DNA of 64,000 bases from Blasia pusilla (GCA_050084515.1 CM114271.1:37200001-37264000), one strand, 5' to 3'. Counted from the stretch's first letter, positions 1-64,000 are shown. Notes: a model not told the origin generated them from the sequence alone. Numbers and translations: made by a program.

Positions 1-988
1 AAATAGATCCTCGTTCTTACTTAAAGATTTTTTAATGACATAAATTTCCAATCCTTATTTTCCATATTATTTATTATTATTATAAGATTAAATATAATAT
101 TTGAATTTTTCAACAAACATTACTCCAAACTCCAAACTATGTAATGTTTGTAGTAGCATTGCCAATGTTTGTAGTACATAATATGGTAAAAGCTATGGAA
201 TGGCATTGCCAATTTGAAATTAAAATAAAATTAATTTTACCACTCAACTTACATTATTAGCTTAAGAACTAAAAAAATATGTGTTGGAGATTGAACCAAA
301 AATTCACATAGTAATTTTATTTCTTAAATTATTTTGAACAAGGTTTTCCAATATAGAAGAGCTATGATAAGTTGAGATTATAAAATTATAAAATCCCTGA
401 TTTTTTTCTATGCAAAAAATAGTAGTAAATTATTTCTTAAAATTTAAAATATCACTCATTGAAATTTATCCTTGAATTAATCATAAAAAATAGCATATCA
501 GATGTTTGGTTTTAGAAAATGGATTTTTAAAGATAAAAACAGTATTTATTGATCTCATTGGATACATCATACACGAATTTCTTAAGTGAGATTCCATCAT
601 GAAATATATTCAGAAAAAACATACCCAACGGAAAAAAAATCGAGGTCAAAGTTATGTCGTTGGGAATATCCAACTAGGAACCTTTCAAGCCAGATTTCAG
701 CCGCTACAAATATCCATCTAGAAAATTCCTAAGTTAGATTGTGGTTGGATATAGTCATTATGATAGTTTCAATCAAATTTGTTTCTCAAATCAGATCTCC
801 TGGAAATATGCAACCAAAAATGTCAATTGGAAAGTTTTCAAGCTAGGGTCATCATAAGTTTTTCGATCACATTCTATGTCTTCTAAAATTCTTTGATGAC
901 AATACGCTCTACGAAGAATTTATAGAACGCATTTGTTGGTTGGAAATACCCTACAAAGAATGTTTATAAAAAACAATGTAATAACCAA

Positions 989-1170
989 TCTATACTATTA
1001 TTGGAGAGTTTCTTTTTTTATTTGCAAACATTTGTCTACATGACACGTGGCAACTGGACAGAAAAATAATAAAATCCCATATTAGGCGAGAAAAAAAAGT
1101 AGAATTTGTGTGTATCATGATTAGTCCCTTCACTCTCGTGCATGGCACGTTTATACATGCATGTACACTA
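989..1170 (+). mobile_element. Mini-Helitron family copy (diverged)
   Basis: Begins TCTATACTATTATTGGAGAG and shares the internal blocks tttgcaaaca and ggcaactgga with the 4123 and 16447 copies. Confidence 0.6.
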
Positions 1171-3339
1171 ATTTTTCATACTCACATGTCTTTTCATGGC
1201 ACTTCTGGTATGATCATCATGCCTATTCATCATCCTAGAGTCGAGATAAGCGGGACGTACACTTTGGCAAGAATGAGCACACATGCCGAATTCGAACTCA
1301 TGACTTGTTGTTTCGCATTGGGGTAGTTACTCATAACGATAAAGCCTCCTGCACACTTACATGGAGAACGTAGAAACTTTATTCTCATTCCACATGGGAA
1401 TTTGGAAGAGACATCATAGTTAACTAACTCTTTTGAAAAGAGTTAGTTAACTATTATGCCTTCGATGATGAATAAGGCCGAGGAATGTAAGTATCACACT
1501 CATGCTTCTACATCCATGGTGTCACCCGAAATCATGCATTTTTCTGAAGTTTGGACCCTTAGATTTGGAAAGTATGATTCCACTCCCACGTGCTTTTTAA
1601 CCAATATTTACAATTTAAAATAATTATAACTTTAAATTAGGAGGGGCAAAACTACTCATCACTCTCATCTCCATCTTTATATCTGTCCCCTCGAATTAAT
1701 AATATCACAACCCAAAACCCAAGAGTCCCCTCCCTACGAGAAAAGGATCTATACCATAGATCAAGGCAATTTAAACAAGTGTCGGGTGATGATGTTGAGA
1801 GTAATGATGACATTTCCAACAAAAGCCAGTACGTATTATCAAAGGAGCTGGAGCGAATCATGACGCGTACCGCAATACAAAGCCGTAAGTGAAACATATC
1901 CCGATCAACAACTAGTGTGCGGGGCGCGTTTTAGAGGAGAATTAATTATTATATTCTTGTGACTGAAGGATACGTGAATCAATTAAAAGTGAAGAAAAAA
2001 ATATTCGTCTTCTTTATATTCAAAGTAAAGGTTCAAAGTGAGGGAAAAAAATATTGGCCGCTTGTACATTCGAACTAAAGGTTCTAAATTGTACCCTCAA
2101 CTCCCTACTTTTGTGTGTGCGAACCAATGATCACTGTTTCGTCCGAAAAGGCATTCATCACTTGAGTCTGGACCATGGCTCTCACGCCCATAGAGAAAGA
2201 AATAAGAAATCTGAACGCACCGACGATAAATGTATATACCAAGTTCTAAAGTACGACTAACTACTTCATAATCCCTAAAGGGTAGATTTATTGAAATTAG
2301 GCGCCCTACAGTTGCAAGGGAATATCGTACATTTATCGAAGTTACACACGAATAGGAGGAAGTACGTACATAAAAGGGTTGAAACTACAAAGTACATACC
2401 TTCGTTCTCATACCACCAATATTTTTCCGCACGCCCCATGAGTGAGCGGTTGCATCCCAGCAAGTACCAGCTTTTCTTTTTCTTTCTTAAAAAAGAAAGA
2501 AAAGCAAGCAAGTAAAAGTAACGATTAGTGAGTGGGCTAAGGCAACAAAGACGCGTAAGCGTTTAGGGTTGGGTCCTCATTGCACGATGCCCGATACAGG
2601 AGACAGAAGGAAACAGAAACCAAGAAACAGGGGATTTCCCGAAGAACATGAACAAAGAGTGGCATCCGTTTCACGAATTTGCAGTTGAGCTGCGCAGAAT
2701 CACTGCTGATTCGTGAGGCACGTGATGCGCTGTACGTTGTCTTGACTGATCTCGTGTCGTCTCGTTGAAGTTTGCACACACGAAATTTGCCGGAGGCGAC
2801 TCCATTGACCACAAGTCTATACAACGCGTCTTCACTCCTTCATCATTCATTCATTCACCCATAGGACTCGTTTGTTTTAAGAAAGTCTTCATTTGTAGGA
2901 GATGAGTAAATTTTTGTTGACATTGGAGTGTGCGACTTCTTTTAATGACCAACCGTTAAGAGTTTCTGAATTTTTCTTATGATTTTTCCAGGAAATTTCC
3001 GAACCTTTCTGGTTATCCTCGCGATAAGTTTTGGTTTTCACTTCTATCTTTGACGTTTTTTTAATATTTGAAACATATTTGGAAATTAATATACTTGTGA
3101 GAAAATGATTGTCATGTGAGAAGGTAAGAATTTTTCTTTAAGGTATGCTTAAATGATAAAAAAAAGTTTGCATTTTGAACTAAACGATCAATCATCGCCC
3201 CTTTGTAAATACAACGAGAATGTAATTAAGACCCTAATAGTTTCTCACAGCCAATTAATTCATACTTCAAACAAATCTAGATTATGTAAAGAGGATTGGA
3301 TTTGAAAACCCCTCCTCCCGTGGTGAAGCCTTCCCCTTA

Positions 3340-4050
3340 CTACATGTGTCGACACAAGAAATTTCGGCACATGGCAGGGGATACGAGGACAATTAAGAGG
3401 AGTGGCATTAAAATAATAATATTCAATTTTACTATTTGAACCACATTAGATACGTAAATATTTTCTTTATTGATTAATATTTTATTTAATATTATACAGG
3501 GTTATTATAAATATTAATAAAGTGGAATCTTCTTGATAAAAATAATAATTTATATCTTAATTCACATGTGATGGAAAGGAAAATAAATTTTAATAAGAGG
3601 AGTACATCAGATTTTATGGAAGGCTAAAATTATTTAAAGGGATTGGCATATCATTTAAATTTGAATGGAATATTGTAATTACTTTAAAGAGTGAAATATT
3701 ATTACTCTTCTAAGATTTTAGAAAAATAAGGATTATATTGAAAATTTGAAATTAATGATGTGATTATTATAAAAATTAATGGTATCAATTCACATGTGAT
3801 ATTTTGGGAAAGGAAAATTATTTTGTGAATTAAAATTAATGAAGATTCTTTTAGTCAATGTGATTTTGGTGGGAAGAGTGGAAGGGAAGAATCATTTTTT
3901 TGGAACTTTTAGGGAGGAATGTAATTATTTAGGGGAGATGGATATTATCTAAAGGTGATTTTCTTACTCTTCTGAGATTTAAAAAATTTGGAAATTATAC
4001 CTAAATTTTTAATTAAATTTATTTTAAACTTTTATGTATAATTTTAAAAA
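3340..4050. repeat. Dispersed AT-rich repeat
   Basis: 3900-4000 is the reverse complement of ~15640-15730, and 3425-3450 of ~15875-15900. Similar sequence lies at ~33540-34300 and ~50150-50400. The element class is unclear. Confidence 0.6.
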
Positions 4051-4122
4051 AATATCATCGACATCTATTTTTAAGCCATTCTATTGAGGAAAATATGCTA
4101 GGTGTGCATGGCTCGGGCGACA

Positions 4123-4324
4123 TCTATATTATTATGGGAGAGTGTATTCTTGATTTGACATACGGCAACTAGGCAGCAAGAAAATGTTTCTTCTTATGCA
4201 AACCAACAAAAAAAATTTGAATTTGTATGCAACATCATTAATCCCTTCCCCTCATAGGCTATATACTAACAAAAGTTCTTCAAACACTTTTTATTCCCGG
4301 TGCATCGCACGGACACCTTACTAG
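4123..4324 (+). mobile_element. Complete 202-bp non-autonomous Helitron
   Basis: 5' A|TCTATATTATTATGGGAG, subterminal GC-rich hairpin CCGGTGCATCGCACGG, 3' CTAG|T. No TSD; inserted between A and T as expected for Helitrons. Confidence 0.85.
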
Positions 4325-5075
4325 TATCTTTTAGAACAGTTAATTTTTTCATGTTTCAAAAAAATATTTATGCCATAAATTTACATAACCATGAGGAGAT
4401 GTGAAAAAATGTATTTTCTTATCCAATAAGAATTACCTCCACACAGCAATACCTCTATGGTTGACACAAGTTGTCAACCATGGCCTCCCTCCATAAAAAA
4501 ATCAAATTTGGAAACATTGATTGGTTAATAATGTATAATGTGTATGGCATGGGTATCATTTTGATATTAAATATACTAGTTATGACCACAGACAGATAGT
4601 GTGATGCACAATTATGTAATTATACATATATATACGCTCCGGGTTAGTAGAAAAAAACTGCCACACGTCTTACATTCCTAAAACAAAAAAGACATGCCTC
4701 TAACTTTGAAGTTGTCGTCATTTCAAAAATGTTCATCAAATTATCATATATATATTCGACCTCATTCATTTTGTTAACATGGGAGAAAATATTATTAGGC
4801 AACTTGCTCTTGCTATGAATGATAAGATATAGAAACTCATATGACCAATGGAAATCAATGAATTATAAGGGATTATCATCATAACCACTTAATCTAGCTA
4901 TTTAATGCAATTTTAGCTTATTCTTAAGAGGTCCTTTCTAGAACACTCGTTGCCACATAAACTATACGTGCTCAACATGCCTTGTTCTCTTTGTTTGATC
5001 TAGATGGAAATCACTTAATTGTAAGTGATCATAATCATAAACACTTAATCTAACTATTTAAGTTAGTCAGAGGCA

Positions 5076-5349
5076 TGTTAGGTCCTTTAGCACCGGTCGA
5101 CAAGTATCCATAGGATGCTTTTGAGGACGTTGGAGAGCAACCTCAACACATCGACGATATGAGGCATCAAGTAACTTGAGGGAGCTTATTTATCTTTTTT
5201 TAAAAGCTCATTTGGACCTAAATATAGACACTTATTATATTTTAGTAAGTTCCTATTATGACCATAATTGAATTTCCACTTTGGGAAGTAGCCCTCAAAC
5301 CCATACAAGATGTGAAGAGCCCATGACATAACTTGCAAGCATAAGTTAC

Positions 5350-5426
<77 letters not shown>

Positions 5427-5900
5427 GAGCTTATTCTCTTCTTTGTTAAACCTCTTGGCATGAGATGGCAAAGCTATGGACAAGTACTCCTTAATTGCCT
5501 TGTGAGTAATCCTAATCCTCTCATTAGGAGAATGGATTTGGTTTGACATGAGAGAAAAATGAAAATTGTGTGCACAATTGTAGTGATCTTGATTTACAAA
5601 GAGAAAATAAGGGAATGGAGCTCTATAATGTATGAGCTTGCTTGTATTTCTTTGATATTGCAAATTGGGGACCATATATGTTTCCCATTCAAAGCTTCAT
5701 AGGAGTTCTCATAAGAGCAAGAGCCACCCAATTGTGTGTATTCAGTGTGGATTTTTTGTGCGGAAGAGAAGCGAATGGAAGCGCTCTCACATTTTTAATA
5801 TAATTTAAGCATACGGACCATGTTTTCCATGTTGGGGATTTTGAGAGCATATTACATTTTGTTTTTTTCTTGTATGATAAATAAAATTTTTGAAAGAAAC
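5076..5900 (+). mobile_element. LTR/leader fragment of the same gypsy-like family
   Basis: Starts TGTTAGG at 5076. Shares long blocks with 61260-61830 (ctcttggcatgag, ctctcattaggag, gtttgacatgagaga). The right boundary is approximate. Confidence 0.7.
5353..5422. repeat. (AG)35 microsatellite
   Basis: Perfect 70-bp dinucleotide run. Confidence 0.98.
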
Positions 5901-6586
5901 CAACGCGGAAGCGTTGTTAAATATTTTGTTAGAGTTGTGGCCTCCGCTTGTAGGATAATTGCCACCAGTTTCCAATAGAAGTTAGGTAAAGGAGCTAATT
6001 TCATGATGCTATAGAATGGGAAGTCATGCACAATAGAAGCAAATTATGCATTGTTTTTATGCTTGAGTTTTTCTGATACAAGACTATGCACAAATTGGTT
6101 GCTTCTTTAGTTGCTTGATGCATAGTTATGCCATTATCATCCGTTTGGTTCAATCAACATCCGTGCAGTTCTTCCGTGGATTCGTGATCGAGATTTGGTG
6201 TTGGATTATCGATAATTTTTCAACAGTGCTGACATCATCAAGAGCATTGCAATAATTTCATCATTGACCTTTAGGCAGAGACTAATTGTGAATACCGGTT
6301 AACATTGTGCGATGACCTTCTAGCCAATGGGGTATAGTTTTTTTTTTTCCTACTATGCATAGTAATTGGTAGCCACTTGACGCGAATCAAATATCGTGTC
6401 ATGATGCATGTAGCTGGATTATATTTGAGACTACTCTATTGTGTCGCTTGTGGCTATATAATAGTATTTTGATCGCGGATTCGCACCAATGTTGAGACAT
6501 AGATGGGGAGGAGATGCCATTACTTATTGCATTTGTCATCGAGTGTCATGCCATTTATAGCCATTATGTGCCACAACTCTGCACTA

Positions 6587-7500
6587 CACTATAAGAAAGC
6601 CTTGGTTTTATGACTACGTTTAATGACTCACGTGAGTCATATATCTAGTTCTGTGACTAAGAATGAATGGTTACTCTTCTAGTCACAAAAGCCTAATCAT
6701 TAATCCCTCGATGACTAACATGACTAGGTTGGTTTGTTGATGTGGAAGTGTCGACTAACCAGTCATTTACATATGACTGCAACCTCACATAGATGATGTG
6801 TGAAGATAACACCTCAGCATATGAGATGGACATGATACATCAAATTATGCATATGACATATAAACAAGACAACGTGACATGACATCATGAGGATTAATAG
6901 TGACGTATCGTAGGTGTATTACAAGACAAATAAGTTAGTCTTGTCATTGTTTATTACCGAGTGTCATTGCAAGACAACTAGTTTAGTCATTGGTTTAAAA
7001 AATGACTGACTACGTGGCAAATCTGTAACATAATCGAATGAGTAGATGAACCTATTATTACTACAAAGTATCACTAAGCTATTAATTCCTAAGATTCCAA
7101 GTCACATAGTTATGAATGACACACAATTACTACATGAGTACTGATGTAACAACTACCAGTGGCTAGGGGAGTTATTTCACAATTACTATCAAAGATTCTT
7201 AGAGTTGGATGATCATCTTTTACGTTTATCAATAACTAATTGATTGTGAATTTTAATACAAAAGTGTCTATATGAGTTTCCATGTGTTGCATGAAAGTGA
7301 CTGTATCAGTTTAATTTGGAAAGAATGACAATAATACTCATTGCTGCACTCTCTTATGAGTCTGAACTTGTTGATTTTTGAAGTTGGATGACTAAGAGAG
7401 TCATTGTTTGTGATTAAATGAAGAAATACGGTCATCACTATCATTCATTTTTTGACTGATTTGGTCGTGGTATAACTTGCTGTGTCATTATTGTATTATT
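6587..7500. mobile_element. CACTA (En/Spm) transposon left end with subterminal repeats
   Basis: CACTATAAGAAA terminus followed by many ATGACT/AGTCAT motifs in both orientations. A matching other end was not found. Confidence 0.6.
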
Positions 7501-7509
7501 AAGTTAGTT

Positions 7510-7889
7510 ATGAACTTCAGGGACCTAGGTCCCTGAAGTTCATGGGACCTAGAAGCCTGGAGCTCTTGCTCTTGCTACATATTTAACTTCATAAGCATTT
7601 GTGGGACCAAATGCTTATGAAGTTAAACTTGTAGCAAGAGCCAAACATGGAAGCCTAGGCCTATTATGACCGTAATAGTATTATTAAGCATTTGGTCCGG
7701 CAAATGCTTATGAAGTTAAATATGTAGCAAGAGCCAAACATGGAATCCTAGGCCTATTATGACCATAATTGTATTATTAAGTTATTCATGAACTTCAGGG
7801 ACCTAGAAGCCTAGGCTCTTGCTACATATTTAACTTCATAAGCATTTGCGGGACCAAATGCTTATGAAGTTAAATATGTAGCAAAAGCC
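7510..7889. repeat. Array of duplicated palindromes and hairpins
   Basis: A perfect 34-bp palindrome at 7510-7543, ~35-bp-arm hairpins at ~7568-7641 and 7814-7889, and a partial unit at ~7685-7735. Confidence 0.9.
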
Positions 7890-9099
7890 AAACGTGGAAG
7901 AGCTCGTTGTTAACATTATAAATGGTGGTTGGATAAGGCCTTAAAGGGTTAAATATCACACGAAGAAAAAATGGATTACTGCAACATAATACCAACATTG
8001 TCTAGGAAATTGTAACATAGCAAATGGTTTGTTGAACAAGACAAATAAGTAGTTGGTGTCAGCAATTCAGAGCATCCATGTCTAGCAACACACATGGAAT
8101 TAAAAGAACACGTTGTATCTAAACCATGAATAAATGAAATTTTGATGTTGGACTATCTTGGTCTCTCATTTACATGATTGAATACACAGTCGTATAATTT
8201 GAATTAGAAGCATAGTAAATTTTATGGAAATTTTTTTTTACTTCTAAACATCCCTAAAAATAGAACGAAATGGTAGCTTAAGACCAAATAAAATCCGGAG
8301 TACTTAGTCAATATTTGATTAATACCAAAATCAATGATCATTACCCGAAACTAAATTTAGAATTTTTATGCCTATTGCATCACCTTCCTCATATTAATTT
8401 CAGGGCTGATCAGGCCCGACCCCAATGCATTTGCAAAAGTGAGTTGTGGTGGAGTTTCTTCTAAATTTGATACCCATAACTCATGTGTAGGATCCATAGC
8501 CTCAATCAGATTGATCCGTAGCATGCATATTGATATATTTCCTATGGAAGGTTGATTTTTCTCCAAACCATATGATTACTTCTGAACCCAACACCGTCCT
8601 ACTCAGCTTTGGTCTGGCGAGCAAAACCCGATCCCCAAGTCGTAGCTATAAGGACCATATAAACAAAAAAGACAATTAATAGCGATAACTCTTCAAAAGT
8701 TATTCTACTATGTCTAATATGTATAAAATGAGGAGCCATAATTTACCTTCTCGAACGACCAACCCCATGATGGTAGATGAAGCGAAAATGCCACATGTCC
8801 TACACCATCAAATAAGTGGCCAAAACAATCTCCATCAATCATTCCTTAAAGTGGGGTTGGAATCAAACAATAGAGATCGGAAATTGTACCTTTCTTTGTC
8901 TCTTAGTTGATCTAGACCTTGTCTTTCTTTCTTGTTCACATGGTACATCAGAATGAAACTTAGACTTCCTACGCTTTTTGGAAGAAGAGATCATCTTGAT
9001 GTCCATACTTCAATGGATTATACATAACCATAATTTAGCAGGCACTATTAGGACAACAAATTTCTCCAATATCAAATCATGGATAATTTCTACAACCAC

Positions 9100-12000
9100 A
9101 CATGTAATGAATAGGAATATGAGGGATACAAGCCCAATCCTTATGCTTAGTTGGAGTGTTTGCATTTTCCACACTGTCTGAGGAAGTCTTTCTCTTCAAA
9201 CTTGTTGTCTCGTCTGGATTCAAATTATGATCAGCTGGAAAAAATATAAGGCTCACATGTGAAGATGATTACGTCATAAACCTAGACCAGAATGCTATCT
9301 ATAATTTTGTAAAAGTTTTCATTCAAAAGATTGTATCCTTACGCGCTGATTGTGTTGTAGCATTCTCTTCATTGTGGTTGGAGCTTATGGCCTTCAAACT
9401 CACATTGTTTTTTTTATCCTTGTGAGTTGGAGGATGAACTTTGTCTATGTCTACTAATATTACATGTAAAAAGTGAAATATTGTCAATAATGAGCAAGAA
9501 ATGCCAACCAAATAGAGGTAAATAATAAACACATTGTCTCATTTTTACGAGGATAGTCAATAACACTACAACCATAAACACCTTCTTGTAGCTTCCTTCT
9601 CTATGTATGGAGATAAGATAAGTTTACAAACACTAGCGCTTTTGTGAACTTGTCAAGAGTATATGTGAATTCACATTTTGCATTCAAAAGTACATGAGAT
9701 GTATTATAGCCATTTGTGAGGCCATACCCAAAACTGCTTATGTTGGTGTATGAACTTGAGTTGATGGAGAAGATCCTATGTTGGGCAATGGAATATTTGT
9801 TGAACTTTGTATGACTCCATCTTTTGGCGCCAATTTCGATACCATCTCCATCAAAACGCAATAGGAGGGTTTCTCTAATCCCATCCTCTTTTAATTATAT
9901 AGATGATATGGATGGTGTGAGGTTGGGGAGACGCCTTATTTTTCTTTGTTTATTTAGTAAGGGTCCATATCATATGCATTGATTATATCAATATGCAATG
10001 GCCATTGAGAGACATCTTGGAAAAAATAATTTGGTTTTTACAATGACATGTGATCCTAAGCGGGAAGAGATTATATGGGCATGGTTTCCTGACCAAATTG
10101 ATTCAAATTTATTAGATTTGGTTTTGGAAGTTTATTTTTTCTTAAAAAGGGAGTTACTAGGGCTTATTATGAACAAGCATATCTTGAATTGAATTTTGGA
10201 ATGTATCCATGTGGTTAAGTTTCACAAAAGAGGCTTATCATATATCTATGTTTTAATTATTTTGGCACTCGAGGATAAACCAGATATCGATTCCGATTAT
10301 CATGATATCATCTACCTTTAAATTTCTTATCCAAACATATATCTGAGACTGTATTATACTACGGGCAATTGCAGGGTCCATGATCCATGTGGATAACTAC
10401 GTCCAAATGCTCTGGGCATGGATATGAAAACAAAAAATGTACCAAATGCTATTCCAAGGCTTTTGCCATTGTAACTACGGAGACTGATGATGGTTACCCA
10501 ATCTATTGAAGATACTTAAGCTATTACTTCAATAGTGAGTCCTTAAGTAGGAAGCTTTCCATAATATCTATTTTAAGAGAAAAATTCTTCATAAATCTTG
10601 GAGATAATATGTATCGCATCTAAAATTTTTTTGTTTGTTATATGGGCTAGATTGGGTGCTGGAAAGAGGATAATAAAGAAATTTTGGATAGTTTATGGAC
10701 TATGCCTTGTAATCCTTTGTGATTTTCATATTAACTTGGATATTATAAAATTTATTTTAAAGGTGGAATAATTAGATAAATATGTATATAAGGGATTTTA
10801 TATTTTATCATTTAAGTTTTCAAAGAATATGGATACCTCCATGAAAATTGAGATCATTAATCTGAAAAAACTAGATTTCAATGCAAGGTAAAGTTTACAT
10901 ATTTTTATTCTTTCCTGGGTTATAATCAATCTTTTAAAATAATGATATGATATACATAGAAGTAATTATAATATTTTTTACTTTATCTTATGTAAATATA
11001 TAACTTCTCAAGGGGCATATTGACAAGGATTTAAGTTTAATTTATATAAAAAGAAAAACAAGTGTCATGAGATTGGATGTTCATCTCTCAAAGGTGTGAT
11101 TTCTTTGCTTAAATGATTATGACATATATAAGAACCTTATACAAAGAAATAGGGAGACCACCTTGACTTTACTATTTGCTACTTATGAACTTCATGATAC
11201 TACGTGAGAGTATTTATATCTTGGATTTCATTTGTATCATTGTTGGAATGAAAAGATGGATTCTTAGAGTATGAAGAAATAAATATTTGCGGTAATTCCT
11301 TTTTCACTTGTACCTTACGCATCCAAGTAAACACTACATGCTTTATAGTGTTCATGTAGCCAATTTTGTAACATTTGATTCAATTTAAAATCTTACTTCT
11401 AAAAACGTAGTGGGGTGGAAAGAATGAATCATGTTATGAGCAATGATCTTAAAAAGCACATCTTTTCATAGGTGACGGAGAATGCCACCGATTGCATTTA
11501 CTTCTTCATGATGTTCAAGGCGCAATCTCATATGAAGGCTTCAAAACTCGATATAGAGTCCTACATCTAACTCTTAAGGAAGATGCTGTTCACTTGGGAT
11601 TTCTCAAGGATGGTAATGAAGGCTTCTCTGGCTTCTAACAAGTTTCTTACATTTGCATGGTTCTCTCATTCCATCAATTATTTGTTGTTATTCTAGATAG
11701 CTCAGAACACTCTTGCTCGACCCACTACATTATGGAATCCAGTTTTGGATCCATTTAAAGAGGAGCTTACATAATACTTTCCTTGCAGGTGTAAGAAGTG
11801 CAAAAGATATTGCTATACTTGTCTCGTCATATGGGATGGTTGCATTATTATTAGATGGAGGGTATAAAATCCACTCAAACTTTAGAATTCTTACCAATCT
11901 CCATGTAAGCTTTACTAGCATGTTATCTATCAATAGTAACAGAGCATGTGTGATATAAAAATCCTTTTACAGGAGGAGGAACCTATGACTCATCATCATC

Positions 12001-12915
12001 CATTTGAGGCTATCAATTGATCCTTACAAAATATTATGGGAATGATCTCTGATGACCTCATTGATCTATCATTAGAGAAAGGCTAGAAATTTTTTTTTGT
12101 ACTATTACGTATTTATCAATAAGCGTCTTGTGATTGGTTATTAACTTATTGAAGGTGGGACATGGTTGCATGTATTTATACACTCCATTGAAAGATATCT
12201 TTTTTTCTAGCGGCTTCTATGGTCGTAAATAACTTTAGAATAAGAACATAAATGATCTTCTTTATCTCATGATATCAAATTTTTGAGAGATACGACTATC
12301 CTCACTTTGAAGATAAATTTGATCTCATAAATAAGTCAATCAGTCTTGATTTTATGGAGAGTTAACAATCAAGACTCATTATATTCAATACTCTTAAAGA
12401 CATGTCTTAATTTTATGAAACAATCCTATTTAAGAGGTTCCTTTTTTGGAATATCTTCTAAGAAGCATGTGTGATGTATAATATAATACATAACTTATTG
12501 TTTATTTCATTCCAAATGAGAGAACAATTCAGATCTATGATATAGAATCCTATAACTATCTCCTCACTATATGTATATCAAGATCAATGCACCAATCATG
12601 CTTTAGAAAATAAGAATGGTTAAAGGGAACAAGAAAATGACACTTGATTTGTCATTTGTGGACTCGTACGACATATGCTGAAATTATTGTGGGGAAGAAC
12701 ATTAAAGACCAATTTTTGATAATGCATATACCATTGATTGCTTCTATCTAGGGTTTTGCCTTTTAATATGTGTAGATTTTAATTCCTGATACGTTTAGGT
12801 TTTTCCATGACCATCAATAGGTCACAAGGTCAAAATTTGCATAAGGTTGGAACTCGCTTACTTACATCTATCTTGGCTCATGGCCAATTATATGTGGAAT
12901 TATTTTTAACAAGTG
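9100..12915 (+). mobile_element. Highly degenerate autonomous-type Helitron (Rep-helicase) remnant
   Basis: Rep motifs: AMAIERHLGKNNLVFTMTCDPKREEI (cf. GxPDLFITFTCNPxWxEI) at ~9995-10075, VVKFHKRGLSY (cf. EFQKRGLPH) at ~10210, VHDPCG at ~10375, ETDDGYPIY at ~10480. PIF1 helicase C-terminus RLGFSMTINRSQGQNLHKVG..AHGQLYV at ~12790-12900. The left boundary is approximate. Confidence 0.85.
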
Positions 12916-12920
12916 AAAGA

Positions 12921-12923
<3 letters not shown>

Positions 12924-12956
<33 letters not shown>
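12924..12956. repeat. (TA)16 microsatellite
   Basis: Perfect TA run immediately after the Helitron helicase remnant. Confidence 0.97.
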
Positions 12957-12960
<4 letters not shown>

Positions 12961-13924
12961 GACAGAGAGGGATTACACTTAAAATGTTGTGTAGAGAACA
13001 ATTATTGCTTGAGATGAAATAAAAATTCTTAAAACAATTTAAATCATTTGAAATGATATGATAATATTCACGACTCCAATTACTCGTACTTTTTTTCCAT
13101 ATATATCCAGGAGAGGAAACGTTTGTGTGAATTGGCGTACATCGCTTGATTTTTTTATATGTATGGCCGTCCATGGAACCCATATGGCTTCTATGTGCAC
13201 TAATAAGAGATGGCATGTTGGTGTGAAATGCCATGTGAAGCTTTAATTTTTTGCATATATGCTCGTCATTGAAGCCAACATTCATTTGTAAGAAACGACT
13301 CATTTGTGTGAATTGCTATACATGGAACAACGCATGTTTTTAAATTGTATATGGCGGTGCTTGCACTTAGATATACTTTTAGTTTTTTTCACTAGTTTTT
13401 CTTGCAATAGCTTGTTCATCATAGGTGCTACACAATTATTCTTGTGGTGATCTACTCTTGTTATATGAGTGTACATTACTACATAACTACTTCCTTCGCA
13501 AAGTAAATACATGGATACGTATTTACTATTATCATTCACTATTTTTTATTGGTCAGGACTATGATGAGTAATACAGACCCTAAAACTTTGTAGAATGACA
13601 TTCGTAATGGAATGTTGCCTCATTATGCCGTAGAAATCAACTAAGAAAATAGCATGGATGAATGAATAATACAGACCCGAAAACTTTATAATGGAATGTG
13701 AACCTTACCAATATAGGATTGATGATTGTGGCTAGTTGATATATGATATGTAAGAGAATATCCATCATAGAATCTTATCTCAAGAAAATGAAATTTCCCA
13801 AAAGCAGGTATGGGAAGCTGCGATATTGTAAAGGGGAAGAATCCCCATCTCGGGCCCCAAAATTTACTTTTGGGAAACTTAACCATGGCTATTACGCGCC
13901 TCCTTAATCGTGACTATGGACGTC

Positions 13925-14481
13925 AATAAACAAGTCTAGACGCATCTATAGACGTAGATTGCAAAATGTGGGGCCCATACTTATTGCTCATGGTAGAAGA
14001 TAGGGCAAGGCGGACTGGGCAATAAGAGAGGAGCAAGTGGAGACGGGGGAAGGAGGAAACGAGAAGGTGCGAACACGTTGGCAAGAGGGGAGAATGAGAA
14101 AGAGGGGGAAGGTGGGGCCCATATGTACAAGTCCTTCCATAAGTTGGATACGGACTTTGTCCACATGCATCCTTGCCTAAGATAAACATGGATTGACAAG
14201 TTTGGACTTTTTTGCGGACGTGGATTGCAAGAGGTGGGTTGGGTAATTTATTACTTTATTACTCATGGTGGGAGGTAGGCGGGGGGTCGAAGGGGTAGCA
14301 AGGGGGAGGGAGTGGAGGTGGGGGGAGCAAGGAAGAGTGAAGCACAAACTGTAGAGGCAAGTGGAGGGAAGAAGAAAAGGAGGAGGTGGGGCCCACATGG
14401 ATAAGTCCTTCCGTAGAACGGACATAACTCCACCCACATGGACATATCCGCGGACACGAACTCTGTCCAAATGCAACCTTG
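13925..14481 (-). mobile_element. Two tandem hAT-type MITE copies
   Basis: Two purine-rich units (~13925-14175 and ~14180-14481), each ending TGCA(A/T)CCTTG on the + strand. Both are reverse complements of the 57094 MITE. Confidence 0.7.
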
Positions 14482-16235
14482 GCCTCACTCGTCCCAATAT
14501 TTAGGAAACAATTAATTTTAGAATAGAACCCTTTCCTAGACTAATAAGGGGCTCAAATTGGCCAAATGAGCGACTCATTTTTTTGTGATTGGTATATTAC
14601 AAGGCCATTTAAATGAATGGGGCTTATATCTCTTCTCCCATCTCTAAGTTTTAGGGCTCGCCCAACTCTATATAGTTGGGTGGAGATGCTCTAATAGAGG
14701 TAGATGTACTTAGTAATGGAATGTTGTCCTAAAGTGTATAGGATTGCCAAAGCTTATCTTTATTAAATCACACCCCCACACTTTTAGGTGCCCCTAGGTT
14801 AGTATACAAAAGATTTTCTTCATTTCCCATTAAATGTTTTTTTTTCAATAAAAAAAAACCGCACATATCTTAACGAAAATATAACTATAAACTAAAACGA
14901 TGTTTGTATTTCCCCGAAAAATATGGGGTTGTTTTAGTAGCAAAATAAGTAGATAAAATATTCTATTAACGAAACCTTTCCCCACCTATAGACTTTGGAG
15001 ACGGTCCATGAGAGAGGAGTTTAGCGGCTTTAGCCACAGGAGGGGTATCTTTGCTGTTAGGCGTGAGAATTGTACGGTGGATGAGAATGTTTGTCTGATC
15101 CTTTGGGGGGTTTGGGTTGGGGGGTTGTATTACGGACAATAATGGTTTCTTAAGATTTCACTCATTACTTGCAGACTTCGAGACGGGGACAGGCATCTAA
15201 TAATTGAAAACGTTCATATCCAGTAGCAAGACGACAGGTAAGCACAATGTACGAGTCGCAGTTTTGGATACAACCTCCACCGAACTTTCGAAATAGTCCA
15301 ATTATCCTTAGTTACCCTCTTAAAATAGTTAATACCCAACTATACCGCAGGGTCCGGGTGGTATACCGTTTTCACACACAAATAATTGTAAACTATGTGC
15401 AGTTTTTAGGAGGGAACGTATGTTAAGGCATAAACGGGTGCCATGCACAATCTCAGTTTAATAAGTCATGTTTTATTTTCCTTACCAATATATTAGTTAA
15501 TGTAATATATTTACAAATCAAAAAATTATTCTCTCATGATAATATAAATGTTACTCAAAAATAATATCCTCAAAACAATGACTTGAAAAAATGTCAATGA
15601 TATTTTAAAAAAGTATATTTAAAATTTAAAATTTAAAAATAATTTCTACTTTTTAAATCTTAAAAGAGTAGGAAAATCACCTCTAGATAATATACATCTC
15701 CCCTAAATTATAATTCCCTAAAAGTTCCAAAAGTAAATCTCCTTCCACTTCCATTTTTTAATATTATTAATCATCCATTATAATATTAAATAAAGTATTA
15801 ATTATATAATAGAATAATTTTCTACTTCATTCAAATCCATATGGGTTTTGTGTATACATGGTCTACTTCTACACATCTAATGTGGTTCAAATAATAAAAT
15901 TTCCTATTATTTGAATGCCCCTTCCTCTAGCTCTACCCCTAAAGACCTCTTACTTGAATGCCCCCTCCCCTACCCGTAAAGCACATTTATTTGAATGCCC
16001 CCTCCTCCTCGTCACGTGTTGAAATTTCCTGTGCCATTGAAGAACCACTCCTCTGTTAATAGATAGATATGGTCTTACTTAAAGACATCTGAAATATTTT
16101 TGAGGACAATCTAATGACATGTATCATTAGAATAGGTGAGAAAATTCATTCTCTAATTAATGTAGAAATTTTTTGACAATTTTTTATTAGTTGAAATCTC
16201 ATCTAATTTAGAAAGGTTTCATGTATAGAAATCAA

Positions 16236-16585
16236 TATATATTATTATGGGAAAATGATTTCTTGATTGTAAATATCTTATTGATTTGTGAATGACGCGT
16301 GACGATTGGACAGCAAGATCACATGCTACGGGGTGCAAAAAAATTTTTGAATTTTGTTGAAACATCATTAATCTCTCCCTGTCACGGATGACACATTAAC
16401 ATTTCAAACATTTTTTTATTTCTTGTGCATCGTACGGTCACCTCACTATATTATTATGGGAGAGTGGCTTATTGATTTGCAAACAATTTGTTTGACATGT
16501 GACAATTGGACGACAAAAAAATATTTCATATTGTAGAACCGCAAGAAAAACTTTTAAGTCAAACATCATGAATTTTTCCCCTTCA
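16236..16585 (+). mobile_element. Two head-to-tail mini-Helitron copies
   Basis: TATATTATTATGGGA at ~16238, hairpin remnant gtgcatcgtacgg at ~16425, then directly a second TATATTATTATGGGAGAGTG start at ~16447. Confidence 0.7.
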
Positions 16586-18716
16586 CGAATTATATTTCTC
16601 GTATATTGAACGGGCACACATAAAATCTACCCTACACACATAAAATCTGTTTCGTAATGCTATCGCTCGACACCCGTGGAGTCGTGGCAAACTGTTCAAT
16701 GCCTTTGCTCTTGTTGTATCCGGGAAGTTACGAAATCTCTTATAGTCTTCCTTGGAGATGTCGGTCGAGTTACGCTCGAAGTTGCTCGTTAAAGTGAGGT
16801 CCCAAAAAAAAGCACCATAACTCCTACGTAGAACAAATTTCCCAAGATAGATCAATCAATGAGAACGAACTCAAAATAACAAAATTGTTATGTATATACT
16901 ACTCGGAGGATACGTGTTTTCCTATATTTAATCTGACTGTAACACGTGGAACATACGATTTGAGAGTTTTTCTCCCGTTCAAAAGACGCACACTTGAACG
17001 CATGGGGCTCAGGAAAGGCTACGCAAGATTTGATTAGTCCTGTCAGGACGGCGCAAGTATACGCGAGAGTCATTGTTCACGGTATTCGCGCACCGAGCGC
17101 AAGTTGTGCTTAATGAGCGCGCTTTGAGCAAAGTTAGACACCGCACCTTTTTCACTCAACTTCGGTGCTTGTCCAGGCATCTTTGATTCATTCATTCAAT
17201 TATGCCGTACTTATCCTGTGCCGGGTCGGCATTGGTGACACTGGGCACTTGCTAAGTTCTGTCATGTCAGGGTTTATCACTCCGGCGATTTTCCGCGGGC
17301 GAACCCTCTTCTCGCAGAGTTCGAGGTCATTTGCAGTTTAGTCGTGCGGTGCACAGCGGTGACAGCACTAGGAAGTTTCTGCGGACGAGTGCGTTTCCTT
17401 AATCCTCGGATGAATTATTTCCTTAATGAGGTTGTTGTTGAACAATCAACTCAGTCGTCCCCCGTTCCAACGTGAGGGCCTCCAAAGATTTCCAATATTG
17501 CAAAACACGATCCTCCTCCAGAGCTCCAACTCGCTGGATGGGGTGCCCTTCCTCATCTTGATTGACCGGAGTCTGGTCGGAGCGTCACCATATAAGTCAC
17601 ATCGAAGTCCGATGCAATAGATTCTTTTTAGGAGATTTCGTTCGGACAACACGAGAATGGTGCCCTTTTTTTCGGTTTAGCATGAAGATGTTGCTCGTAT
17701 GTGCCCATTCTCCCGTGCTCTTCTTCCATGCACTTTCATTTCAGTTGAACCACTACGCTAACTGAGGCATTTTTCATGAGAACCCCCTTCAACTTCAATG
17801 CAACCCGTGATGAATCACGTGCAACATTTGCTTAGGGTGGCTTCCAAGTACTTTCAGGAATAGGGGGTGAAATTTGGTGAAATTCGAAAAATTAGGTGCA
17901 AATTATTATTTTTTGTGTTGGGGGGAACAAAGTCAAGACTTTGTTACTAACGTTTGGAAATTAGAAAGTTGGTGGTTGAGTGATTCACAAAAGCATCACT
18001 CAACCACCCGTGAAACGTCGAAAGTATCCATGCTAACCTAAGTGGTTGGTGATATGCAAAACATGTTCTCCCTCCTACTGGTCAAGTTGGGTGGATGTGA
18101 AAATAATTTCCTCACACAAAGCGCAAAACTCGTATAGTTGTGGTTATTGTGAACCCCCATCGGAAAGCACAACGTCGTGGAACCATCCCAACCCGACAGG
18201 GCGTGCCGGATAGCGCAGGCATCATCTTCAATGGCGGAAAGCATTTACACGAGGTCGTGAAGGCATGTGCACCCACTCCGGACGGGCGGGAATTCTCACA
18301 TTTGAATAACAAGCAAGACCTGCCCACACACACGATGATGCAAAAGGATTATTTCGACGTTTTACCGGTGCCTTAAACTGATCCTGCCTCCACACACGAA
18401 GAACGGACGTCGCGATGGAGGACTTCGATGAGACCAAAAAATAAAATTCCAAGAAAATATAAACTTCAATAATGGAAGGTCCCTTCTTTCTTTTGAGGGC
18501 CAAAACCGGCCCTCAAAAGAAAGAAGGGACCTTCCCCCCCCTAATTGGGAGGAACTCAATGTCTTGACGATCCCTCTAAGTAGTGGTGGCCTCAACTATA
18601 GGGACAATGGCACTTTGCAAATACTTGGGCCTGAAAGCCACTCCATCACGTGGATGGAACAACAATTTGGCTAATAGGAATTTGGATACTTAACGAATGT
18701 AGGAGGTTCATACCCA

Positions 18717-19285
18717 TCTATATATTATTATATTATTGGAGAGTGCCTTTATAGAATGTGACACCTATCTTTTTTGGCCTTTAGTTAGTCACTTGACACA
18801 GATGGTATTCTCCCTCTCCATTTTGAAATGCATCCCCCTTATTCAAGAGTTATTTTCTGATATAAGAGAGCGGATATAGTTTGGATGCCTTTCACCTATG
18901 CTGCGCATGGTGGAAAGCTAGTATGCAGATATGGCTAAGGTATGATATCGGTGTCTCATGTGAAGTCTGTCACATATTCATGTGAAGTAATATTCTTTCC
19001 GATATCATACCTTAACCAAATGAGATCTATACATTTTGCGTTTTTTCTGCTTCTAACAATAATAAGGATGAAAGAAGAAGAAGCAGAAATGAAAGGATGA
19101 TGATTTTGCAAAATGAAGAAGCATGAAACAATCATCATCCTTTTATTTCTGACATTTTTGGTCCATAAAATCTTTTCTATATCGATCAATAGAATTCTTA
19201 AAAATTAATTAAAAATAATACTTCAAATTTTGAAAATTAGTTAAGGAAGGTAATTTCAACTTTGCGTCGCATCCGCTTACACTAG
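18717..19285 (+). mobile_element. Related non-autonomous Helitron with a different interior
   Basis: 5' TCTATATATTATTATATATTATTGGAGAGTG. The 3' end has a weak GC hairpin (gcgtcgcatccgc) and CTAG|T at 19282-19286. Confidence 0.45.
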
Positions 19286-20446
19286 TCATCCTTCTTGCAA
19301 ACTGGAGATGGCAATCGCAAGAAAAAGGAGAGGGAGGAATTTTCATCGTGGATGGAAGACATTCTCATCCCTTTTGGATGAAATAATACAAGATTTACCA
19401 CCCCCTATGCGTCATTTCAAAATGCGCTTGTTTTCCCCCTTTATATCTTAACTTTATCTTTTGAGTTCTTCTGTGTCATAAATAAAATTTTATACTAAAC
19501 CCATGAAATTGTGTTTCCAATTTAAATGATCATCCACCATGTGCTTTAAGATTTTCTCAATTTTGCAAAGTAAATGATTTTCTACGTACATGGTGATAGG
19601 CCCCCTAATGGGGCAACTCAAACCTTACTTCTAAGGATATTTGATTCCTAAAAAACTTTGGAAAGCTCAAAATCTACCCAAGCAGCATGATGAGGACCCA
19701 AGTATGATGCTTGTTGCAACTGTATTATCCTTAAAATATTTAAGGATCGCGTAGTTCCCACAACACTTAGGATGTCTCTATGTGAAACTCACCCATTTCT
19801 CTACTTCATCCATCTTCTTGCCCTCTAATTTATCCAAATTAAATGATTGTCTATAAACATGTGATAGGTATATAAGAAGGCTATTTGAACCTCCCCTTTT
19901 GAGGAAAAAGGAAACTTATGGTTGAAAGAATTTCAATCCATGCAAACCACACCAAGGTTGATGCTCGGCCAAAATATTTGGGATTATTTTTAAAAAATCC
20001 CCAAAAAATTGAAATGTACCTCTATGTGCCAAAATACCCATAAAAAGAAAAAGAACCCAGATCATGTAGGTTTTGCAATGCTTGGGATTCTCTAAGTAAT
20101 CCCTGACCCTAAATAACCATTGGGCCAATAGGGTTTTTTATATTTGAATTTTTTAGTCCTAAGGTTGCAGGCGGACAATTAGGTGTCCGTAGATTTGGTC
20201 AAGTTCTTAGTACAAGAGGGCTAGTCTGTTCCAATAACTAAAATCCATTGTAAGGACGGAAAAGTCTATCATGATGGGGAGGAAAGATTGGGATAATGTC
20301 CGTTCATATACGTTTGATGGAGGGGCTTATCCATTTTTGTGCAATATTTCTTTTCCATTTGTTTGAAATATTTTTTTTTCCAAGAAAGACTTGATTGTCC
20401 GTATAAATAATGACAAGTTTATGATAGGGGCACTCAAAATCTGAGC

Positions 20447-20743
20447 TAAGGTTGATTGTGGAAAAAGTATGTGTCTACAGACATATCTATGTCCTTGGAC
20501 TTATATCCGTCTTATGGAGGGACTTATGGGCCCCACCTTCACCTTCTTTCTCATTTCCCCACTTATCTTTGTGTTCCATACTCTCTTGTGTTTTCCTTCC
20601 TCCACAGTTATTGCCCCACTCGCCCTTACCATACGTTCCATCATGAACTATAAGTGTGGGTTCCACTTTTTGCAATCCATGTACGTGGACATTCCAGACT
20701 TGTTCATCCTAGAGAGGGACCAATCCTTTTTTGTGCAACCATG
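20447..20743 (+). mobile_element. hAT-type MITE copy
   Basis: Same interior as 57094-57421; ends TTTTTGTGCAACCATG. Confidence 0.7.
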
Positions 20744-22444
20744 CAAATCTCCCCTTATGGCAAAATACAAAACTTGTGGTTTAAAGACTTACCGTCTAAA
20801 CAAACCATCCTAAAGTTAGATTCTCACCAAATATTTAAGATTTCTTTTCGAATCTTTTTAAACAGGGACCAAAGATGATACTTTGAAAATCGAAAAGTTC
20901 TTAGAGCTTGTCATTTTATCAGGTTGTCTAAGGACGCTTAGGACAATGGCTAACTCATTGCATCCTGAGACAACCCTATTGCCCTAGTTAAAAGATTTGT
21001 ACTTATTGCCCTCCTCCCCATGAGGAGGCTAATGGCTACAACTTCTCTTCATAAACTTTTCAGAGGAAATAACATCTCTTGTGTTTTCCCACTTTGGAGA
21101 TCTTGAGGATTCTTCGTGCTCCAAGAGGTTGAGTGAATAATTCTGGAAAAGAAAGGAATATATGGTTGAATTGGTCAAATTCCGCATTAGCAGTTTCCTT
21201 AATGGGAAATATTGCATTTCTGCAAGATATCTCTAGGGTAGATATATTTTCTAGTCTATAATCCTTTGATGGTCATGCAAAATATGAGACAAATTCATGG
21301 AAATTTCCAAGAATGTTAAGAAGCTTTCAAAAAAAGAAGAAGCTAATGGTAAATTTGTTTAGTTGGGGAAGTTGTTATCCCCAATTGATTGAAGGAAATA
21401 CGTTATCCCCATGAGTAGGCCGATGGGACCCATTTTTTAACCCAATCACTTTGAATTTATGTTTTCACCAAACCATAGAGTATAAATAATGGTTCCTTAT
21501 GCAAAACAAGAGACTTATATTTCATTCCCACAACCATTGCAAGGATAACTTGGAAACCTATGAGTGAGAATACTAGTAAAGTTTTTGGAATGTATTGAAT
21601 AACTACAACATGTAAACAAAATAGCATATTCTATTTTTGAAGAAATAAAGCTCAAAACTCAAGCAATCACGCAATAACTCGGAAATTAAGGTATTCAAGT
21701 ATGAATATTTTATATCTATAAATAAATAAATAATATTTGTGTCATGCTTAAATCACTTGAAGCAAGAAATGGTTGGTTGATGTAAGGATTACACATTCAC
21801 TTGGAACTCTTACTATTTCAACCATTCTAATTCTCCTTTTCCCTTTCTAGGATGATGTCCTACAACAACACCAATATTAATCCAAACTTTTTTGCATGCT
21901 TCCATGGTTTATCTCATATATTCATCTTTAACTATCGCAACTTCTCTAAATTCCACAGTTAATACCAAAAGAGCAAAGAATTTGTTATAATGGTGTATCA
22001 AAATTTCTAATGGAAAATTGTAGTCCAACTTTTTCCATATGATTTCTTTGAAATCTTTAATTACTAAAACCTTGTGGGTTGTAGGGATTTATGTCATCTA
22101 TCAAAATTAAATGAAAATGGCTCCCATCTTAAAAAACAAGAACATCAAATCAGGTAATCTCCACTCAATGCTTAAGATCAAAGATTTCAACCCTTTTCTT
22201 CACACTTTTTTTTGGAATAATAGAGACATATTTTATCAGGGAGATCTTCTTGCAAAGATATTAAAATTTTCATGGAAACCACTTAGAACCTCCTGAATCT
22301 AGATAGAACCTTTGTATATCAAAAGGGACTCTCATGTTTTACAAGGTATTATGGTACGGATGAATTATTCATCCTTACCACCCCTCAAACTTCCGTAGAG
22401 AACATCACTAGTTTCCAAAACCATATTTTGAAGAGGATAATTTT

Positions 22445-23030
22445 CAAGGTTGCAAAAAAACAAAGTCCTATGATGGACATGTCTATGTGGGCATGGGTTC
22501 CTACGGCCTAGTCCCACGCCTTCCGTGCCCACAATGTGGATGCAAGCTCAGCCACCCTGAATCAAATCCAACAACCTATCGCCCATTCCTAATACCTATT
22601 CTATAGTCCGCACCAGCGTGTAGAAGTAGGACACCAAACCTGATGTGGACGAGTGTCTTTTTGCAATCTTGCCTAGGATGGATATGTTTGTGTAGGGCTT
22701 GGCTCTTGCCCTACCGGCAACGTTGACTCAGGGTTGGCCAGCTTGCCATCTATTTTGAAGCACGCACCAAGCATGTGTCGAGCCAACAAAGGCCTAGATC
22801 AAGCATGCATGTGGTCCCACCAAGCCCGCCCGGCCCACGACTTGCCCACTGCATGCGCTAGCTTAGAGGCCACACACCCATTAAATGCCTCCCACTCCGA
22901 TTAATGTGATCATACACACTTCCCTCGTAAAGAGCCCACATGGGCAATTGGGGTAGCAAAAGAACCCAGACTTTGGGCATATTAGGCATGTCTATTTCTT
23001 GAAAGAACAAGGTTGTTTTTTGCAACCTTG
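22445..23030. mobile_element. Non-autonomous hAT-type element (586 bp)
   Basis: TIRs CAAGGTTGCAAAAAA / TTTTTTGCAACCTTG. Flanking 8-mers ATAATTTT and ATTATTTT match at 7/8, consistent with a hAT TSD. Confidence 0.8.
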
Positions 23031-26000
23031 ATTATTTTCACTTAAGGAAGAAACCTTCTTAGGTTTAAATAGACTCAAATAGTTAAAAAACATTCCTTAG
23101 TGTCTTAACCATCAAAATAGATGTTTGTATACTACTTTAGATTATTTGAAGAAATTTTCATTTCAAATGTATATATTATCCTTATGTTTTGTTGTATCTA
23201 AAATTCGTCTTCATGATGCTATTCTTCTAGTCCCTTGATTATTTATTGGATCTTATCAAAACATTTTATCCACTCGTTGTGTCATTTTATTCAAATGATA
23301 TAGGAAGTCCTCTCCCTCTAATTCCTTGTGTAAGGTATCACATTTATCTAAGGTCAAATGAGGATCCATTTCCAATTGATTTGGTGTGCGCGCTAGTATC
23401 CCTCGTCGAGCCCGCACGACGCACACCCGTTCCCGCGTATGTGACGGGGGTACCAAAATAATCTGGGTTAGGGACCATCTGTCCCATCGACAGAGAAGTC
23501 CATTTCTATGTGCAACGTTGGATGGACTATAGGAATGTGTCATGAATCAAAATTGGATAGAGGTACCTCAGTAGGACCAATTTCGGATCACATCTTAAGA
23601 TTCCTTACCCAAAATTTATAATTCAAATATACTATTTAACCTATGCCCTATAAATTTTACATGAAAAAAATTCCTTACAAATTTGTTTGGTTTTTAGACA
23701 CACATGCAAGTTTTGGTACAAATGCACATTCACGCCCCTTAGAAGAGCGTATTTGACTTAACATGATTTCTGCTAGCGAGAGGTCATAATCGTGACTCAT
23801 AACTTATAGAAGTAATTTATTGCTTATGCAATGCATTATGTGAAATTGATGGAAATGAAAAGAACTAATGAAGAAATGGGTTCATTAACTTATGGTGGAA
23901 TATTTCAAAAGATGCAAATTTGAATTGAATACGTTTTTGTTTGAGACTTTTGGCAAGCCGAACACATGAAGAATTATAATTTGAAGCCATTGGACACATA
24001 TTTAATTTGTAGAGTCTAAGAAAAAAAATATTGACAAAACATAGAAAAGATAAATTTTGTAAAATTAATAATGAAATTCATGATCCTTTGTTAGTTTTGA
24101 AAACATAAGTTATCTTTTCTTTTCCAACCCCGATCTCTCAAATAAGAAAAGAAACCATGTCCCATCATTTTGAAAGTATAATTCAAATAAATATTAGTTT
24201 CTATTTTAGCCTTCTCCTCCAAAATTAATTTGAACCAAACTTGATAATTCAAAATCTAAACGTATTTTATCCTTTGGAAATTTATGAGGTTTGAAGAAGG
24301 AATTAATCTCTAGAGAGTTCTTTTACCCACATTGTCGATATTTCATAATCGAGATGAGTAATACTGGATTTTAAACCAGTTTTGAGAAACCCTATAAAAG
24401 AAAAACCCATTTTGTGCCAAAATGTTTTCCCATTTTTAATGAAACGGAAATTGTTGTTTTTAATCCCATCAATATTGGCGTGAGAGTTAGGAACATTATA
24501 CGAGTATACTGATTATCTAGGGGAGGAGACAAATACGTGTAAAAAATAAGTTTTTGTAATGAACTTGAAATAAAATTGAAGAGAAATTCAAATCGCTTTA
24601 CATGCCCCTCAAGTGAGCGTTCAGATTGACTTCTAAAAAAGGGCAAGCACAGTTAATACATTGATTAGCTTTGGGGTACTTTTTGATTAATTAAAGTTTA
24701 CATAACATGAAAAACAATTCTGGTCTAGAACGGACTCTCTTAATTCGAAAGTACAAAGCTACCTACAGTAGTGCCGGCACTACAGTAGGTAACTAGTTAC
24801 AGGCACTATAACAGTTCACATAAGCCAAAATTTGTAAGCATGAGAAACTTCTCAAAGAAACGGAGTTTCTTCATGTCAAACTGGTTCCTGCTGCAGGAAC
24901 CACTCTACGATCCTTAGGGTTGCCCTAAGTATAGATACAACTTCCCGAGGAAAGCGGGATGCCCAAACCCAGAACCTTGGAACCTGGCGTCAGACAGGCT
25001 AAGTCGGGCGTAGACAGGTCTGCAGGATTCCCGTAGAGTTGAAGTACGCGTCCGCTTTGCTGTTAGGAGTATGTTGGTATGTCCTGTGCGTCAGGTGCAA
25101 ATCCAGCTGCAGTAGTCGCTTACCGAGAGAGAGTTCCCTCATTCTTTCCTTAAATACCTACGATGTCGAAATCGAAGGGTCGGGAATTACATTAACAAGG
25201 CCGTCCGTCATCTAAGGGTCGCAAACTACGTAGGCGTCCTCGCCCTTCCTTCTCTGACGCCATTTTTCAGTGCAGCAGGCGCACCCGTGACTTGTTTGGG
25301 GAGCTTCCCTCTCGCGGTAATTCCATGTCACAGATCCGAATCTCGAAAATCGGGTCCGATAATCCTCTCGCGTTAGTTGCGCCGACATGCTAACAAATGA
25401 CTCGCTGCTGTTCTCGTTCCCGCAGTCCCACGGATCTTCGGGACTGGACGCGACACGCCGCTGTCATTTACACGGACGGACTCCGACGGAGGTTCCTCTC
25501 GCGATTCTTGGTCATTCGGGGATAGTAACGATTCGCTCCTGTTCCTTACCCCGCAACTCTTGAAGCTTGGGTGCGGTATAGTGAAGTGATGCAAGCACAC
25601 TACAGGTCTCGTGATAATTATGATACGGAGAAGAAAAATGTAGCCTGAGATTACTTGTGTTGACGCGGAGGTGTTTCCAACGTCAGCTCTTGTCGGGGTC
25701 AAGGCGAGATGATTGCGGACTACATAGGTTGTTTATGAACACCCTTTCCATGCTCCGATTGATTGCCACATGTCGTGACGGCCGAAAGTTTCACTTTCCC
25801 AGACGATCAGAGCGTTGCATAGGAGGGGCGCGTGCAGTTGTTTACAACTGTCACCTCGAGACTCCGACAGTCCTCGAGGTTCAGTCCTCGTTGATACATT
25901 AATACCTCTCGCACTGCTTGCCAAATTCCTGATTTTCAAAAGGGGCCGGTGGAAACACCGCATTAATTAGGTCTGTACTTGAAGATGAGGTCTTGCACGC

Positions 26001-26483
26001 CTACCATAAATTTCTCATCGCGCGGGCGGGCCATCACCGATTTTTAGTTAAATCTCAGTCGGGAGTGTTCGATGACGAGATTGGAGCGTGCGTACTCGCC
26101 ACCGTGCAGCACTCCGCACAGTAATTGATTCAGCTGCCTGCCGAATTTTGATCGGGCCAGTTAAGCTCGTCATTTTCACCGCCAAGCACGCTTGAGTTCA
26201 GCAATTTGTTCATTATTGCGCACTAGGGTCAAGCGCATTTCCTTTCAAGACAACAATTTAAAGCGTGGAGTTAGATCACAAACACTCTGGACTCGACACG
26301 GAATACATTCTGAGCGTCCAAGTCCCTGAGCCAGTCTCAACTTGCGAAACTCTCTTTTGTTGTTTATTACGTTCGATCACAATTTGGTGACCTGATGAAT
26401 GAAAGGGTACTTTGGCACTTAAATCTTTAGATTGAGTACATGCTGTCTATGAGTACAGGTTTGACATCGATGTTGTGGGACCT

Positions 26484-28309
26484 TCAAAGAGCCATAAGTT
26501 GGCTCACATTGATGGGGGATATATCAGATGTAGGCCCGAATAAGATTCTGTTTGTGACTATGGAGTTGGCCTTATCGGTGGGATGGAAAGCATCCCAAAA
26601 GAGGTACTCGTCACGGTTCGAGCATACTTGGACCAGTTGCGAGCAGGGAAGGAGGCCGTTAAACCTCCCAACTCCACAGCACGCCGTATTGGACGTAGTG
26701 AAACCTGCGCGGGAGAAAGAAAGGGAGTTGTGAGACAGAGAGCTCCGAAACTTCCGACTTCGCGCGGAAAACAGTCAGTGATCGTAGGCGCTAAGGAAAC
26801 GTGAACAACCAAAAAAATCTGTACAAATCGTCTAACGTGGAAATTAAACAAGAGAGATCATCTATTGCAGATTACCATAATTGGCTTTATTCGCAATGAG
26901 ATCCGAAACTATGGCGAAAGAATTGGCCACCACGATCTTCACTCCTGGTAGTTCCTGGTTGAGGCTCTCCGTCATGGGCTGGAGCAATGAATTGAAACCG
27001 ATGGCCAGCTGATTCAAGCTGTCCACACACTCTCCATTCTGACTCGATTTTATAAGTTGGCTTGGAATGCAGCCGATGGGACCGATGTTGGAGATCGAGA
27101 TCTTCCTGGCGCCAAGTTTGTACAGATCCTGCGAGGCATGGCGAGCGAGATCAGCGGCAGCGACTCTCCACCCACACTGAACTTGAACGTCACTCATTCA
27201 CTGCGCTCGGAATCAGATGGAAGTTGAAGAGGGGTAAAATGCGACGACAATTTCGAGAGGTTGATCTAGGCTTGATATCGCATACTTACTTTAATCTGTT
27301 CGCGGAAGGTGTTCACCATCAGGACGGTGTAATCCCCCACACTGTATTGACTAGCTCGTGCGGATCCAGGGAGAAGGTAGTTGTTAATAAAATCGTTGCC
27401 TCCGATCGTGAAAGAGTGTACGGCTTTGGCGAATATCTCATTTGCAGCAGTTGCCCCCACGAGTGACGTGATTTGAACCTGAACTTTTTGGTAGGCAGCT
27501 ATCTGCTGAGGAATGGTCAAATGTTGAATCTGCACCAAAACAGGACATGCACACACGCGAATTATCGGACAAGGCTGAATACACGACGTTAGCCTTTGGC
27601 GCAAAGAACTTCGATTCACACACTATAGACACACGCACGCAATTGTCAAATGCGATACACATTCAGCCAATGGGCCCGATATCTCCGAGACGACTAAAAG
27701 ATCTTTTCCCAACAGAGAGAAAGTATTCTTAGAGAATTCTTCGTGGCATGTATCGGTGGACCTACAAATATTGCACCAGTGTCGTCCAAAATGCCAGAGC
27801 CGGCGGAAGCAAAGCTCGCGCCGCGGAGGAGATTATTTCCAGTTGCCGCAGGGTCGAGGTAGGCCAGAATTGGTTCCATTCCCATGTGTTCACCTGAGAA
27901 GGTACATAATCGCATCAAACAATAACGTGCAACAACTCGAGTATATGATAGGCAAGAAAATATTGACGAACGCTCCAACTCAAACCTGCCATCTACAATA
28001 AAGAGTGTTTGCCACTGGACGAAAATGTCCGAAATCTGATTTGGGTGTGAACTCACTAATGAAGTCGGACACGATCCGACCATTGGAGAACCGTCCTGTG
28101 GGCTGGCCATTGGACAGCTTCAGGTCTAGTCCGTTAGGCTTGAAGTTCGCCTTAGCGATCGAGCTCAGATAATTGTTGTTTCCTTGGTCTACCAGAGAGT
28201 CTCCGAAAACGAATTGAACAGAACTTGGTGATTGGCAATGTCCCAAATTCACGAACGCGAAGAAGATAAGACCAACCAAGGCTGATCTTTGAAACGTCTC
28301 CATGGTCAT
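26484..28309 (-). CDS. GDSL esterase/lipase (plant GELP, SGNH hydrolase), 5 exons, 364 aa, probable signal peptide
   Basis: Exons (minus): 28309-28057, 27893-27766, 27529-27290, 27128-26876, 26704-26484. All introns are GT..AG with consistent phases; total 1095 nt. Motifs: block I FVFGDSLVDQGNNN, PTGRFSNGR, block II RGASFASAGSG, block III GGNDF, LYKLGARK, GPIGCIP, ACCG, block V LFWDAFHPT. Hydrophobic N-terminus (SALVGLIFFAFVNLGHC). An alternative ATG lies at 28303. Confidence 0.96.
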
Positions 28310-31300
28310 TACTCTGGAACCACGAAGCTGTCTGCAGAAACGTGCAACAGAGTACGCTTGTAAAAAATTCGTCATATTTGGACAGTATCGCATCATGAGT
28401 CAACGAGCAGTCAAAGATTGGTCCACGCTTCCATTTTCACCCTACGCCGTCTTACTCATCTCAGAGTCCAAACTGTCTATGAAAGCTGGGCGGGCAGTCG
28501 CCACTTCGGACCGTCCAAAGAGGTGACAAACTGACAACCAAACCGAGAAAGCAATTATCCACTCATAAATGCGCTCTCTCAGCAGCATCGACGGAAGCCC
28601 CGCTAGGTGCTCCGACCTCAGTCATAGAAATGTGACGGTCGAACAAAAGCAAGATCAATCTGTGGACGCCCTCGACTCCATTTTCACGATCGCAGGGCGT
28701 ACTGTACGTGGAACTGACGTCGCTAGTCGGCTTCTTGCCGTCGAAACGTCAAGCAGTCGATAGGGAGGCGTCCATACAGAGCAGTCACAATCTCTCTCAA
28801 AGTGACGAAGTGCAGCTGACTGAATCTAACTCACAGAAGAGTGCAAAAGCGGAAAAACGACGAGACTGACCAGGGAAAAGGACCCATTTGCCATCATTTG
28901 GCTGACACTCAGCACGAAGAATTCACGATGACTTCAAGTAGTATGGAGATAGCTAACACTCTGCACGACGGGTTCCAGAGATGAACGTGGTACAAGCACA
29001 AATGGAAAGAGAGGGTATGAGAGAGCAGGCGTCAGCAGCATTCAGTTCAAACTCAAGGTTGAGTGGAGAGCGTCAACTAACCAATTGATTGACAACGGAA
29101 AGAGTTCCCGAGAGCTCTGATCCTGTGAGTTCGAGTCGAAATGAGTCACCGGTCGTAGCTTATGTGCTGCAGCTCTCACCTCGGAAGTGACTCGAGCTCC
29201 GGGATCTCCGGCCCTCTCCTCGGTGGCAATTTCTGAGATAGCGAAATTTACAGTGAGGGACGAAACGGAATCTTAATCTAATACAGCTGCCGTGAACGAT
29301 GCCAACAACTCCGGCTCCGTGTTTTAAAGTATTTCTGCTCTCATGGGGCCCTTATCGCAAAGAGTCCCTATATCCCGAAAGACCTTGGCTTTAGAGGAGT
29401 GGAACAGGTCGACGCTTCCTCCGGTTCATCGGATCGGACCGCACAACCTGAGAAACTCTGCCAGCTCGAAGGGTGTTAGATTAAATCACATTTTAGTCAG
29501 GGATCATCAGGCTTGCTAATCATAATACGTGCACCTGATGCTGGGGTCGCATGAGCAGGCGAGGTTAGTACCTCTCCATCCGTCAGAAATCCAAAAGGGA
29601 AAAAGAGAGGTTTAGAACAGGCCGCCGACGTGATTGGAAACAGGCCAGCCCCGAGAAGTTATGGAACCCCGGCAGCTGCAGTTATGATGCCCAGCACAGC
29701 TCTTAATTTCCGACCCCCGCACGGCCTGACTTGCCAACTGTCTCTGGGAATGGTAGGTGGGAATGGGGGAATGGTTGGTCACCATAGTTGGCAACATTTC
29801 ACCCTCATTGAGTTTTATTAATTTAGCATGAATCCTCCCTTCCGCCTCTTTTCTGTCACTAGGACGCGGACACAACACCGGATCATTTAACATGCTCCAT
29901 GTGCGCCGCTGCGTGGAGGCAAACGCTCCGTAGACACCTACGGCAACTCCCACTTCCATGCAACCCTGGTGCCCTACAAGAGGAACGAGGGTTGATTTAT
30001 ACATATACATAGATAGTAGATAGATGGATGGCTTGCTATACAGTGGTGGTCTCGAAGGTGATGGCAATGGTTTGAACTTCTAACTTTTGAAATCCGCGAA
30101 GACCGTGTAGATTCGCGCATTGCACCTCCTCCGATGACGGGAATTCGTGCAAGGTTTCAGGCCCTTGGCCTCTCTCCTTGCAAACGAAAAGCTTAATTCT
30201 GACATTGTATCGCACTAACACTGCCACGGTATACTCCTCCAGGTCAAGGGGTATGCGGGGAGAAACCCTCCAACTCTCTTCCCTCCACGGCGGGTTTCCA
30301 AATTCTGACCAACATAACTCCTTCCAATGAAGGCAACAATTATCACCGGTCTCGGATACCCCCGAAAACTTGCGAGAAGTCCATCATGATTCGTTTTCCT
30401 GATTCATGGAAGCCTGCAGCAGCACTGGGAAATTGACACGTTCCTAAACTTTAAAAGCGAAAGTGAGGATAGGTTCTAACACTTGCCGTTTCGATCTCTG
30501 CGCATTCAGGTACCGCCCTAGAAGCACCGTTTTATCGGTTCAATATCTCCCCGGCAGCTTCCCGAGCCGTGCGAGAGTTAAGCGCCTGCGCTAAACCCAG
30601 CATGGAGAATCCGGGAGTTCAGGGTTCCTGACCCGAAAGAAGGAGCGAGTCGCTGTTGTCCTTTATTCTGCCTTAATTCTCTCTCTCTTCGCTCCTCACG
30701 AGGCTCTTGAAGAAAAAAAAACTGCAGCCTCTGGACAATGCTCGCTTGCAGTCAGGCAGGCAGGCTGGCAGCCAGCCAGTGAGCCAGCCACGCAGTTAAA
30801 GCAGATGCAAAAGCTTGACCAGACTCCAGTCACTCCGACTGTAGATAGCCTGCTATCGTCACCCAAACTTCCCAAAGCCGCACGCAGTGCAGTCCGTCTT
30901 GACGATCTTCATCGAAGCCAATCGACAACTCCCAAACATTCAAAAGCTGTCAGTGAAAGAATTTTAAATTGCGGGGATATTTTTCCGATTTTTACTCCGT
31001 TCCCAGCTCCTTCACCGAAGGCTGGAATTGGTCTCACTCCAACTCGGAGGGCATGACCTTAATTCTTTTGCTCTGCTTGCGACAACTTCCCGTTCCTCTT
31101 ACATTATGTACTCCAAAATTTCTTTTTCATCATGATAGTCGGTAGGGTGTCATAGAGGCTCCGGTAAGTTTGCACGCTCTAACACCAAATGCACACTGCG
31201 CAGAGAAATCCAAGCATGTTATCTGCGACAAGCTGAACATCAAGTCGTACCTGAGCGCCCGAGGGAAATGTAACACAACGAAATTCTTTCCACGTTTTAC

Positions 31301-34300
31301 TGTCCCGACTAGGGGGGCCCTTTTTTCAGCTCTCCCATTAAAATGAGCTCACGAACTCAATGGAATGTTTTTGGTTGAATGCTTGCTTGGAGGTGCCAAC
31401 AGGCTCCCGAGCAACTGGGAAGCAGAGGTGTTCTTCCATTCCATAGATCGAGGATATCGACGGGCATAGCACTGCCCTAAACCCCGACTTTAGCTGGCAC
31501 TGCACGGTTATGTTCTTTTGTGGACAAAGCTCAGGTCATGCGGACCGTCCTGCAGATAGATCTTTCAGTTCCTTTTGAGTCTTGACCCTCGAGAATGGGA
31601 TGGATTCTGTCCTGCTCGAGCGGTCGCGTACTGGTGTCCACCTATGAATGAGGAAAGAAATCAGAATCTCCAGAATACCCTCAAGAGACATACAGATATA
31701 CTGCTACGATTTTTGTCATGTACACGCAGCTATCGAACTCGGAGACAAATCAAATCTGGAGAGTCGCCTATACTTTCCAAGTTTTGTCCTATGCGTGTTT
31801 TTTTTGTCTTGAATTCCAAGATGGAAAGTAATAGGCTTTTGGCTAAGTCGTGGAGGATATCGCAAGATGTGTCGTTCCATTCCAAAATTCCAATCAATAG
31901 AAGTCCACAACCTCATTTTCATATTATCTTGCTCGTTGTTAAAAAGACGCTCCTTTGTTTACCGTGGCCGATTACGATAGATTTAGGAGTCGGTTACTTG
32001 TTGTTCTTATTAATATTTCACCCGTCTCTTATGATGAGTAACCTTTTATTGTTGTTGTCGATGCACACTTCTTTCTCTTCCCAATATTTAGATGCCCTAC
32101 TCCGTTCTAATTTCGGATAATCATTTCCCTATATCTCTTTCTTACTTCCTTGTCTTCCAAGTTTCTTATATCTCTTTCTTACTTCTTTCTCTTCCAAGTT
32201 TCTTGCACATAACAATAAAAATAATATTATTGGTTGAGAGTGGCAAATGTGAAGAGGAGGCCCTACAAATGTGATTTTCATTCTCTTAAAAATTTTGAAA
32301 AATGATCGCTTGGATGGACTCGTGCGTTACATATATTTTTCAAGAACAAATAATACAAGACACCTAAAATCCCAAACTCATGAATCCGTCCCCGATCAGG
32401 CAAGTAAAACTCTCTTTCACAAAATTCAAACCTTTGCGGTGCGTTTAAAACCTTTGGAGTTTGTTTAGGGTGTTTAGGGAAATGACAAAAAGACACACGA
32501 CGTCTTGTTATCATTTCTCCATTTGTGATTTATGTGCGGTGAACTAGGATAGTATATGTGACGGGAAAGGACTATGAAGGGGAGGGAAATTTTAACTCAT
32601 TTGTAAAATAAATAAAAACTTTGAGAAAATAAAACCTAATACGCAAGCTAATGACGATGGGTTGCGGTCACTTAGTGTGGTGGAGGCATGTAAATCAAAG
32701 CCTCCAATTTAATGTGGGCACATTTGTCTAACTGCTCCTAAACATACTAACAACGACAAAGTAGTAGGAATTATTATAATTTTACGAAATTTGTTTCGTC
32801 CTCTTGGCATATACTAACAAAGTAACAATAGAGCAGTTACTCTATATCCTTTCATCCGCTGGCCTTTTCAGCTCTATTCGTGACGTCAATGCCCTTTGGT
32901 GGCTCTCTTTTTACCTCAATTCAATGCACCTCCAAAAGCATCTTATAAATGCGCAATGAACCCTACAAAGTCCTCATGAACACCAGTTACCTCCTTGTCT
33001 ATGCAAGCGCCATACCACTCGTAAAGAACGCAAGGGAATCGGTGGGTCAAATCCATTATTCAATCTCGTTATCTCCTCCAATTGAATGAAACGTTAACTC
33101 GAATAGTTGTACTCACCTCGAGATCTCGTTGTCCAAACCAAAAGAGTGGTACAGACAGCGTAAGCCTTGTCCCTTTTACACCTGTTCTCGATAAAAAGAT
33201 GCACCCACTACCATAGAACAATTCGAAACCCATACACGATCCAAAAAGAAAAGCGTCACAACACCAACTAACCTACGTCATTTAGAGCCTACACGATATC
33301 TTTATGAAGTAGGAAAGAGGAGCATGGGATTTTATATGCAAATTCATATTTCCTAAAGAAAGTTCAAAATTAAATGACGCAGGATGTTCATGTTTAGCAA
33401 AAGGTAGGAGGGGCCTACCTTGTACTAGTTCATACTAGTTGGTCGGAAAATGTTATAAGTATTAGTTAATAATTTCATTCTTTTACTAATTTTCAGACCC
33501 CCTTGAGGTGACAAAAGTAATTTTAGGAAGGTTTAATGACAGATTTCGAGGATGAAATTATTAAGGAAATTAATTATAATTTCAATAATTCTCAACTCCC
33601 CTAAATAATTTCATCCCCATAAAATTTTTAAAAATATGTACCATTCCCCTTCCACTCCTAAAAATTACATCCATTGAAATATTTAAATTAAATTAATAAA
33701 AAATCATTTTTTCACTGAAATTTATTTTCTTTCCCCAAAATATTCTATTTGGATTAACATGATAAATTATAAAATGAAACTTATAAAATAATTTTGCTTT
33801 TTGTTTCAACATTCAAATCTAATTTTTACTTTCTTGAATCTTAAAGGAGTAATAAAATTCCAATTTTCTAAGTAATACCACTCCTTAATTAAAATTTAAA
33901 TAATACCCCACTCCCCTAAATAATTTTACCCTTCCACAAAATTTAAAAAAGACTTAGTCCCCCTTTTACTCCTCCCATCCAAAAAATCATGAGTGAATAA
34001 TTATTCTGAATTAATAAAATAGTTTTCCTCTTTCATAAAAAAACATTTTTTCTTCCCATCAAATATGAATTGAGGGACAAAATTGCAAACTTTTTGCTAT
34101 TTTCCTTGTTAACCCACTATTTTCATATTTTACAAGCAGGGATTATAAAGTTGCTCATTATAATATAGATAAATTAAAATTTAATTAAAATTTAATCTTA
34201 ATAAATAAAATTAATTTCTTTTTCCATTAAAATTCATTTTTCCTTCAGATTAAATGTGAATTAAAAAAAATAACAAGCATGTTGCTATTTTATCTTATTT

Positions 34301-35261
34301 TCCCATTTATTTTTCCTAACTTCCTCTTTTTCAACATGAATATCATTAAATAAGTAGATAACATTTGATTTTCTACAAAAAATATGGAAATATTCATGGA
34401 TTTTGGCAAAATCCTAAACACTCAACCCTAATATGACCACGTTTCACTATACAAACCACACACATGACACATGGTCCATGCACTAGTACAACGCAGGTAC
34501 ATCATGGATTTATTTGAAAAGTAACAAAATACATTGAGGCTAATAGAGCCTCGTCCCAAAAGGTACTCATATTAGTACAAGAACAATTGAAAGTGAATTA
34601 GAGAAAAAGGAACACTTTAAGCAAGTAGATGTGTTAGATATGCGTTGAAATGGAGGCCTCCTAATCTTATCATTGCATATAAGTCTCCAATATTTTAGGA
34701 GAGGAAACTATATTATTTATTTATTTATCTATGTATCTATATTTATGATTATAACTCAACATATTCTAGGCTCATTTTTTTTAATTACGGAGAGGGAGTG
34801 CTTTCTCTACATATTTCTCATGGTATAGTTTTTAGTCTCATGGATCACTATGGGAAGATCCCAATCGGACACAACCAACATATTTGAAGCTCATCTTTAG
34901 ATATTTGAGTTCCGTCGGAACAATTTATTATAGTGACGATATAACATCGTGTGTAATAAGTAGAGTTGAGAGTGGATTTGGCATAATCTTTATGTAGATT
35001 TGTAATACCTTAATAAGCGTTGAATACAATTTTTTTAGTTGTTTAATACACAATTTTTTTCCCAAGAAGATCACTCTTCTCTCGTGAAATGGAGATTTAT
35101 CAAGAAACTAGTTCATTCACTTAATCCTTCTTCCAATCCAAAATCAATTCACTCCTCTTTCCTCATAATTCTTCCAAAATAGAATACTCAACTCCTTGAT
35201 TAAACGTCTTCTTGAGTGGAATAGAATAGTATTCTCAAATTTTGGAATCCTGATCAGTACT

Positions 35262-35787
35262 CATGGACAAGTCTATCCTTAAGATGAAGGTGGATGGAAA
35301 AAATTGGACATGGATTGCAAAAGGTAGGGCCCACACTTGTAGTTTATGGTGGAAGGCAAGGAAAGGGTATGGTGGAGATAGAAGGAGGAAGGAACGAGAA
35401 AGTATGGATCACAAAGGCAAGTGGAGGAGAGGGGGGGAAGATGAGAAAGAAGGGGGAGATGGGGCCCATAGAGATAAATTCTTCTATAGGACGGACGTAA
35501 GTCCACAGACATTGACATCTTTGCATACAGAGGCTTGGAAGGACTTATCCATATGGGGCCGTTCCTTTGCCTCCTTTCTCATTCTCCCCTACTTGCCTTT
35601 GAGTTCCATACTATCCTATTTCTTCCTCCCTCCACCTCCACTCCCTCCCCACTTATTGCGTAAGTCACCCTTTCCCAACCTTCCATCATGAACTATAAGT
35701 GTGGATCCCATCTCTTCTAATCCATGTCTATAATTTTTTGCCTATGTCCGTACTAGGAATAAACTTGTCTATTTTTGTGCAACCATG
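35262..35787. mobile_element. Inverted pair of hAT-type MITE copies
   Basis: 35262-35525 is a minus-oriented copy; 35535-35787 is a plus-oriented copy ending TTTTTGTGCAACCATG. Confidence 0.75.
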
Positions 35788-38700
35788 GTTGTATTAGACA
35801 ATTAGTTGCAACCTGCTACATTAGCAATCCTACATGGATTTTTTGGTGTGGTTGACGTGGATTATTTGATGTGATATATGACGAATAATGATTTGACTAA
35901 ACCATGTCAACTATGATGTGGTATATGACTTGGAAAATAATGTTAAGCGTGTGAATTATTACCAATGAATATAATATTGTCTAAGTTACATACTATTTGT
36001 ATCGTCACAAAGTTTAGTATTGATTTAGTCTCAAATTTGAATGTGTGATGATGTAACGATATTGCATGGCAACTTTGTTGTTTTAAATATTTCACATAGT
36101 TGCATTATATGACACGTAGATCATCCTTGGAAACACACTTACGAAGTGATGTTATTATTAGTTGTTTTTATAACTAGTTGTAGTGACAATAAGAGTGGGT
36201 TTAGTTGTTTGAATTCTAGTTTGATACTAGTTTTATTTCAATTGTAGCAATAATTGTAGTTCTCTAAAATACTAAAAGAGAGTTTTTTAATGTGGCATTA
36301 TCTCCTTCAAGTTCATTTTCTATAGTTATCTTGCACTCTTAAAAACATTGCATTTTTAGAGTTCTGCAAGATGTAATTATCCCTTCCTCAAATAATTTGA
36401 AGACACTATCTTACCTCCCAAGTGTGAAATCAGATTGTGAAAATCCACAAAGTAAAAATGGAATATTCATCATACAATTCGGCTTATTTATCACCAAAAT
36501 CCAAAATTGAGAGAAAAAACTATAAGCAAATATTCAAGAGAAATAGTAGAAAAATACAAACAACTTTTTTGCTAACAATTTCCATATAGTCTTGGAATCT
36601 ATACATAATAAATGTTAAAAATAAGAATACTTCTCATAACAAACCTAAATGAAATTCATTGTAGAGAATGTTCACAAAATGTCAACTCCATCCAAATGGT
36701 AATAACAATCTAGATCAAAAATATGTACATAGAGTGTAAGACATATTGGCAATAATACAGCCACTGATTGTTGACATAACAAAAAATATTGAAAGTAAAA
36801 ACCAGACTTCAAAATTATCTCTCTATATTGTCATATGCTACTCCCGACTACAAGATTATGGTAAAGTAGGAAGAATTTTCTCTACAATTCTCTCAACCGA
36901 AAGAACAAAGGTATTTAGAGCATGTTTCAAGTTTGTTTGTGGTGGATCGTCGAGAAGGTTTGGATATGGTAAATTTTTCTCCTTTGTCATTCACAATCAA
37001 AATTTCCATCTTTATAAGTCCTAAAGGGATCAACTTACCATGGAATTTTTCTCGACCATAAATCCTTGATATCTTTCCTAATCCCAAATGAAACCAATAT
37101 TTTTGTTGACCATAGAAGAAGACCTAGTCGCCTACGATCAATTGTACAATAAAAAAAACACTGAAAACAATTGAAAAATTTAACAAAAATCAACCATCCA
37201 CATATCTATCAACTTTAAAAGCTTCTCACCTTCTTGAAGCTCCATCCATTCACGGGAATGTTGCATGAGTATTTTAAAATCAAAAGATCCATAGAGTTGT
37301 ACAAAGCAAAGTCGCATGAACCTCTCATAAATTTTCATACGTATCGAAGAAAATATAAATAACAAGAAGAATAACAAGCATTTTAATAATCATATCTCAT
37401 TTGTGAAACGGAGCTTAAGTTTCCATATGTCACCTCCACTTCACTAGCTCCATAGATAGCCCGCCTAAGATACTCCACAATAATAGCTCCCAAAATAATG
37501 ATGCTAGATATTCCAAAATATGAAGGGTGACTTTGCGGGTGACCCCAAGCATTAGCCATGCTAATAGTGCTCCTCTATCCTCCCTCCACATAACAATGTC
37601 TACAAATGGCACATACACGTGGCCATCTTCTAAGCGGAATAGCCAATTCCTAGTCTACCTTTGTCGCCTATTTGGGGTCCTATAACGCTCAAGAATAAGT
37701 AGTGACATAATTGAAGACTCGCTTGATTTTTCTCCTTCCTATTTTGAATGGACAAAGGATTTCGTTTTACTTCCAATTTAGCTTGAGGGGAATCCATTTG
37801 ATGTTTACATCAAATGGATTCCCCTCAAGAACTCTATCCACCAAAATTTTTGTTATTTTGTTGTAATTTTTGGGAGTCAAAGACACCATTTGAATGGATC
37901 TTACATCTGTCCCGACTATGGAATGATCAATCTTATCAGATTGAGTGGTTGTGGATTTTTTGAGGTAGCATCCATTGAGGACTTGGCATGAGTCAAAGTA
38001 GCAACCTTTACATGACCAACTTTAGATAAAGGTGAAGTTTTAGATGTAGGGAGAAGAACCTCAAGATGTGAAAGTTTAGGTTTGGAAGAGGCATTTGATT
38101 GAGGAAGGAAACTCTGAAGAGAAGGAGATGTGGAGAAAACTTGGCAAGTAGGGAGGGTGGCCTTAAGAGAATCTCATCTAAATTGAGGTAATACACCTTT
38201 TTATGGGAGACGAGAAGGATTTCATCTATCAATAAGGGTAAATTCCTAGTGGGAGGGGCAGAAGTAGGAAGTGCATCAGTATCACCAAGTGGTGTTGCAA
38301 TACTCTTACCCTTATTACTTAATTGATGCAAGATTTCCATGATCTTAGAGAGAAAACTTTAGACGTACTATCTCAACTTGTGTGCTTTCAGACAACTTCT
38401 CAAACGTCTCCAACCTCTTGGTTAATGTCATAACTTCACTCTTCAAGCATGAGAACAAGTAGAATTAATGCCATTAGAAATTATAGCACATCAAAACTCT
38501 CAATGACTATGGTGCCAAGATGTCAAGAGTTAGTAAACATATTTTAACATAACCAAGATTAAAGTGTATATTTCTTGAGATGGTTTGGTGACTCTTTTTA
38601 GATTGTGGGATTCCACCCAAAGTTTCTTCCAAATCTTGTAATAGAGGGCTGGCTCCTCACTCTTTCCTCTACACATACATACAAACCAAGACTTTATTCA

Positions 38701-38899
38701 CCAGTTGCATTGTCCCATTAGCTATCACATATTATGTATCTCTGATATCCTTCGGATATAACATTAATCAAATATGCACATTCATAAACCATAACATAAT
38801 ATGAGAACTATCAAACTTCAACACGAGTGATTATCAACGTATGTCATTTAGTTATTTTCACCAGCATAGTGAGTGTTAGGCACGTATTCCATTCCGATT

Positions 38900-40050
38900 G
38901 AAGTTCTCCACTTTTGATCTATTAACTTTCATTCATGTAGATTTTGTGTCACCCTTAGGAGATAACCAATATATTTCCAAAATTTTCCATGTTCGAGGGT
39001 TCACCTATATGGGAGTTGGGCATTTGCAAGGTTACACACGGAAAAAGTCTGTACCCTGGCTATCGCTTGGGCTTCATGCAAACTACAAAATGGGTGAAGG
39101 CTCGGCCAACATGGGTCTACATTACGGGCTCGGGGGCGGGTTCGGTAGTGGATGGGGGACCCGTTGGGCAGGTTCATTTTTGTGCAACCTTTTCCGTATT
39201 TGATCTCATCCCCAATATCTCTCCATAGTTTCTCTAACCCAACCCTTTCTCTTTTCAGAATATATTGCAAAAATGTATTCCAAAATTTATCAACTATCTC
39301 TCCACCAAAATATTCGCAGCGAGAGTCAATCTCCCTATGAATGCTCTTAATGTCTTGTTTTGATTGAATTTTTTTATCCACTTTGCCTAATTGGGATCCC
39401 CAATAAACATGGATATAAAGAAGGTTTAAAAAAACTCATGAAACACATAGGAAAAATGTTCTTTGATTGGAACAATTTTCCTCTAAAAACCTTAGCCAAT
39501 ATTTTGTATTAATATTTATCAGTGTGATAATAGGATTATACAATTGTTCGGCATTGAATATAGATGATGTCACTTACAATAGCTACAATCTCTCCCATGT
39601 GATGTGCAATACCACTACTTAGTTAGTTGAGTTTAGTTGTGAAACAGTTACAAATTTCCTCCTTCAAACTACCTTTTCTTTCCTTTATCTTACTCAAAGT
39701 TAATCTCCATTGTGTGTATTGTGTAGTGGCCGCTCTGATAATAAGATATACAAATTGTATCATCCATTGTAACAGTTGAGTTAAACATATGATTATTCTC
39801 TAAACTATTAAGGCTTCATGAATCTAATTTGGATCTTTTAATTTTTCAATTGTTTAAGTCTTACAATACTTGTCTCATCTAATATATACATGTCTCAGTC
39901 TTATTTGCAAACTCGCCATAAAGGCCATATACCCCATCTTTGAAGTCCTAATTATGTATACGTACTCTCAGATTGTCCATTGCAAGCCTCTTTTAATCTC
40001 TTACATGCCGTACACTCCCGGACTAGACAACAATATTTTCACTATCACCT
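38900..40050 (-). mobile_element. Possible L1-type LINE ORF2 remnant
   Basis: SSPGVYG (cf. KSPGPDG) at ~40005-40030 and LLGIPI (cf. YLGxP) at ~39390-39405, in the correct order. Otherwise too decayed to read. Confidence 0.35.
39027..39192. mobile_element. Short (~165 bp) hAT-type MITE
   Basis: CAAGGTTACA ... TTTTTGTGCAACCTT ends with a GC-rich interior in an AT-rich context. Confidence 0.55.
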
Positions 40051-40094
40051 GATTGATCACAAGACACTCCAACGTCTTACTGGATGATTGATTG

Positions 40095-40299
40095 GAGAGA
40101 CAACCGGTGTAAAAAGTGTTTGAAGAGCTTTTGTGAGTGCGTAGCCCGTGAAGGGAGGGGTTTAATGATGTTGCATACAAATTCAAAATTTTATCTTGTT
40201 TCTTGTAACATGTGAAACATTTTCTTGCTGCCCAATTACCACTTATCAAACATTTAGGTGTTTGCAAATGAAGATAGCACTCTCCCATAATAATATAGA
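40095..40299 (-). mobile_element. Mini-Helitron family copy
   Basis: The reverse complement reads A|TCTATATTATTATGGGAGAGTG...GCAGCAAGAAAATGTTTC...CTTCAAACACTTTTTA, collinear with 4123-4300. The 3' end is lost. Confidence 0.8.
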
Positions 40300-40364
40300 T
40301 TGTAAAATGACTTGTGTATATAATTCTTAGTGACATGGAAAGATCATCTTTAGGATCCACACAA

Positions 40365-40813
40365 TCATTATTTATGACTCATTGAGTCATTCTTAAAGAC
40401 ATGGACAAGTCACTTTTATGATGCACAAAGTCGATCTTTATGACTCATTGAGTCATTCTTTATAACTCAGACGAGTCATTCTTTATAACTCAGACGAGTC
40501 ATTCTTTATTACTCAGACGAGTCATTCTTTATTACTCAGAAGATTATGGGTTATTCTTTGTGACTCATCCAAGTCATTGTTTATGACTCACCTAGTCATT
40601 AAGAATCACTACAAAGAAGTCGTATTAAGTGAGGAAGATGAGAAAAAAAATCAGACTAAAATATGACTACACTTGGTTTGAGTAACAACTTATACAAATA
40701 GGAGTAATTTTTGTTATTGTAGTTTGGTTGAGTCATTACAGAGTCTCATAGTCTGATTTTGAGAAACATAAAGTATTTTTTTTAGGCAATGAGAGTGGAG
40801 TTTTGTACTAGTG
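40365..40813. mobile_element. CACTA-type subterminal repeat block and terminus
   Basis: ATGACTCA/TGAGTCAT motifs, a 23-bp tandem unit (GAGTCATTCTTTATAACTCAGAC, ~4x, 40450-40540) and the terminus TTTTGTACTAGTG (reverse complement CACTAGTACAAAA). Confidence 0.6.
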
Positions 40814-41039
40814 ATATGTGGCGAAATTTTGTGTTGATCCCTCCCTAGAGATCCTACGCTCTCACAACCTCCTTCAGATGCCGCCACACAACAAATGTGG
40901 TATCCAAATATATTAAGTTTCCACTATAAGAGCATGATTGTCACTTGACTTTGTCTCCTCCAAATAAAAAGGCATAGCTCCAAACTTTCATGACAAGCTC
41001 CATTACCTAATCATCATTTTTCCCTTTAAGAAATTTTCT

Positions 41040-41480
41040 CCTTCTAGAAACCGAGGATGAAACCAAGGGGATACAAAATCATACTCCTTACCAACACATC
41101 ATATAACTCGATATGTCGATATCGCACAAGTGCGCACCATCTTACTATCTGACGCATGCTTTGGCCAAAGTCTAACAACTAACTCATGTCGAGTCATATA
41201 CTGCAAGGATGACACACCCCCAATAGAGGTCTATATATGAAAGGGACAAGGCCCGATATCACCTTTCTGTAACATGAACGTCAAACACATCGCCTTCCTT
41301 AACATCAAGGGTTGAGCTCTTAAATCAAGTAGGACGCATTGCCGGTAATACATTATACTTGCGGGAATAACCAAGAAAAAAGCTCCATCTCGATTGTCCA
41401 AAAACACCACACCTTGTGTCATCATGGCTCGCTCTATCGTTGGCCTAGGTAGCATATCCACCAACTTTTCCGCCAAAGTA
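41040..41480 (-). pseudogene. Retroviral-type aspartic protease remnant (gypsy-like)
   Basis: VLLDLRAQPLML (degenerate LLDSGA active-site motif), followed by PCPFHI*TSIGG and, after a frameshift, LYDVLVRSMILYPLGF (D(V/I)LxG-like motif). Co-oriented with the LTR at 42619. Confidence 0.7.
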
Positions 41481-41538
41481 TGCCATCATTGAGTGAGCAT
41501 AATGTCCCAAGCACTTGCTCTGAGGGAAAATCCACCAC

Positions 41539-42200
41539 CAAGGTTGCACGCAAACAAAGTATGTGTCCGAAGACTTATATTTATCCCGAGGACGGACATG
41601 TCCATGCAAGCCCGAGTGAGGGCTCCTCGGACCCGCATACCCATGGCCCACACCACCCAAGCATTCTACCCTTGCTTGCGCACTCCGCATCTTGTCCATT
41701 GCCCATTTTTAGCCCCCAATTGATAGCTCGCGTCCGACCTGCGGTTGCGAACGAGCCAACCCCCGACTAGCCCGCCCCAGTCCACGCGTGGGCTGACGAC
41801 CCCACGTCTAGCCCGCACCCAGCCCAACCTAGCATGCCCTTGCCCAAGCCTAGCCCATGCGCAAGCTATCACAGCCCATTGTAGCCTGCTATTACCTGCG
41901 TGGGGGCCACAAGTCCACGCCGTAGCCCATGCACATGCCGCCAGGCCCTGCAGTAGCCGCCTATCCAAACAACCACTCTTGAGTTGCCATGTGTAATCCT
42001 AGGACTTTTTCATCAAAACCGCGCTCAGCCCGCATCCCGCAAACCCTACGGTGGTATGTGGCACAATCTGAATGGCGGAGGCTTAATTCAAATTTTCCTC
42101 CCTCCCCTTCTTTATTCCCAAACTTGGTTTGGGATAGAACCCATAAGCAAAGGGCCCACATGTGGGCTTCAAAATCCTTACAAGGGAGGGATTAAGGGCT
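41539..42200. mobile_element. Truncated hAT-type element (left end) with GC-rich GCCC-motif interior
   Basis: CAAGGTTGCA terminus at 41539. The repeated gccca/gcccg motifs resemble 22800-22960 and 55755-56150. Confidence 0.5.
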
Positions 42201-42619
42201 AATTAACCCACAAATGAGAGGCTTGGGTTACACACACAAGGCAAGGAGGACCATAGCTCCGCCGCCTCATGCCAAGAGGTTCAAGAAAGAGAGAATGAGC
42301 TCTCAAGCTCTCTCTCTTTGAGGTATATCCCCTTCCCTCTCTCAATCCCTCTCCATGGTGACCTATGTATAGGTCATCGGCTCTTGACATGTTTTAGCGA
42401 GTCAAGGGTCACTTCCCAAAGAGGAAAGTCAACTATACCAAGAGCGATAACTTAACCAAATTAACAAGTTCCTCAATATGGCTCCAAATAAGCCGCAACG
42501 AAGGGGAAATCTGCTCTCGCATGTTACACGTGGCCTCAGCAAGTCATCTTTGACCTCCTCAGGCCGTCCTCCAATATCTTTGAAGGAGCTTTACTAGATC
42601 TCATCAATCTATCCTAACA
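42200..42619 (-). mobile_element. LTR fragment of the same gypsy-like family
   Basis: The reverse complement begins TGTTAGGATAGATTGATGAGATCT and aligns by eye with 61113-61520. Confidence 0.8.
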
Positions 42620-43603
42620 GATGTGATAGGTTATCTCGCGCTCCCCATGACCGAACCCCCCTAAACATATCACTTGGAGGAAGAAGATAGGAAGATTTCC
42701 AACAAAAACTAACAAAATAAATCTAAAGGTTGAGATTATGAAGTACCAAAAAGATAATGATTGGAGACATTGTAACAATGGCTTGATCAATGTACACACG
42801 TTATAATGGTGGAACGAGATCTAGGTTTAGGGTTTGGCACTCAAAGGGAATATATGCGCATTTACATAGGTTTCCAAGACCTCCTTCACATCTTTGATGT
42901 GCTAAGGAAAGCCAATGAAATATATCTAAATGCGAGTATATGAATCGGAAATCTCAAAATGAACAAACACGTTTAGTAACATAAGAGAATTCCAAACTCA
43001 CAACCTCTCACCTAATGTGGAATCAATTAGAATTTTTTTAAGACATAACAAGGAGCGTACATATCCAAGTTGGTCACAAACAAAATCTAACTATATGCAA
43101 AGGCACGCAACGGATTTTCCCAAATTCCTAGTAAACTTGAAAGCCAATGATTGTGCCAAGAGGCAATGAGTCAATTTATAGGAATAAATTTAATCATGCC
43201 ATAAGAGAGACATGGCTAAACTCATTTTTCCAACTTACAATAGACATGAGACGATCCTACATTTCGAGAGGTATGGATGGTTTTCATGACTACACTTTGG
43301 AATTGCAAAGATTTTCCAAGAGAGTTTCAAAGGCATTGAACTAGGAAGTCATGCCAAAGAGGCCAAGACGTTAAGTGCATTTTGTGCCCAACAAGTTGTT
43401 CACTTGGAGAAAGTGTATGTCCATTTCAAGACATACAAGAAGGAGAAGCTGAACATTGTAGAGACAACTCTCTTATAGAGATTTATTGGAGAGTAAAAAA
43501 ATGCTGAATGTCTTTTCAAGGAAGGTTCTACTCTTGTGGGGTAGACATTGGTAGTTCCACGTAGAGCTATGTGGATTTTTGACAAGGATGTAGTAGTAGA
43601 ACA

Positions 43604-45411
43604 TGATCCTAAGGATATTTTGGGATCAGGTTTACACGCAACCCTGTACTGTTGTAAAATAAACTAAACCCTTGGCTTTAGTGAAGATATTTATTATTAC
43701 ATAAAGGTGTTTAAGGAAGCATCTTGGTCATTTTCAAGAAAATTCATGATACGTTGTCTTATAGTAAAATCACGAGCTATATAAACACCTCTATCACTAG
43801 GTGTTAGAGAGAGTTTTATTAGTATTAAGTAATTTAGCCTAGGAAAATGAAATTCTCATGTTTAAACCTTTTTAGGGTGACTCATTTGCGCGAGCCTAAC
43901 TTTAGGAAAAGAGATAATAAATAAAATATGGGATTAGAAAAGTAAAGTAGTGGGGTTGGTGCTTTAATGAAACAAAAGCAAGAGTAGTCTTGGTTGGTAG
44001 CTAAGGTAGGTGGGGTAGTTTGGACGATATGAAGGGATGAAAAGCGGATATTTTGGAAGAGATAAGAGGTAATCTACTTGTGTCAAAATATGATTGGCTA
44101 AGCCTTGAGAGGAAGCCATTTGGCACAAGATAAGATTAGTCCTATTTTGTGTTCTTGTGGATCCCTTGTGAGCATATAAAGAGGAGGGATCTTAAAGGGT
44201 TCATCATCTTCTACTTCACATATTGAGTCTCTCGTGTTACTCTTTAGTGTATGGCTCTGGTATTGCTTGCTCTTCCAATGAGAGTGTATTATCCCTTTTG
44301 GGAGAGTAACTTGACCTTGGTGTATTCTTCGAGAGGTTTATAGAGGGTGGTATGCGTGGAGATGAGAGACTTGTCATCTTAGATGGGTTTAATCATACTA
44401 AAAATAGAGTATGGTGTGGCTTGTTATTTTTCCAATGACATTGGATTACCCTTCTTGGGAGAGCAACTCCGCCAAGTCCCATTTTAGAGGAGAGAAGAGG
44501 ATGTTTGTCCTAAGGATATTTTGGGATCAAGTTTACACGCAATCGTATACTGTTGTAAAATAAAATAAACCCTTGGCTTTAATGAAGATATTTATTATTA
44601 CATGAAGGTGTTTAAAGAAGCATCTTGGTCATTTTCAAGAAAATTCATGATACGTTATCGTATAGTAAAATCACGCGCTATGTAAACTCTTATATCATTA
44701 AGTGTTAGAGAGAGTTTTATTAATATTAAGTAAATTAGCCTAGGAAAATGAAATTCCCATGTTTAAACCTCTTTAAGGTGACTCATTTGCACACGATCCA
44801 ACTTTAGGAAAAGAGATAATAAATAAAAGATGGGATTAAAAAAGTGAAGTAGTGGGGTTGGTGCTTTATTAAAACAAAAGAAAAAGTAGTATTGATTGGT
44901 GATTAGGGTTGGTAGGGTAGTTTGGAAGATATGAAAGGAGTAAAACATGATATTTTGGAAGAGATAAGAGATAATCTACTTATGTCAAATGTGATTGGCT
45001 AAGCCTTGAGAGGAAGTCATGTGGCATAAGATAAGATTAGCCCTATTTGATACTCTTATAGATCCCTTGTGAGAATATCAAGAGGAGGGACCTTCAAGGA
45101 TTCATCATCTTATACTTCACATCGTGAGTCTCTTATGTCAATCTTGAGTGTATGGCTTTGGATTTTCTTGCTCTTCCAATGAAAGTGAATTACCCCTTTT
45201 GGGAGAGTAACTTGACCTTGGTTTATTTTTTGAGAGGTTTCTAGAATGTGATATGTGTGGAGATGAGAGACTTGTTACCCTAGATGAGTTTAGTCCTACT
45301 AGAAATACATGATGGTTTGGCTTGTTATTTTTCTAATGAGAGTGGATTACCCTTCTTAGGAGAGCAATTCCGCCAAGTCCCATTCTAGAGGAGAGTAGAC
45401 GATGTTTGTCA
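43604..45411 (+). repeat. Two tandem ~901-bp LTR-like direct repeats
   Basis: CCTAAGGATATTTTGGGATCA occurs at 43608 and 44509, and the copies are collinear throughout. The unit runs TG..CA with a TGTC overlap at the junction. It contains GATTGG and TATAAA-like motifs. Confidence 0.9.
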
Positions 45412-45859
45412 AGTATGGATAGGGCTGGAGCACGAGTTGTGCCTGATTTTCTTTTCCTTAACTCGTACCACATCAAGATTCTCTTTGTAGATAGATAATG
45501 GTTCACTCGCTATCTAATTTATCATTTTGGGGACGCGTTCATGAACCAAGTCATGCAATCTCCAACTTCGGTGATTCGTCCTATAGTCACTCACGGAAGG
45601 ACATGAGATTGCACTTTGTATGTCCTTATATAGCTATCCATGGACGTCAATAGGCCTGCTCGAGTAGGTTTTAACACTAGTTGTGCTATTTTCCTTGTGT
45701 AGAAACGTAAAGTAGTTTACAAGGACTTCATAGTTAAGAATTTTGGGGGTCCATGTTATGAAGAAGTGATCGCCTCGGCACTCCCTTTCGTGATTCATGT
45801 CGTGAGAGAATGGAGGGTTTACATAATAATTCAATACTAAAAAAGGAGATATAGAATTC

Positions 45860-46660
45860 AACTTGCATCAACCACGTGTGCTGCAACTAGAAGGTCCGCC
45901 CTTACTCGAAGAAAGGTTCTCGACACGACAACGTGTAAAGATGTTTGCGACTATTTTACATCAGAGGATATATCGTTCCCTTGGTGGGAAGGTTGATCAA
46001 GGATCCATCACGTACCATCTATCCATATTGGAATGGTGGACACCTTGAAAATTGGTGCAAGCATGCCATACCTTGAAGAATAGCGGGGCAAGTTTAGGAG
46101 AGTTGTAGAAGAGAAGATATCTCACGATGACATCAAATATCATGAAGCTTGTGGCTACCCTTCTTGGTACCATATATGGAGAATGTCCTAAAGCGAGGAG
46201 TTCTTCATAGTGACCTTCATGCTTGGAACATTTTCATCCATTTTGGATGTAACTCATATTCATACATCGGGGTTGGAGATTGGGGAAATGCTTTGTGGGA
46301 TGACGAGTGCTTAGATTCACCTCAAAGATGGTGGCCACATGAACAAGAAAATCATGTCGGGCATATAGTACGGTAGTTGACAACAAGGCTTACGGATCTT
46401 CTTTTTAGCATAGCCACATAAATCTATGCCTTAGGAATGATTTTGAAAAATTGAAACTATGTGACATACAACCTCGCTATCAAGGATGTCCACCCAAATG
46501 TAAGATGGACTTATTTGGATAGGATTAGAAAGTGGGCATTTTCTCCGAACCCCTATGATCGCAAAAGCCTATAGTATCTTATTGCTTATATCATAGCAAA
46601 TGCAAAAATATTAGGTATAGACGATGTAGATTCAGGATTAAGACCAATAATATATGCTCG
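45860..46660 (+). pseudogene. Protein kinase pseudogene, apparently intronless
   Basis: One frame, through internal stops, gives VLHSDLHAWNIFIHF (catalytic loop, ~46200), YIGVGDWG (DFG equivalent, ~46278) and FSIAT*IYALGMIL (subdomain IX). SPNPYDRKS (subdomain XI-like) follows at ~46545. Confidence 0.8.
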
Positions 46661-46898
46661 TTGAGAATATGATGATGGGATTTTTATAACCATGATAGTG
46701 TGATTGTAAACCCGCATGTGGATTGTTTATTTTTCATTGGAAATGAAAGACTTGATTGAAAAAGGTGAATGTATGACTTTGAATGTTTGTAAATGATCAC
46801 GGATGTATGATCCATGGATGTATTCTATGTCATCGTGTAACTATTATTGAAATGTTTTTGAGCCGACCTTTTTCTTTGGAATTTTGATAAAAGACGAG

Positions 46899-49200
46899 AT
46901 GGAGTTTCCACCTAATGAAGACCGTAGTCCTTAGGACATAGGGGGCGACAATAGAGGGGAAGAGACCACTGAAGCTCGCGAAGGGGAACAAGAAGATGAT
47001 CTCACTTTTCATCACCGGAATGAATTGAAGGCGCCCTTGACCCATCAATTCTTAATGCAGAGTTCAAGAAGTCCTGGCTCAAGTGGCTGGAGCATGCGAT
47101 TGGTGAATTTGCAAGGACAGTGGGAGAAGATTAGTGGAAGAATTATTGGGCCTTGTTCAATGGCCTTCCATATTATGAGGACCTTCCACCAAAGAAGAGG
47201 AAGTCAAAGTCGCGGAGTTGATGAAGGACATGGAGGTTCATTATGGCGATGTGGAGGACGCATCTTCGAGAAGAGATAAGACACCCAAAGCAAAGATAGT
47301 ATATCCCCATCGCCATAGTCGAAATGACCAAGAGTGGGAACTTCGTCAAACTTTGGAAGTATGGGCCTATACCCATGTCATCAACATGAGCCATTATCTT
47401 CTCTGCCAAATGGAGGAGAGTAAGGATGGGTTTCCCCACATCGAACTTCATCACGCCAATACCAACAAGGTGGATTGTCAAGAAGCCTTAGAGGCATACT
47501 ATCTTCTTTGGATGGACACAGAATATATTGGCCAACCGAAGAGGAGATAAATGACGGGAGTGAAGATGAAGGGCGAGTCCAATTGGGGGAGGAGATTTTT
47601 GGGGATAGAAGCGATATTTTGAATGACCTCAATGTAGGTTGCAATATGAGCTTTAAAGGGGCCGGAGAGATTTTTGATCACCATGTACATAGTGGGGCTA
47701 TTTCCATAACTTTTTGTTGGGAGAGTGCTCCAATTGATAGCGAGGTTATGTCGTGTCTATCATACCTAGAGAGTTTAATAACAAATTTCTAACTCAATTT
47801 TGATTTGGAAGCAGAATTTAACATTTTGAAGGGAAAGAACCAACAGTTATCCAAGGAGCACGAGAGACTAAAGAGAAAGAAGGAGAGGATCTTCAATAAT
47901 TAAATTTCTAGAGAGGAGCTCCATAGAATACAAAGAGCTATAATGGCTGACCATACGAAGCAATGGAGGAGGGTATATGAATCCATCATGGCAAGACGAA
48001 AGCAAAAAATAGATGAATTGTTGCGATAGAGAGCAAGGGGCAACGTGGAAGAACTCACCCTTGAGACAACTCTATTCAAGGGTCATCTCATGAAGGAGGT
48101 TGATATGATCTTATTTCAACCTATTGAGCAAGTATGGCCTCCTGCTCTACGCGCAACATGGGACAATGTTGTGGATCCAACCGTTGCCAAATATATATAT
48201 TTTTTATGTTGGCCCCAACACCTCTCAATCCGAGCACACAAGAGCAAGATGTGCCTGATTGGATAAAGGCAATCGTTTTAGATGAAGGAGGGGCCCTCGC
48301 ACCAATCAACTAGCCCAAATGCATGATTTTCTTCAATCCCATTGCCGTAGAAGGTTGCTGCGTGACAAACACATGTAAAGCTTGTTATTGCCATCCATAT
48401 TGTCTTCAAAAGGCCATGTTACTAACATATATGTGTCCAACTTGTAGACAACCTTGATCAAGAAGATTGTATCACCTTTTTGGCATATCTTTTTGCTCTC
48501 ATAATAGTAATGCACCAACTACATATCGCAAGCGAACCCAAAAGCAAGACAATTTCACTTTCACTTTGGGACATCGTAGCTCGCGATCCAATTACAACCC
48601 CGAAGTGAACATGGATGGAGTGGTTCATGGAGAAATCCCACGTAAAAAAGGGATAGATATATCGGGTTATGCAAATTTGGCTGATCCGCTTCATTGACAT
48701 AAACGATCATGGAGACCTTATTCACATAAGTGCCATAGATCTCCAAAGTCGAGAGGCATAAAACTTCTTCTTTGCTGAGGAGTTGAATCCACAAGAAGTT
48801 CCCGATGCCCTCAACACAACTCGACAAACTTTCTTAAACCATTATCAAAATCCATTGGTGGATGACCTTGTCTTGATCGAGGAGATTCGGATTGATCTCG
48901 CCACCTTTTTTATGGCAAGATATTCCTCAAAGGATAGTAGGGAGATATCCACGTACATACCATTATCCTCGTAAAATGCAAGAGGAACTTTTTGGATTCT
49001 ACGAGAGAGATTGGGAAATGTTTCCAACACATCCAACACAAGACATAGATGATGGTGAAGCCGATGTTGTGTTGGAAAGGACTAGCTCTAGTGATGTGCC
49101 CCCCCCCTAGAGCTAGGGGGGGGCACATCACTAGAGCTAGGGGAGACAAGGAAGAGTTGGCGAGACATCTCAACCGCTATTACATATAATCTGATGATGA
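46899..49200 (+). pseudogene. Disrupted gene for an NLS / coiled-coil / RING-finger protein
   Basis: PPKKRKSK (~47186), a helical charged segment (DLEAEFNILKGKNQQLSKEHERLKRKK, ~47800-47880) and a RING-like CMIFFNPIAVEGCCVTNTCKACYCHPYCLQKAMLLTYMCPTCRQP (48320-48454). Multiple stops and frameshifts; boundaries approximate. Confidence 0.65.
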
Positions 49201-50419
49201 ATCAGATTGATAGAGTGAGATCATGTTTATATCTTGGTAATATACATAAGTATGAGATTCCTGTGAATCCATAGGTTTGGTGGGATATCACCCAATTTTT
49301 ATAAAAATAAAAATAAAAATCTTGAAAGTGGCTAATTTGTATTATCTAATGGACAAATACTGCACCCATGCAGGAAAGTTGAATGCATGTTTTTGGAAGA
49401 AGTTCTATTGATGGTAATTTGAAGATTAAGAGTTCACTTGGGTTCAGAAAAAAAATTTCAACTTCATTCTTCATTGATCCTCACTATTATGAGTATTGGG
49501 TAACTTAGGAGACTTGTGAATGTGAGCCACTTATGAAAGTTATTCATGAATTGAGTTCATGAAACATCGCAAAGTTTTCTCTAGGATTATCCTTGGATAA
49601 GGTGGAAAGTACGATGACAGAGAGGTTTGTTTGATAAAAAAAATATTATTGTATTTTTAAAAAAAAATGTTTTCATATTTAGGATTTATATTTATATTTA
49701 AAAAGGAGATTCAATTTATTATTTTACAAAATAATTATTGTCCCAAAATTCTATTTTGAGATTTTTCCCCATGGACCTATATTAAATTGAAAAGTAGAAT
49801 GAGGGAATTTTTTATAATCATAACAATGTTATAAATTATTTGAAAGTTATAAATTAAAGATTTGAAATTTTTGATTTCATATTTTGGGAATATGTAGTAT
49901 GACAAAAGACCTCAAACTCTATTCATACAATACGAAATAATAGTGGTATAGTACGACAAAATAACAATATGGTTAAATTTTTGTACCTTGACTAACATTA
50001 AAATGGGGAAAGAAAAAAAAATCAAAGACAGACGAGAATATTTGCATTCATTACTTATTATTGAGTAGTTTTTAAATTTTTTATTATAAGAGATGATCTT
50101 AGGTGTATCATTAGAGAAGTGGGATAATAAGACAAAATATAAAATTTGTATAAGATCATCCCTTAATTAATATTTGGTAGCAAGGGAAAATTAATTTTAA
50201 TGGAGAATGAGTAGATATTGTCGAAATTTTATGGAACGGGGGAATTATGTAAGGGATTAGCCAATCATGTAAATTTTAATTTTGGAATGGAATTTGTTAG
50301 AAGAGCGAAATGCTTTTACTCCTCTAAGATTTTAGAAAAAAAATATCGATCTAGAAAAATCTCACTTTTAAAAATAATTATATTAATTCACATTGGGATA
50401 CATGCAAAAGAAATGTGAA

Positions 50420-53400
50420 AAAAAACGTCTTTCTAGTTTCCATCTTGTGCAAGGATATCATCTTGAGTTCAAATTTGGTATCCTTGCTCTTCATGGTCTA
50501 TGTAGCTCTCTTGCAAAGTTTCAGGAAAAAATGAGTTAAAACCAAGAGTTCCAAAATATTTAAGTCATTTTTGGACCCGTGCCATTAACCCTTCTATGAG
50601 GAAAGGGTCTTTCCATTTTCCATCTTGAGCAAGGATCTCGTCTAGAGCTCAAATTTGGTATCCTTTTTTCTTCATGGTCTATGTAGCTCTCTTGCAAAAT
50701 TTAAAGCTAAGACCAAGAGGTCAACATTTTTAAAGTCATTTTGGACCCGTGCCATTAATCCTTATATGAAACAAGTGTGTTTACATTTTCCATCTTGTGC
50801 ATGGATCTAATCTTGAGCGTAAACTTGGTACACTTGCTTGCCATGGTTGTGTAGCTCTCTTGCAGAGAACAAGAGGTCAACAAATATTTAAGTCATCTTG
50901 GTACCGCCACCATTCAACCTTCTATTAAAAAAGGGTCTTTCTATTTTCCATCATATCCACGAATCTCATTTTTAAATAAATTTTGATACACTTGCTCCTC
51001 TATGTAGCTCTTTTCCAAAGTTTCAAGAAAAATAGAGGTAAGACCAAGAGATCAAAATTGCCATTTTTGGACCCTCGCCATTAAACCTTCTATGAAAAAT
51101 AGGTCTTTCCATTTTTTTATCTTGTGTAAATATATTATCTTGATCTGGAAATTTTTTCCCTTGCTCTTCATGGTCTACGTAGCTCTCATGCAAATTTTTA
51201 AGCAAAATGGAGCTAAGACCAAGAGGCCAACAAATTTGAAGTCATTTTTTGACGCACACCATTAAACCTTCTATGAAAAAAGGGTCTTTTCATTTTCCAT
51301 CTTGTGCAAGGATATCATTTTGAGCTGAAGTTTAGTACACTTGCTTCTTATGGTCTATAGCGCTATCTCAAAAAATTTCAAGCAAAATGGAGCTAAACCC
51401 AAGAGTTCAAAATTATTTAAGTCATTTTTGGACTCGTGCCATTATATCTTCAATGAAAAAAGGGTCTTTCCATCTTACATATTTTGTAGCTCTTGCAAAG
51501 ATTCGAGAAAAATGGAGCTAAGACCAAGAGGTCAAAATATTTAAGTCATTTTTGGGCCCCTGCCATTAAACCTTTTATGAAGAAAAGGTCTTTCCATTTT
51601 TCATCTTATGCAAGGATCTCACCTTGGTTTGAATTTGAGTACACTTGCTCCCCATCGTCTATACAACTCTCTTCCAAATTTTAAAGCAACAAGTAGATAA
51701 GACAAAATCCCTCCAAAATATTTAAGTCATTTTTGGGCCCACACAATTAAACCTTGTATGAAAAAAGTGTGCTTCCATTTTCCATCTTGTGCAAGGATAT
51801 CATCTTGAAATGAAAGATGGTTCCCTCGCTCTTCCTAGTCTTTGTAGCTCTCTTGAAAAGTCTCAAGAAAAGTGGAGCTAAGACCAAGAGGTAAATTTTT
51901 TTGGTCATTTTTTGAAGCAACCGTTAAACCTCTTATTGAAAAAGGATCTTTCCATTTTCCATCTTGTGCAAGGATATCATCTTGAGCTGAATTTTGGTAC
52001 ACTTTCTTCTGATGGTCTAGGTAGCTCTCTTACAAATTTTCAAGAAAAATGGACCTAAGACCAAATGGTGAGAAGTGTTTAAGTCCTTTTTGGACCCGCG
52101 CCATTAAACCTTTAATGAAAAAAGGATCTTTCCATTTTCCATTTTGTGCAGGGATCTTATCTTGAGTAGGAACTTAATGCATTTTCTCCCCGGTTTCTAT
52201 GTAGTTATCTCGCAAAGTTTCAAGGAAAATGGAGCTAAGACAAAGAGGACAGTACTGTTTAAGTCATTTTTGGACCCATGTCATTAAACCTTTTATGAAA
52301 AAGGGTCTTTCCATTTTCCATCTTGTGCAAGGAAATCACTATGAGCTGAAATCTGGTGACCTTTGTCTTCACGGTCTTTTTAGCTCTCTTGCAAAGTTTC
52401 AAGAAAAAAGGAGCTAAGACCAAGAGGTCAACAATATTTAAGTTATTTTTGGATCGGCATCATTAAACGTTATATGAAAAAAGGATGTTCCGATTTTCCA
52501 TCTTGTAAAAGGATATCATCTTGAGCTAAAATTTTCTACCCTTTCTCTTTATGGTCTATTTAGATCTCTTGCAAAGTTTCAAGAAAAATGGAACTAAGAT
52601 TAAAAGCTCGAAATTTTGTAAGTCAATTTTGGACCTACGCCATTAAACCTTCTATGAAAAAAAGATCTTTCCATTTTCCATCTTGTCCAAGGATCTCATC
52701 TTGAGCTTAATTTTGTTCCTTTTCTTCTCATAGTCTATGTAGCTCGCTTGTAAAGTTTTAAGAAAAATGGAGCTAAGACCAAGAGATAAAAAATGTTGAA
52801 GTCATTTTTGGGCCAACGCCATTAAACCTTCTATGGGAAAAGGATATTTCTATTTTCCATCTTGTGCGAGGATCTCATCTTGAGCTTAAATTTTGTACAC
52901 TTACTTGCCATGGTATGTGCAGCTCTTTTGCAAAGTTTCAAGTGAAATGGAGTAAAAAAAAAAAGCTAAGAAATTGTTATGTCATTTTTGGACCGACACC
53001 ATTAAACCTCTCATTGTAAAAGGATCTTTTCATTTTCCATTTGGTTCATGGATCTCATCTTTAGCTAAAATTTGGTACACTTGATCCTCAAGATCTAGGT
53101 AGATGTATTGCAAAGTTTCAAGAAAAATGGAGTCCTGAAAAAAAACTCAAAAATTGATAAGTCATTTCTAGACCAACTAATAAACCTTCAATGAAAAACA
53201 AGGTCTTTCCATTTTCTATCATTTTTGAGAATTTCATCTTTGGAAGAAATTTGGTGCACTTGATTGGGAGGGTGTATTTGGTTGTCTTGCAAAATTTCTA
53301 GCAAAATAGGGTGGTGACCAAGAGTTGAAAAGTGTTTAAGTCAATTTTGAACCCGCGCTGTAAATCTTCTCTCAATAAGACAACCCTTTCAATTTGACCA
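50420..53400. repeat. Tandem satellite-like array, ~180-bp monomer, ~17 copies
   Basis: The anchor ttttccatcttg recurs at about 50441, 50621, 50791, 50949, 51118, 51298, 51471, 51602, 51783, 51960, 52140, 52319, 52499, 52679, 52858, 53038 and 53218. Modal spacing is 179-181 bp, with some deleted units. Confidence 0.95.
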
Positions 53401-54256
53401 TAAATGTTAAATATTGATTTATTAGCGATAATGTTATAAAAATGAATGTCTATAAAAAGATATTCTCACAATACTCTTTACAAAATAAGTTTGCTACAAC
53501 TATTTACTAATCTATTTCAGTAAAGTCATCAATCACTCTACTACTCTAGGTCTATGGTTGGGTCGGGTGGGTTAAGATGTAGGCAGTAATTTGGCGGTTC
53601 AAGAGTTCAAGAGTTCCAAAGATTTCTTATTGCAATTTTTTCATCATTCGAGGAAAAGTATGAACTATCCATGCCATTATTGATAGGTTGAGAGTTTGGA
53701 ACAATAGGTATGGAGAACCTCGTTATCATCAGGCTCATCTACTGAGTACACTCTCTCAACATTCAAAGATTGTGAAGGAGAATCCCTTAGTGCCGACTAG
53801 ACTCAGTGGAATAATTATGAATTCTTATTGGTGCGACAATCTAAGGGTCATAGGTTGTGTTAGCAGAAGTGTTGGATAGATTTACTTGAATTGAAGTCCT
53901 CCGTTGTTGCTCTTCCTTGTGCTCTCCAATCCAATTTTACATTACAAAATCATCTTTGTCTCTTCCATAAGGGCTAAACCTCGGTTGACATTTAGGCCCC
54001 TCGGAATCAAAGTTTTCAATGTCGTCGATATGAGTAACCCTCCTCCCTTTGGTGCCACATATTCCACATAACACATCCTCATCCACATCCTCTAGGTCCT
54101 TATCTTGCAAGTTGAGGTTATCTTCATGATTACCATCATGGTTTCTTGCATGTAAGCTTTACTCACAATCTTTCCAACTTTTTCTTGTCCATCCCATTTA
54201 TAGTAGTATTGCTCGTACAATAGTGCTCGTCTTCATTTCCACAAAACACCCTTGTC

Positions 54257-54690
54257 TCAAAACCTTGAGTTTGTGTAGATGTACATCAAATCCCTGGCAC
54301 ACTTGTTGGTCAATTTATTCATGTGCTTATTGTGGATAAAATCATAACTATTCCAATTTCTCTCCGTTGAAGAGGAAGAAACCATTTGTGCTAATATGGA
54401 CTTAGCCATATAGCCCAATATTGGGGCACCTTGACCGTGCATGCTCCACCAATCAGAGGGGCTAAATAAATCAACAAATTCCCTACCAGACTCATCCACA
54501 AATAATTCCCGATGGTTCACAATGTTGCCCAACTCTCGCAAACAAGTATCTACATAAGAATTAGCCTTGGTGATATTGAGGCCATACGCCCCCTTTGCAT
54601 AAAGTCTCAAATATTGTTTGAAATATCTCATGCACTCAAAATTTGAAGTGACATTTTGAATACTATCAAAAATATTGTAAGGGGCGAGAA
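54257..54690 (-). pseudogene. hAT transposase C-terminal (dimerization domain) fragment
   Basis: SPSDWWSMHGQGAPILGYMAKSILAQMVSSSSTERNWNSYDFIHNKHMNKL matches the hATC pattern WW..G...P.L...A..+L....SSS..ER.WS. It is truncated upstream by the foldback at 54694. Confidence 0.9.
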
Positions 54691-54905
54691 TGTATAGTTA
54701 GGAATTTTGGAGTTCAATATTATGAAGAAGAGATTTCCTCGACACTATCATTCGAGATTCATGTCGTGAGAGAATGAAGAGTGTATATAATAATTCTGTT
54801 TTGAAAAAGAATAACTTCTTAGTGAGTTCACCTTGCATCAACCACGTCTGCCGTAACTCAAAGGTTCTCCCTTACTAAAAAAAAATCTCTCTACACCACA
54901 ACATT

Positions 54906-55752
54906 ATCGTGTCGAGAGTCTTTCTTCATGTAAGGGCGGACTTTCTAGTTGCAACAGACATGGTTGATGCAAGTCAAACTTTGTAAGAAGTTCTCTTTTT
55001 TCAGAACATAATTATTATTTAAACCCTCCATTCTCTCAAGATAGGAATCACGAATGGTAGTGCCGAGGCGATCACTTCCTTGTAACATGGAACCCCAAAA
55101 TTCCTAACTATGAAGTCCTTGTAAACTACTTTACATTTGTACACAAGGAAAATAGCACAACTAGTGTTTAATCATACTCGAGCAAGCCTGTTGATGTCCA
55201 TGGATTGCTATATAAGGACATACAAAGAACAATCCCATGTCCTTGCGTATGAGACTATAGGAAGAATCACCAATTCATGAATGCCTTCCCAAAGTGATAA
55301 ACTAGATAGCGAGTGAACCACTGCCTATCTACAAAGAAAATCTTGACGTGATACGGGTTAAGGAAAGGAAAATGGGGCACAACTCGTGCTCCATTCCTAT
55401 CCATACTTGACAAACATCCTCTAGTCTCTTCTAGAATGGGGTTTGGCGGAGTTGCTATCCCAAGAGGGGGTAATCCAATATCATTGGGAAAATAACAAGC
55501 TAAACCATCCACTATTTCTAGTAAGACTAAACTTCCTAAGTTGACAAGTCTCTTATCTCCACACATACCACACTCTAGAATCCTCTCAAAGACTAGACCA
55601 TGGTCAAGCTAGTCTCCCAAGAGTGACCCTAAAGAGGTTTAAACATGGGAATTTAATTTTCCTAGGCTAATTTATTTAATACTAATAAAACTCTTTCTAA
55701 TACTTAATGATAGAGGAGTTTATTAGTGGGTGATTTTACTATATGATAACAT
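54906..55752 (-). repeat. Inverted, internally deleted copy of 44650-45930
   Basis: 54906-55625 is the reverse complement of ~45195-45930, and 55620-55752 is the reverse complement of ~44650-44785. Confidence 0.9.
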
Positions 55753-56269
55753 GCCAGACCCACACTTAGCCGGCGAGGTTTGAGATATGTCCACCCACAA
55801 CCCGCTATTAGCCTGCACATCCACACTCAGTCCGCACCAGGCCCGCCCTACATCCGTACACCTGCGCTAAGGCCTCACTTAGCCATGAGCCCCATGATAG
55901 GCCCACTTGCCCAACTCGACCTCATCTCACAAGCCCCCGCAAGGCTTGCCATCAGCCGGCCAGGCTCGTGCCCCTAGAAGGCCGTCCATGAGCCCGCGAT
56001 AGCCTGCTTGGCCCGCCTTGAGACCACAAGCTATGCAGGGAAGCCCGCCCTCAGACCGCATCAGGCTCGCCCTCAGCCCGCATCACGCCAATGGCTTGCC
56101 TTTAGCCCGCACCCTTCATCTGAGCCAAAACTTGTTCTCACGCGCAGAGCCAACGTGGTCAACATGGATGCCGAAAAAAATGAGGTCGGAGACCGATTTT
56201 CCATATTCATGGACATTTTCCAAACAAGTCCTTCTGATGGAATGACTTGTCCATTTATGTGCAACCTTG
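55753..56269. mobile_element. Truncated hAT-type element (right end)
   Basis: GC-rich gcccgc/gcccac motif region ending GTGCAACCTTG at 56269. Confidence 0.5.
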
Positions 56270-56299
56270 TCTACCACCTCCTCACCAACCATCTGTTAA

Positions 56300-57900
56300 T
56301 GAGAGATTTCCTTCTCTGTACGGTTCATAACGTGGTGGCCAATTGGAATACCTCTGTTGGTCCCACTTCCATAGCTGAAAAGTCCATGGCAAAAAACAAT
56401 ATGGCATGGCTCATCCTAGTGGCCACCTCCAATAACATGGTTGATATTGGCTTTTCCTGAGCCAACATAAGTGTCTCTTCTCCAACTCCTTGTGACATCC
56501 ACGTACCGGTCCCACTTGTTGATCGGTACGTCGATGTCATAAGGTATATGGTATGTCTAAGCACCATATATACATCGATGGTGTGAAGAGCATCTCACAA
56601 CCTGAACAACGGGGGAACTTTGGCATGTCGCCTTGAGGTCTAGTCCTATGGATCTAAGTGAAGTTATGAACCCCACTATGGCTCGGTCTCTCTCGTAGCA
56701 TCCCTAGTCACCACCACAATAGCCTCCGCCATAGTTGTACTACACATAAATCTCAAACCAATGTTATCCTACCTTGTATCCTGATACGACATGGAGGCTA
56801 GAGTTAAAGTATCTACTCTCGGCTCCATATGCATGATTGGATACATCATCAATATAGTTGCAATTCTTGGCTCCAATTCATCGATGTGAGTGAGGAGCGT
56901 TGCATAAGGGGCACATCCTTGATATCCTCTAACTAGTAATGGAGCTCTACCACCATGGTTGTCAATTCCTTAATCTCCATCAAATCTCTTGCCCTAGGCC
57001 CTCAACCTACCATTAGACGTACCTCTCAACAAAGATTAAAACACATATCTCTTGTGTGATCTTATAGGTGACAATGATCACACTCACTACAACCAAGGTT
57101 GCATATGGACAAAGTTCGTATCCACACACATGTCCATGTTTTTGGACTAACGTTGGTCTTATATTTTCACTTGACCATATGGGCCCCATCTCCCCCTACT
57201 TTCTCATCCCCCAACTTGCCTTTGTAATCCCCACTTTCTCGTTTCTTCCTCCTCCCACCTCCACTCCCTCCCCTTTTATTGACGTGCCCGCCCTTGCCCT
57301 CCCTTCCATCATGAACTATAAAGGTGGCCCCCCCTTTTCCAATTCATGTCCTTGGATATGTCCCAACTTGTCTACCCATTTCCGTCCTAAGGATGAACTT
57401 TACCATTTTTGTGCAACCATGTCTGCAACTATGGTAGGGCCATTCTAGGTGGCTCCTAAGTAATTGAAGGTGCTCTCAATCCTCTACCATGATGTGGGCA
57501 CTCTTTTTACGTATAGGATCCACCACGTGTGCAACCTGGCCAACGCTAGTCTTTTTTGGCCAACATATGTTGGTATGGGTCGTTTCCTAATGGGCTCTTG
57601 ATATCCGCAATGCTCTCTTGGCATAGAGACTTGTTGTCGTGGTAATGGTGCATGTTGGGGCAACTATGGGGCTCACAATATCCTTGGATCTGTCAACTCT
57701 CGTGGGAATCATGTAGTTACAATTTTCTTCTCACTTAATGTTAATCTCAATTTGCTCAGAAAAATCGGAGACTCCCTTCAAGTCTATGACCACCACATTT
57801 TGAAACTACCACCCTAAGTCAATGATGCCTACAACACCTAAGAAACGACGCATGCCCATATGGCTCATGTCATGTACCTCCCCCAACGTAAGATTATCTC
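56300..57900 (-). mobile_element. Very degenerate Ty3/gypsy gag-protease-RT N-terminus
   Basis: Faint motifs in the expected order: ID.GA..NYID-like (~56850-56885), then DALHTIDV and PY (~56545-56600). Interrupted by the MITE at 57094. Confidence 0.4.
57094..57421 (+). mobile_element. hAT-type MITE (~330 bp)
   Basis: TIRs CAAGGTTGCA / TGCAACCATG; flanks ACTACAAC and TCTGCAAC (6/8). The pyrimidine-rich interior (atgggcccca..., ccatcatgaactataa) is shared with other copies. Confidence 0.75.
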
Positions 57901-58029
57901 CATGCGTGATCTCGTTACTAGACCCACTAGCCAATGATGGCTATGGATGGAAGTCAGGGTAGTTCCTCACTAAGAACCCCTCGGTACCTCACTCCACTCC
58001 ACACTTATCCTATGTTGGACAATAGACTA

Positions 58030-61000
58030 AATTCAAAACCTCTCTCTCGATCAACTCACGAGCAAAATGATACTCAATCTCTATGTGCTTCGTACGAGCA
58101 TGAAATACAAGATTATGTGCTATGGCAATGCAACTTTGATGATCATACCACATTACAATATCACTTTCAGGTGCTTCTCATATATTCTCCAATATCCATC
58201 TCAACCATACAACTTCACAAGAAGCATAACAAGTTGCCTTGTACTCTGCCTCGGTAGAAGAAAGAGCCACTGTAGGTTGGTCCTTGCTTACCACACCTGA
58301 TCCTACCAAGAAATAATAACCCAAAATTTTTCTCCGAGAATCTGAGTCACCTGCCCAATTTGAGTCACAAAAGACTGTCATTTTCGTCCCTGCTCCATAT
58401 GTCATGTCGTAGTCGATAGTGCCTTTGATGTTCTTCAACACAAGTATCCCAACCTTCCAATGATTCTCATGAGGCTTAGTTGAGAACCTACTCAACACTC
58501 CCACAACGAAGTGATGTTTGGTCTTGTGTTGCACAAAAATATAAAACTTCCCATAAGCTTTCTTTACAACTTTTCATCTACCAATGGTGAAACATCCTCC
58601 ATTGAGAGTTTCAAATCTACCTCCATTGGCGAGACCACTGCGTTACACTCGTTCATCCCGAATACCTTCAAGATTTCTCTAGCATACTTTTGTTGAGAGA
58701 GAAAAATAAAATCTGACTGTTGCCAAATTTCTAGCCGTATAAAATAGTCCAAAAGACCTAAATTTGACATTTCAAACTCAGATTTCATCATTTCCTTCAT
58801 TTCTTCTATTTTCTTAGTGTGGTGTCCTGTGATGATCATATCATCCACATATAGGACTATCAACATATACATCCCATCTTTGCAAAACACACAAAAATTT
58901 GCTTATGACGGACTCTTGATGAGACTCCTTTCTCGGAAAAATGTATCTATTCTTTGATTCTATACCCTTGGGGCTTGCTTCAACCCATACAATGCTCGCT
59001 CAAGCAAACATACTTTCTCTTCTCATCCAAGTGTCTCTGAACTTGGTGGTTGAGATACATGCACCTCATCCTTAAGACTCTCGTTCATAAATACGGACTT
59101 CACATCATATTGGTATACATGCCAACGTCTTGTTCCTGCCATCGCTAGAATATTTTGAATGGTTTTCATCCTTGCAGTATGAGCAAAAATCTCATAGTAA
59201 TAAAAATATTTGGTCTGTGAACATCCTTGTGCAACCAACCTCGCTTTGAGTTTACCCAATATACCGTTCGACTTGTACTTGGTCTTGTACATCCACTTGG
59301 TGCCAATTATCTTCCAGTCCTTTTGGCTTCTCAACCAAAGTCCAAGTTTCATTTTTTTGAATAGCTTCCATCTCTGTCTGCATGGCCTCTCTCCATTGAG
59401 GATGAGCAAAGGCCTCATCCAAGCCTGATGGCTATTCCACCTTCGAGACCTCTATCATCAAGGCCATGTTGACGAGATGTGCAAAAGCTTTATTTTGCTC
59501 CTCTAGTGTCTTGGATCTCCTTGGATGTGTAGCAACTTCTTCAGTTGCTGGTGGATCCTTACCATCTAAGAGCTTCTTTATCCACTTAGGTTATGACGAC
59601 TGTAGTGGAAGAGCAGACTGCTCTTCCACTACTGCAGACTCATGATTACAAAAAGCAGTCTGCTCTTTGTAATCATCACCAAATTCTTCTTCTTAATGAT
59701 CCGATGTAAACATTGATGGTGTGCTCTGGTGGATTATCTCTTCGTTTGATGATAATATGGACGGACCACTGATATCCGCCACTTGACAAGGCTGTTCCTA
59801 GAACACCACATCAAGACTCACAAGCATCTTCTTTGCCTCAGGATACCTAAGGCGATAAGCTTTAGACTCATCGCTGTATCCCATAAAGATCATTTCCTCC
59901 TCTTGGACTCCAACTTGGTCATGGATGCTTCAGGAATATGTACAAAGCACTCACTACCAAAGATCTTAAAGTGTTGGATTAATGGTACCTTACCTGAGTA
60001 TGCTTGATGAGGAGTCATGCCTTGGACTGACTTGATAGTATTTCTATTTAGAATGTAAACGGAAGTATTAACAGCTTCAACCCATAACTATTATGTCAAA
60101 CCTTTTGCTTTCATCATATATCTTGCCATCTCCACCACTGTACAATTTTGACGCCCAAAAATTTCATTTTTTTGTGATGTATGTGTCGTGGTTAATTTTC
60201 GCTTGATTCTATGCTCCCCCAAATGTTTGTTGAATTATGTTGATAAGAATTATCCTCCTTGATCAGTGCGAAGCTTCTATAGCTTATTTCCTGTCTTATT
60301 CTCAACCAACTTGTTACTTTAAATTTTCCAAAAGCACTTGCCTTATCACGAAGGAAATACACCCACATCTTCCTACTATAATTGTTGACAACTAAAAAAA
60401 AGTAGGAAGAACCATCTAATGCCACTATTTTCATTTTTCCACACAGATAAGCATGTATCAAATGTAGAGGAGCCTTTGCTCTATTTATGGAATGGTTGTC
60501 GGTGTTGCTTGTCCATCATACAAGCTTTATATGTATTTGACACTCCATAAATTGTTGGTAAATCAACAACCCTGCCAAATTTATGCATATCACTCAGTAA
60601 GGGAAAGCTTAGGTGACCAAATCTTTCATGCCACAACTTACTGCTACCAAGATTTGTACCTACATTTATCGTGAAAGCATAGAACTCGTAGATATTTCCA
60701 TGCCGTACACCTTCACCCACTACTTTCTCATTGGCATCCTCAATGATAACTCCGGATTTCTTGAAAAAATATCGCAATCACATAATACTGCTACTGAAAG
60801 TAAATTGCGCTTCAACTTTGGTAAGTACAATACAAGAGTTAATTTCTTTTCATCTCCTTTTTGTAAGACTAAAGAATTTTTGCCTTTTCCTTATATGTGG
60901 AACTTTTCATTGTTCCCAACAATGGGCTCCTGCAAAGGTTGTAAGGAGCTATACCAATCCTTATGATTGGTCATATGCCTAGATGCTCCACTATCGAGCA

Positions 61001-61030
61001 CCTATGCATCTTCACTCTTTGACTTAGTGG
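58030..61030 (-). mobile_element. Degenerate Ty1/copia retrotransposon pol (PR-INT-RT-RNaseH)
   Basis: Copia domain order on the minus strand: protease (*)VLDSGASRHMT (~60970-61005), pre-integrase LWHERFGH, integrase (YFFLVVNNYSRKMWVYFL), RT (KWMYKTK, LKARLVAQG, LYVDDMIITG), RNase H (CDSNWAGD, VALSSTEAEY, VFHARTKHIEIEYHF). Many stops and frameshifts. Confidence 0.95.
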
Positions 61031-61112
61031 AACGTTCTGCCTGTGTGCAAATCTCTTCGATTGATTCCCGAGCATCTATCTTATGTTCTCCTAGTTCTAT
61101 ATAATTTCCAAA

Positions 61113-64000
61113 CTTTAGGATTGATCGATGAGATCTATAAGAGCGCCTTCGTGAGTAGGGGACAGGCTCAGTAGGTCAAGGATGACATGTTGAGGCCCTG
61201 GGAAACCTCAGAGAGCAGGTTTCCCCTTCGTTTCGGCTCATTTGGAACCATATTGAGCAACTTACTATTTTTGGCAAGTACTATTTTGAGTATATGATCA
61301 AATTTATATTTTTGGTAAGTGACCCTTGACCTCCTGTCAAGAGCCAAGGAGGTGACTTGGGAGAACAAGTAACCATAGAGAGAGCTTGGGAGAGGGGAGG
61401 GGTATACCTCAAGGAGAGAGAGCTTGAGAGCTCATTCTCTCTTTGTTGAACGTCTTGGCATGAGGCGGCGGAGCTATGGTCCCTTGCCTTGTGAGTGTAA
61501 CCCAAGCCTCTCATTAGGAGAGTGGGTTTTGTTTGACATGAGAGAGAGTGCACACCTTTGAGAGCTATGGTGTGAAATGGTGTAGAGAGAGATTGGATCT
61601 TATTTTACAAAGAGAAAATGAGAGAGTGAGAGAGCTTAATGGGGGAGCTCGCTAGTCACTCGCTCTTTTTGCAGGTTCGGGACCGTGATCCCCGTTCAAC
61701 AACTCATGGGAGTGCTCTGTTGAGCACTCCCATGAGGCTGCCATGAGAGCAAGGGCTGCTTTGATTGTTCTTTGCATTTGCCGATTTTTCGTGTGGAAGA
61801 GTGGCGTGCGAAAGCGCTGCCGGATTTCTGATAGGGATTGATTATTGGGGCGGGTTTCCCCATGCCAATTCTCTCGGGAGCACCATGTAGCTTGCTGATT
61901 TGTATTTTTACAGGTTTTACATTTTGGTTGAGAGAAATAAGCTTGAAGTCTTTGCCAAATTTTGTGTAGGAGAAAGAGATATTGGGCTTTACAACAGTCT
62001 CTGTCAAGTTTTACTGGAATGTTCAATTCCAAATATTTGTTGATGTCATTGTAGATTGTGAAGCTGTACACATTGTGCAACAAAAAATACTCAATTTGCA
62101 GTTTCCAGTAAAAAGTTATAGTCAATCTTGCAAAATTGCCATTGCTAGGCAACTTTAGGGTTAAATTGTTCAAACCCTAAACCAGCCGCCACACCGGCGG
62201 CGGCCGTCGCAGTCACCGTCATAGTCATCATCATCGGTCTACCGTCACCATCACTAGTCAACCATGACCTTCAATGTTCAACCGTCACCATCAACGGTCC
62301 GTCGTCACCATCAACGGTCAACCATCACCGTCAACGTCAACGTCAACGTCAACGGTCCACCGTCGGCCGTTGCTGTTGCCCAGCGTTGCTTAGAGTCGCA
62401 TTCAGCCGTTGTCCACCCTTTGGTTGCCATTGCCACTATTACGGAGTGCAGGGTCTTCCACGACGTTCGTTGATTCTCTGAATTGCATCGCCACCAAGTA
62501 CTTTGTTTTGGTCGGCATCGTCATCGAAGTTTCGTCGTCAACCAATGACGGTAGATGACCTCTGGTTATGGTGTTTGAATTTTGATTTCATGCTGCTATG
62601 TTGTGATTGGTAGCCGCTTGACGAAGATCGAGTACCATGCCGTGCGCTTGTAGCCACAACGCGCCGCCCATTGCCGCGCCGTGCCGCTCGTGGCCGCATC
62701 GTACCGTCTCGATCGCGGAGTCGCACCGTCATTGTGGAGCAGAGTGTGGGTTTATTGTTGATTGAGGAGGGTATGCCACTGAGTGCTACATCCCACCATC
62801 GAGGGCCGTGCCGTTCGTAGCCGTTCCGTGCCGCTTGCAACGCCGCACCGTTCCGCTGGAACCGCACTGTCTATGGAGGAGTTTTGAGCAGCGTCACTAC
62901 AGGAGGAGTATGACTTGCTGATTGGAGGAGTTGTCTCCACGACCGAGTTGGGGTTGAGATTTGTAGTTGCTGAGGAGCGACATCGACATGTGTTCAGGTT
63001 ACCTATTTTGGTCCTTTACCCTGCACGCGTGAGGGATTTTGGGATTTTGGGTAGTTTATTTGGGGATATTGGGTTGTGTGGATGCACGAGGGCCATCACA
63101 GCGTCCTTCAGGATTTTGAGAGGCGAGGTAGTGGACCTGAGAGTAGCTATGGAGGGTTTACCCGGAGTGGTGCAAGGTTTTGAGGGTCTCCACGTGACAG
63201 ACCACCTCGATCTCCTTCTGTATTGTCTTCAGACAAGGGGGAGCGTGTAGAGAAGTGTGTTAGTGATCCATCGTACACATTGAGTGGTCCTACCAGTTGG
63301 GCATACAAGATGGACGACCGCGCTAGGGGACCGCATAGGTTTTCAAGTGCAGTAGGCACGATTGAGTTGCATGATTTCATAGCAGAGTTTAGGAGTTGGT
63401 GCGACTCCCAACGGGCCAGGAACTCTTGAGAGTTTAACCCTTTTACAACATGGAACGGTATGTTCCAACATTTAGCGAGGGTGCCCATGGATGATTACCA
63501 ATAGTTCTCTCAGAGATATTCACGTGAGATCGAGGCGTGGAGGCTCTACTATGACCCACATTATGTGTCATGGACGGAGCCATTCCCAGATGAGGAGGAG
63601 GTGTCAGGAGAGGCTACTTCCTCTTCCACTAGTGATGTTTTAGAGGGGTCACTCGCATGAGAGCGGTTGCACCAGCTAGTCGGGTTCGTCCCAAGTTCAA
63701 CCCTGTGGTTGAGTTCTTTGCTGAGTTGAGGGCGAGCTACTAGGGGATACAGACGGAGAAGTTGCGAAGCATCCACAACTTCCAGAGGTGCCCGTGTGAG
63801 AGTTTATGCGAGGCTTATACTCGCTTGCGCCGGTTGATCAATGTCACTCAAGGGGTGACAGAGGCTCAGGCTATCCAGTCATGGTACAAGATGTTGGACC
63901 AGACCCTGCGGACACGAGTGCGAGAGGGGGTGCTTCTTATGAACACCTCCCCTACGTTGAGAGATGTTTTTAGTACCACCCAGAATATTGAGCGCAACAT
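61113..64000 (+). mobile_element. Ty3/gypsy-like retrotransposon: LTR/leader plus disrupted gag, running off the window end
   Basis: The 5' ~800 bp is homologous to 5076-5900 and to the reverse complement of 42200-42619, whose outer ends read TGTTAGG. At 63200-64000 a stop-interrupted gag-like frame contains EKLRSIHNFQRCPCESLCEAYTRLRRLI (Retrotrans_gag-like Q..ES..Y..R motif). The PBS and LTR 3' end were not located. Confidence 0.75.
62185..62375 (+). repeat. Low-complexity ACCGTC/AACGTC repeat tract in the gypsy-like leader
   Basis: Runs such as caacgtcaacgtcaacgtcaac and duplicated cgtcaccatcaacggtc. Confidence 0.7.

Follow-up and report, generated by a model that had tools for sequence, protein, structure and literature searches.

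Remnants of an orphan-family protein kinase and an RNF4-like RING finger in a multicopy stretch of the Blasia pusilla genome interrupted by an LTR-like insertion

The window, meaning the whole stretch of DNA that was analysed, is 64,000 nucleotides of Blasia pusilla (GCA_050084515.1 CM114271.1:37200001-37264000). It contains the remnants of two genes in the same orientation and ~270 bp apart, namely a protein kinase (gene 1) and a gene ending in a RING-finger remnant (gene 2), as well as three copies of an LTR-like insertion that we call T1 (Table 1).

Table 1. Position, strand and supporting evidence of the features described
Feature	Position	Strand	Evidence
Kinase N-lobe remnant (LGSGLHA glycine loop, beta-3 lysine in YYIKVFK)	43563..43750	+	family HMM, 8.4 bits
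Tandem duplication, two 901-bp units	43607..45410	+	87.8% identity
Left TSD ACGT of T1 (partner ACGT 45,931-45,934)	43751..43754	+	junction sequences
T1, LTR-like (solo-LTR-type), ends TGTC...GACA	43755..45930	+	homology limits to inverted copy; contig joint
Block X (second copy 44,785-45,195)	43884..44291	+	not in inverted T1
Kinase remainder (RGYIVPLVG, WNGG, HSDLHAWN..HF, GDWG, C-terminal SGLRP)	45935..46664	+	family profile
Gene 2 remnant	46935..48457	+	ORF list
RNF4-like RING finger remnant	48314..48454	+	Pfam, PDB sequence matches
Perfect 25-bp palindrome, 9-nt loop	49082..49140	.	100% complementary arms
hAT transposase C-terminal dimerisation-domain ORF, 146 aa	54257..54697	-	PF05699 E=3.9e-10, above cut-off
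Third T1, 5'-truncated, last ~207 bp	54694..54900	+	76-77% identity
Second T1, inverted, 844 bp, short form without block X	54905..55748	-	homology, termini

The larger part of the kinase ends at the stop codon 46,662-46,664. An earlier reading of the DNA from its sequence alone (the sequence-only reading) had described a kinase with an HSDLH/DWG signature. The remnant does carry HSDLHAWN and GDWG and matches the family profile over 46,014-46,649 (E=5e-20); intact relatives align to it colinearly by tblastn from 45,963 to 46,646 without intron-size gaps, the C-terminal ~228 codons showing no introns. Pfam gave only a sub-threshold APH match (E=0.0023-0.011) and no Pkinase (PF00069) match at E<=1. 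The beta-3 Lys (YYIKVFK), the catalytic-loop Asp and Asn (HSDLHAWN) and the DFG Asp (GDWG) are present; there is no longer an APE motif, and the alpha-C Glu could not be made out. The gene is a real remnant of a protein kinase and, as had been said, dead and riddled with stops: 13 in the 300 codons of 45,900-46,799 and 8 in the 237 codons of the kinase frame (45,939-46,650).

It had also been taken for an uninterrupted gene lying downstream of tandem repeats, which it is not, since its N-lobe sits at the start of each repeat unit. The kinase gene is split by T1 between the N-lobe and the remainder of the domain. The 60-aa N-lobe peptide, which carries one in-frame stop, is the best-scoring place outside the known kinase remnant: its 8.4 bits against the family HMM were reached by 6 of 6,384 six-frame 60-aa segments, all six within the known remnant, and the best unrelated segment scored 4.1 (HMMER's own E-values for the N-lobe, 1.1 and 6, are not significant). 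The peptide covers HMM positions 168-212, directly ahead of the downstream match, and once T1 is removed the distance from the glycine loop to RG(Y)I is ~55 aa by manual count, as against 53 aa in the family. The N-terminal domain of the kinase (~165 aa) was not detected upstream of the remnant with the family HMM or tblastn.

The family to which this kinase belongs is small. A phmmer search with the remnant against 1.84 billion representatives yielded 10 matches at E<=1e-3, the best being R1flu_028521 (KAL2609948.1) of Riccia fluitans (E=7.1e-10), and Pfam Pkinase was found in all ten (1.6e-9 to 5e-51). Of the 7,999 candidates scored in the profile search, 17 proteins passed at E<=1e-5. Only three of these are named, all of them R. 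fluitans representatives, and they correspond to six gene models of 75-261 aa (R1flu_028521, R1flu_021209, 001133, 015491, 017810 and 015080) on four chromosome-size contigs; four of the six models fall into one 90%-identity cluster. In R. fluitans, a second species, the family is likewise dispersed and fragmentary. Its members share the motifs WNGG, HNDLH..N, DWG and, at the C-terminus, SGLRP, and in the family alignment the catalytic-core residues K, E, D, N and D vary little or not at all. Intact relatives (440-473 aa) have a helical N-domain, which a linker connects to a kinase domain that retains every catalytic residue and ends in SGLRP; they are encoded alone on transcript-size contigs (1.1-4.5 kb). 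The AlphaFold model of one member (P0007, mean pLDDT 83.9) has MET, ACK1, JAK2, KIT, Roco4 and IRAK4 as its best fold matches. Gene 1 belongs to a small orphan TK/TKL-like family of protein kinases.

The acidic/basic N-terminal part of gene 2 is covered by three overlapping ORFs of 114-123 codons in two frames (one used twice), and a forward ORF of at least 114 codons appeared in 5% of Markov simulation runs; this part has no match in Pfam or PDB. The nuclear localisation signal and coiled coil previously read here correspond to the basic cluster KRKKER and to a heptad-like helical stretch at ~47.8-48.1 kb, both judged by eye only. The RING domain was recovered over nearly its full profile (zf-RING_2, positions 2-44 of 44, E=0.033), at a score of 14.9 bits that stays below the cut-off of 27.3. 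When PDB sequences were searched with the RING, the top five of nine matches were the RNF4 RING (E=2.5e-4 for a tandem construct, 0.04 for the single domain). The alignment to RNF4 retains six of the eight ligands, the first Cys being replaced by a stop (48,311-48,313) and the His by Ala, and a TGA stop at 48,455 directly follows the RING. No protein search returned a relative of the RING peptide. Gene 2 would have encoded a nuclear-looking protein with a C-terminal RNF4-type RING.

T1 resembles a solo LTR in its TG..CA termini with a short inverted repeat and in its 4-bp TSD (4-6 bp were looked for). Block X and the 901-bp tandem duplication add to the length of the copy within the kinase. 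The inverted copy is 82-89% identical to the T1 parts of the plus copy, its termini read TATC..GATA and it is flanked on the minus strand by ATGT at 55,752-55,749 and 54,904-54,901, so that the TSDs are perfect (4/4) around both complete copies (ACGT/ACGT and ATGT/ATGT). As ACGT stands directly after the first T1 too (4/4), this copy is a solo insertion. The truncated third copy abuts the inverted one end to end and forms with it a small palindrome (54,694-55,111). We also considered T1 as a hAT transposon and rejected this, the flanking 8 bp matching at only 5 of 8 positions whereas the 4-bp TSD is perfect in both copies. The window contains no full-length element with T1 LTRs and gag-pol, and T1 does not resemble the copia element found at 58-61 kb.

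In public DNA runs X1 and X2, a contig (one in each run, its shorter side 19-21 nt long) joins 43,724 to 45,939 through 34 letters that are colinear with 43,725-43,755 (23/34, by eye). This joint, derived from another genomic copy, resembles an empty T1 site; a one-base shift separates the reading frames of N-lobe and C-part in the contig, just as it does in the window. The genes are therefore not always linked to the repeat, since the contig joins the kinase halves without the 2.2-kb block.

The same reading had seen in the two 901-bp units, with TG..CA ends, the terminal repeats of a gene-carrying element. The tandem pair itself is real (43,607-44,509 and 44,508-45,410, 87.8% identity over 905 columns). 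Each unit is a composite: it begins with the kinase's own N-lobe (3' part, with glycine loop and lysine) and continues with the TSD, the T1 5' part, block X and the T1 middle, the identities between units being 94.6% for the N-lobe, 89.8% for T1a, 86.0% for X and 87.3% for T1b. The same in-frame stop is common to both N-lobes. The claimed ends were not found: in the phase 43,604 + 901n, unit 1 begins with TG and unit 2 with TT, preceded by GT. The recurrence reported at 54.9-55.75 kb is inverted rather than direct, and is missing both the block of 408-411 bp and the unit's first ~147 bp. We rejected the units as an LTR pair, given that they directly adjoin with no internal region and that their sole further copy is inverted and partial; a primer-binding motif for tRNA-iMet (at most 2 mismatches), sought after the 5' LTR, has four matches in the window and none in 43-46 kb. 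The 901-bp tandem is a local duplication of the N-lobe plus the T1 5' part. Block X, a very high-copy segment with a TATA-like CATATAAAGAGG, is either an insertion or has been deleted from the inverted T1. Summed contig depth, which is not a copy number, was 1,373 (run X1) and 30,491 (run X2) at 44,812, against 81 and 183 at 44,793.

The kinase and gene 2 stretch is multicopy, as had been suggested, since 5-23 distinct diverged contigs of the public runs cover single sites along 46.2-48.95 kb. The contigs with a variant letter (X1/X2) number 11/8 at 46,260, 13/23 at 46,739, 13/5 at 47,766, 11/20 at 48,006 and 12/8 at 48,943, and are of the same order across the kinase, gene 2 and the post-RING stretch at these five sites; among the sites listed, those at 47,094-47,388 and 47,894-47,902 have only 2-6. 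These counts come from the best-supported rows, ahead of 3,085 others, and from contigs of at most ~400 nt. The repeat probably extends from ~43.0-43.6 kb to ~49.1 kb and would once have coded two co-oriented genes. Its end may be marked by the 49-kb palindrome (DNA fold -33 kcal/mol, z=-8.5), which lies near the drop-off of the repeat's contig cover and whose arm occurs nowhere else in the window. Judged as a Helitron end, this hairpin finishes with CTAG followed by G, with no 5' end identified; RepHel remnants (9,983-10,189 and 11,701-11,955) lie ~31 kb off, beyond a host GDSL gene.

Neither termini nor a TSD nor any carrier machinery could be found for the kinase/RING unit at the locus. The earlier statement that gag, pol and transposase are missing was upheld in 79 ORFs (minimum length 45 aa) from 45.1-50.2 and 53.7-58.3 kb (leaving out ORFs within the 50.2-53.5 kb satellite), none of which matched at E<=0.1, whether for gag, reverse transcriptase, RNase H or integrase. 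The hAT ORF is a fragment of a neighbouring transposon outside the kinase/RING unit and merely adjoins the truncated T1. The surroundings of the locus are a repeat mosaic, in which the satellite has a 180-bp period and copia pol occupies 58.0-60.8 kb on the opposite strand.

We consider it probable that the locus is a decayed copy of a dispersed multicopy repeat with two genes, in which T1 became nested in a dead kinase and a tandem duplication followed. The kinase would have been dead beforehand; T1 would then have inserted between the N-lobe and the remainder of the domain, with its TG..CA ends and 4-bp TSD; finally, a 901-bp segment with the N-lobe and the T1 5' part would have duplicated in tandem, giving the units first taken as LTRs, and the inverted recurrence would be another T1 insertion. 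The kinase and the RING gene may have been co-amplified as passengers, or as the sole ORFs, of a non-autonomous mobile element; as neither a transposase nor a reverse transcriptase lies between them, movement would have been in trans. In the intact pair, one protein presumably functioned as a Ser/Thr(/Tyr) kinase and the other as a ubiquitin E3.

The remnants could instead be pseudogenes of a lineage-specific host family, multiplied by segmental or tandem duplication in repeat-rich chromatin and not by transposition. The solitary kinases on transcript-size contigs, the lack of carrier termini and the repeat-mosaic surroundings are in keeping with this, but the six Riccia models on four chromosome-size contigs, four of them in one 90%-identity cluster, and the at least 10 diverged variants in contigs of public DNA runs look more like repeat dispersal, and we hold such an origin to be unlikely. 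It is somewhat harder to believe that the kinase and gene 2 are unrelated, adjacent by chance and each multicopy separately (for example through separate captures or retrocopies): the relatives' transcripts have the kinase ORF only and no RING relative turned up in any protein search, whereas the shared orientation, the close spacing and contig numbers of the same order along 46.2-48.95 kb argue against it. Finally, an LTR-retrotransposon-like element with kinase and RING cargo, its LTRs being either the 901-bp units or T1 and the truncated T1 (43,755-45,930 and 54,694-54,900), is largely refuted and highly improbable: the TG..CA ends of T1, the co-oriented partial T1 8.8 kb downstream and the ACAT after it (3/4 identical to the ACGT before the first T1) speak for it, but ACGT also follows the first T1 and ACAT belongs to the inverted T1 as its TSD, T1 is preceded by the kinase N-lobe, which a contig links to the C-part without T1, 43-46 kb has no tRNA-iMet site and gag/pol are absent, the would-be internal region contains the satellite and the hAT fragment, and the 901-bp units abut with nothing between.

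The decayed-repeat reading can be carried further, to a version that we regard as improbable, in which an undescribed selfish repeat family of bryophyte-grade plants has the kinase and the RNF4-like RING protein as genes of its own. Such a family would be decayed in the window and in Riccia fluitans, intact and expressed in other organisms, and in place of a known transposition enzyme it would code for a signalling kinase plus a ubiquitin ligase; it might spread via the hijacked machinery of other elements or in some as yet unrecognised way.

In itself the locus is a dead, ordinary example of a nested and decayed repeat. For annotation, it indicates that tandem LTR look-alikes can be a local duplication spanning a gene fragment and a nested insertion, unmasked only by the empty site and the TSDs. 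The analysis also reveals an unannotated, narrowly distributed kinase family that behaves like a dispersed repeat in two plant genomes; it has the variants HND and DWG, the motifs WNGG and SGLRP and an N-domain of its own. If the kinase-RING linkage holds in other copies, the amplification of a signalling/ubiquitin gene pair in a transposon-like manner would be a rare case, with a possible bearing on host-element conflict.

T1 shares with the solo LTRs and nested LTR insertions of plants its TG..CA ends, a short TIR (TGTC/GACA), a TSD of 4 bp (possibly 5 bp), very high copy number and isolated copies. It differs in the lack of a full-length gag-pol partner in the window, and plant LTR elements usually have 5-bp TSDs. 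Pack-MULEs, gene-capturing Helitrons and Pack-CACTA are gene-carrying non-autonomous transposons; like them, the repeat has host-like ORFs without transposase and many diverged dead copies, but neither TIRs nor the Helitron ends (5' TC, 3' CTRR) could be identified here, and the kinase remnant spans the whole domain to its native stop and is not an exon fragment. Marchantia polymorpha ORF162 has a RING motif. No sign of a sex chromosome was seen at our locus. PMC9261002 describes the M. polymorpha V-chromosome genes ORF162 and M2D3.5 as embedded in chromosome-specific repeats, a liverwort precedent for repeat-embedded genes. The RING remnant has in common with RNF4, a SUMO-targeted ubiquitin ligase, its C-terminal position, a long spacer separating Cys pairs one and two, and the final CPTCR, the differences being the weak scores (E=0.04 for the single domain) and the altered first Cys (stop) and His (Ala). 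The TK/TKL domains (MET, ACK1, JAK2, KIT, Roco4, IRAK4) are the best fold and profile matches of the intact relatives, at 15-20% identity; the orphan family has HND for HRD and DWG for DFG, and WNGG, SGLRP and the private helical N-domain are peculiar to it. The kinase fragments of Riccia fluitans are members of the same family, share WNGG, H.DLH..N..HF and GDWG, and are likewise multicopy, dispersed and truncated; identity to the remnant in the window is only 26%, over 166 aligned positions.

The locus holds one copy, dead and nested, of a kinase-plus-RING repeat that is multicopy (see the table). The sequence-only reading, which took two tandem repeats of about 901 bp for the LTRs of an element with both genes as cargo, is confirmed in part: the repeats are present and 87.8% identical, but the LTR-cargo architecture is not supported. 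In the phase originally chosen, only the first unit begins with the TG of the proposed TG..CA ends. Each unit is composed of the 3' part of the kinase N-lobe (43,607-43,750), a target-site duplication (TSD), the 5' part of an LTR-like insertion called T1, a segment termed block X and the middle of T1, and this composite make-up marks it as a tandem duplication of local origin and rules out a terminal repeat. The recurrence reported at 54.9-55.75 kb is indeed a homologous copy, but it is inverted and lacks both the 408-411-bp block X (43,884-44,291; 44,785-45,195) and the first ~147 bp of the unit. Identity between the two units is 94.6% over the N-lobe part (43,607-43,754 versus 44,508-44,655) and 86-90% over the rest, a comparison based on a small sample.

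Features of the window and of the kinase/RING locus
Feature	Coordinates	Strand	Remarks
Decayed Helitron RepHel pieces	9,983-10,189 and 11,701-11,955	+	Helitron_like_N, PIF1 helicase
GDSL lipase gene	26.9-28.4 kb	-	Pfam PF00657
Kinase remnant, N-lobe	43,563-43,750
Tandem unit A	43,607-44,509
T1 insertion	43,755-45,930	+	LTR-like
Tandem unit B	44,508-45,410
Kinase remnant, remainder	45,935-46,664
Gene 2	46,935-48,457		C-terminal RING-like finger
Third T1, 5'-truncated	54,694-54,900	+	abuts inverted T1 end to end
Ty1/copia pol	58.0-60.8 kb	-

Judged by its profile scores, the sequence at the start of both units codes for part of the kinase. Weak matches to the family HMM lie at 43,596-43,736 and 44,521-44,631 (HMM positions 168-212 or 176-210), covering the glycine loop and the beta-3 lysine (LGSGLHATLYCCKIN*TLGFSEDIYYYIKVFK), with HMMER E-values that are not significant (1.1 and 6). 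We therefore refer to an empirical null, obtained by running this HMM on 6,384 windows of 60 residues each, taken from all six reading frames. Only six of them scored at least as high as the unit-A peptide (8.4 bits), all six inside the known kinase remnant; the windows ranked next were again unit-A and unit-B peptides (8.3, 5.7 and 4.6), and the top unrelated window scored 4.1. An identical in-frame stop in the N-lobe copies of both units indicates that the kinase gene was dead before the duplication. Two other N-lobe candidates, found by eye or by weak tblastn matches at 45,830-45,935 (frame 0) and at 45,683-45,760 (together with an inverted counterpart, 55,079-55,156), were rejected because the null test placed their scores at noise level. 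Upstream of the N-lobe, one contig of the DNA run X1 and one of a further run, X7 (whose RNA status is guessed), skip 90 nt relative to the window at 43,349-43,440, probably an indel between repeat copies.

On sequence grounds, T1 is an insertion within the kinase gene. Its extent is defined by the inverted copy: 45,196-45,934 pairs with 55,623-54,901 (82%), 43,753-43,883 and 44,654-44,784 pair with 55,750-55,621, and homology ends at 43,751-43,755 and 45,930-45,934. The junctions read ACGT|TGTC...GACA|ACGT for the plus copy and, on its own strand, ATGT|TATC...GATA|ATGT for the inverted one, so that T1 has ends of the TG..CA type and an inverted terminus of 4 bp, and a perfect direct repeat of 4 bp flanks both copies; together these features constitute a solo LTR signature. 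Contigs of two DNA runs (one contig per run, with a short side of 19-21 nt) join 43,724 to 45,939 with 34 letters between, indicating that at least one other genomic copy runs from the N-lobe straight into the remaining kinase. By eye, these letters are colinear with 43,725-43,755 (23/34 ungapped; 23/28 over positions 4-31), and the spacing from the flanking GAT to AGATG is 8 nt both in the joint contig and in the window minus T1 and one TSD copy. With T1 removed, the glycine loop lies ~55 residues from RG(Y)I, versus 53 in the kinase family; the two kinase parts are one base out of frame with each other, in the window and in the joint-contig copy alike. T1 was at first taken for a TIR/hAT-like transposon whose TIR would be 8 bp long (ACGTTGTC). 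This reading was dropped, since the corresponding 8-bp TSD fits at 5 of 8 positions only and since the apparent TIR is accounted for by the palindromic ACGT TSD together with the TGTC and GACA ends.

A small palindrome at 54,694-55,111 is formed where the truncated T1 and the inverted T1 meet. It seems that the TSD of the first T1 served as the exact insertion site of the second, and this nested end-to-end insertion suggests a strong preference of T1 for A[CT][GA]T targets. The termini of the meeting copies overlap by 4 nt (ACAT). Directly outside the inverted T1, a GC-rich stretch (55,750-56,100) contains Pro/Ala/His/Arg-rich ORFs in two frames, without family match.

The surrounding window is plant-like nuclear DNA. 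The RepHel remnant matches Helitron_like_N (E=2.8e-6, just under the cut-off) and PIF1 helicase (E=5e-7), and no tRNA or Rfam family was found within 40-58 kb. An endogenous giant-virus origin was considered and set aside, none of the 271 ORF/frame translations scanned containing a viral hallmark domain. Several other repeats are present: a 180-bp satellite array of ~16 copies (50,370-53,334; 62-92% identity to reference copies) with a 359-bp higher-order period, 23-bp and 66-bp tandem repeats at 40,323-40,600 (up to 10 copies), and a fragment of a very high-copy repeat at 42,213-42,617, 61,115-61,515 (inverted) and 5,413-5,555, with an inter-copy identity of 78%. Before 42,213, numerous contigs from all four runs share another common sequence, so the repeat copy is truncated there.

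Evidence from outside the window came from protein libraries and contigs of public runs. Contigs from two DNA runs of organism A, X1 and X2, match the whole 41-61 kb stretch at 80-99% identity. Among the matches listed, 8-23 distinct contigs have a letter different from the window at 46,260, 46,739, 48,006 and 48,943, sites that span the kinase, gene 2 and the post-RING stretch, and fewer contigs (2-6) do so at 47,094-47,388 and 47,894-47,902. Summed contig depth is far greater in T1 and X, and the ~10 distinct contigs over 44,790, beside the T1/X junction, indicate that the X-bearing form of T1 is itself repeated. Variant sites among the matches listed thin out at a perfect 25-bp palindrome (49,082-49,140), which may mark one end of the repeat unit.

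Gene 2 starts ~270 bp past the stop codon of the kinase (46,662-46,664) with three overlapping ORFs on the forward strand, 114-123 codons long, which extend to 47,792 (an ORF reached 114 codons in 5% of simulation runs), followed by a KRKKER cluster and heptad-like helices recognised by eye. One frame over from the preceding stretch, a 47-residue Cys-rich peptide (48,314-48,454) aligns end to end with Pfam zf-RING_2, below threshold (E=0.033), and the top five of its nine PDB sequence matches are the RNF4 RING. Gene 2 outside the RING had no match in Pfam or PDB; no relative was found for the RING stretch in a word-index protein search (length class 105-335 aa) or for the ORF 47,179-47,547 in a metagenome scan. 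The public runs listed for this sequence include none recorded as RNA. A 1,120-nt X7 contig (RNA status again guessed) covers 47,708-47,808 and 47,919-48,424 at ~84% identity and shows, by eye, a stop immediately ahead of the last CP.C pair.

The kinase had been described as atypical because of its HSDLH/DWG signature. Its motifs and profile matches identify it as a real kinase remnant of an orphan family; family members carry HND/DWG-type motifs, so that this signature is the family norm. Pfam gave an APH match alone, sub-threshold, and a word-index protein search (length class 165-525 aa) gave none. Among 1.84 billion cluster representatives, phmmer found ten proteins at E<=1e-3, all ten with Pfam Pkinase; except for P0013 (2,179 aa), an unrelated large kinase-repeat protein, these make up a small family sharing WNGG, HNDLHxxN..HF, (V)Y.GI.DWG, APE and a C-terminal SGLRP. 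The family profile has a single match in the window (46,014-46,649, E=5e-20), and tblastn alignments of intact members run colinearly from RGYIVPLVG (45,963) to SGLRP (46,646) with no gap of intron size. When 5.8 billion proteins were searched with the profile, 17 of the 7,999 candidates scored had E<=1e-5; metagenome and viral-contig scans with the profile found no relative. The only named members come from Riccia fluitans: three cluster representatives, corresponding to six gene models (75-261 aa) distributed over four chromosome-size contigs; one 90%-identity cluster contains four of these models. Intact members (440-473 aa) derive from Logan or ENA contigs of 1.1-4.5 kb, and the remnant is 20-26% identical to each family member.

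The literature search found no description of an element bearing a kinase and a RING, which does not prove that none has been published. What merits follow-up here is the orphan kinase family, which is repeat-like in two plant genomes. The AlphaFold model of its intact member P0007 (mean pLDDT 83.9) predicts a canonical kinase fold preceded by a helical N-domain (residues 1-104) and a disordered linker. Compared with known structures, the family profile matches generic kinases in PDB (top 4e-12), and the folds closest to the P0007 model are those of MET, ACK1, JAK2, KIT, Roco4 and IRAK4.
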